A DNA stretch of 53,458 bases, counting the filler, from Perkinsus olseni (Eukaryota): assembly GCA_013115125.1 (NCBI GenBank). It is 3 parts of 3 records of this genome, joined end to end, with 100 filler letters (N's around TTAATTAATTAA, not from the genome) between each part and the next. Parts side by side here need not be neighbours in the genome. Positions count along the whole stretch, not along the records: positions 1 to 17,773 come from JABANN010000633.1; 2 more parts are not named here. One strand, written 5' to 3'. Of this stretch, positions 1-53,458 are shown one piece after another. The notes under the pieces were generated by a model. It had not been told where the DNA came from and made no database searches. It saw only the letters and a program-made list of their open reading frames with translations. The translations under genes and the position numbers were made by a program. Each line of letters begins with the position of its first letter. The first letter of the stretch is position 1.

Positions 1-350
1 GTCCAGCTCCTCCGTAGGGCTCCATGGGCCCTCGAGCCTGATACTGGACAGGTCCAGCTCCTCCGTAGGGCTCGATGGGCCCTCGAGCCTGATGCTGGAC
101 AGGTCCAGCTCCTCCGTAGGGCTCGATGGGCCCTCGAGCCTGATACTGGACAGGTCCAGCTCCTCCGTAGGGCTCGATGGGCCCTCGAGCCTGATACTGG
201 ACAGGTCCAGCTCCTCCGTAGGGCTCGATGGGCCCTCGAGCCTGATGCTGGACAGGTCCAGCTCCTCCGTAGGGCTCGATGGGCCCTTGAGCCTGATGCT
301 GGACAGGCCCAGCTCCTCCGTTGAGCTCGACGGGCCGTCAAGGCTGATGC
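1..350. repeat. 51-bp coding tandem repeat (about 7 copies visible, degenerate copies to ~485)
   Basis: GTCCAGCTCCTCCGTAGGGCTC recurs at 1, 52, 103, 154, 205 and 256, with a variant at 307. Confidence 0.95.
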
Positions 351-534
351 TTGACAAATCTAGGCCATCAGCATCCGGCATTGGGCTCGGTGGCCCATCG
401 AGGCTGATCTCCGACAGATCCAAGCCTTCCGCAGTCGGCGCAGTGGTCGCTGGGCCATCGAGCCTTATGCTACTCCAGTCCAGTTCGCTGGACACAAAAG
501 TAGCAATGACGATGATTCCCTTGAAGGCATACAT
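1..534 (-). CDS. 5' part of a putative secreted protein with 17-aa tandem repeats; runs off the window start
   Basis: ATG at 534 opens a stop-free frame: MYAFKGIIVIATFVSS (hydrophobic leader), then ELDWSSIRLDGP..GLDLSEISLDGP..GLDLSSISLDGP, then (SSPTEELDLSSIRLEGP)n. It is absent from the ORF track because no stop lies inside the window. Confidence 0.8.
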   Translation of the reverse strand, partial: MYAFKGIIVIATFVSSELDWSSIRLDGPATTAPTAEGLDLSEISLDGPPSPMPDADGLDLSSISLDGPSSSTEELGLSSIRLKGPSSPTEELDLSSIRLEGPSSPTEELDLSSIRLEGPSSPTEELDLSSIRLEGPSSPTEELDLSSIRLEGPSSPTEELDLSSIRLEGPWSPTEELD

Positions 535-1115
535 GGTGTGCACAAGTACGAATGCTAAAGCATGGGCCAGATGAGTATATTGAATCTCAACTTGAAATTC
601 TCAAGCACTTGTGAGCGACCGTTAACACGAACTTTCGAAGCCAGAATGCACGTTTCGCGTGAACGGTCGTGAGCGGAAACTAAGTAACGCTAAGACGTCA
701 AGGAGGACGGCGCTCGATTTCCGCCTGGTTGTAGCTGTTCCCTGCTCGAAAGTATTTCTTACCATGTTACCATGTGATGATTAAATCTTTATGTGTTGTT
801 CTGTTCAACAGGATCTGTTCCCAGTTATAACTTAAGATCTGATAATACCGGTTTGGGAATGTCTCTCGATGGCGTCGTGCCATTTTCCAGTTTCATGTCT
901 TATACTGGAATGACACCGCCACCCTCGGCTCCCCTTCACTCTTACACGAAATCTCGCCGGTGGCTGTTCACGGACCAACATTCCCAACAATCGCCGCTTT
1001 TGTCACGATCGATCTCTCGCCGCGGACGAGTCGTCGGCCAATTTCACACCGATCTGATTTGCGTTCGAGTTAACAGTCTCAACCCCGCCCTACTTGATCA
1101 GTTTAATCAGCCTTC

Positions 1116-3101
1116 ATGGACCTCATCAATGGCGAGCCTAGCGCAGCAGGGCTGCAGGAGCAGCCCCTCGATCATACTACTATTAAAATTCGGCCTGTGT
1201 GTGGCCCGATAGATCCGAAGGTTGAAGAGACGGCCAGTGAAAGAGTCAGTAGATTACGTAACGTCATCTCGGAGAGGCTAGGTTCGAAGCGGGAGAATGC
1301 AGGGCTGCGTGTCACCACGCCCCTACTGACTTTCGATAAACTACGTGATGACGTAGGTGGAGAAGGAGAGGGAGGCCTCGTCGTTGAGTTCACAGATCGG
1401 AGAAGGAAGAGTTGCGGGCGGAATACTCTGAGGAAGTTTTTGGACCGTAACAAAGCATTCGGAGTGAGGAGAGGGCCAACACGAGGTGCACGGGGGCGCA
1501 CCACACCGTCCGGACAAAGGCCATCACTGTCTGAGGAAGCCTTGGCGTTTTCTGGTGACGCGAACGTCAGGAACCCGCCGGAGGCTCTTGGGGCGGCGGC
1601 AGAATCGCGCTCTACTACGGCAGACCGTTTCACGCCGTCACTTTCCTGCAGGGGAGCCGAGGACCTGATGACAGCCGATGGAACCACCAGCGGCTGCACT
1701 AGCCAAGGGCGCTTTCCTTTGTTGGGCGTACAGCAGCAGGAGAGCAACTCTTCTGGCGTCAACGGAATACAGCGGTCGAGGAAGCTGAGGCGGAGTATTT
1801 CTGAACCTGACTTGGCGATTCTTCGTGAAGCTGATTATACCGGAGTGGATGAGATGCCGGATGAATGCAACTCCGAGCCTGAGGCCCTCGTCAGAGAAGT
1901 AGGGAGGAGGGGCTGTAATGTGTTCACGCTGCGACAGCACTGGTCTCTTAGACTAGACGTGGCAAGAGGAGGAAAAGGAAGAAGAACAGATTCATAGACG
2001 ATGCCGCGAGCGAGTCGGGATCGGGCGCTTCCGCAGAAGAAGATGATGAGGATGGTGATGATGATGGTACGTCGGAAATCTTTTTTTTTGCCATTCATCG
2101 ATCGAGTACCCTTCCGAGGGTACCTGCACCGGATGGCTCGCCGGTGTGATCGAGGCCCCTAAGTTTACTTCCTAGGTTACCTTTCTGACTTCATAGCGAC
2201 CAGCAGCGAAAGTGATGCCTCGGAGTGTGATCCGCGACTACTGCATCGAAAGTGGGAGGATGATATGGGGGACAGGATGCTCAAGGGTATCTTTCAGAGG
2301 GGTAATAATCAAGGGTCAACCTAAGATACCATTCGCGGCCATCAACCGAATTCAATCAGGAAAAATTTCGCGTCGCCGTCGAGAGAGCAGTTTGGGCGGT
2401 TTGCTGTTCTCGGGACTCCAAAGGGAAAACCACGAGCCTCTGCAGAGACTTGAACGGAGGAGAATAAGAAGACGATCTTGTGAGCTTCGATAGTGGACTC
2501 CTTAGCTTGGCATCTTCCTCTCATCGAAATGGATAACGAAGGCAGGTGTGTCTTTGAACGAAGTGCAGGTATGGAAAGAGGCTCTCGCCAGCTAGGAGCC
2601 CGCCAAAGGTCTGAGGAAGACTGTAATCGGGGGAGAAGAAAGTCTCTGCTGGCTGGGCATCATCAGACGCGTATCCCGAGGTCGAAGCCTGCTGTAGAGA
2701 AAAAGAGACCTGTCGAAGTTACCGAGGGGGCGAGCCTCAGCGTCGGGCCTGTCTCAGAGCCATCAACCCTCCAGGCAGGTACCTCGGCCGTCCAAAGTGA
2801 TCGAACGACCGAGAGCATCACCAGGCGAGTATCTTTGGGGATGCAGGACAGCTCTTCCCGTATAAACCTCACCAGAGCTGTCGGGTAGTCTCAGCGTCTA
2901 CGCGGGGTTTGTGCCTGATGAGTTATTTCGGTGAACAGGTTTGTGAAACGTCGGAGCTCTCGAGGGCGTCCCGCTGGTGGGTTCCTTAGCAGGAAATCTT
3001 TGTCTGGCGATTCCTCGACTCGCCCGAGAATTGGTAATTTCGTTGCCACTACTGGCGTTAGAGCGAAGCAAGGGGTCAAACGCTTCATCTTCGGTGCCTG
3101 A
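1116..3101 (+). CDS. Multi-exon nuclear protein with Mrc1/Claspin-like motifs
   Basis: ORF 1116.. splices (GT ~1899, AG ~1951) into TRRGKRRKRKKNRFIDDAASESGSGASAEEDDEDGDDDG. Later exons read GYLSDFIA..RLLHRKWEDDMGDRMLKGIFQR and GKISRRRR, and the last exon ends KRFIFGA* (TGA 3099-3101). Motif order resembles the MRC1-like domain. Confidence 0.55.
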
Positions 3102-4099
3102 TCCACATGGCGGTTCACTCGATTTTGAGGTTGACGGTGGAGTCCACCGGGCAGACGAACACGTTCTGGGTGAAATAAGTCAAATGAAGCCAATTGGAAT
3201 TCGTGTCCGCTTTTCCCCCATGGCCAGTGCCCGCTGTTATATATTTGCTCCTTTCGATCCATCGATCATCGTTTGCTTCGGAGCAAGCTTTGGCGACCAT
3301 GAAAGCAGGATAATCGCCTGGTCTCTGGTGTGTTGTGAGTCTCGTTGAGTGCCGCGGCGTCTGAGCATTCCTTGGGAAGGTCCTGTCAATAGGGATGATG
3401 GACGAGATGAGCGCCCCCCCACGCTAATTTTTCGCTCCCAAGTGCCACAGCCCGTCCTCGACAAAATTGCTCCCCACGCTACCGAGATCATGGCATGAAT
3501 TCCCGTCTCTCGCCGTTCCCTCCGATATTGATACTACATTAGAAGCGTGTTCGGGGGATCTCGACTTCGTTTGACTAAGTTGGAAAGCGACATGGTGCCC
3601 CCTCACTTCCTGTAATACTCCCGATGCAGCATGCGTACTTGGGAGGTACGCGACGAACATTGATGAGAGCTCACTCGGTTAGCGCACCCTGGCCCCGGGT
3701 CGTGTAGGAAGGCCCGAGCTTTCGCTTTGGACTTCTCAGTTCTGGCGGGTTGCCAACCCGGGGTTTGGCGTGCCTAGTGGGATGGATTGTTGTCTGCTGG
3801 ATTAAGCTCACGTTGGGGCTTCGAGGTCGTCTCGAGCATTACCACATTTTTCTCGCCTGTGATTAGTTAATCAGGTGCTTCTCGTGTCTGTCCTTCCCTT
3901 CTTCCTTCGAGACTCTTGATGGGAAAAGCACGACCGCACAAGAAACTTGCAGCGGAGTTCATAATCTCTTTCGTTGGACTTGAGAGAACAAAAAGCATGT
4001 GGTCCATACACAGCAACGTAACATGATCCTCTAACATCCAGACTCCATTAGCTTGTCCACAGCCGACATGGAGGATACACAACAGCTTGATAAATGCAA

Positions 4100-5037
4100 T
4101 CAAGGGGCCCCAGCGGTCGACACAGGTGCATCTACTTCGTCTTCTCCTGGAATCATAGAAACGTAGGTCTCACGGCCTCTCACGTCACGATTCCATCCCT
4201 GGGCTCCAACAGCTCTGACGGTTGCCTTGGCGACTGTTGAGTACTTCTTGCACAAGTTCGAGAAAATGCGGTATTCCTTCTTCAAAGCTCCCATGAGAGC
4301 CGGACAGAAATCGTTCATAGCCGCAACGACAGCTTGCATTTCGCCCACGTCCAACTGCTTGCCCTCAAGGTAGTCACGAACCTCGTGAACGCGGTTCAAC
4401 ACGTCACCCAAAGCGGAGACGTCGAGGCTCCTGAGTGGGTCTACCCCGGTGTTATCTGGGACGTAGTTGAAGAAGAAATTCTTATTGGGATCGTTGGTGA
4501 ATCCAGTGTAACGTCTGAGGATGCCTGGGGACGGCCCATCACTAAAACAGGCAAACCAAGGTCGGGATGACGATCCCACCTGGCAAAGCCGCAGCCTTAC
4601 AATCGAGCCTCGAATGCCTCTTGTCTACCAATCGTAGGGCAAGCGATGAAAGACGTTGTCAGGCCAACGTCCTCGTGCAAGACAATCTCCAGTCCTCTCC
4701 AACTTTCTTCGTATGGTTCATCGCTACCGTAGCGACAGGTTGGTTCGAGACCGGGCGTACCAGGCGTGACGGATGCCTTTGTCTGGGCGGGGAAGGCCTG
4801 AGAGCAGAACAGCGATGACAAAACCCAATTGACCAATGGACCAATTTCATCGTGATTCTGAAAGCATGATGATGAGCCAAACCCCGCGAGCATGTTTCGT
4901 CTCATTCACCGTGATCGCAGAGGCCTGGTTCGTGTTCTTACGTTAGCGTGTGGGGATAGTGAGCCGAGGGCGTTGCCGAGGTTAGCCGTCATAACAGCCG
5001 CGACTGATGCTCCGATGAAGGTATTCCTAGTCGGCAT
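4100..5037 (-). CDS. Lineage-specific secreted protein, about 4 exons
   Basis: ATG 5037 gives MPTRNTFIGASVAAVMTANLGNALG (signal-like). GT..AG introns join the ORF segments 4597..4905 and 4100..4579. Stop TGA at 4100-4102. Confidence 0.55.
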
Positions 5038-5917
5038 TTGAGGGATTATTCTCAACAATGCAAAAACACATCATCGAGACCGCTGCCTCCAGTCTCCGTG
5101 GGGTCTGTGTGTGAAGTATGTGAAGGCCTGGCCACGAGCAGGAGCCGTTTTGGTGATCAAGCGGGGTAAAAAGCGCCAAGTAGAAGCATAGGAGACGGCG
5201 GAAGTCTATTCTCGCGCGTGTAAAAAGCGCGCATGATGTGAATCGATGTCGGTCTATTTAATCCGCGTCTCCGCCCCGACAATAACAGTGTGACGCTGTG
5301 ACGCGTGTGCGATTTGCTGGGCTAATTGCGGCGATGCAGTCCCGATGCGACTTCACTCCATTTGGTCTTCGTACTGCCGTCAGCCTCTTGCTGAATGGGT
5401 GAATGTGGTAACCGACGGTGATCATGCCCCTCGACCGTCAATGACCTATCTCTAACGAGGTAACAACCAGTCCCAGTATGAACCATACTGTGAAAAAGTC
5501 ACTGTGTGGCAGTGGGCCATCATAGGCCATCAATGACGTTGGGCAAATGTGGTCAACATGAGAGGAGGCTATAGTTACTTGTCTAGCCCCGGTAATGTTC
5601 TTCAAGAGCCTCTCAATAGGGATGGGGCACTTCATAGGGAGCGCATGGGGAGTGCATGGAAGTACATCAATGCGCTTTGCCAAGGGATAGTTTCACCGAT
5701 ATCCGCGTCAATGCTCCGATACAATCACTTGCTTCATCAGCAAATATTGCTTTGGGTCACACGCGACAGCCAGAACGAGGAGCCCAATAGTGATAGTTCG
5801 CAAGTGTACGAGTCGAGGGAATCATTCCGAACCTGATAGTTCATTGGGCGGAAGTTTATTACAGCTCGACGTTGTTGCTGTGTGCTCGCGTTAGCCCGTG
5901 AACTGTAGTCGTAACCA

Positions 5918-6269
5918 TGTTGTGACCATATTGCAAGGTCATATTATTGGCAATAATTTATTGCTTAGCCCCTCCAGTCCAATTTTACCCTCCTTAGAGC
6001 CCCGTCTCAAATAGCCACACCGTACTGAGTTACAGTGGATCCGGCTGAGAGTTGTGCTACCCAGGCCGAGGCTTCGAGCTCCTAACTCGCCCGATTATCC
6101 TCTTACAGAGTAACTCACTGCATTCGTTCGAATCATTTAAGACCGCACTGGACAACCTAGATCCTGATCTTGAGTCCCCTCGGAGGAGAGATTGTCGGGA
6201 ACAATAACCCACTCCTGTCACGGCGCAATGTCCCCTAGATACTAGCGTCACGTCAGCAGCATTCCAACA
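5918..6269 (-). mobile_element. Candidate LTR (352 bp) of an LTR retrotransposon
   Basis: TGTTG...CAACA termini. Minus-strand AATAAA (5957-5962) lies ~40 nt before the 3' end, and TGG (PBS-like) follows immediately. No TSD or second LTR seen. Confidence 0.4.
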
Positions 6270-6619
6270 CTTTGATGGGGTTTTCGGAGGTCGGGCTTGA
6301 GTATGAGCTGAAGACTATCGCTTACTGTAGAGGCAGCCAGGTCTGCTGCAACGGCTTGAGCTGGCGAGCTTTGAGAGAGTTTGGTTACGTACTCCTCGTT
6401 AGTAGAATGCAGACTCACGTGCGCCAACTTGGCGCCGCCAAGCTGCCTCTGCCTTTGCGCTTGCGTGCATGCCTGAAGAGAACGCCACCTTCGTATAGCG
6501 AAAGTCCTTAGATCGTAACGATCGCCTCCAGAAGACGATCTTTACGTTGCATTACGTAGCTCGTAACGTATTCGGACCACTTCAAGATACGAGGAATTCG
6601 GTGGTGCCGGGTAGGTAAA

Positions 6620-8167
6620 ATGGCTGTTCTCAGGCCTATCGTGGTTACTAACCGCTTAATTTCTATGAGTTCTGCTGTCGACGGTGGAAGGCCATCGTCG
6701 AGTTCTCAAGAGGGATCGATTGATACTCGCCTTCGAGGATGCCCCTTATCCACCATCATGAGAGATGGATCCTTTCTTCGCAATGCCGAGAGTCACGTCA
6801 ATGCACACTGTGCATCGGCTCCGGTTAAGTCGATCGACATTTTCTTGAGCCATTCGTGGTCAGCTGATGGCTTTTGGAAACAGATGGCTCTTCTTATCTG
6901 TTGTGGTAGTCCTTCCACTTACGTGGTGATATTGATTTCTTCTTCATTGGGAGCCTACCTTTTCCGCTCCCTTATGCCTTACGAATTGCTTTTTGAAATG
7001 GTCGTGCTCATCCTCGGCTTTGCATCATTCCTACTCAGTCTCTTCATCATCCCGTTATATAAGCATCGTAATACGATGGTATTTCTCGATAAATGTTGTA
7101 TACCACAGAATGACCCCATTGCCAAGTCCTATGGTATATCCAGGCTAGCAGACTATCTTCATGTATCGAACAAGTTATTGATACTCTGGTGGTGTGTCTA
7201 CGAGTTGGCCGTCTTCCTGCGGACTCATAAGAAGGAAGATCTTATCTTGGTTAATATGAACCACCTCAAGCTCTGTGTATCGCTGATGCTCTTGCAGTGG
7301 TTTGGTATTCTCATTCAGCGTCTGGAGGCGTATCTATTCGGGAGTGTTAAGCCAAACATGGTATGCGGGTATGCCTTGGCACTGGCTTCAGCTTTCTCAA
7401 TAGGGCTCGGAGCCTTCCGTTGTGGTGAGGATTGGCAGAAGTCCTCTTTCAGAGTGAAGAGCTTCAGCGTTCGCCGATCTAAGTGTTCATCATTAGCGGA
7501 CTACAACACCCTCAAGGACCGCATCACTGCCATGTATGGCTCTGAGACAAGGTTCGCAGAGGTCGTGAGAGGCCTATGGTTGGGCGAAGGCACCGAGACT
7601 CATATGCCAGGCTGGTTGCTCTGCAGGTCGTCTCTTCGTCTCATGTGCGCACCTTATATCATTTTAGCTGTTGCAAAGGCTGTAAATTCTATCGTCACTA
7701 TTGACCAATGTCCTTTGCCTATGATCCCTCTGCAACCTGCGGTGGCAGTCGGATATTCAACACCTGGGTTCAGCGAGGCTGATCCTCCGTCAAGTAGGGT
7801 ACTCGATTATCCTCTGCCGAGTCATGTGCTCGCAGGGCTCTGGAAATTGCGTTGGTCGATTATTCCAAACATGATGATGGCCCTTCGTGCTCCCTCCATG
7901 TTACTCGTAGGGCACAAACTCGTAACTAGCTGGAAGCCTAACGGGTCTGGACGATGGTGCCTTCGTATCACTTTCGCCATGTGCTTCGCTGCGTACAGTG
8001 GCTTAACGAACACGATATGCGGCTCTCGACTTCTCCACCATCCATTGCACCCAGGCCCGCTGACCGGACAGGTGAATGAGACTCTTCTATGGCTGGGCGG
8101 TTGCATCGCTGTGTCTGTTGTATCCCTGCTTCTACTGAGGTCTTATTCGTATCAACCAGTAAAATAA
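6620..8167 (+). CDS. Intronless multi-pass membrane protein with a TIR-like (TIR_2-type) domain interrupted by TM helices
   Basis: 515-aa ORF. Motifs IDIFLSHSW, VFLDKCCIPQ and LLILW-WCVYELAVF appear in TIR order, with several hydrophobic segments. Confidence 0.75.
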   Translation: MAVLRPIVVTNRLISMSSAVDGGRPSSSSQEGSIDTRLRGCPLSTIMRDGSFLRNAESHVNAHCASAPVKSIDIFLSHSWSADGFWKQMALLICCGSPSTYVVILISSSLGAYLFRSLMPYELLFEMVVLILGFASFLLSLFIIPLYKHRNTMVFLDKCCIPQNDPIAKSYGISRLADYLHVSNKLLILWWCVYELAVFLRTHKKEDLILVNMNHLKLCVSLMLLQWFGILIQRLEAYLFGSVKPNMVCGYALALASAFSIGLGAFRCGEDWQKSSFRVKSFSVRRSKCSSLADYNTLKDRITAMYGSETRFAEVVRGLWLGEGTETHMPGWLLCRSSLRLMCAPYIILAVAKAVNSIVTIDQCPLPMIPLQPAVAVGYSTPGFSEADPPSSRVLDYPLPSHVLAGLWKLRWSIIPNMMMALRAPSMLLVGHKLVTSWKPNGSGRWCLRITFAMCFAAYSGLTNTICGSRLLHHPLHPGPLTGQVNETLLWLGGCIAVSVVSLLLLRSYSYQPVK

Positions 8168-8220
8168 TTTACTTTCTCTCGAGAGTATCAACCAGTGTCA
8201 TGATTAATCGTCTCCGACAG

Positions 8221-8439
8221 GCGCCTCCGTATCACTTTCGCCGTGTGCTTTGCTGCGTACAGTGGCTCGACGTACATGATATGCGGCTATCGACTGTTCG
8301 GCTGTTCGGCCATCCACTGTACCCAGGCCCGGTAGGCGGGCCTGCGAATGAGGGGCTTCTTTGGCTAGTTGGATGCATCTCCGCGTCTGGTGTATCTTTG
8401 CTTTTACTGAGGTCTTATGCGTATCAACCAGTGAAATAG
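8221..8439 (+). pseudogene. Diverged duplicate of the last ~210 nt of the TIR-TM gene, frameshifted
   Basis: Aligns with 7957-8167 (ends LLLRSYAYQPVK* vs LLLRSYSYQPVK*). Preceded by a CAG acceptor. An 8-nt duplication (CTGTTCGG x2, ~8294-8309) shifts the frame. Confidence 0.75.
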
Positions 8440-8782
8440 TGGAGCTTTTTGGTCACTTTTTCACACTATACCAGTCTGCTCCCTTGGAGCCTATCGACCT
8501 GAGCATCAAAGAGCTGCCGCTTTGTTTATGCGGAATAGTGTCGAGTTCCCGGAAGAAGTGCATACATCGTTCCGATGCTTCAATCCCGTGTCCAGCACTC
8601 CGTAACATTCAACCCGCCTTAATGCCGTCGTATCGCGAGCTGCATGGCATTGTGATGGCGATGTGATGTTACCATTCATCTGTTAATACGTTTTTGAAAT
8701 TAACCTCTTCAACATCGTAGCTTGTTTAACCTGGATTGCGCTTGCCTAGTGCTGACAGCGTATCTTATAAGGACACCGTTCT

Positions 8783-8889
8783 GTTGATTGGTCTAGACCA
8801 ATCAACTGGAGAATTACGAATAAACTACGAATTACGTAGAATTTCGTAATTATGAATTACGTACATAATTGGAGACGTCTCCAACTATG
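8783..8889. repeat. Palindrome cluster
   Basis: Perfect 24-bp palindrome GTTGATTGGTCTAGACCAATCAAC (8783-8806), AATTACG repeats in both orientations, and a perfect 16-bp palindrome TTGGAGACGTCTCCAA (8869-8884). Confidence 0.9.
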
Positions 8890-9400
8890 AGAAGACCGCC
8901 AAGTGGGTTCACTTTCCATCGACAACCTCGGCTTGCCAACCCTCCGTAAGCATCAAGTTTGCCCTCAGGACTGAATCATACGAAGAAACATTGAGATGAT
9001 GCCGTAATGGCTCACAGCCGCTGCGTCACAATCGGGCCACAAACGGTTCGCTTCGGGAACAAGCGATATACTCTGTGGTCAATCCTCTCAGTAAGGACCC
9101 CTCTCCGGATCAGCCGCACTTCCCAACATCGATCGACCGTCAGTGTCTTTCTCGCAACTCTCGTCGTAACATACTGATTTGTGTCCTAACTGACGGAGCT
9201 CGATATAATCCTCAGGCTGGAGAGGGAAGTCTTGAGAGGAACAGGAGAAGGAGGAGCTACTGCAGTATAGCAAACTGTACTCGTCCAAGCCCCGGCCGCA
9301 GTACCACTACGAACTGTTCACGACGCAGAATGAGTAGGTTACTGAAACACTGTGTGGCATCGGAAACGCCGAAGGCATGCAACAAGCACAACAATTTCCT

Positions 9401-12400
9401 TCAGAAGACCATACGGTTCTCACGCTTTGTGCGCTCTTTCTTGGGCAATACAATACCGTCACCTGATCATGATCAACAATGAGCGTTGTTATCAATGACA
9501 CGATTTATCCGAAAATATTCTTACCAACTTGAACATCTCTGATCTCGACGTGACTATCCTCATCATCAGGCCGATCGAGGAGACCCTTCTTCATCAATAG
9601 CCGTTCGCTGCGTCGAACGTTGACCCGCAGCATCGAGCCCGTGTCGGAATCGCGCTTGAGTACCGATTGCTCCTGAGGAAGTACAGGCTCGCCAACAAGT
9701 TCGGAGAAGCTACGCGTCCGACCTGCGAGTCACTATGTGTTACGTTCTGGTCCGGCATGGCTGGGAGAACCTCACCCTTCTTCAGGCGCCCTCGACTCAC
9801 CAACTCCACCAACTGACGACGACAGTCCATTCAGCGGCCATCGGGTCAGAAGGACACTACTTTCTTGTCCATCCTATACCGCTGCCGCCATTCCTGTATG
9901 ACAGCACGCTTGGCTGGTCCACAGAGATTATCCCTCGGGGGCAAGCCCATCTTCTTACGACGAGCAAGATACCAATCATATGCACTACGCTTCTTCAACT
10001 TGACCTTTTTCGTCTGAATCAAGAGTGGCTCAAAGATACCCCGTCCTGAGCACAGCTGCCGTACCTCCAGGTCCTGCTTGAGCTTCTCTAGTTTGAGGAT
10101 CTTGTTGATGCTCTTGGAGGCGAAGCGCACATCCAGCGGTCTCGACGCACGACTGGCTTCTTGAATTTTACGAACCACCAGCAGGTTCTTCTTCCGGAAT
10201 AATACCGTAACTCTACCAGCTCGACCTGACGAGGGGGTGTCTCGCGGCTCCTCAGAAGTGGTCCCCACCGACCTGCCCTTGCAGTGCGGCCAACGCGATG
10301 AATATAGTCGGCTAGCGTGTAAGGAAAGTCGTACATGACGACGTGCCCAACATCGTCAAAGTCGAGGCCTCGACTCGCGAGGTTAGTGCAAACCTGCTCG
10401 GGTATCTTTCGTTATACCCTGCCGAGAACAGGAGAGGTCGTCACCATGATCTCCTTCGCTGGTGCCCCGGTCTTGGAGGCCCCCTTGAACGAAGCGAACT
10501 CCTTTCGTCGATTCTTGAAGGCCATCTCGCCGTGCAGTAAGCTAATACTATAGCCCTCCGTCTCGAGCATCCTGGCAACCCCTCTACACCGTGATACCGT
10601 ATTAGTGAAAACGAGTGTCTACCAAAACCGCAGTGAGGCTTCAGAGCCCTCGCGATGGTCGCCCACCTTCTGTCCTCGCACTTGCCTCTCCTCAAGTATG
10701 TCAACCAAAGCATTGGATCTCTTCCGACCTCCCATCGGAACGAAGACCTGACCGCGGCAACAGACTGCTCCCCGCTGTCATAGGGGCCTACTTGTTCAAG
10801 AGCTGGTACGGTCATGTGGGCGTCAGGAGCCACAACTTGATTCACAACAACATGGCTTGGGACGGACGTCCGAACGAAGTTGCTGACCGCCCCAGTTCTG
10901 GTAGCCCCGACGAAGGCTATCTACGGCGAAGGCATCATCAGCTCGGTTCTGGTCCGATGACACTCATCACCAGAAAGACCATTTTCGACCTGGCATGCCG
11001 GCGGGTTGATCCGAGTCCGCGTCAGAATCGGTTCCGAAGCGCCGCGGATAATTTTCGCAAGCGAGCTGCGTTCCGCGAGATGCTGATAGTTTTCACGATG
11101 CTTCCCACAAGCCAGTACCGGACGATTAACTCGCGGCGGATCGAACTTCCAGCATCAGTATTCAGTGAGCAGCTTCGCCGACAGACGGCAACCGCTTCAA
11201 TCGATTCGGTCGCCTCCCGCCGTGCAGATTAACGGGTGTCTACATTTATCGCGAACGAAGCAAAAATCGTCGAATCCTCCAAAACCGCCCTCACCAAAGG
11301 AGCTGATCGAGCGGCCCCCCGGGCTTTGAAGGTCTTGGAGATCACATCCGCCACTTCCTTCTCGTAGAAGGTGTCACACAGAGTGTCGGCTTCGTCGATC
11401 TGACAAACGACACCTGCAGGGATCGAACCTGTGCCACCATACCTTCAACAACGGACAATTCAGGATCGACCATCTTACCACAAGATGCGTCACTTCCCCC
11501 AACTTCACGTTTCCCTTCATCAAGTGCAAGAGCAACCTCGCAGGAGTGCAGACGACCACGTCTCCCTGATCACTCAAGACCTCAGTCGCTCCGATAGACA
11601 ACTCAGGCTAGACATCACTCTGGCTTGGTTGAGGGCCCTTGCCTCCTTCACGTAGCTCAGCCCTGCCGCCAGGCCAGTGCTGGTGATCTGCCGACACCCT
11701 TGGGCTGTCAGCTGCCGTACAACTCTGATCACCTAAGGGAATGCCAACCTCCCCGTAATGTGCAAGGGTGGCTGAAAGATACTCCTAGCTACTTGAATAG
11801 CAAGCTCCCTTGTGGGCACCAGGATGACCGCTCGAGGCTTATTTTCCAGAGGGTAGAGGTTGTCAGGATTTGACCTCAGGAGTCGGTGGAGGAGAGGTAG
11901 GACATATGCCATCGTCTTCCCCGAACCCGTCTGGGCCACCAACAGCAAAGACTGTCCTTCCATCATAGCCGGTATGCACACCTCCTGACCACGACCGTTC
12001 AGTCGCCCTCGCAGCGGCTGCTCCCGATAATACCTGCGTTCTCGTAGGGGTCACAGCCCCTGAGGTATGGAGGCCTACGAGGAGCTCCTTGTCCAACCCA
12101 AAACGATGGAAGGAGTTTACCCGGTCGAAGGTCGAAGTGAATCTGAGCGGGGCTGGTGGCGAGCTCAAGCGTTCTCCGCTCACCTGTTGGGCAACAGGGC
12201 GTCTACGCTCAAGCCCAGAGGATTCCTCAGCCCTTCCGATGGCCCTTCTCCTGTGGGGCCTCCAACAGAAGGAGGTGGGCTGTACTGTAGCATACCGCTG
12301 GCCAACCCAGAAGTGAACGTACGGGACACTAGCCGACAGCTCGCCACGGAGTGCCCAGAAGAGCTTACTAATGTGGCGCAGGCGGGCGTCATCACTGAAG

Positions 12401-12410
12401 TAGCAACCAT
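9401..12410 (-). CDS. DEAD-box RNA helicase (DDX28/Mrh4-like, probably organellar), multi-exon
   Basis: Motifs: Q (SFHRFGL..TPTRTQ), I (AQTGSGKT), Ia (PTRELA), TPARL, II (DEADTL), III (GAT) and VI ([12 protein letters not shown]). The leader from ATG 12410 is Ser/Thr/Ala-rich. The last exon ends RENRMVF* at 9401. Confidence 0.9.
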
Positions 12411-13077
12411 CCTTTACAGGCCGGGTGATCGCGTCGAGACTTCCCATGCTGAGCCCTAGCACGAACAACGCAAGCCGTACAATAAACACTCAGAACAACA
12501 AGACCATGCCACAACCACACGGAAAAAAGACAGCTGCCCCCCATTCGGCGCTGCCTTAGGGTCTTGAGCGGTGCCGCCATCCGAGGTACGAATAAGGCAT
12601 CACCAACAGAGATGGGTTCATCCTCTGACCCGAATCCGCAAAAATGGATACGAAGCTTTACGCGGGCCACGAGGACACCCACCAACTCCAAGATTCCAGT
12701 TTTTCTCCGTCCGTCACTACCTCTCACGAATCACCTTGATCCCGAGAAAACCGACCGATAGAGCTGGACGAAGGTGGGGCGGACGAATATCGTAAAAGGT
12801 GGTATGTCCCGGTGGTGCTTATCACCCTCGATGATCGACACCCACAATGTCTAACAACATCGTCGACCGCTCGATGGTAGCTTCTACAGTTTTCATCCGT
12901 TGCAAGTCGTCTAAGAAGCTGACCACTAAACCCGAGGGCCCTGCCTTCACCTTCTACACCCACGGCTGACTCTTAGCTGCCGTTAATCCTCACGAAACAG
13001 CCGAATCGACAGTCCCTTGATCTGAGGGCAATCTGCCACCACCAAGCCACGTTCCTTCCCGTATCAATCAAGCTCTA

Positions 13078-14163
13078 TCATTTCACTTTGGCAAAGCCGA
13101 TGCGATTCCTATCCCAGTCGTAATAGTAGTAGTTTCCGTAGACGGCACCGAGGCCCAGGGTCCAGGCTTCACCGAAGTGGATTGCCAGCATGCACCTCCC
13201 CCCGTCCTTGATGACGTAGCTGGCAGGCGGTATCTCCAGAGGCACCTCCTCTCCTTTCAAGCCTCTCATAGAGAGCGTGATGGACGGTAGATAGTCGGCT
13301 TCCTCACAGGAGACGTCGTAAAAGCCCGAAAAGTCCTGAATCTTCACAGGCCTCTCACCGCCCACTTCAAGCCAAGCAAGCACTCTGAGTTCGACTTCTT
13401 GAGGCATGACGATGGCGTTGGTGCCGGAGTCGAAGAAAGCCGGGGTTGGTGCTACCATCCGGTACTCCCGAGAATCGCCAATGGTCAGCCTAGTGAGCGA
13501 GACGCTTTGATCTTCCCGGACTTCAACGAAGACAAGAGGGGGGACATAATTCCGCTTGTCTTCGCCGCCAAGGATGAGCTCACCCGTGGGATTCTCACCG
13601 GCGACGAGATACAGAGAGAAGGAACTCTTTTTGACGAACCGCGTTGACTTAGACCGGTTCATCAGCTGCTGCATCAGAGGGGCGTACGGCTTCATCCGAG
13701 CGTAATGAGGTGCCAGGCCGAGGCTGGCGAAGGGACGGCCCTCCGCACCAGCGATCAATCCGAAGCTGATATCGTTCGCAGTGACAGTACCGAAATCGAC
13801 CACCCCAGAGTGCTTGAAGATGGTCATATTCTCACCGTCATAGAATTGGAGGGCTTTCTTGGGACCGGGCTGGCATGGAGCCGGAGTGCACTCGTAACAC
13901 TTGAAAGCGAGCTTGTCGCAGCGTCCGGGGAACTCTTGCTCATACCAATGCTTCCATACAAGGAAGGTGTAGGGGTTGCCAGTATCCACTACTGCGTGAA
14001 TGTCCTGATTGTCGACCTTAAGATACGCCAACAGCTGCACTGAGTTCACGTGGCTTGTTACCCTCTGGGTTCTTATACCTATCCTTACTTTTTTATACCC
14101 ATTGGCTTCGAGTGAGAGCCCGATGAGGACGAGAATAGCGAGAATGTACTTCTTAGCCATCAT
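13078..14163 (-). CDS. Secreted pepsin-family (A1) aspartic protease, intronless
   Basis: Signal peptide MMAKKYILAILVLIGLSLEANG, catalytic motifs VVDTGN and FFDSGT, GELILGG, and C-terminal YDWDRNRIGFA. Confidence 0.92.
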   Translation of the reverse strand: MMAKKYILAILVLIGLSLEANGYKKVRIGIRTQRVTSHVNSVQLLAYLKVDNQDIHAVVDTGNPYTFLVWKHWYEQEFPGRCDKLAFKCYECTPAPCQPGPKKALQFYDGENMTIFKHSGVVDFGTVTANDISFGLIAGAEGRPFASLGLAPHYARMKPYAPLMQQLMNRSKSTRFVKKSSFSLYLVAGENPTGELILGGEDKRNYVPPLVFVEVREDQSVSLTRLTIGDSREYRMVAPTPAFFDSGTNAIVMPQEVELRVLAWLEVGGERPVKIQDFSGFYDVSCEEADYLPSITLSMRGLKGEEVPLEIPPASYVIKDGGRCMLAIHFGEAWTLGLGAVYGNYYYYDWDRNRIGFAKVK

Positions 14164-14358
14164 ACAGACGTCAACGCACTTCACCAACAACCAGTTTCAG
14201 ATACGACGGCGGCGCCGGATTTGGCGCTCGCCCCGCCCCCCAAACGAGCATATTGTGGCTCTACCTGCGCGGTAGACAAGTACTCAGGTGAGAAGCAATT
14301 GACCCACCTTGAACAAAAGCAAGAGACTAGCAACCTCAGCACTAGCAAAACCACACAA

Positions 14359-14407
14359 ACCGTACTCGCGTGCTACTACGGACTCCGTAGTAGCACGCGA
14401 GTACGGT
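14359..14407. repeat. Perfect inverted repeat, 24-bp arms with a 1-nt spacer
   Basis: ACCGTACTCGCGTGCTACTACGGA-C-TCCGTAGTAGCACGCGAGTACGGT. Confidence 0.95.
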
Positions 14408-14801
14408 AGTACGAGCAGCGGCACGCATGCGATGGACGCACGCGTGCGCAATGTCAGTGCGGCATCCCAACGTCAGCCCCAGCGTTCCTCGGGCATTCAT
14501 CACTGTAAGGGCATTCTGTTATCATCGCTCCATTGGTCCTTAGATGTCTGGCGAGATACTGTCAGCCTTATGCCAGCGAAAATTGTAGGTTCTTCACGCT
14601 CGTTATCAGCTCCTGCGTGCTGGTGTTTGCAGTGCATTCGGTCTTCATGAGTCATTCACTGGCGGCCTGCCTACGCCCTCCCTCACCTCTGCCAAGCCCA
14701 TTGCATCTGACACTCATTACTCAGGAGGAAGGCCGCACTCTGCAAAGGGAACTAATTTTATTGACATCGAATCAACAGCCGTTTATTGCTCATCCACTGT
14801 C

Positions 14802-17434
14802 ATGCCCTTCTGTCTGCGAGCCGTTAAACGCGTTCCGCGATTCAAGCCAAACCGGGCCACCACGTCCCTCATACCCCAGGCCAGCGACGTGGTCTCATCA
14901 TCTTCGAGGAAACCTCAGCAGATGCTTTTACCGCCACCGTCCGAGCTGACGACGACAGACGAGGGACCCGCCTCGGAAATTCTCTTGCGCGACTCGACTC
15001 TGAAGGGCATCATAGAGTCCACCAGAGGAAAGGTCGAAGCCATTGAACTCTTCTCGGCGTCCATGCTGAAGAACCCCTTCAACACCGCAGATGTGCGTCC
15101 TCGAATGAAGTCGTGTCGTTGCCCTGATGCATGCTATTTTCTTAGAGCCTCGTGAAGATAAAAGAAGCCGCGCCGCGACAGGACCCGATGAGGACCTATT
15201 TGCAAGTCGCAGCGTTGGAAAGATCTTTGTCTGCGAGTAAGCCACGGGTCAACCTGAGATGCGCTGCCCATGCATCGACAGGCTCCAATTTGGATTCACA
15301 ATGGGGCGGGCAGCTGATTCGCCGCACGCTCCATCAAGAGCTTAACGCAGCCTACGCGCACGTCCATGGTGGGCCACGGTCAACTCGCCCGTCAAAGCGA
15401 AATTCGACGTTCTCAGGGAAGTACCCGGACGATCCGGCCGCTGCTGTCAGTGTTGTTACTCGGGAGGAGATGGTGGAAATCATCGACCATGTTTACAACG
15501 AATATAACGAGTCTGGCGTAGCTGGGTAGGGCAGCGGTAGCATCGCCAGGGCGCCACGGTTGAGACAATCAGGGAATGGATCCATTCTGTGGACAAGGCC
15601 ATCCCGCCCGACATCAACGATTGGCTCCTCTTCGATGATCGGACTAAGTGTAAGTCTCGGCCGAGGGAAGGAGGATTGTTATTTCCTCTCGGGACAGATA
15701 ACGAGAAGGCGGTGTATCACAGAGTCTACCGCAGCCCAACTTGTATGCGCGTCATTGGCCCGCCTAATAACGATGACCTTCCGGCAACTATGCGGCTCGG
15801 GTGGGATGGTATCTCATGCCCGCTCTTGCCTGGACTGAGCTATCCTGCAGGGTCCCCGCCAAAGCCTTCCTCGAGTTGATGACTTTCCGATCGGGACCCC
15901 TGCGAAATGGGGCCCATATGGAACCCTGGATGAGGTTCCTGCCGGGCAAAGTTTTTGAACTTGTCCGTAATCACGTCACGCGGTTCTGGCGACAGTGAGT
16001 CCCCACCGACCATCGCCTGTGGACCACAGGCTGTGGTGTCTCAGCCTTTGGTCCTCAGATACACCGACTACCGAAAGAAGCGAGTGAAGATTCACATCAC
16101 GGCCATGCGGAAGGAGCTACCACATTTCCTCGCCATCGTTAATATAAAACTGTGGAGTCTGGCCCTCGTACAAGGTGACTTGCCGAAGCCTCTCTTCGAC
16201 CTAAGATACCATTCCTGTTCAGAGCTAGAGAAGGCTCAGTTGAGGCAGCGCAAGATAGATTCTAGCGGCAGCCAGGCGGCGTACGCGTCCCTAGTGCAGC
16301 ACAGCGGCGCGGAGCTCATCCCAGAGGCACTCGTCAGAGAAGCTTTTGACTTGCACGATTACAACACCTTACAAGTGGCGAGCTCGCGCGACGGTAAGGA
16401 CTCGCCGGACTTCAAAAAATTGAGAATTGCTGAGCCCAGTAAAAGATGGGTATTGGAGAACATATGTGAGTACGCCAGATGAAGGGCCGCGACGATCGGC
16501 GGGTATGAATCTCATTTTCAGCAACACGGCGTGTCCCAGCAGAAGGAGACAATGACGAGTATCTTCTGCCGTACCTGGTCGACTGGGATACCGCCAAGTT
16601 AGGGTCAAGGCGAAGGCCCCTTCCGAGCCGACCAATGAAGGGTTGGTTGCACTCCCTTGGTGATGTCACCAGTTATGGTATTACTTGTGAATTCATCGCT
16701 GCCCTCGCTGATTACTGTCTGCAGCATAGAAGCAACGTATTGGTGGTCGGGCCGGACTCGACGCGATTGTCTTATTTTCTGACTGAGTATATTTCCAGCC
16801 GGGCCCCGGGAAGTGCGGTGAAGGTGATCGCTCTCGAAGTTGTGCAAGAGGAGACGACGAACAAAACTCATCAACCCTGGGCGAGGTCAACCGAGGGCGC
16901 GATGCAGGCGGACGAACCCGTCACGTCATTTCCGAGGCACCTAGAGTATCGTCCATCAGTGTGTTCGTACACTGGCCGCCTGAAGTGGCCTCCTCCAATA
17001 CGCGCGACGCTCAACGACGTTTACAACCACTTCAACCCGCAAACAGCGATAGTCACTTCCCTTAGTGAAGGCAGTGATCCGGTCACACCGCAGCTGCGCA
17101 CTTTGGGCTGCCTCAAACGCTACATTATACTCGGCGGCCGCAGTAGCGGCAGCGCCTATCATACGTGGGGTATTCTACCGCTAGGCTGCCCGGAGAAAAA
17201 GGTATCGCCGGTACGGTACGACGGATGGGAGATCGCCGGGGATCTCGGTAGAGTCACTCGTCACATGCTCCACCCGTACATGGTGAGAGACCAGGCAGGG
17301 GCAGTCGATCCTAGTAGGAGGCGCTCAGCGACGACGATGCTAGGATTGGGATTTTAGGTCTATTATGGGCGATCTCATCGGCCGCCACATTATTCCGGCG
17401 AAGACATCATTGAGTGTTGTTGCATGCATTCTTA
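14802..17434 (+). CDS. Multi-exon hypothetical protein with a degenerate SAM-methyltransferase-like C-terminal domain
   Basis: A chain of + ORFs is joined by GT/AG sites. The C-terminal segment EFIAALADY..NVLVVGPDSTRLSYFL..VKVIALE..YIILG..HTWG resembles a Rossmann MTase family. Boundaries are approximate. Confidence 0.45.
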
Positions 17435-17704
17435 AGTTGTGTTTCTGCGTCTCTTTCGTAAGTGCGTTACTGACAGTAGAGAACTCGTAGCCGGGCAATC
17501 TCCACACCAAAACTGCGACCCTCGAAGAACTGCATGTGGTTGCGCGGTATGAGCAACTGGACTTCCGGTCACACGAGTCTGAGTTAATATGTGCGATTAT
17601 TGGAATGGGGGCGCTGCTGGAGCCGCAGGGAGGTATTCAACTCCTCATGCCCTTCGTGTTGACACCACTTTGTGAACACAAGTCGAATGATAGCACACAC
17701 CGCC

Positions 17705-17773
<69 letters not shown>
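17705..17773. repeat. (ACA)23 microsatellite at a contig end
   Basis: Pure trinucleotide run abutting the N gap. Confidence 0.97.
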
Positions 17774-17873
17774 NNNNNNNNNNNNNNNNNNNNNNNNNNN
17801 NNNNNNNNNNNNNNNNNTTAATTAATTAANNNNNNNNNNNNNNNNNNNNNNNNNNNNNNNNNNNNNNNNNNNN
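17774..17873. other. Assembly gap with artificial six-frame stop linker
   Basis: N44-TTAATTAATTAA-N44. Confidence 0.97.
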
Positions 17874-17903
17874 CCTCCGCCGTTGCATGGAGGGGTCCCT
17901 CAG

Positions 17904-18420
17904 GAATGCGAGCATCTCAACGCTACAGTGCTGTGCGAAGATTGCGTCGACTTGTTTTGCACCCAGTGCTTCATCAAGCTGCACGGCAGAGGGAGACGTA
18001 GACAACACGTGCATCTCAGCATAGACAACACAGGTGGAGTACCGTGCTCATCTTGATCAAATACGCTGCATCCTCAGGCCAAGTGTTTCGAGGTGGCTTT
18101 CTTGTACCGCCGGAAGAGGCTCAAGTGTTGATAGATCGTTCCAGGAGCACCGCTGAGGGGGGACCTTGGGTCATGTTCAGAGACGACAACAACAGCCCCT
18201 TCTGGTAGCATGCACTTCCTTGTGGGGGCCTCTCCAAGCGCCATCGGTCAGGTACCATTTCGGAAAGCGCGTCATGAGTTTGGAGAACCCATTCACGAGT
18301 GAGCCGTCCGTAGAAATGCTCGAGCCAGGAGGAATGGCAGAGCTAACCCAGCATACTTCCATGGAGACCCAACCAGAGCAGTCGCTCTCGGTGTCGGCCA
18401 CTGCTGGTCCGGCGAGCTAA
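17904..18420 (+). CDS. 3' exons of a B-box zinc finger plus WW-like domain protein (5' end lost in the gap)
   Basis: ECEHLNATVLCEDCVDLFCTQCFIKLHGRGRRRQH (B-box). Spliced PWVMFRDDNNSPFWYHFGKRVMSLENP (WW-like). Stop at 18418-18420. Confidence 0.75.
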
Positions 18421-18726
18421 CTGGTGTATTTTAGATGTTTGAGTCGTGTTGTACAGTATGGGATACGCGCAGCCTAGCACTTTACTGAGATAACTCAAGA
18501 CGTGTTTTAGAACATAGTTGATAAATTGACGTACGAACATCTCTCAACGACACACAATTACAACAAATCTTTCTTTCTACTTTATCGCTCAAATGCATTG
18601 GACGGGACATCAAAAAATTAATTACAAAAACAGAATTGCCAATGAGCAAGCCGAGCTTATGCTGAAAATGGTATGATGATGGTCATGATAACACATTGAT
18701 GTTTACTAATCTACGGAATAGAATGC

Positions 18727-20619
18727 TTACAATAAAGGGTCAAATAAACGGGCATAGCCACTTTGGGTTGCAGGAGTAGCCGTAGCATGGTTCGGAGTAG
18801 ACAACCGACGACGACGACGAATCTTCTCCAAGTTGAAGCCAGTAACGAATCCGACGAAAGCTCCCACCAATAGAATAAGGAATACTTGTATAGTGGAATG
18901 CCTGGTGACGACCTCTTCAGCCGTGATGGATGATGTAGCTGGTTGTACGTACTGCGGAGTATAGAAGTAGTTGCTGTAACCAATCATTGCCAGGAAATCA
19001 GCCGGGTACCCTATATGTTCAACCGCAGCTGGGTCACTTGGCGGGAAATTATAGAAACCGTCGTTGTAGCGGACAACAAGCGTATCAGAGAGCTTCCACC
19101 AATACTGCACAACAGACTCCTGGAGGGCCTTGCAAGTAGCCGTGGACTTTGAGAGGGAAGCTTCCAGCAGCTTTGGTTGCCAATATTTGATAGCTGGCTT
19201 CACGAACTCCCGAGACATGTTGTCATAGTTTACTGCCATCCAGTTGGAGACGAAATCGAAGGCCCACCAAGCTGTCTCCTTCGCATTAGAAAAGTCGCCT
19301 TTATAACCCACTTGGAACTGTTTGGCGTACAAATTGGCAGTCTCAGCGAGCTCCATATCCCCAGCCTCGGACAGAGTCTTACAGAGGAAGGGGACGAACA
19401 AGCTGGTCGCTGGCGCATCTTCGCTGTAGTACAGAACAGCGTTATCGGGGTCGGGGTAGCCGATCATAGTGTAAGCCGTCCGCGGAATAGATATACCACG
19501 CGCGAACTGACCAGGCACCTCGGCCTCTCCCTCGCCTCCCTCGAGACGGTATGGGCTATGGAAAGGGCCAGCGAGGATACCCTTCGTCAAGTCGAACTGA
19601 GTGCCCTCGTAGTTGTCACGATAGATAGCCATCACATCTTCCAGGTCAAGCAGATGATCTGCCTGTACCGAGAAGGGGAGGTCGAATGGGTTCTCATGAA
19701 ATTGTACAACATTACTCGGTGAAGCGTGGCGGAATACATTCCAGATCCTCACACTGGTATACATGGGTAATTGCAGGCTCACAGTGCCATACACACGGAT
19801 CCAACTGAAGGGCTCCTCGCCGTCCCACAGGCCAATAGACAACGCCTCTGAGCGTAGGTTAGTAGAGAACAGGAAGTCCTCGTCGGGAGTCTGTGGGATC
19901 TCCTTGATGGTGTACTGGTTGGCGATAGCGGCGACATTGCCATCAGGGACCCTCTGAGCAGCCCACACTGCTGATCTGCCCGTAGAATCCTGAGCTATAT
20001 GGAACACCCATCCGTCGCCAGTGGCATCAACCAACGTGAGCGTCTCTCCTGTCTCCCAGTTCTCGGGATAGAAACCATACCTCTCGGCCATGGCGCCCAT
20101 GCTCTGAATCGCGCAGACTGCGCTCTTGCACCGCTCCAGGCCTATCATTGTCAGCTCTCGGATGGAGAACACCGCCGGGCCGTATTCACCAGAACTCGGG
20201 TCCTTCAAGTCAACACCGGGCTTCCCAGGCACACTGACCTCAGTCGTTGACTCCCCCATTGCGAGACCGTGCTCGTTCATCATACCATATTCCGACTCCC
20301 AATAGCCGTAGGTATGAGGGACCTCAGGAACGGTTGCGTTGATCGGAGTCGGAATCTGCTCTGGATCGTCATAGATCGCTGCACGCTTGGACCAGGTACG
20401 AGGGTAGAGATGACCGACACCATACACCGCGTGAACGGCACCATGAGAATGATTACGAGGGGGTATCAAAGCAAGCCTTGTATCACACTCAGAGCAGTCA
20501 GCCGTATGAGCCACCATGGGTACGCCTGTCTTCGAAGCACCCTTTGACACCAGTATAGTAGTGCACGCGATGGACACTGATAACGGCAATAACGTGAGCC
20601 GGGATAATAAGGCGGACAT
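18727..20619 (-). CDS. Peptidase C69 (dipeptidase, Ntn-hydrolase), signal peptide plus C-terminal TM, intronless
   Basis: MSALLSRLTLLPLSVSIA|CTTILVSKGAS (N-terminal Cys nucleophile), MNEHGLAMGEST, WAAQRVPDG, ANQYTI, and TM segment IQVFLILLVGAFVGFVTGF. Confidence 0.92.
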   Translation of the reverse strand: MSALLSRLTLLPLSVSIACTTILVSKGASKTGVPMVAHTADCSECDTRLALIPPRNHSHGAVHAVYGVGHLYPRTWSKRAAIYDDPEQIPTPINATVPEVPHTYGYWESEYGMMNEHGLAMGESTTEVSVPGKPGVDLKDPSSGEYGPAVFSIRELTMIGLERCKSAVCAIQSMGAMAERYGFYPENWETGETLTLVDATGDGWVFHIAQDSTGRSAVWAAQRVPDGNVAAIANQYTIKEIPQTPDEDFLFSTNLRSEALSIGLWDGEEPFSWIRVYGTVSLQLPMYTSVRIWNVFRHASPSNVVQFHENPFDLPFSVQADHLLDLEDVMAIYRDNYEGTQFDLTKGILAGPFHSPYRLEGGEGEAEVPGQFARGISIPRTAYTMIGYPDPDNAVLYYSEDAPATSLFVPFLCKTLSEAGDMELAETANLYAKQFQVGYKGDFSNAKETAWWAFDFVSNWMAVNYDNMSREFVKPAIKYWQPKLLEASLSKSTATCKALQESVVQYWWKLSDTLVVRYNDGFYNFPPSDPAAVEHIGYPADFLAMIGYSNYFYTPQYVQPATSSITAEEVVTRHSTIQVFLILLVGAFVGFVTGFNLEKIRRRRRLSTPNHATATPATQSGYARLFDPLL

Positions 20620-20728
20620 GTGTGAATTAAAGTAACTGTATCGTGAAAACTGCACATCTCATATCCTAAGTTGCAGCCCCCCAACAGAACACTGGGTGCT
20701 GAACTCGAAACGTGGAGGACGTAGTAAA

Positions 20729-22245
20729 TCAGTCAGAAGGTGAAGGGTCAGTCTGTGCCTTGGCGGATAGGATCTGCTCGACGGAGACGCTGAAGTTCGG
20801 TTGGTCCTTCTCGTCATCAAGGCATTTAGTCGCGAAGGTGAGGTAACTCGTGTGCCCCCTCATTGGGAGTTGGTAACTACAAAGAAGACAACAGGCTGCG
20901 ACACGCCACAAGAAGAGGCGGCTCACGGTTCCCAGACGCCTCATCGCCTCTGGGAACTACGAGTCGCTTCAAAATGCTTACGAGAGTTGCTCATCTACAT
21001 TGCCACTGACAGCGTTGGGCTTGGCTCGGTCATCTCGGCCGCGCTTCCGAGTCCGGTTGAGCTTGGTCGTACTCATTACCCTAAAGATGACGATAGTGGC
21101 TAGATGATAGACGACTCCTTTCTCTCACCCCCACTCCTTGAGCATGCACTCGTAGGTGTGGATGCCAGTGAAGCCGTCCGCTTCCATAGCAGCGCAATTC
21201 TTCATGACCTAGCAATGACGAAGACTATAACAACAAGAGGTACCGCCTGTGGACTCACTTGTTCAATACAGGGGGAAAAGGTGCAAAGAAGGCCTCCCTC
21301 CCTTAGGTGCTTCTTCGCTGTTGTAATACACTTCCATGCTGCTGGCAGGTCCCAGAATACTGCGTCCATGTCGACTAGCTGAACAATGCACTATTCGACA
21401 GGCCGGGGACACTGAGAATAGAACCTCATCGGGGAGGCCATCGTGGATGACATCTCTGTGCTGGATGGTGACGATGTCAGAGAAGCCATAGCGCTCGAAG
21501 TCAGACCTGGTCATAGAAAAAGTCCAAAGTCGGCCCTCGCACCAAGCGAGTTGTACTTGGCCTCAATAAAACGCGGCTCATGATACTCGAAGGTGTAGAG
21601 GTGACCGTCCAGACTTCTATCACTGCCATGATGTCTGAGGGCTTGGATCAGGGATGTAGATAACGAACCGCTACCCGTCCCTAAAAGGCCAACAATCTCA
21701 ACGCCGCCGCTCAACTCTCTACGGCCCCCGATCGAACCTGCTTCCACAACTTTCTTCCCGGGTCGGACGTCAAGACCAGTGAGAATCATCGAGATATCAC
21801 CATGGTACTGATGGAGCAAGAATCTACCTCGAGTCTCACTGAGGCACCTACGATGATCTGAGTCCTGTGCCGCACAGTGTCGGTGATGAGGGCCGGCGTG
21901 GGGCGGACAAGGACCATACCACGTCTGGAGGGAGGACATACAAACCATATGACCAGAAGGAGATGGCACTACTTGAACTTCTCCTGGGACGTCCGTGGCT
22001 CGATGGTCTCTCCCCAAGTGAGCTTGCCGATGATGTCATCGTGATGGAAGGCCCCATGCCTGACGAGACCACCCTGCTAGCGCTAGTAATGATGAGCACC
22101 ACGGCACAGAGCCACCTTACCTGCAGTTGGTGATGCCTCCTGGTGTCAGAGCAGGTATCTGTATTATAGAGTCGAAGGACCGATACAGGAGGACAAAATC
22201 ATTGGCCGCTAGGGGGGGCGGGGGAGATTGGCGACCCGGGGACAT
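20729..22245 (-). CDS. TRM61: tRNA (adenine58-N1)-methyltransferase catalytic subunit, multi-exon
   Basis: HRTQI(I/Y), VVEAG/TGSGSLS, LYTFEYHEPR, DAVFLDLPAAW, CTFSPCIEQ and MRGHTSYLTFA. Confidence 0.92.
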
Positions 22246-22427
22246 CAGACTGTGTTGTCAACTGTGGATGGACGATTGAGTGACGCTAGTGGATCGCTTC
22301 AAGTCAGACTCAAGAGACGCCGGCCAGTTTCTCTGATTGCCTCAGTACCAACTTTTGCGATGAAAACAGTTGATTCCCCCTCCCCCCACTAGAGAGCGCA
22401 ACACCGCGGCAAATGCAAAGCGAATAC

Positions 22428-23778
22428 TCATACAGCAGAAACTAAAGCATCATCATTATCGTAGTTATACCACTGGCCACTTTCTCGGAATACAGGTACG
22501 ACATCAGACCACACCATCGTGCCTGGATACTCAGCCTTGAAGTCCTCCAGTCTCTCAGGCTTGCCGTAACCGAAGAGGCAGCTGCCACTGCCGGACATGG
22601 ACACGCCCGTGAGGCCCATGACATCCTCCATGTCCTTGGCGATATTCAGCAACTCGGGTCTGAGTTCTACAGCCCCTCGTGTGAGGTCGTTGAGCGGCTG
22701 TGGTGCCTGGCCGTCACTCTTCGCGTACTCCTTATAAACAGCAGGAGTTGGGAGGCCTGAGGTCAAGCAACAACAGCAACAATCTCCGCCAAAGGGTCGA
22801 TTTCCTCACCCCTACCGAAAGAAGGCTTCACGAAGACCATCCCTCCATGGCCACCAACAGCCTCGGGAGTCATAGGAAAGACTTCGTCGCCGATTCCGCT
22901 GCACAGGGCTGCTCCCTTGCTAGCCAGAAAGAAGGGGAGGTCACTTCCCAGCTGACAAACCAGCGGCAAATTGAGGTCGGCGATGCTGGCAATCACTCTT
23001 ACCTCTCGAGACCATTCAGCCAGGGTGTCGTCTGCCGCCCCGAACCTCGTAAGGCGGTTTGCCGCCCATAACGCCGTGGCCCCATTAGAGCTACCACCTC
23101 CCAGACCGGCTTGATTCGGGCATCGCTTGGTGAGTGTCACTAAGGCGAGACCACTCTGCCGACCGCTACGTCCGTCCACCCACCGTCGAAGTGTTGCTTG
23201 GAGCCAGATTTCCGTCGGAAGACCTCCAAGGCCTTGATGATGAGGTTCCCTTCGTCCGTCGGTACGCTGGGGTCATCACAACGTAGGCTATCCTTCTCCG
23301 CGTCAGTGGTAGAGATCCGCATCCAGTCCCCCAGATTGATCGTGTGGAACTGCGAGACCATAGTATGCATAGGGTTGGGAGGGCTCGTACGACCTGAGGA
23401 AAAGCACCGCTTCGACCGCTGCTGAGCAACCACAGGGCTACTACCTGTGATTTTCAGGAAAGTATTCACCTTAGCCGGAGAAAACAGCCTCATGCCGGCC
23501 CTCCTCGCCACCACTCCTACTACTATCAACATCCCTACTGCTGCTGCTGGGGCAACAGCAGATGCCCACAAACCGTGTAAAGCTCCGGCGGTCCCCGATA
23601 ATGGCACGCTGGCCACAGAGGGCGAATGTGAAACAGTCCCTGCCCTCAATGGAAATACAAACATGAGCGCCACCTGGCCCACACCGCAGCAGAGGAGCAT
23701 ACAACCCAGGATGAGGAGGGTGCCTGGCAGGACCGCCGAAGAATGCCGTCTCGACCTGCGCCGGGGACGTTCACGCAT
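22428..23778 (-). CDS. ispE: 4-diphosphocytidyl-2C-methyl-D-erythritol kinase (MEP pathway) with plastid-targeting leader
   Basis: FSPAKVNTFLKITG, AGLGGGSSNGA, LGSDLPFF, NDL and SMSGSGSCLF, preceded by a ~95-aa N-terminal extension. Confidence 0.93.
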
Positions 23779-23996
23779 GGACAAGCTATTGTAAAGAGCG
23801 AAGACGCTCCAGCTGCTACAAGATGGTAAAAATCCACTGATAACGCGACACCCACAGTGTTGTTGTTGATCGGGCAGCCCGATAATGAAGAGAGAAGCGT
23901 GAAATATATGGTCCAAACAAAAAATTTGCCGCTGTTCAATGAAATTGGCCTCGAACGCAGCCGCCGCCGTTGGCTTCCATCCAGGTCCCTCGGAGA

Positions 23997-26900
23997 CTAC
24001 GGAATGATGCCGGCACCAGCGACATTCGCGACACTACTGGTCGCTATCTGGCCGCAGAAGACCGGTGTTAGGACCATAGTTACTGTTGATACGAGCTGAA
24101 GCAGGAGCCACAGCTGTGGAGCGTCGCCAGCAGAAGGCCCTTACCTTGATCAGTACGTGAACACTAGGACCCGCAGTGTCTTTGCACGGGTCACCGACTG
24201 TATCACCAACCACTGAGGCCTTGTGTGCTTCTGAGTTCTTACCACCATGACAACCGGTGATCTCTATGTACCTGACGGCAGCAGCAGTGATCGGACCGAC
24301 TGAAGGAGAAGCAGCCCACTTCTTAGCATTGTCCCAGGCCCCTCCAGCGTTGTTCAAGAAGAGGGCCATCAAAATGCCTGCAGCGGTTGAGAACATGAGG
24401 AAGGCTGCTATCACTTGTGCTCCCAGAGTGGTGTCACCACGGTACGAGCCGATGATACTGAGAGACCAAAGCTCATCACTGCTAGAAAACCAGTGAGAGT
24501 ATATTACCGGAAAGCAAAGCCAACGACGACCGGCGACAGGGCTGCCAAGGCGCCGGGTCGAATCATCTCCTTCAGAGCTGATCGGCTGACGATGGCAATG
24601 CACGTGTAATAGTCTGGCTTGTCGCTCCAGTCCATAATCCCAGGCCGTTCCTTGAACTGCCGACGCACCTGATCACGAAGAAATGACATTGGCAACGCCA
24701 AGAAGCAGATCTCACTTCGGTCACGACTTGTGCTGCCGCCCTTCCAACGGCGTTCATCGCCCAAGCAGCGAAGAGGAATACTAAACAGGCCCCGAGGATG
24801 CCACCAACGAACACTTCACATCGGGCTAGGTCCACGGACTCGAACCTGAGGAGACCATGGGAGAGGGCAGACAGCCCAAGAGCAGCATGACCGACCTCTT
24901 GCCAGTGTAGACACTGACTTCGTCCATAAAGGCAGCGAATAATAAGAAGCATGCCAATGCCGCAGTCCCGACCGAGAATCCCTTAGTGTTAGCCTTCGTC
25001 ACGTTGCCAACTGCGTCCAACTTGTCCGTGATAAGGCGAACTTCATCCGCCTGAGTTCAGTGGCCATAGGGCTCTATAACAGATCACCCAAAGTACCAGC
25101 GGAATCGACGAAAAGGTTTTGATAGTGGAACGTCTCTTCCCTCAGACGCACTCACTCCCATACTACCTGTTGGCTCATCTCCACAATTCCTCCAGCATTG
25201 TCAGCGATAGGTCCAAAGTTACTCATGGCCAAGACGAAGACAGCCGTAGAAAGCATACCCATGGTGGCCACAGCGGTGCCGAAAAGACCCGATTTGGTCG
25301 CCTCCGAAGCCGGTACCACACCAGCAGTAGCTGCCATACCTACACGAAGGATCATACACGAACCAACACTGCAGGGCGATCAACTACCCATGTAGTAGCT
25401 CGAGACCAGAGCGATAGATATGCACAGTACTGGAGCTGCTGTCGACTCCAGGCCAACCGCCATGCCTGATGGGTCATATCGCGTGGATGAATACACACGA
25501 GCCTTACCGGCTATAATATTCGTCGCCGGGCCGGTCGTCGAGGCGAAGGCGATGGAGCGTACCTTGTTGTGTCTAAAAGGAGCAGATACTCATCCAAGCT
25601 CGTGCAGGGAGAGGGGAGTTGACTCACTCGTAATCAGTGTAATACTGCGTGATAATGACGAAAAGGTAAGAACAGGCCATACCTACTGCACCGCAGCCGA
25701 AGAACCATGCCCAAGAGTTGGTATTGGGAACCCAGAGGAACCATCGGCAGAGGACCAGGAAACCGATGGTAGCCAAAAATAGGGTTACAGAATATCTGAG
25801 ACACCCACCACCACCGCGTCGACAAGAAAAGCGTGAGTGGTTACGCTCGCTTCATTATCTTCATGGGGTCCTCATCTGCAGTATCCTTAGCACTGTGAGT
25901 AGGCATACCCTTCTTAGCCCGGATCAGCATCATCCCCACAGAGGATACTACCATATCCATACAGTGCACCTGGAAGGGGTGTGTGGAGGCGCTGGGACAA
26001 CAGGCGCCGCAACCTACTGCTAGAGGGAAGGCTACAAAACCCGCTGTGACGCCCTTGTTCATCGACCCTTCATCAGCAAGGCTTCCCCCTAGAATCATAG
26101 CGGACAAAATTTCAGCCGCGATGGACTCGAAAGTGTCAGCACATTGCCCAGCGCAATCACCAACATTATCGCCAACCTGAGCCCAACAACAGGATCCATT
26201 GGAAGCTAGTCGTGAAGGGCTTACCAAGTCAGCGATAGTAGCGGGGTTCCTGGGGTCGTCTTCTGGGATGCCAGCTTCGACCTTACCAACAAGATCCGCT
26301 CCAACGTCGGCACCCTTGGTGTATATGCCTGACACGGGATAGGGCGAGTATTGGGGAGGACTGCGAAGGCGCTGGTACCTCCGCCAAGCTGGGCAAACAT
26401 GGCGACGAGGGAGGCACCAAAGCCGTAGCCGACCAGAAGAAGGGGGGCCTGCTGGAATCTGAGGTAGCATGGCGGTGAGAGAGATGAACGCGGAAGGGCA
26501 GGGCTCACTCAAGTGTGGGGTAGATAACCCTGAGGACGATCATGATGAAGGACAGGCCTCCGATAACCATAGCCACATTGACGAGGGAAGCGAAGCCCCC
26601 CGCCCTGAAGCATAGTTGGATTGCTGTATTGTAGCACCGTCTGGCCGCTGAGGAGACTCTCACATTAGCACGTACCTGATGGATGATATACCGACACTCT
26701 AGACCGGACGACTATCGCTTGTACTACCGACACCCACATCCCAGCGTAGCCAGCAAGGGCGCTACAAAATGCTCCGATCAAGAACGTACAAGCTGTGATG
26801 AGAGCCATGGCGAGGGAGGAGACTCTGAGATACAACACTCACACCCCAAACAGATAAGACTATCCGTCATACGTGGTCGCCTTCCCTCCACCCACTGCAC

Positions 26901-27464
26901 CGAGCACAGTGTCATCTCGACTTATGTACAGCATGAAGAGGAGGAAGGCTGCCAGCACGGATATCTTCGCGATGGTGCCGTACTGTACAGCAAAGAAGCC
27001 TTCGCTGCCCTCTCTGATAGGGTCCGCAATGCTCTGCATGGCAGCATCCCCCTGAAGCCAGCACATCAATACCACACCTTCCCCAACTTACTACCTCATC
27101 ATGCCTGAATACAAATGCTGCCAACCAGAAGGCGAAGAAGAGGGCATAAATGCTTGTGACGAGGGCACTTGCTGTTGCCAGCGTGGCGAAGTCGCTGGTG
27201 CACAAGCGAAATATTAGAAGTAGCGAGAAGTATCCAAGCAACAGGCCTGAGATACTAACGACAGTCGATCGGGGTTTCCTCTTCTTCGTGCACTCTACTG
27301 TATGTGATAGTCTTCTTTGCCTTCCAGTCCATTTGGTTGTAGACGTATACCAGCCGTTCTATCTCAGACGTGTACTGTTTGCCCTTCCTCGAGCTCTGAT
27401 AGTTCACCATAGGGCCACCAAAGGCCTCTGGGATGGCAGCCATATCGTTCATCTCAACACTCAT
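23997..27464 (-). CDS. Membrane H+-translocating pyrophosphatase, K+-independent (type II, VP2-like), multi-exon
   Basis: [62 protein letters not shown] (Lys determinant), GGAWDNAKK and [14 protein letters not shown]. Confidence 0.95.
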
Positions 27465-28262
27465 GTGCGGGTGTAAAAAGTGAAAATGCTGCTGCACGAT
27501 CAGCATCCCCCTTAGTCCACCATCATCACTAAAACGAATCTAATACCCGCGTATCGTTATATCGCCCCTCAAAGCCATGGACAATTGCCCCATTATATCA
27601 CTACCGAACACCACAACCACTCCTTCGGGAGATACCTTGCCAGCATCACCGGATAGACACACAACACCAGCCGCCATCTCTACTTATTGATCGACGGCAT
27701 CAGCTACGATGAAAACGAAGTGACTTGACGCAGATTCTACTTGGAACCTCCACGCCATCCAATCCATAATAAATTTCTTCCAACGAAAACCATTTCTCCC
27801 CGGACGGAGCTCACCCTTCTGCACGACAGCCCTCGAAGGCTTGGCGCAAATCCATCGCCCTAGTCGGGCCATGTGATGAGCGATCTTGACTTGACCACGA
27901 GATACTGGAAGATGCGCAGCCCGCCCAGTGACGAAGGGCAACCCTCTTAGGGCTGTGGCCTGCGAGTGCAGCAAGGTCACCGACAGCTTTGATCGGCCAC
28001 CCCCTCGCACACACGCGAAGTGGCTGAACGACGGAGAACATCCACCAATTTTGGAATGATGACGAACGACGATTATCCTGCGACGATTATGCGCGATTTT
28101 TACCAGTAAGGGGACAAATCTCTCGAGCATAATCGTTAAACTTGCGGTTCCCGAAGACAAAGGAATCTTGACGGTATAGCGTCAGCTTTGATTGCAGCAT
28201 CCGGTCGGTTGGTTTGCCCCGTAGTAAGTATCTCACTGTGATTTACCTTTAGCTGTGTCGAA

Positions 28263-29003
28263 ATGTCCGTAACGACAATGTCCTTCCCGTCCGATAACGA
28301 GGATATCGGAGCTGAGAACCTCCCTATTACAACAACCCTAAAAAGAGAGTTCACCGTTCCTCCAGCCAACTGCTGTGTCTTCATTGAATGGGACGATGTT
28401 CTTTTCCCAACTACCTCTGTCTTGGAGAGTAGTGTCGCTCCTGGTGACACTCTTCCCAAGGATTACACCACAGCCCTGTCTGGCTTGCTGACCGAGCTCA
28501 TTCTCAAGTGCCGAAACGACGGGCTCTTCATCATCTCCGAGAAAGAGCCCGGATGGTTTGCTAGGGCCTTGCGAGATTACCTACCACCAGACATTGCTGA
28601 CGTCATAAGAAGAAGGTTTCAGTTCATCCATGTAACGAGGCCGAGCTGCGCCCAGACACTCAAGAGTGTTGTGCTAGGTTTAGGAGACCCATCGACCCAT
28701 GTGGTTTTGATGAGTTGGAGAACATCAGTCCTTGGCACTGCCGAGGAGCTGAGCAAATGTGTTCCCGAGGGTTTCGTCAAGTGTGTTAGGTTTTCCCGCG
28801 CTCTGCGACAAGGGATGCTGGGACCTCAGCTGCGTTCGGTGCTGGGCAGCTTGGAACGGATCATGACGCTGCGTAGGCATACTACCTTCGTCTTGTGTAG
28901 CAAGAAGGTCGCTGGCTATCAGAGGTCTACTTCAACGGACTCGGCCTCCACTACTGACGGGACGGGCTCGGTACAACGTTCCCTATCTTCTTCAATACCC
29001 TAA
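28263..29003 (+). CDS. HAD-like conserved protein with a non-canonical motif I, intronless
   Basis: 246-aa ORF. CVFIEWDDVLFPT corresponds to the IFDWDDTLLPT-type motif of an alveolate HAD-like family. Confidence 0.65.
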   Translation: MSVTTMSFPSDNEDIGAENLPITTTLKREFTVPPANCCVFIEWDDVLFPTTSVLESSVAPGDTLPKDYTTALSGLLTELILKCRNDGLFIISEKEPGWFARALRDYLPPDIADVIRRRFQFIHVTRPSCAQTLKSVVLGLGDPSTHVVLMSWRTSVLGTAEELSKCVPEGFVKCVRFSRALRQGMLGPQLRSVLGSLERIMTLRRHTTFVLCSKKVAGYQRSTSTDSASTTDGTGSVQRSLSSSIP

Positions 29004-29757
29004 AGAGGGTCATTGCCTGCTTAGTTCCTGTTACAGGACTCCTGTACATTTCCTCGACTTCCCTTAACATTGTACCTTTATTGATACCATGCTTATCTGA
29101 CTTCTTGTTATTCACGTAGTAGAAGTAGTTTAACTATTTGTATTAAGATACCAGTACTAGGCCATACCAAATCTTTCTCACCACCGGGTAATTGCATCAT
29201 TACCTTGTTGCCAGAGCTATCTGTTGTATGTGTGCCGCTCAATGATACTGTAGAGTTGTTCCCTCCCAGCCGTTGGTTGGGAGGCCTCTTCAGTATTCCC
29301 CTACCTACTCATTATTCGTATGAAAGACGCCGGCCGTGGCTCTTTCGAATGATTGGACATCGATCCTGCCGATGTAGTGAGGCAGTGTTATTGCTATATA
29401 AAGTAAGCCTCCGTAGTACCACCTTTTCCATGCCTGAAATGAAGGCAATGCGTACCTAGCTTCCAATTCCTTTGGGGTTATTATCGACCACAAGTTCAAG
29501 TTTGAGTTTTACTTGCAAAGTTTTGCGTTATTAGTTCGATTGGTGGAGGATTTCTGTGATTAAATGGCCCGGGATGCCTTACCCGCCCTGAACGGAATTC
29601 GATGAGAAGCAGCCCGACGTTCTCAATTTCTCCGGATCGCTTCCTGCAGCGCTTCCTGGTTTGATCCGCTCGTGTCTAGTTTCAGGCGAGTAATCGGGCC
29701 TGCCGTTCATCTTGGCCGGAAAGCATTCGGAATCACAGGTGTCTTTGTTGTATTCTG

Positions 29758-32338
29758 ATGGATGATGACCAGGGCCAGCCGCCAGCAGCAGCCCAGCATG
29801 GAGTCGTGACCTGGGGCCCGGGGTGAGTTGCTCGTGCTCTTGTGCTCCGTTAGAATACCGCGTCTCTGCAGGAATCGCCTCTGGAGATTGCAGGGTGGGC
29901 GGGAAACTAGTGTGAAGGAGACGGTGCCCGAAGCTCTGCGAATGCCATCATGGACAGCTCACCCCAATGCACCTTTGCCAGAAGTTGGCGTTGGGGAGGG
30001 GCCAGATGGACTGTGTCTCGAGTGCGAGAGGCTCATATCCCATTGTAGCAACGCTAGATCCAAGCAGGTCAGTTCCTGAGGAAATTGCTCGTGGAAAGAC
30101 GCTCTCCGCGATGATCAGTCGTTGGCGCTGCTAGAGACGGTATTGCGCTGCAATCGGGAGTCAGCGGAGGCATCTGTCTTGGCCGAGGCCCTACTGCCCT
30201 ATGTTGTCGAGGACCTGCAGGATGATTCGTAGTGGGGGGGGGCTCCGGGGGCTCCTATCCTTAATCGTCTTGTGACGTAGAAAACTTCTTCTTCAAGAGA
30301 CAGAGCTGTGAATGCACCGCCTTCGTAATGCTGTGATGCCCGATCGGCTAGACGGCTTGTGATGGCGTTCTCTTGCGCGTTGATGCACTCTATCGACCCT
30401 ACTCAACAGGTACGCTCTAATATCAGCTCTCATACTGATATTTTCGAATCCTTCCACTACCACTAGGCGGCCAGGAGAGTCCAGAACGATCTCACCGCCA
30501 GTGAATTGCGCCCCAACGACAGGAGTGGAAGGAGATTGCTACTGCAATGATGTTGATGGACAGCAGACTCAGCTAGGTGCCGGAGCAGGAGGAGCAGACT
30601 GGTTTCCGGGAGTAGGATCGCCTTGTCGAGCACCTTCTGAGAGCTGCCCTGTTCTCTGTAGATCGCGGTGGGTTTCTACCCGAGTGCGGCGGCATCGACA
30701 AATAAAAGCATACCACCGGCAAGCGTCGGCAGCTTGGGGATACCGAAGAATGCGGTAATACTAGGAAAACGAGTATCGAACTACCCGCAGTCCATCGCTT
30801 AGTCGAGCCAATCCCTGCGATACGGTAGAGGCGGTGGAAGCTCTGCGGGAGCCTACAATGGTCCTGGCTTCCTCTACATGTGCAAGAGACCTGTCGTAAG
30901 TCCCTCTCCTTATTGACGCCTCGAGTGCAAAGTCGTAGCAACCTCAGTCCCTTCGGAAGATTCATAGCGATTTGTGCATATCGGGAGCTGCCCCGGGGAG
31001 TCCCTGGCTGAGGTTGCCGAGATCCACTGCGACAGGGTCGACGGACATGAGGTACCTCACGTCGTTGTGAGGAACTCTCCTGAATATGCTGCTAGGCTCA
31101 CGTCCTCCACTTCTTCTATATCGGAGACTACTGCTCCTCTACCACTGCTGATGGATCATCGGGAGGATGGTTTCGGACCGGATTGGACGGACATCGGCGC
31201 TTCGGCCAGTTTTTGCAACGAATGGAGTTGTAATATTATCACTACCTCCCAGGCTTTGTCCAACTCCCTCATCCGTTATCAGATAATCCGCCTGGTAATA
31301 GCAGGACGATAGAGGCATCTACGCCCAATTCTGCCCAAGCGTAAGCTAACCTCAAACGTGCAGTATGATACCAGTCGCTACTGATGACCCTCAGGTACCC
31401 GGGATGCTGTAGCCCATCCATTAGTAACGAGTCCTTATCTCCCCCTTCTTTACTGGTATATGATCGGCCAAGTTCCCCTGTGGTGAGCATCCCCGATAGC
31501 TTCATGCTTCGCATGCTTCCAGTTGGTCTCAGATGTACGTGCCGCAGCGCTGCCTAGGCGCAGATGGAAGCTTCGGTTCGATAGTTCTGCCTTTTCTTGA
31601 CATCCCAAAAGTCGCTCACATAGCTAGGATGATGGAGGTTGAGGCTGACCGCTCCCAGGTAGCGCCTTCAGGCCTATCATTTCTCTGCCACCCTCGCATT
31701 TTCCCTGCAGCGTTTTAATGATGCAGCGATGCTGCGCTGCTTCCTTCACGCCCTGAAGAACGACCGAGGTCGATGTGATAAGAACGAGTTCATCATAGTA
31801 GCGGGAGAGCCGAGTCCGCGTGTCCCACCGCGACGAGGGACCGGCATAACATCGACATTACTCATGCGAGTATCAGATCCTGATGGAAACTTTCATACTG
31901 CGGGAGGTCAGTCTGTCGTCCTCATTCCTCCGGTCGAATTCTGTTTTGGGATAGGGTCGTGGCCCGATCTCACGTCTCAAGTGCCTCCGGGTGCCCCTCC
32001 ATCTGGACGCTCATTACCAGCAGATGGCATCGAAGATGATGTAAACTCTATGAGTGAACCATACGATGTGGCAGCATTGCTGTTGCATCCTCAGGCTTCA
32101 TTCAGCGACGAATCGATAGTTGACATTCGCTCAACAGTAACCAAGTGTGCTGTGTGCCATGAGGACGTGAAAGGCTTGGCTACGGTAAGTATGGTATCAA
32201 CCGCTTTTTGAAGCGTCTTCCTGTCAGATATGTAACGTTTGTGAGCATGGAGGTCACGTGACGCACATCTCGGCTTGGTTTGACCAGCCTGGGAAGGGAT
32301 GCCCCGTTCTCAACTGTCGGTGTAAATGTGCATTTTAA
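29758..32338 (+). CDS. WDR59/Sea3-like (GATOR2/SEACAT) protein with C-terminal RING/zinc ribbon, multi-exon; start uncertain
   Basis: Spliced C-terminus KCAVCHEDVKGLATICNVCEHGGHVTHISAWFDQPGKGCPVLNCRCKCAF* (TAA 32336-32338). Confidence 0.65.
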
Positions 32339-32849
32339 CGTTGATCATTGTATAACATTGGCATATTTTGTGGACATTATCAAGGATAGCATTGCGCTTT
32401 TTTCATAACACTGTTATTGAGTTGAACAAGTATCTCACACGAACTCCTCGTGCAGCGTCCTCGTGAAGGAAGTAGCCAAATCTCAGCAAAGGTTGTGTGA
32501 CGACTCGTCACTGATGAGGCCTTCAGTTCTCATGTTTCTTCAATCTCCGAAAGAGTGCCGTTCGGACATCTGATGAACTTGCCACGGAGGATAGTGGAGC
32601 AACGAAGCTGTTCGGCTGGAGTATCATCGACTCGCACGTGGCGTTCGGGTTCAAGTACGCTCGCGGACGCGGGTGAAGAAACTCGTTCGACCTTACGGAG
32701 ACTTTCCCCTCGATATCATGCTTTGCCCGGAGGCTACAAGAGTCGTGATCGAAAGGAGCTGAGCTTCGGGTGACAACCGTACAGTGCAGTACTCAGGCAT
32801 TTAAGCTTGACTTGAGACTTGACGAAACAGGCGGAGTCTGTATTGAAAC

Positions 32850-34265
32850 TTATAAAAATTCGAGTGACCATGCACAGGGCTGACCGGCACGATAGGGGAC
32901 TATCCATTGTCCGGTATCACACCCCAGGGACTCCTGGCTACCGACCTGATAAACCGCACAGCGAAGGATTCCTCTGCATGAACAGATATCTCAGCGCCCT
33001 ACAAATTCAGGAATCGTGGATGTTCTCTTGACGAGTCTGATAGCATCTTCAGTCTTCAACTGCAAGCCAAAGAAGCGTGCCCCGAAGACACCTGATGCCA
33101 ATGAACTGAGCTAGCAGGGCAATCGACAAAGTGAACGGTACAAGAGAAATCCCTTAGCTTCTCAATGCAACTCATGCTGTCGAACGTCTCGGCGAGATAA
33201 GGCAGGAGGTGAGCTTGAGTATACACCCCAGCTGCAGCACCGCGGCCAACCTGGGAAGAATTGGAGCGAATCGATATGGACCGAACCGACCTCCTTTTTA
33301 GCCCTCGGATGAGGAGCCGAGTCACTGCCTAGGAAGAACTTGGGGTTACCGGATGCCACCACTTCCCGGAGCGCTACGCGATCCGAAGGGAGCTTCGGGA
33401 TGGGCTTGCAGAAGTTGTGATTGCAACCAACCACCTGATGCATTCTCCTCTTTACATCCACGTCGACTCACGCTCATATTATGATGTCGATTGACACTGC
33501 TACCACCTCAGAGATTGTCAAGTCCAAATGATGGGCAGTAATGGTCGCTGCGACGTTCTCCCCGCAAGCCTTCACAGCCTCAACAGCCGCCTTGGTGGAG
33601 CAGTGTTCCAACACTATCTTCAACTTAGGATAGGATCTGTGGAGTTTGTGTAGTTGTTCCAAGAAGAGCTCCTCCGCCTCCATCACGCTAGCCCCGGGAA
33701 CCTGCGGAACAACTTCCCAACAGCCGTCCCCGTACCCCTCACCTCGCCATGGAGATGAAGGGAAATGCCCAGCTCCTGCATCTTCTCAAAGACAGGGGCA
33801 TATACGTCGTAGGACTCCACGCCCGATTCGGATCCTGTCGTAACCTGTCGAAGGTGCCTCTCTCACTGAGACGACAGTAGAGGTTTGCCTACTCCTCTAG
33901 GGTAACTCTTAACACCGATAACTCCGTTGCGTTTGGCAGCTTCGAGATCATCAACATCGATGGCTGGAGACAGGTAGAGCATCATCAGGAAGGTTACATT
34001 AGGATCTATGGCCTCCAACTCCTCCTTGTACCTCATGAAACCACCGACCATAACCAAGGTACGCTTGTGTGAGTTCCGTAGTCAAGGCTTACTTCCGAGC
34101 CATTTCAGAGTTGGTAATGGGAGGGTAGGTGTTTGGCATGACGATACAGCGATCAACACCCCCCTGGCGGATGGCAGGCACCGTTGCTTTGAGCATGCCA
34201 TCTTGCCTTAGGTGAACGTGGAAGTCGTCACAGTATGGTAGAGTGAATGATGGCTCCTCGGTCAT
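32850..34265 (-). CDS. pyrC: Dihydroorotase (monofunctional, type II), multi-exon
   Basis: DDFHVHLRQ, GVKSYPRG, LEHCST, ATITAHHL, HNFCKPIPK and FFLGSDSAPH. Ends WSLEFL*. Confidence 0.93.
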
Positions 34266-34803
34266 GATGGTTGGCAGAAAACACGCGCCGGAACTGTTCC
34301 GTTGCGAAAACGGACGCCCAGCCTAACTGGTCCTAGCAGGAATACCTATCCTTGTCCGGACCAGTCTACATAGAATTCCGAAGGCTGTTGAATGTATCGC
34401 ATGACCATGCAGTTCTTTCGTCTTGAGTGAAGGTAGTTGTTGCTACTTCCGACTGACGATCGCCTCTTTGATTGCCGTCGACGGATGCGCATCCTTCCAC
34501 CCTATCATTGATCACAACTTTAGGGAGTAGTATCTCAATTCTAGAGCGGGGAAGGTGCGCAGAACCATGGTGGACTTCCTCGCACTGGACCAAAGGCAGT
34601 GTGATCGGACGGGCTTCTTGCCAGGTTCGGCCAGCCATAATTGATTCTGATGGCATATTTCACGTGTTATATCCACTTCCAACATTGGGGTCTTAGCATA
34701 CAGATTGATAACAGATGATCAGCAACTTGATCGCAGTGGACGGCGTCGCGTCACAGTTGACGGGCCCGGGCGAGCGCATAAATACCGGGCGCATAGGTCA
34801 AAT

Positions 34804-34931
34804 GGGTTGTACATGAAAATGGTGAATCCTGAAAATGGTGAATCGGAAAAAATTACCCGCGAACCCTGATAATGGTGAAGACACGAAATTACGAAATTAC
34901 GAAATTATTGACACGGCCCCATAATGGGGCC
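34804..34931 (+). mobile_element. Possible DNA-transposon terminus (MULE-like architecture)
   Basis: Starts GGGTTGTACA. Contains three TGA(A/T)AATGGTGAA units, a tandem CGAAATTA x3 and a GGCCCCAT-A-ATGGGGCC hairpin. The partner end was not found before the gap. Confidence 0.35.
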
Positions 34932-34956
34932 CCAGTACAAAAAAACTATTATTATC

Positions 34957-35027
34957 GAATTGTTGGTCAAGTGGTTAAGGTTCAGAGTTGTGTGTCTTGA
35001 GACCCAGGTTCAAATCTAGGGTTAAGT
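34957..35027 (+). other. Degenerate tRNA-like sequence (tRNA pseudogene or SINE head)
   Basis: A-box TGGTCAAGTGG followed by TTAAGG, and B-box GGTTCAAATC at tRNA spacing, with TTGTG in the loop. The stems are imperfect. Confidence 0.5.
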
Positions 35028-35626
35028 AAGTTAGTTCGTGGCTTCAATTTGAAGTGGGTTTTGCTGGATGTATATGCCAGTCCTTCTTGAAGGCTTTGAA
35101 TGTAGTGACGCGGTGGACAAGCTAGCCTGGGCAAGTTAGCTGGTTCAGCAGTCACTCCTGGATAAGTGTTGTATTTGTCTCTATCGTCTCATTTCTTGCT
35201 CCTAGTTCCTCATTATCGCTATAGTGTTACTAGAACTGTTGTACTACAGTACTTCTTCCTCTCCCGTGGTACTATGAACTCGAACACTTTAAACACATAT
35301 GAAAATCGCCTGTCGCTACTAGTGTAATTCTCGGCGCTGTTCTCATTCAAATCTACACTCAGCTTCCATTTTCGTATATGCATACCTGTCACCCTGATAA
35401 TAGAATGTCACGCGTGACAGCTTCGTACTGGTGTACGAGCATGAACACGAAAAAGGCGAAGAAAGCATTGAGGTTTGATTACCAGTCGAATGATGTTATG
35501 TAGCAGTGTTACAGATAGTGCTACCTTTTCAGATCCATCATAGATGGATGTTTTATACCGAATATGAGATGGAAGATGATCGGGGCATGGGAGGAAGGCC
35601 TTAACTGCGGACAGACACGGATCGGG

Positions 35627-35726
35627 NNNNNNNNNNNNNNNNNNNNNNNNNNNNNNNNNNNNNNNNNNNNTTAATTAATTAANNNNNNNNNNNNNNNNNN
35701 NNNNNNNNNNNNNNNNNNNNNNNNNN
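35627..35726. other. Assembly gap with artificial six-frame stop linker
   Basis: N44-TTAATTAATTAA-N44. Confidence 0.97.
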
Positions 35727-36216
35727 ATGCGATTACGTTGGTAGAAATACCGTTAAAGTCGCGCGGTTCGTTGCTTTGGCGAGAGATGTATGATTATCAC
35801 ACTATACATCTTTCCCTTCTCCATTCGGATGAATGGTCTTGGACCGTAAAAAAAAATTTAAGACTCTAAAGTCTACTCAGCTGCAGGAAATCGTTTTCCA
35901 AACTGATTGTAATATCGAAGGGTTCGCAAACGAAGTCTGCAAGATGCGCAGCTCGTGCGAATTGGGGAAAATATCATCGATTAGGCAGCCCGAAAATCAA
36001 GCGTGGATGGTGCTCAGCGTAGACGGGGCCCGAAATAGTCGATATCTTCGCCGATACGTATGATTGGGCGAGTGAGTGCGCGATGCTAATCTATTGCCGT
36101 GGCGAGCGCCGCCCTAAATGTTCGAGCGCTGCCGACCTTTCCCAAGGCCGTACGGCGTGCGCCGCCTTGGGGTAGCGCTCGGGCACGAATATTCTGTCAA
36201 GCTGCTTGACTTAAGC

Positions 36217-38431
36217 ATGTTTAGAGAGCAAGTTTTACTTCTGTTGGAAGATCCCCACTCACGACGACGGCTAGGAGATGCGAACTCTGATGTCTACTGC
36301 TTCGTGTAGTTCGAGGGTTGACTGGGAAGCTTTCATAGGCTTTTCTCGTCGAATCGTGTGCGTCGTAAGCTCTCATCGGGAACCGTGCAGCCACTACGCG
36401 GTGTCACCGCGGCGGTGTCCTGAGACGCTTGTACTGCTTCCTCCACTTCTGTAGTTGCAGGATACCGTTCAAATGTTAGTCAACGGCGGAACTGGCTCTT
36501 CCGGCATCGACACCATCCCGCCCCAGGACTCTGTGGAGGAGCCTTACCAGGAGACGGTTCGAACGTCGTCCACACAGTTGGCATCCACCAACGTCGTCGT
36601 CGATAATCTTGTCCCAAATGGAGCCGAAGAACAGGGGTCTAGGCCTTCACCGTGGTCGCGACAATCCATGATATGTATCTTTCCGAAACGGAATCAAAGT
36701 GAGATGAGAGGGAGGATAACCAATGGTATGGAGACGGGAAACGTGGTACGTAGTATGCGGCCGGAGGTTTCCTATCGATCCGCGTTGTGTCAGGCTTCAC
36801 TCACGGTGGGATCGAACAGCCCAATATTCATCAACATTGATGATTGCTGCATACAGATTTGGCCTAGACCTGTACCGCTGGTAGGATCTGACTCGGTACG
36901 CCCAAGAGTGGTTGTCTCGGCGCCAAGTCACAGGGTAGTTGGTATCGCTCGGCTGGGCCGGTTCTTTATCTTCGTTCTCAGGTCGATGTTGTCCCCTGAT
37001 TCTGAGAAGATGTGAGCGCAATCAGAAATCGGAGGGTCGATACGGACTGATCAGACTTCCTGTTCGATTTCTTGGCTAGTAGCTCATCATGCAGTGTTGC
37101 CTTTGTCCTCACACGATCATTAATTCTGAGTTTTAGGAAATTTGTAATAGAAATTCTAGAGCGGGCACAACCGGGGCTATGTGAGAGTTGGTCTTCCTGG
37201 CAGCAAGTTCCTGCCAAGAACGTCCTGGTTCAGGATCCTGGATCTTGGCAGATATCCGAGTGATCTATGATAGAACCAGTGAAGCTGTACACCGGCATGC
37301 GTTACTTTGAGAGTCCCAGACTGAGACCTACCGCAGCTCCGCTGCGGCAGCTATACGACAACCAACTACATTGCAGTCTCGTTGAAAATAATAAGTTATT
37401 AATAATAACTTCATATGGACGCGTGGGAGGACATCTGGGACAATCTGGAAGCCCTCGTAACGCAGCTTGTGACAAAAGTACTCAGAAGAGCACGTCGAGA
37501 GCTGCAAACGGATGTGGCTCTTGACGTCAACGGGTAGGGTCTTCGAGCGCGTCATCATTCTCTACGTCTCGATTCTTTAGGCTTACCGAGTCGGACACGG
37601 ACCTGTCCAAGAGCAATGATGCGGCAGTGGTAATACAGCGCTCCATACGCCGCCGGAGTGAAAGTATGCCACAAGTTGCAGGGATACAGGTAAGCACGGT
37701 GCGAGTTAGCGGTGGGCCAAGCTCGTTGAACCTTGCCGCAGACAAATGAGGATGTTGGTCCTTCCGCCACACGGCTACTCGGACATAGAAGATCCACCAG
37801 GCTACCACCTTCCGTCATCCGAGTTACTCGACAGCGACAAGCTGGCCACAACCCGTGCTCCATGTCCCGGGTTGTCGGTCCGAAGTTGGATTCGAGAAGA
37901 TTCATTATATATCCACACGTGTCTAGTTCAGGCGAAATTTTCCAGGTAAGCGGCATTCCTTATTATTGGAGATTTTTTAGGTCGTCGGACGATCACCGTC
38001 CTGGTGAATAGGTGGGCCACTCACGCATGCATGACTCATGCTAACGAGTGCCTCAGACGCAGCTCGTGCTGGACGGGTTTCCGCGCGACAGTTCTCCCGG
38101 AGTTATCGTGGAGCAGCTATACGAATTTGCGGATGGGGGTGGCGAAGAGGTAGGGCATTTCTTGAAGCTTCTTCGTCGACTTTTCCGGCTTAGCCTATCG
38201 ATGTAGCGGCAGTTGATACTAATCGGATGGGGGCTAAGAACCAGTTGACGTACTTCTGCGAATACGTTATGGACCTCATCAGAGAGTAACATCCATGCTC
38301 ATCTGTTAGCTATTTCGGATCTATTCTGGCTCAGGCACTCTGCTGACAGTAGGCGTATGGAAGAGTTGGTCGGAGCGCTGAAGGGCTGCCGCAAACACGT
38401 CGAAAAGAGAATGGCGTCTCACGTTGAGTGA
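36217..38431 (+). CDS. Multi-exon hypothetical protein
   Basis: Coding-like segments bounded by AG/GT (e.g. 36455-36745, TQLVLDGFPRDSSPGVIVEQLYEF, and terminal RMEELVGALKGCRKHVEKRMASHVE*). No family recognised. Confidence 0.3.
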
Positions 38432-39407
38432 ACGATATGCTGTGAACAGTCGTGACCGCTGATCAGTAAACAGTGGCAGATTTCCGTTTCACTCAGGGGC
38501 CGTCCTGCCTCCTACTGGTCAGTTGGGGAGCGGGAAGCACCTCTCGCGTTTGTGGTTTGCCTTGTTCACAACATGTGAATCACGTCGCTCTATGTAGTGC
38601 ATGAAACATTGAGTTGCGTATTAGTACTACGGTAATGCGGCAGTGCCGTAACAGTGTTACGGACCGTAACTTACGGTAACAGCACTTCGGCGGCGACCCG
38701 TTCCCCACCGAGGGAGTTTATTGGATATGGAATCTGTGCTATGGATTGCAACCCCATCCCAAGATACACTGTATCTGATACAGGGTTGTCTACTACAGCA
38801 AAGGATAGTCATGGTAGATTTCGATTTGGCCTATCATCAGATGTGTACGCAAAACTGCGGCTCAGGACTCCGGCAGAGTGTGGTACGAGTCATGCCTCCA
38901 GGTGAGTGGTGCACGCGCTTGTAAACATTGAGGTGTTGTTTGCCCTGGAGATACCTCCGGCTGGAATGTGTCCTGGGCCAGGCTTCTCTGCATTGCCAGT
39001 GTTTTCTAGGCTCTCATTACTGCTCGCGCTCGAGGATATTATGTTCCTCCGAATGCTACAGCTATAGGTGTTCCGACGTCCGAGCTCGTGGAGGGGATAC
39101 TTCTGGGTTGATATCACTACTACGTTTGCTTCAGGTCTTTGCTTGGGAAAGCTTCTTTTGTGTCTGATTGCGATCGTTCAGCGTCTCTGCCTGAGAATCT
39201 GTAACTATCAATGTCGTTGGCTCAACAACCTTGATTGTCTGACGCTATCGAAACATCGCATAGCTCAACCTCTGTTTTGGCTCCGGTTTGAATGAACTTG
39301 GGGAGTTCAAGTAGCCACTTCAATCTCGATGAACGTGTGGCGCTGCAATCGTACTATCGCATCACTCATCAATGTTCGGGTTAGTCATCATCTTCATCTC
39401 AAGCTTG

Positions 39408-39640
39408 ATGCCCAGAGCCTAAGGCTGTCAGCCTTTTCTAACCATCCACGCGCAGCAAGGGTGATTCAGCTACTGTCAAATTTGATGCCGGTGGTGATGC
39501 ATGCAGGTGACAGCCCGTTTCAGCCGAGTTGGCCTGAGCCGACCACGCCGCCATCGGAGGCGGAGTCCTCTGATCGTCATCCCCAGGATGGCGCCATGTT
39601 GCATCTGGGAGTTCTCTACCTCATCGAGGGGCACCTCTGG
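39408..39640 (+). pseudogene. Degenerate duplicate of exons 1-2 of the adjacent Far11/STRIP gene
   Basis: 39507-39640 reads SSDRHPQDGAMLHLGVLYLIEGHLW, versus SSDRQLPNGAISDLEALYLIDEYLW at 39887-40020. Both follow an AG acceptor in the same phase. Confidence 0.7.
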
Positions 39641-39787
39641 CTTTGTCTTGTACTATCTACCAAAGCGAGGCGCACCTCGGCCCATGCGTGAGCCATTCAG
39701 AAATGATAGGCGTGTCGCGTTGGAGTTAGACCACGGGTTGGCGGCGTTGACGACGTCGACACATCATCCCCAGCTCTCCTGAGTTTG

Positions 39788-42700
39788 ATGACCTCGGCCT
39801 CGCCAGGACATCCATCGCCATCAACTCGCAGGAGAAGTAAACTTGCTGCTCCAGTTAGATTTGATTTCGAACTCTTGAGTGTATAGGTGGCAGCTCCCTG
39901 CAGCCGTCCTCACCCAAGCCGGATACGTCACCGTCGAGAGCATCGTCCTCTGATCGCCAGCTCCCAAATGGCGCCATCTCGGATCTAGAAGCTCTCTATC
40001 TGATTGACGAGTACCTCTGGCACACGGAAATACAGGTATCCAATCTCCTCCGGATTCTTTCAAATTTAGTCTCGTCGTTCAGGACCTTTTCCTTGGCCGC
40101 CAGAGCTTCGCTCGGCTGTGCGAGTCCTTGGGCTCTGATGACATAGCGGATGTGGTGGCCAGATGCCTAGCCCTTCTAGTAGAGTCACTAGACGGCATGG
40201 ACGACCCTGTTGTAGAGAGAGGACAATGGCTCAGAGTGGACACTCTGATGGCCTTACAGTGAGCGACCGATGGGAGGATGGCTCGTGTTCCCTCACCGGC
40301 TCCCTCCAGGTATATAAGTTTTGGCTGCTCGCTCGCTGAGGATTCGCCCTGTGACACTCTCGTCCCCTTGATGCGCAGTGCAAGCGAGATGTTCTACCAT
40401 GAAGGAGTCCTGCGGTGTATGGTCCTGCTCCTGGACAAGCTGCTAGGTCGGTGCGACCTGCTCAAGTTGCCTGTATCAGTCCTTTAGACTCGGCCTACAT
40501 GCTCACCCGAAAACGCGATGCCGGGTATCTGCCGGAAGACCCCCGCCCGTGAGTTCCTGAGTGCCGCCCAAGGAGACAATGACCCATTGTCAGGTGCGAG
40601 CTCTTACTGGCTAGAGAGCTCCGATGCTGCTTCAACATAATATACGTCTGCGTGCTTTTCAATCTGCATCGTCCGGACTTCACAGAGGAGTGCCTTGTGG
40701 GTTCATCTCGCGGAGGCGTGGATGGCCCTCAGGAGACAGTAGGGAATAATGGCTGGTCTAGTTTCCTAGCACCTGGTCTTTCGCTCAGCCCTCTCGGTGT
40801 GGAGAGACTGATGATGGAGAGGGGGAGCGGTCACTGATGGAAGTACTGACCTTCGCGTCGCGGTTCGCGCTGGACCTCCGGGAGCTGCCAATACGGAAGG
40901 TGCGAGCCAGGAGTCTCCCGTTCTCTTCGATGCACCCCTCAGCTCCTCCTATGCGACCTGCTGCTTTGGAAGGCCATCCTCGATGCGCCTGATCGGTGGC
41001 TCTTCCTGATGACGCCCAACACTCCTGAGAGGGGTCAGTCCGATATCAACCTAGCGCTCTCGCACTTTCTGTCGTGTAGATCTGCGTCAATGCCGGAAGT
41101 CCGTCCGCACACTCCAAGCGGCATCTCAGACAGAGTGCAGCGTCCTTCTAGGGGAGTTCCCGGCCTCCGAGCCCAAGTTGAAGGACTTCCAAGTCAGCCC
41201 GCCTCCCACCATCATCGCCCCTTGCAGGATGCTTCAGGCCTTCGTCGTCCTCTGTCTTCACGAGAACTACATCCACACTAAGCATGGCTGTAGGAGGCCT
41301 ACACCCATCCGAGAGGCCCTCAGTATCATCAACGATTACCAGGTAGAGTCCCGAGGCCAGCCCTCCTTGCGGACCCCCTGCTTCTCCTCCAGGATAGATT
41401 CCTGCGCTCCTACGCCTTCCACGCCGCCGAGGAGGAGTTCCTCAGGAGGAACTCGACACCTCTAGCTGACATCTACACACGGTGAGGTCGTCTCTCGGTG
41501 GGTGCGCGCCCATCGCCTGGCTCGCTAGGTTCCTCTCTTTGAAAGCGCAAGGCCTGATCAAGTACCGCATGGGTCTCACGCGGGTACAGAAAAGCGATGC
41601 GGAGAGTCGGTTCTCCATCCAGCAGTTAGTGAAGCACCTGATGCCCAATTGGGAGGACCGCACTGTAACCTCGAAGGCATCCCCGCAGGCTCGGTGATGC
41701 GCCTATGTGTTCAGGCACAGACAAAACGTGCGCTGAGCAGAGGGTATTGGTGTAACGGCGTGAGGGTCCCGGCGGCTCCACCGACCCGGCGCGGGGAGAG
41801 AGGCCGTCGGCAACCGTCTTCTTGGGTGAATGAAAACGCCGGGGGGAATAGATCTTCGGGGAGAGACGATAGAGAGGAGGAGGAGGAGGATGATGATGAC
41901 TCGTGGGGGTCCTTCCCCAGCATCCTTCGTTGGACAGCTTGTTCTCAGGTCCTCGGTGATAACCTCCAGCTCCGAGGCCTCATCGAACGCCTCACTAGAT
42001 CCTGATGTGATGGACGCGGGGTTCCGATTGTTACGACAGGCGGCCGACGAGGAGGACGAAGACGATGAGGAGCCATCGCCGGAGGATGTCATCTCACTCG
42101 AGGTTGGCGTCCTGTCACCATGCCGCGGCTCACTGCACCACCCTCAGGATTTTGTGCACTCTCTGCCCCTCATGGGTGGTAGCGGTCAGGCCAATAACGG
42201 CAGAGGCCCGAGGGGAGGCGGAGGAGGGGTCAAGATGAGCGTGGAGGACGTGAAGCTGATGTTTGAGGGGGTCACTCGGTGGACCTCCGCCGATGACCAC
42301 GAGGAGCTGCTCGACGCAGTGTGTGGTGACAAGCACCACCCTCACAGCCCTGGCGAGGTCGACACGCCCGATGCAGAGCAACCCGAGCCTCTCGTGGGGG
42401 CCTGCCAGCCGGGGGACCGCTTGATAGAGAAGTTCGGTTGCTACTTTTTACTCAGAATTTCATAACATATCTCTAGGTTCTTCCGGTGCCTCATGCCCAA
42501 GCTAGACAGCCTGTTTTCGACTCTGCAGCAGCTGAGCCTTGTAAGGGGTTGACTCTAGTGTTCCGGGGAGGTGATGGTTCTCAGTCGGCGTCGAAGAACC
42601 CCAGCGAGTACCCGAGCACCATCGATCTCTCGCTTGAGCGCAGATTGCTATTCCAGCAGCAGGTAGGCCAAGGGCGTCGGGTAAGCTGGACGCGCTGACG

Positions 42701-44433
42701 CAGTGTGAGTTCAGGCTCTCGACGATCGAGGCCGCCGGGGCACGGCAGACTCAGGCGACCATTCAGAGGTAGGGCGACCGAGGGTCACCACTGGTCTCTC
42801 CCGTCTTGGTGTAGACTGGTGTTGGGCTATGGCCGTAGTCCCAGCTACCTCCCCGTAGGTCGTCGATCCGGGAGGCTCCATTCCACGAACACGCCGATCG
42901 TACTCGTTCACTCGGTTTCAGAATCTTACCATAGAAGAGTTGATGCTGGTCGACGGGGCCACTCTAGCGAGTGCCTCCCTTCGACGACGGCCGAGGGAGG
43001 AGAAGGAGATGCAGCGGTAAATTCGATCGGATTTTGGTCGAAGCGTCTAGCATCACCTGCAGGCATTCCGATATCATAACGGCAGCAGCGACCGGTATGG
43101 CCGTCTGCCTGCTGAAGAGAAGTCGTCAAATCTCCCTGCAACTTTTCCAAAGTATAGTCGATTCCTTCTGCAGTACGAGTCAAGTCACGATTCGCCCGCC
43201 ATCTGCATTGTCCTCCGGTTAGAGAACAACGGAGCTCTCGTGATGCTGAAGATTCTGAACGGTCTGGATGAAACGGCTGTGGGGCCTTACGACGTGCCCC
43301 CTGTCCTACCATGCCTTCGAGCGGCCGACAAAGTATCCAGGGTTCCCTGGGAGGCTGAGGGAGATGCGGCTGCAATGGAGACGTAAGCCCTTTGGTGAGA
43401 CCGCCTTGCATCGCTCCGCCTCAGATTGCAAAACGCCATGCCATCGCCCCTAGCTGAATCATACTGGAGGGCCGCCAGCGTTCTTTACGCCGTCTGCAGG
43501 GATTCACCAGAGAGGTGAGAAGGCCGTGAAGCTAGTATTGCTTCGACGTGGTCTTTTCAGGGTACGGAAGGTCCTGGTGCAGTTCCGCTCCTTCTCATCG
43601 CTGGTGAAGATGTTTCGAACTCCCAACCGGCAAATCCAGAAGGTTGCCTATAAGCTCTTTAAGAAGCAGGTTCGGTAAGTATCTTAGAATCTTGGCCGTG
43701 CGCTCATGCCTCCTCACAACACCAGTTTCTACCCCAAGAAGCTGAAGATGAATTCGATGAGCGCCATCTCCACAGCGTACAACCTCTTGCCTACTAGTCC
43801 TGTTGAGGATTGGGTTCTTTCCTCTCCCTTGCACGCCGAAAATCACCGAGATGAGGGTAGCCGAGCTCGCCTTCGCTGACGCTTAGCGGATGGCTCATTG
43901 GTTGCCTGTCAGGACTCGTTCTGGACTTCACAAGTGGCGCCACCGACTACGCTCCGTCTGTTAACGAATTCCGGAAGTACAACGACATTGTCGCTCCGGA
44001 TGAAAGGTCCTCGCCTAAGAGAACGCTGGTCCCGAACAAGGCTGCCGCTGACCAGACCGACGAGGTATCTGATGCGATCGACCCGGAGTTGAGCTCGACG
44101 GAGCTGCTGAAACGAACTTCGGAAGAAATGGTATGTCCTCCTCGCCGCCGCCGCGAGATGGTCTTTATTGGCCTCTCGTCTTAGGCGGAGTACTACAAGC
44201 TCATCAGCTTGGTCGACTGGGCTGATCCGGAGTGTGTGGAAGCATTCCTTCAGGCAACGGGAATGACGCCAGAGGATTGTTTCTATGTAACTGGGCTCGG
44301 CTCCCTCAACCCTTTCCGAGGTCAGTGTGCGTTCCTTCAGGGGCACGCTAGCTTCGATGCTTGGCTGAACGATACGCTTTTGGCGAGCTCCGACGCAAGG
44401 CCGAGCCTCGCCACGCCAGTCCCAGAATCGTGA
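39788..44433 (+). CDS. Far11/STRIP1 (FAM40) family protein, STRIPAK subunit, many exons (may extend to 44508)
   Basis: ELPIRK/LLL..LLLWKAIL (cf. FPMKKVLLLLWK), PTPIREALSII, RHSDIITAAATGMAVCLLKRSR, NGALVMLKILN, VAYKLFKKQ and KMNSMSAISTAYNLLPTSPVEDW match the N1221 and DUF3402 motifs in order. Confidence 0.8.
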
Positions 44434-44692
44434 GGAATCCATCCTTCATCAGCATTTCCTCGATACTCTTAACTTTCCAGGTCAGAGGCCCCGACCACGA
44501 CTGTCTAGCGCTGCTAACTATTATACTAGTTATCATTGCTGTAGCATTATAGACCGACCTTTGCCTTGTTCGTATGGTTTGACTCCTGCTGATGGTGTTT
44601 GTCGTATTCCCGTGTGAGCCTTCTGCATTGTGTTCGGCACCGCCCCCACTGCTGTGGGGTGACCCTCCTTCTACGCAGGGGACTTCTTCGGA

Positions 44693-47187
44693 ATGGATAC
44701 TCGACTTGGCTGGAGCTTTCTACTTCTTGCGTGCTTCACCTTGTTCCATCGGATCTCAAATGCAGAGTCCCCATCGGAGATGGCCAACGTCTTGGCGGGC
44801 ACCATTAATAACTACGACATTTCCACCGGCGGCAACATGCCCCTCATGGCCAGGCCCTTTGGATTCAATCATTGGTCCGTAGCTACCACGATGCGTGATG
44901 GTCGTCTTGATTTCTCCCCAGCATCATCTGACTTCTACGGTATTCTGTGCACTCATCAGCCCTCGTGGTGGATAGGAGACTACGGGTACTTCCTCATACT
45001 GCCCAATGTGAATACCCCTTTCACCTCCTTTATAACGCTACCCGGGGCGAGCTTTTTCCGGCCAGATCAAACCGTGTACAGACCCTACTACTTTCGCACG
45101 TCCTTGGTCAACAGTGCCCCTGTTGCTGGCTACGGTTACGTCGTGACTGAGATGACTCCGACGGACCATGCGGCGGCTCTGCGTTTTCGGTTCGTCTCTA
45201 AAGGGAAGAAACAAATCATTTTTAGAAACTCTAGAGACCTCGTCTTGTTGTCGAAGCCGGATGAAGTGTCCAGGATCGTATTCACGACCAACGTGAACTC
45301 AGGCGGCGTCCCAGCCAACTTCCGAATGTTCGTTGTTATTGACGCCAAGCCTCTGCCGGTCTCCGTAACGCTCGATACTTCACTCTCCGTAACGCTCGAT
45401 ACTTCACTCTCGCGCGATGCCGTTCTGAGCTTCGACGTAGTTGGTGGTAATAGTACTACTACCGTGGTCGAGGTGAGGGTTGCCACTTCCTTCATCTCGG
45501 AGGCGCAGGCGTGGCTTAACCTTCGTAGGGAAGCTCCCTGGACCCGCACCTTCGACTTCCTCAAGGAACAGGGCAAGGGCGTTTGGGACGAGCGGATGTC
45601 AAGCATAGAGATAGACCCTGGTGTCAACAGTTACAATTTTCGGCGCACCTTCTACACCAACTACTACCGATCCCTCCTCTTCCCACGCCTACTAACTGAG
45701 CTCAACGAAACCGACACGAAGGTGCATTACAGTCCTTATACAGGGCGGGTCCATCCCGGGGAGCTGGCGGCTGACAGTGGTTTCTGGGACTCCTATAATA
45801 CGGTGTACCTGTGGCTGGACTTGGCGGCACCGGACGTCCTTGCGCGGCTACTTGAAGGCTGGGTCAACGCGTACAAGGAGGCCGGCTGGCTACCAACGTG
45901 GCCGTCGCCTGGGGAGAGACAGTCGATGATAGGAACAATGGGGGATGTGGTACGCGACAGATCGCTCCTGCATCATGAATTGGCGAAGTTGTGGTATGGT
46001 AGGTGTTCGCCTGGGCCATAGTGAGTGGGAAGGCTTCAGAAGAGGCGAAGCCGATGATGTACCAAGCGATAAGACAGGACGCTTTCGGGGAGTCGTCAGA
46101 GTCATCGCCCTTCGGACGTGCCTGCTCGAAGTATTATGACGAAAAAGGGTAAAACTGAAGCACTGCGCTCCGCTGCGAACTCTTGGCGATACAACCACAG
46201 GGCCTGCTGTCTCTCTGCAGATTCTTTCCCCCGTCGGAGTGTCCTGATTCTGTGTCCAGAGCCCTCATGAACATGGTGGCTGATTCCGCCATCGCCTTCG
46301 CGGCGGACAAGCTCGGTATGGCCGACGATGCCGCTGTCCTCCGTACGCGCGTCAGCCGGGCTGTCGATGCGAACTGGAACCCCGAGTTGGCAATATTCGG
46401 CCCTCGCGACGAGGCCGGCAACTGGTATAACATCTCCATCAAGAGTTGGAGCTCCCAAGCCTACACTGAGGGTGGTGCCCTGCAATACCGCTTTTGCCTG
46501 CCCTTCGACGTTCCACGCCTCGTAGGCCTGCATGGTGGTCGTGAGAAGTTCTGTGAGGCGATCCGAGGCCACTTTACTGACACCACCTTGCCGCTTTTCG
46601 AACCCTCCAGTCTCAGCATCATCACTCATGAGCAGAAGGAGCTCAGTCTCATAAGCGATCGCTTCGGGCAGTACGCGCACAACAATCAGCCCTCCCACCA
46701 TGTTCTTGGAGTTGCTCTGGCCGCCGGATGCACCACCGTAGCCGACGAGTACATGCGCCGGGTCCTCGAGGAGCTGTACAGCCCCGACGCCTGGTCCGGT
46801 GACGAAGACAACGGCGAGATGTCCGCTTGGTTCCTCTTGAATGCTATTGGTCTTTATATGATTGACTTTGGCAAAGATGAGCTGTTGCTGTTCTCTCCGA
46901 TGGTCGTTGGCTCAGTTCACATTAAATCGATGAACCTACTCATCGAGTCCTATGCCACAATTGATACTTCTTGTTCGCGTTGTCCATTTGTGTGCAGCGT
47001 CCGATGGTTCCCGTACTCCTTGGCATTATCACCATCGTCACCATCGGCTTCGAGGTCTCTAAGAGGGTGGCAGCCGATGAGGGGACAACTTCTGAGTAAT
47101 CGTACGATTGCCCGTTCTGAAGTGGAGAAGGGCGGCAGGCTTCTTTTCGAACTTTCACCTAACCCGTGTTCCACAGTAGCTTCTTGA
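44693..47187 (+). CDS. Secreted glycoside hydrolase family 92 (alpha-mannosidase), 3 exons
   Basis: Signal peptide, GGNMPLMARPFGFNHW, THQPSWWIGDYG, DSGFWDSY, WPSPGERQSMIGT, YAHNNQPSHH and GDEDNGEMSAW. Introns at ~45950-46002 and ~46149-46220. Confidence 0.93.
45360..45410 (+). repeat. In-frame 24-nt tandem duplication (SVTLDTSL x2) in GH92
   Basis: CTCCGTAACGCTCGATACTTCACT occurs twice in tandem. Confidence 0.9.
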
Positions 47188-47381
47188 TCGCCCTTTGCGG
47201 CCTCCTTTGACTCGTGATTACTGTTGTGTTCAGCGAGTCTGCTGTGCAGCGTCCCACCAAGCTTTCAGCAGGAGCTTATACAATACTCATCAGCGCTGAT
47301 CGGGTTGATTGATGATTTATGCTACCGTGACAGCATCAACCTCTGTCTGGGTGTAGGTTGGAATCCGCTTTGTATTCTGTC

Positions 47382-50300
47382 AATGCGGCAACTAGTGTCG
47401 TTCGAGTCCGTCCGACAACCGTCAACGGCCTGCCTTAGCCGTGACGGCGAGAAGCTCCTCTACATAGCCGGCCATCAGCTCTCTATGGTGGACCTCGAGC
47501 TCTCCTCTAGTGTCACAAGGGCGCTCTCGACGGTGAGTGTTGTACCGTCCTACCGTGCCTTGGTTACCTCGCGAGGCTAGATACCATTGCCGAAGCCTCT
47601 GGAGGAGCAAGCTCACGAATTAAAGATGATAACGTTGAATGCCAGCGGCAGTCGGCAAGTGTGCATCTGGAATTCTGGCTGGTGTGTCGTCAAGAACTTG
47701 CCCAAGCCCGGGTGAGATCGTCAACAGCAACCGATTCTCTTTGGCAGAAATTTACTACTCAGGTTCCCTTGCCCGGTGGATGTGATGTTGGACGTGGAGA
47801 TACCGATACAGTCTGTGCAGCAGCTCACTCAGTCGACGCTGCTGTGCGTTGGGGACTGCGACCAGGAGGCCACTGTGCATGTGAGACTGATGGGGGGTGG
47901 CATTCATCCACTGCGACCTCGAAAGCTTCACACAGCTTAGCGATCGCCACCGCACAGCCCCTCTTCCAGGCATTTGACGGGCGGAATGGGCAGCTGCTGA
48001 GCTCGAACCTCTTCCCTGGCCTTCATTTTTTATCTGGCCTCGCCACCCTGCCTGTGGAGAGCGCTTCGACACCTACAGATGCCGCGGTGCCCGTTGAGCC
48101 TCGCGAGAGCTCCTCGGAGGGGGTATCGATCACTGGAGAAGACAGCCTTCAGGAATGTGGCTTCGCAGCCCTGTCGGGCACTCGCAGCGGCGATGGCGAA
48201 CCCACGCTATTCATGTAAGGCTCGGCCTGGACACGGCTCTCGTCTCTTGGCCAATACCTATCAAGATGTGGTGCGTTTCAGGTATCGGATATCAGTCGAA
48301 CGAGGACGGAATGACAAGGTCGATATCAAATCCGAGCGCATCGGCACCATTACGGTGCCAACACTACCTAGTGCCCTCATGTTCGACCATCGTAGCTCAG
48401 AAGATGACGGACAATATCGGATAGCAGCCCTCTCCGACGATGGCAAGATGTACCTCTCACCGCTGTGAAGAACCACGGACCATTCCTTCCTCCCATCAGA
48501 AGCATCTTCCAGTGGCGTCTGAACCCAGGTGTCGACACAGCGGCTTCTGGATCGAGCCCAGCAGAGTCTCCCGGTCTGAAGGTGTCCGCCCGTTGCGAGC
48601 ACTTAGCCTCTATCGGTAGCACTACATCGGAACTTCATATGGGCTGCGTACACTCCATTCCGCCTCACCTACTCAGTGTTGTTGTCAGTAATGTTGGTCC
48701 ATCCTTGCCGATCAGATAATTCACTGGCCTGTATCAAGTTGCAGGTGTGGGCCTCTGACATGCTCATTGTGAGCTCATCTGAGGGCATCTGTACGCTGGC
48801 GAGAGGGAGCTGATGTGGCAACTAAGCTCATCATGTCAGTTTATATCGACACCAGTTCGAATCCTGAGGACTTCCATCTCGTCAAGTTGAGTGGCTCCTC
48901 GGTCCTTTGCGGTCCCAGGAGCATTATTTACCAAGTGAATGTAGACAAGACCGTAGTGTACTCTACTTCGTACGACAAAGTCATACAGGTGCGGTCGGGA
49001 GGCGACGTCCTCAGCGTGTCAGTGAGAATCTCGGATGGCTTGCAGGTGTCCGTGTGCATCTTCGACGATGAGGACGAGTTGAAGAAGCCTGGCAATCGCA
49101 GGTCGAGGAGTGGTGGCGGGAAGAAGAAAAAGCGAGGGTCTAAAAAATGCAAAGATTCGTCTACTTTAAGTAAGCTCCGCTACGCACCTCATCTGCGCAG
49201 CTACGGAGGAGATGTTAACGTGGCATCTCAGGTTCCGCGGCGACCAGCGTCGATGGGGAAGCCGAGAACGGTGACGACGGTAATGCGCGAGTCGACGACA
49301 TCGAAGCTGCTAACCAGAAGCGTCTCCAGGCAAGTCGTCATATTATCTTTTAGGCCCTCATGCTTCTTGGGTCCACAGGTTTTGGAGGAATGGGAGAGTC
49401 TGGACCTGACGGCAATGTCTGCAGCGGACTATGCCGCCTGGACGAGGAGCTCGAGGAACACCCAAGGACTGCGGGCCGTGAGCAAACTCAGTAGAGCAAC
49501 GAATCCACGATGCGGGGCTGACGTGTATACCGCTCGAATTGGTGTAGGTAAGATAACCGGGGATGAGCCCAGTACCATCGAGGTTCGGGAGAAAGCGGGT
49601 AGGATCTTAAAAATGGTCAAGCGTCAGACGGTGCTGAGGAAAGAGGCTGCTGCGAAGGCGAAGCAGCCCCAGAGACGTGCTCTGAACCTGAGCAATGTAG
49701 GGTTGGAGTTGCGGGAGATGTGGTATGTCCTGGTTACTTCATGTCAGCTGCTTGCCTCCCAGAGGCTGGAAGAGACCCGGGATGTACCTACGGGCCCAGT
49801 ACGGCTGGAGAAGCCCAAAGACGTAAGTCTTCTCGATGCTGCTCACAGTGAAAACTCCATCATCTGCAGGACCTAGTTGTTGGTACGGCAAAGTGCGATG
49901 AGTACGGAGATGATATACCCGAGGTGGAGGAAAGTCCTGTGGATGAGGTGGATTACGGACAGGGGTAGAGAAAGGTCTTTCCCGTGTGATCTCTTCATTG
50001 GTCGTGCTGGCAGGGCGGATGAGGACGATGAGGACCGCCTGACGGAGGATGCTCCGACCTCTAAGTGGGAGCAGAGTACCGGTACCGACTGGCAAGGGGG
50101 GTCTGCCTGGGAGGAGAAGGACAGCTGGAAGTACTGTGCCCGATGAGGAACCGTTTTCGGTAGACGCTTTGCCGCAGGTCGAATGATAAGGACTGGTGGA
50201 AGAGCAATGAGGAGTCTTGGAAGAATGATGGGGACTCGTGGAAGGGCGATAGGAGCTCCTACGGCGGCTGGAGCGGATGGAAACGGCGCGACCAGGGTTA

Positions 50301-51129
50301 TGGGTGGTGGAACAATCAGAACAACAACTCTTATTCCTCCGAGAGCTGGGGTGACCGAGGGAGTCGCTCGGGAGACTGGAGGAGATGGGCTGACCGGTCC
50401 TGGGATGATAACGAGGATGATAAATGGGGGCAGAAGAACAAACGGTCCGACGCTGCAGAGGAAGAAGCAGCCTACGTTGCGGAGGAGATGTGGCAGGGTC
50501 CGGACGGCGACTGGTGGTTCAAATGCCCCTCCACTGGTGTTTGGAAACGTCAAACCGGAAGTGAGTACGACTTTTCTGGTGCTCGAAGTTGAGTCGGAAA
50601 ATTTCCAGAAGGCGAGCACCCCCCGAAGAAAAGATATCGTCAGCAACCGGACACGGAGACCCACAGCGCTACAGGAGACCGAACTGAGTGGTAGGAGGTC
50701 GATGCAGGGATCAGCAGATGCAGAATCGTTTGGTGCCAGGAGAATATCTGAAGACAAGACGGCCAAGCCTTCCGAGAGTGCTGCTAGTGCGCCCTCAAGA
50801 ACGTCCGAGGGCAGTAGGGAAACGCTTCATCTCGTTAAAGATGCTTTTCACTGTCAGGACGACCGAGGAGCGCCCAGCCAGCAGTCACTGACACTCCCGT
50901 TGACCCGCCGCCCACCAAAGTTCGGCCTCCCTCTGCGGTGTCCAACCGTGAGGCCTCTGTCGTTCACCTCAGCGCGCTATCATAACCCTCAGTTACTGAG
51001 AAAGTGATAGACTTGGACGACGATGAGCTTGACGTTCTACCTTACGTATTCCCGGACTCCTCCGACCCGGCCGAGACGTCTGCCGAGTTGCTGGCTTCTC
51101 GTGTGATTGCAGATGACGTTCTTGATTGA
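47382..51129 (+). CDS. Large multi-exon protein: beta-propeller-like N-terminus, basic NLS-like stretch, Trp-rich low-complexity region and acidic C-terminus
   Basis: ATG 47382 (MRQLVSFESV..). Splice phases are consistent through the exons checked (49170-49380, including a GC-AG intron at ~49330). Trp-rich exon at 50178-50560. Terminal exon ..VIDLDDDELDVLPY..ADDVLD*. Could be two genes. Confidence 0.5.
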
Positions 51130-52488
51130 TTACTAAGTTTTCTCTTCCCTCAGTGCATTGAGTTCCCCTAGTGTGCTTCATAATGTTGTGCCGTCGCAAG
51201 ACAGGCAAAATCAACATTGACTCACGGAATGGCCGCAGGGTACAGCCTACTTGGTGGAATGCATTGCTATAGCCGGGAAGCTCAATGAGGGCTCTCGTTC
51301 AATTAGCCTTTTCCTCGGCTTCGACGCCCCAGAACTGAGTTTATCAATGAATAGACGGAAGCCGGGCTCCTCATGGCGTTCGCTTTCGTACAAGTGAACC
51401 CCTACATGCTAAGTACGGTCAATTCCGCTGATTCCGCCCAATAGTATGGACGGGTACGCACATCGCCTCTCAAGGGTCTATAACTCAGTTGCCCCCGCCT
51501 ATAGTGACAACTAACTTAGTGACAACATTGCTGCTACCTGCCCACCTTGCTCTTTGTGCGCCTTTGCACATGGTTCGTACGCTCGTCCCAGTGAACACGT
51601 GCGTTCTACGTCATGCCATGGAGCATACGTTCATCATAAATCCACCAACTAGATCAGTTTTACCGAACTCCTCTCGAGCCCGCTTTTACCCTTCTTTGAG
51701 CCCCGTCTCTGTAGCCACACTGTACTGAGTTATAGTGCACACGTCACGATCAATCAAGGATTTTTGTGTGAGAGTGCTTTTATGTACGCGGGAGTTCCGA
51801 GTGTTGCAACTCCTCTCTCGCCAATCACAAGCAGCCCTCATTGACCAGGATAGGAGGTTCTGGCTCATCCACCGGGACCACGCTCATCCAACAAGAAGCT
51901 GCACGAGGCGTGAACGCTCTGATCAAAGGAATCCATAACCACTCCATGTGCCAGCGCTTCGCACAACTGAGCGCACAGTGACGCATTGTCTCCTAAGTTG
52001 GGCGTATCGCGGACATCAATTCACTGGCGATTAGGGATCACGATGTTCCAGGCTATTGCACTGCTCAGGTGTGCGATCGACGCAGATAACCACACTATAG
52101 CCTCGTGTTTACATGCGCGCAGTGTTCACACTCCTGACGTGTGCATGAGCATCGCCCTTTACCAATCGGAGATGTCCCGGACGAAGCATCCACGCAAGTC
52201 TTACGCACGAGTGCACAAATGAATTACACTCAAACTTGTCAATGAATGCACATACAATCATCGAATTTACCTTAGCTTCATGAGGTACAGCGGACACGAA
52301 TCGCGCCAACTCCTCCATGAAACTGCTATGACGCTTTTTAGGGCTCTACAAAGAGCTGTGCGTTCGATGGACATTGACGGACTTTGTGCCGGCTTTTACC
52401 TTGGGAATATAGCTAATTCGTGGGAATGTGGCCTAAGCTACAGCAGAATAACTGCAAAGCAAGCACCCGTTAGTTAAAGTCCGCCATC

Positions 52489-53271
52489 ATGAGCCCACTC
52501 GCAATCGTTCTGGCTATGTTCGTCGAGCTGGCCTCCGTGTTGTCCATCGAGGAGGGCCTTCGTCCTGGGACGTATGCTTATCAAGCTGAGAAGCCTGGTG
52601 GACTCTACATGTTCTACGACATCAACGAGAATTCTAGAGCAACCATCACTATCCGTTGCGGTGGTCAACTCGGTGTGCCGCCGTATCTACCTGGCCAAAT
52701 CAGCAGGCAACTGAACAGGGGTGGCCCAGAGCGCTTCAAGATCAAAACTGAACCCCGTGAGCTCGCTTCTTGGTACAAACAAGTAAAGAAGGCCTGCCCC
52801 GAATACAAGGACATGCCGGATATTCTCCTGGATACCATCGTGTTCGATGGAGCGCTTGGCAACAACGCTAAAGTTCCATTCTTTGGTTGGTTTTTGAATA
52901 TGAGGATGTTCTATAAGTCAGCTGCTGGGGGCTACTACGTTTACCATGACAGAGAATATCACTACAAGCTGACCATGAAGGTGACCGAGAAATCCTCCTC
53001 CGCCCCGCCACAGGTCAGCTACAAGTACATCTGCAGCGGTGGTACTTTGCCTTTCGGACCCTTTCCACTTAACCGGTTGGGGCGGGGTGGACAGTATCGG
53101 GTACAGTACAAGGGCAATGAGTACATCAACGTCCTTAACACGATACGTGATAAGTGCCGCGGTAGCCACCGGCCTACTATGGACGACTATCGTGTCATCG
53201 GCTTCGCCACAAAAGACACAATCTACACTACCACCAACGGCACTTATAAACCACTGTCAAAGAAAACCTGA
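52489..53271 (+). CDS. Intronless lineage-specific secreted protein with an apparent two-domain repeat
   Basis: 260-aa ORF with signal MSPLAIVLAMFVELASVLS. Two similar modules (PGTYAY..C..C and GGYYVY..C..C). Confidence 0.8.
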   Translation: MSPLAIVLAMFVELASVLSIEEGLRPGTYAYQAEKPGGLYMFYDINENSRATITIRCGGQLGVPPYLPGQISRQLNRGGPERFKIKTEPRELASWYKQVKKACPEYKDMPDILLDTIVFDGALGNNAKVPFFGWFLNMRMFYKSAAGGYYVYHDREYHYKLTMKVTEKSSSAPPQVSYKYICSGGTLPFGPFPLNRLGRGGQYRVQYKGNEYINVLNTIRDKCRGSHRPTMDDYRVIGFATKDTIYTTTNGTYKPLSKKT

Positions 53272-53458
53272 CCTTGGTCTTGGTATGTTTCACCGGCGTC
53301 CGTAAGACGTGCTGTTGCGAAGTTAGATGGTCCTTATCATTGAGGTCCCCCTAGGGAAGCTTTTTTTACTTTTTCGGAAGGGCACTGTTAGAGTTGTTAG
53401 TAGAGCCGTCCAGGTTCGGCGCGCCAATGTATATGCGTACACATATGAAGTTGATCGA

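What the first reader, a model, noticed from the sequence alone, without database searches (positions are those of the whole stretch)
6833..7220. Membrane-embedded TIR-like domain: candidate uncharacterised NADase/signalling receptor family
Seen: IDIFLSHSW, then a two-helix hydrophobic insertion, then VFLDKCCIPQ, ..YLHVSNKLLILW and WCVYEL, followed by several more TM segments. Established: DxFxSH, vFxD and WCxxEL (with the catalytic Glu) are hallmarks of TIR_2/SARM1/bacterial and plant TIR NAD+ hydrolases. Inference: this is a TIR fold with a TM hairpin inserted between alphaA and betaB, fused to a multi-pass sensor or channel. It would be an unusual architecture and potentially an undescribed immune or signalling system in a parasitic protist. 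This is the best candidate for a novel system in the window.
Basis: partly seen in the sequence, partly recalled or inferred. Interest (0 to 1): 0.72.

Follow-up and report, generated by a model that had tools for sequence, protein, structure and literature searches.

The report
Membrane-woven TIR protein, deletion copy
This Perkinsus gene belongs to a large, unstudied family of perkinsid and dinoflagellate membrane proteins whose TIR immune-signalling domain is interrupted by pairs of membrane helices, but this copy has lost eight residues just before the presumed catalytic glutamate.

Summary
The motifs are real. They lie in one uninterrupted 515-codon ORF (window 6620-8167, +). Its relatives are Perkinsus olseni and P. 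chesapeaki proteins and many dinoflagellate proteins: 946 cluster representatives at E<=0.001.

At family level the TIR reading holds:
- 24 of 25 close members hit Pfam TIR_2 at E<=1.
- The glutamate is E in 169 of 170 sequences that have a residue there.

The domain is not simply fused to a membrane part. It is assembled from separate segments between helix pairs TM1-2, TM3-4 and TM5-8, and all segments are predicted to lie on one side of the membrane.

NADase activity is untested. Verdict: new architectural variant of a known domain; this copy is probably impaired.

The parts
6620..8167 (+). Single uninterrupted ORF of 515 codons plus stop (protein P0001).
   Evidence: Homologs at E down to 7.8e-219. 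tblastn finds only this full copy in the window.
6728..6781 (+). Conserved N-terminal element (residues 37-54; family motif LRG..L), modelled as a strand plus short helices. It lies outside the part that aligns to solved TIR domains.
   Evidence: Strand 38-42 and helices 43-48 and 51-54. R39 is conserved in 98 of 105 sequences. TIR alignments of the paralog model start at its residues 50-54.
6833..6901 (+). TIR strand A (IDIFLSHSW, residues 72-80) and helix A (84-94).
   Evidence: Strand 72-77 and helix 84-94. F75 110/110, S77 109/110, H78 110/110, W80 110/110, K87 108/110.
6911..7063 (+). Membrane hairpin TM1 (98-116) and TM2 (122-148), inserted between TIR helix A and strand B.
   Evidence: Helices. 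Hydropathy. The connecting loop has 5 residues and no K or R.
7076..7189 (+). TIR strand B (VFLD), the CCIPQ.D loop, helix B and strand C (KLLILW); residues 153-190.
   Evidence: Strand 153-155, helices 157-182 and strand 183-188. F155 and D157 111/111, C160 104/111, Q163 110/111, G172 102/111, S183 105/111. Pfam TIR_2/TIR matches in paralogs cover this stretch through strand D.
7189..7190 (+). Junction of an in-frame 24-nt deletion. The eight codons (SPDYLxRL in relatives) between strand C and helix C are missing.
   Evidence: Contigs bridge 7161-7219 without a difference in run X1 at flank depth and in run X7. Paralog contigs that branch off at 7190 carry the extra codons (table 7).
7190..7255 (+). 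TIR helix C with WCVYEL (W191; E195 = the presumed catalytic glutamate) and strand D (residues 208-212).
   Evidence: Helix 193-202 and strand 208-210. W191 and E195 111/111. E in 169 of 179 sequences, 9 gaps, 1 T.
7256..7459 (+). Second membrane hairpin, TM3 (213-240) and TM4 (245-280, which runs on past the membrane), directly after strand D.
   Evidence: Helices. The connecting loop has 4 residues. TM3 is only moderately hydrophobic here (mean KD 1.01; family mean 1.22).
7463..7582 (+). Conserved soluble module F282..C289..D294 with helices 292-306 and 309-321. It packs with the TIR core.
   Evidence: F282 102/111, C289 104/111, D294 111/111, F312 106/110, V316 97/110.
7625..8143 (+). Four further long helices: TM5 (336-363), TM6 (402-437), TM7 (444-467), TM8 (487-508). 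A poorly modelled variable loop (364-401) lies between TM5 and TM6.
   Evidence: pLDDT blocks are 48-57 for residues 371-400. Sequence conservation here is low apart from P345 and P425.
8144..8164 (+). C-terminal tail (YSYQPVK). In the models it returns to the TIR sheet as a short beta bridge.
   Evidence: Single-residue strand at 511 and at 483 of the paralog. TIR alignments of the paralog model extend to its last residues, range ..489.
8220..8438 (+). Decayed tandem copy of the ORF's last ~210 nt (TM7, TM8, tail, stop), lying after the stop codon.
   Evidence: Direct repeats 7956-8031/8220-8295 (88% identity) and 8026-8166/8298-8438 (77%). An 8-nt insertion shifts the frame. tblastn gives two HSPs in different frames.

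Best explanation
The ORF encodes a member of a large family of roughly 500-residue membrane proteins found in Perkinsus and dinoflagellates. In this family a TIR-superfamily domain on one face of the membrane (probably the cytosolic face) is built from separate pieces of the chain:
- strand A and helix A
- then the TM1-TM2 hairpin
- then strands B to D with helices B and C
- then the TM3-TM4 hairpin
- then a conserved helical module
- then TM5-TM8
- then a C-terminal tail that returns to the sheet.

Shown here: family membership, the TIR-like fold of an intact paralog model, the interleaved arrangement in the models, and conservation concentrated in the soluble pieces, including the glutamate of WCxYE.

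Inferred:
- The family consists of membrane-held TIR enzymes that cleave NAD(P)+ or make an NAD-derived signal. I put this at about 0.4.
- Because the membrane helices are spliced straight into the strands that frame the active-site region, a change in the membrane domain (ligand, lipid or oligomerisation) could switch the enzyme.

The window copy has lost 24 nt, eight codons (SPDYLxRL), between strand C and the helix carrying the glutamate. The deletion lies between two CTCTGG repeats. The gene is otherwise intact and probably transcribed. I read it as a recently altered paralog whose TIR site is probably impaired (about 0.5), not as a typical member.
For: Family
- Hits at E 7.8e-219 to 1e-3, named P. 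olseni, P. chesapeaki, MMETSP transcripts and Prorocentrum.
- 946 representatives at E<=0.001.
- Durusdinium trenchii among the cluster names.

TIR by sequence
- Of 25 close members, 24 hit TIR_2, 18 hit TIR and 12 hit ThsB_TIR at E<=1.
- Four members pass the curated cutoff of PF01582 (21.3 bits): P0024 32.6, P0026 29.1, P0025 21.7, P0048 25.0.
- Of 88 distant members, 30 hit TIR_2 and 23 hit TIR at E<=0.01. No other family recurs in more than one member.

TIR by structure
- The paralog P0007 model has pLDDT 88.8 and pTM 0.90.

Conservation
- F155, D157, W191, E195 and D294 are invariant in 111 sequences.
- 52 of the 58 positions with >=60% conservation lie in the soluble pieces.

Topology
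- An even number of helices lies between soluble pieces (2, 2, 4).
- The outer loops carry K+R = 0, 1, 1, 1. The inner pieces carry 9, 8, 10, 1, 1.

Deletion
- Of 179 aligned sequences, 170 have 8 residues at the site and one has 42. Two are cut there and 5 do not cover it. The window protein alone has none.
- The window protein hits no Pfam family at E<=10.
- A contig covers 7161-7219 with no difference at depth 160.7 in run X1, against flank depths of 156-169. In X7 the same piece has depth 466 against flanks of 331-371.

Transcription hint
- X7 covers only 6641-8514, while the DNA runs continue on both sides.
Against: Against the TIR assignment
- Foldseek found nothing at E<=0.001 for either model. 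For the paralog model plant TIRs appear only at E 0.3-1.1 among helical noise.
- The family profile against PDB sequences gives only IL1RAPL2 TIR at E 0.014 (25 sequences) and 0.45 (111 sequences).
- No member seen individually or in the counts reached TIR_2's curated cutoff of 28 bits; the best was 27.1.
- The Pfam matches cover only strands B to D.

Against the architecture
- No dedicated transmembrane predictor was available.
- TM3, TM5, TM6 and TM7 of the window protein are only moderately hydrophobic (mean KD 0.71-1.01).
- I could not inspect model coordinates. Which strand pairs with which is inferred from the DSSP strings and the alignment ranges.

Against the function
- No biochemical evidence exists for any member. 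Many TIR domains with the same glutamate act as scaffolds.

Against 'impaired copy'
- The ORF is intact.
- All 5 invariant columns are kept, as are the 15 near-invariant columns outside the gap.
- The terminal branch is short (0.034, against a median of 0.18).
- The deleted form seems to be transcribed.
- AlphaFold still folds it with pLDDT 91-95 around the junction.
Confidence: 0.6

Rival explanations
1. The family's TIR domain does not act as an enzyme. It is a protein-protein interaction scaffold, as classically described for TLR, IL-1R and MyD88. The membrane part would be a receptor that recruits unknown TIR adaptors.
For: - The best sequence match among solved structures is an IL-1 receptor-family TIR (IL1RAPL2, E 0.014).
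- MyD88, IL-18R-beta, IL-1RAcPb, MAL and TLR TIRs score nearly as well as enzymatic TIRs.
- 18 of 25 close members hit PF01582. The TIR atlas text says this model corresponds largely to the animal clade.
Against: - The glutamate, plus extra invariant polar residues (H78, D157, Q163, D294), look more like an active site than an interface.
- The outer loops are very short (family means 4-9 residues), which leaves little for ligand recognition.
- A 2026 preprint reports that TIR domains from diverse animals and from protists of four lineages are catalytically active (abstract and passages only).
Confidence: 0.2
2. The eight-residue deletion is tolerated or adaptive. The window copy would then be a working variant, for example a regulatory or dominant-negative partner of intact paralogs, and not a damaged gene.
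For: - The ORF is intact and has a short branch (0.034).
- All conserved residues outside the gap are kept.
- The junction contig stands at full flank depth in DNA, and the deleted form is present in a probable RNA run.
- AlphaFold is confident around the junction.
Against: - The window protein is the only one of the 172 sequences complete across the site that has nothing there. Two near-invariant columns (Y, L) fall inside the gap.
- The closest relative, P0002, has also lost a near-invariant residue (D165), which hints at relaxed constraint in this small subclade.
- A short branch is also what a very recent loss would show.
Confidence: 0.35
3. The domain works like a fungal HET domain, a TIR-related cell-death inducer of unknown chemistry, and not like a classical TIR NADase. 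The membrane helices would execute or regulate cell death.
For: - The loop after strand B (D-x-x-C-I-x-Q-x-D) and the R-x-W-x-x-x-E stretch resemble what I recall of the HET signature. This is recall, not a test.
- One member (P0027) hits Pfam HET over exactly that loop: E 0.063, 14.1 bits, profile positions 44-85.
- HET is described as remotely homologous to TIR (passages of PMC10890737).
Against: - HET is hit by 1 of 25 close members at E<=1, below its 22.5-bit cutoff, and by 0 of 88 distant members at E<=0.01.
- TIR models hit far more often.
- No profile-profile comparison could be run.
Confidence: 0.1
4. The TIR resemblance is spurious: a generic three-layer alpha/beta domain attached to a helical bundle.
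For: - Foldseek E-values are not significant.
- The wide-search Z stays below 8.
Against: - Sequence and structure evidence are independent and point to the same family.
- The matches cover 84-98% of small TIR targets, for example 127 of 135 residues of MyD88 and 128 of 131 of SARM1.
- An iterative TIR HMM in an independent study also picked up dinoflagellate members.
Confidence: 0.05

Closest known systems
Enzymatic TIR domains (SARM1, plant TNL TIRs such as RPP1 and RUN1, bacterial AbTir and ThsB)
   Same: - The W-C-x-x-E helix with its glutamate is conserved.
- The strand A motif D.F.SH and the strand B motif F.D are present.
   Different: - The domain chain is broken by membrane hairpins after helix A and after strand D. 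Its last elements come after four more helices.
- There are extra invariant residues (H78, Q163, D294) and a C-I-x-Q-x-D loop.
- No partner domains such as NB-ARC, LRR, SAM or ARM recur in the long forms.
- Activity is untested.
Membrane-tethered protist TIR proteins: Dictyostelium TirC, and the transmembrane TIR proteins of Gephyrocapsa huxleyi
   Same: TIR domains of unicellular eukaryotes held at a membrane. For TirC an N-terminal transmembrane helix restrains a toxic NADase (passages of PMC13142454). In G. huxleyi, TIR genes expressed during infection have an extracellular region or several N-terminal membrane helices followed by a TIR (passages of PMC12489294).
   Different: In those proteins the membrane part precedes a contiguous TIR. 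Here the helices are inserted inside the TIR. No expression or infection data exist for this family.
Toll-like and IL-1 receptor TIR domains
   Same: - The best PDB sequence match is IL1RAPL2.
- PF01582 is hit by 18 of 25 close members.
- Both are membrane proteins with the TIR on one face.
   Different: - The family has eight predicted helices, not a single pass.
- It has no LRR or Ig ectodomain, and its outer loops are only a few residues long.
Fungal HET domain (PF06985)
   Same: The motifs after strand B and before the glutamate are similar (recalled). There is one weak Pfam hit over that loop. HET is TIR-related according to PMC10890737.
   Different: There is no significant HET match in the family. 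HET proteins are soluble and are often joined to NLR or lectin parts.
Unclassified eukaryotic TIRs in the 2026 TIR atlas (supplementary table of PMC13142454)
   Same: Rows from Gymnodinium catenatum and Protoceratium reticulatum show this family's motifs and hydrophobic stretches. By eye, short rows from choanoflagellates (Diaphanoeca, an acanthoecid) and a green alga (Pterosperma) share the motifs after strand B, around the glutamate, and C...DR...F.
   Different: The atlas labels them 'Not in supported Clade' with TIR matches of only about 40-70 residues. I saw no description of their architecture in what I read. The choanoflagellate and green-algal rows appear, by eye and not by computation, to lack the membrane hairpins.

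Membership tests
TIR domain superfamily (Pfam TIR_2 PF13676 / TIR PF01582) | A sequence match to a Pfam TIR model, ideally above the curated cutoff. | tested here: not met
   - The window protein hits 0 families at E<=10.
- Relatives do match: 24 of 25 hit TIR_2 and 18 of 25 hit TIR at E<=1.
- Four relatives pass the PF01582 cutoff.
- None of the members I saw reached the TIR_2 cutoff; the best was 27.1 against 28 bits.
TIR domain superfamily (Pfam TIR_2 PF13676 / TIR PF01582) | An alpha/beta fold that superposes on solved TIR domains. | tested here: inconclusive
   - Foldseek alone is not significant.
TIR domain superfamily (Pfam TIR_2 PF13676 / TIR PF01582) | A conserved glutamate in the W-C-x-x-E helix. 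That this is the catalytic residue of TIR NADases is recalled knowledge, supported by passages. | tested here: met
   E195 is present in the window protein. It is invariant in 111 sequences and in 88 sequences. Among 179 sequences it is E in 169, T in 1 and a gap in 9.
TIR domain superfamily (Pfam TIR_2 PF13676 / TIR PF01582) | An intact connection between strand C and helix C (the S/T-P-x-Y-x-x-R-L stretch of this family). | tested here: not met
   The eight residues are absent from the window protein only. The deletion is confirmed in public contigs.
TIR domain superfamily (Pfam TIR_2 PF13676 / TIR PF01582) | NAD(P)+ hydrolase or cyclase activity. | not testable with these tools
No paper on this family was found.
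The perkinsid and dinoflagellate family of TIR proteins interleaved with membrane helices (defined here) | Full-length homology, including the soluble modules and the eight helices. | tested here: met
   - E 7.8e-219 to P0002. Identity is 76-86% to the closest P. olseni proteins.
- The window protein sits inside a starred P. olseni subclade.
- Its helix pattern matches that of the paralog model.
Fungal HET domain (PF06985) | A sequence match to the Pfam HET model. | tested here: not met
   Only 1 of 25 members matches, at E 0.063 and 14.1 bits against a cutoff of 22.5. None of 88 distant members matches at E<=0.01. The window protein gives no hit.
Toll-like / IL-1 receptor architecture | A single membrane pass with an LRR or Ig ectodomain before a contiguous TIR. 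| tested here: not met
   The models have eight long helices and no ectodomain. No LRR or Ig Pfam hit was found.
ABCG / ABC-2 type six-helix membrane domain | Structural superposition of TM3-TM8. | tested here: inconclusive
   [not shown]

The most novel reading that the evidence does not exclude
The family is a new class of receptor-enzyme. A TIR catalytic domain is threaded through an eight-helix bundle, so that movements of the membrane helices, which are spliced directly onto strands B and D and onto the C-terminal strand, open or close the NAD+ site. This would give perkinsids and dinoflagellates a membrane-gated source of NAD-derived signals, or of NAD+ depletion, used in defence against viruses or in the control of cell death. 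The soluble relatives seen by eye in choanoflagellates and green algae would be the ancestral form, into which the hairpins were inserted.
Probability: 0.3. Interest if true: 0.8.

Novelty: new variant of a known kind. Interest (0 to 1): 0.55.

Why it matters
TIR domains are central to immunity in bacteria, plants and animals. How their enzymatic activity is switched on is an active question. A TIR whose chain is interrupted three times by membrane helices would be a new way to couple a membrane event to TIR chemistry.

The family is large (946 clusters at 50% identity). It occurs in ecologically important dinoflagellates, coral symbionts included (Durusdinium), and in the mollusc parasite Perkinsus. 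No member has been studied.

For this particular gene the practical message is caution. It is the one copy with the key segment deleted, so it is a poor choice for a first assay. It is, however, a natural comparison partner for its intact paralogs.

Tried and rejected
- Foldseek against the PDB with both full-length models gave nothing at E<=0.001.
- Family profiles against PDB sequences gave only a marginal TIR hit. With the larger alignment they gave hydrophobic-bias hits to designed proteins and a sensory rhodopsin, which I discount.
- Whole-genome paralog count: no genome is held for this window.
- Self-association of the intact paralog (two copies): the job never entered the queue, so nothing is known. 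The tool reported a full queue. Repeats sent too soon were not passed on.
- ESM Atlas: the nearest clusters score 0.96-0.97, carry no common Pfam family, and are 'commonest Haptophyta' on very few labelled members. This is a lead only, and I draw no range from it.
- Looking for recurrent fused domains in 17 longer relatives: each extra domain (beta-lactamase, ABC_membrane, PhyH, LUC7, mRNA_triPase) occurs once, so these are probably merged gene models.
- The second word-index search, with the distant alignment, returned only 18 proteins and added no new named taxa.
- The bacterial promoter and terminator scan upstream is irrelevant for a eukaryote and showed nothing useful.
- Runs X3 and X9 neither show nor exclude the deletion. 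No listed piece bridges the junction, and 45 pieces were not shown.
- The first mafft run timed out and was repeated with faster settings.
- A Pfam scan of all 111 members exceeded the size limit and was redone on 88.
Full report
WHAT IS THERE

Window 6620-8167 (+) is one uninterrupted ORF of 515 codons.
- IDIFLSHSW, residues 72-80, nt 6833-6859.
- VFLDKCCIPQ, residues 154-163.
- YLHVSNKLLILW, residues 179-190.
- WCVYEL, residues 191-196, ending at nt 7207.

Two long hydrophobic helices lie between the first two motifs, and six more long helices follow. The ORF is a real gene. Database proteins of Perkinsus olseni match at E 7.8e-219 to 1e-173, and P. chesapeaki, MMETSP transcripts and Prorocentrum cordatum follow. 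An exhaustive phmmer scan finds 946 cluster representatives at E<=0.001, 99 at <=1e-10 and 20 at <=1e-30. Among ten representatives looked up, the named ones are P. chesapeaki, Durusdinium trenchii and MMETSP transcripts. The exact 515-residue protein is not in the 15-billion-sequence collection.

In the 25-sequence alignment every other member has eight residues (SPDYLxRL) between ..LLILW and WCVYEL... I aligned all 179 proteins held at that time:
- 170 have eight residues there.
- One has 42 (probably a retained intron).
- Two are cut at the site.
- Five do not reach it.
- The window protein alone spans it with none.

Two near-invariant columns (Y and L) fall inside the gap. Public contigs show that this is not an assembly slip. 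In run X1 a contig covers 7161-7219 without a difference at depth 160.7, the same as the single-copy flanks (156-169). In X7 the same piece has depth 466 against flanks of 331-371. Contigs that branch off at 7190 carry the extra codons of paralogs. Their letters show that the 24 nt lie between two CTCTGG repeats, the signature of a slippage or microhomology deletion. One of these runs may be the source of the assembly, so independence is limited. X3 and X9 are uninformative at the junction.

IS IT A TIR? SEQUENCE EVIDENCE

The window protein itself hits no Pfam family even at E<=10. Its relatives do:
- At E<=1, 24 of 25 hit TIR_2 (best 6.4e-6), 18 hit TIR and 12 hit ThsB_TIR.
- Four members pass PF01582's curated cutoff.
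- None that I saw reaches TIR_2's 28 bits; the best is 27.1.
- Among 88 distant, mostly dinoflagellate-type members, 30 hit TIR_2 and 23 hit TIR at E<=0.01. No other family recurs.
- The matches cover only profile positions about 27-98 of 122, that is strands B to D. This is expected if strand A is separated by an insertion.

Against this, family profiles searched against PDB sequences give only IL1RAPL2 TIR, at E 0.014 and 0.45.

IS IT A TIR? STRUCTURE EVIDENCE

AlphaFold with a 111-sequence alignment gives confident models. The window protein has pLDDT 84.0 and pTM 0.85. The intact P. olseni paralog P0007 has pLDDT 88.8 and pTM 0.90.

Foldseek finds nothing significant for either model. For the paralog, plant TIRs appear at E 0.3-1.1 among helical noise.

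Taken together with the sequence hits, I hold the TIR-superfamily assignment of the family at about 0.85. The window copy is a visibly weakened version.

ARCHITECTURE

From the DSSP strings the order in the window protein is:
- strand A (72-77), helix A (84-94)
- TM1 (98-116), TM2 (122-148)
- strand B (153-155), helices B, strand C (183-188), helix C with the glutamate (193-202), strand D (208-210)
- TM3 (213-240), TM4 (245-280)
- a conserved module F282..C289..D294 with two helices (292-321)
- TM5-TM8
- a C-terminal tail that forms a beta bridge.

The TIR alignments of the paralog model run from about residue 51 to the very last residues, so the tail is used as part of the TIR-like sheet. The number of helices between soluble pieces is even (2, 2, 4). 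The outer loops are short and poor in K+R (0, 1, 1, 1), whereas the inner pieces carry 9, 8, 10, 1, 1. This fits all TIR pieces being cytosolic.

Conservation is concentrated in the soluble pieces: 52 of the 58 positions with >=60% identity. F155, D157, W191, E195 and D294 are invariant in 111 sequences. The membrane helices keep little beyond prolines. This argues that the conserved function sits in the TIR-like domain, not in a conserved pore.

Caveats:
- No transmembrane predictor was available.
- Four helices of this copy are only moderately hydrophobic.
- I could not see the model coordinates.

STATE OF THIS COPY

Apart from the deletion the gene looks healthy. The frame is open, all conserved residues outside the gap are kept, and its terminal branch is 0.034 against a median of 0.18. 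It sits in a five-member P. olseni subclade. Its nearest relative, P0002, carries the eight residues but lacks the near-invariant D165.

Run X7, which is guessed to be RNA, covers only 6641-8514 while the DNA runs continue on both sides. It includes the deleted junction. That is a hint, not proof, that the deleted form is transcribed, with the downstream duplicate in its 3' untranslated part.

CONTEXT

The window holds no second copy. Larger ORFs nearby encode an aspartyl protease, a C69 peptidase, an H+-pyrophosphatase piece and GH92 pieces. There is nothing immune-related. Seventeen longer relatives show no recurrent fused domain.

LITERATURE

Search listings:
- Searches for Perkinsus plus TIR domain returned 13 papers. 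By their titles and abstract starts, all concern molluscs, other invertebrates or their immunity, not the parasite's own proteins.
- Searches on dinoflagellates or Symbiodiniaceae, on huxleyi, and on multi-pass TIRs found no description of this family.
- A 2020 TIR survey has no occurrence of Perkinsus, alveolates or protists (term search).

PMC13142454 (one section, passages, and parts of supplementary file 1):
- It presents an atlas of 7,432 eukaryotic TIR domains with several uncharacterised eukaryote-only clades.
- Its table contains dinoflagellate rows (Gymnodinium catenatum, Protoceratium reticulatum) that show this family's motifs. They are labelled 'Not in supported Clade', with TIR matches of about 45-70 residues.
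- The single P. marinus row shown in the part I read is a different protein. The term search counted six occurrences of 'Perkinsus' in that file.
- Short rows from choanoflagellates and a green alga share the soluble motifs and, by eye only, seem to lack the hairpins.

Other papers (passages only):
- PMC12489294 describes G. huxleyi TIR proteins with N-terminal membrane helices, expressed during viral infection.
- PMC10890737 states the remote homology of HET and TIR.
- The preprint 10.64898/2026.04.20.719644 reports catalytic TIRs in protists and a conserved glutamate.

I did not open Table S9 of PMC12489294 or the supplements of that preprint. They might list similar architectures.

MECHANISM AND RIVALS

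Most likely (0.6 overall) the family is a membrane-interleaved TIR. The enzyme reading, NAD(P)+ cleavage or signal production gated by the membrane part, is inferred at about 0.4. The window copy is probably impaired (about 0.5). Rivals:
- A non-enzymatic TIR scaffold (0.2).
- A tolerated or regulatory deletion variant (0.35 for the status of this copy).
- A HET-like death domain (0.1).
- A spurious resemblance (0.05).

NOVELTY

The domain is known, and automatic pipelines already name paralogs as TIR proteins. What appears undescribed is the architecture, a TIR interrupted three times by membrane helices, together with the size of the family in perkinsids and dinoflagellates. This particular gene, however, is the atypical, deleted member.

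Noticed in passing
window 8220-8438 (compare 7956-8166): A decayed tandem duplicate of the ORF's last ~210 nt (TM7, TM8, tail and stop) lies just after the stop codon. It is 77-88% identical and has an 8-nt insertion that shifts the frame. The gene model of the closest P. olseni protein, P0002, appears to splice into the equivalent duplicate.
   Followed up: partly
window 7971-8061 joined to 8391 (contigs in runs X1, X3, X7, X9): In all four runs a contig with 7 differences over 91 nt joins 8061 to 8391. Because it also stands in DNA runs, it is a paralogous or allelic locus without the duplicated segment, not a splice.
   Followed up: no
protein P0002 (closest relative), aligned to window residues 164-167: The nearest relative keeps the eight residues but lacks the near-invariant D165 of the C-I-x-Q-x-D loop. 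Two different lesions in the TIR core of one small subclade may mean relaxed constraint.
   Followed up: no
[not shown]
   Followed up: partly
window 13081-14163 (-), 18730-20619 (-), 25844-26470 (-), 44693-46018 and 46267-47184 (+): Neighbouring ORFs match eukaryotic aspartyl protease, peptidase C69, an internal piece of H+-pyrophosphatase, and two consecutive pieces of glycosyl hydrolase family 92. The last two cases look like exons of split genes.
   Followed up: no
supplementary file 1 of PMC13142454 (rows from Diaphanoeca grandis, an acanthoecid, Pterosperma sp.): Short transcriptome proteins of choanoflagellates and a green alga show the same motifs after strand B, around the glutamate, and in the C...DR...F module. 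By eye they have no hydrophobic hairpins, so they may be soluble relatives of the domain.
   Followed up: no
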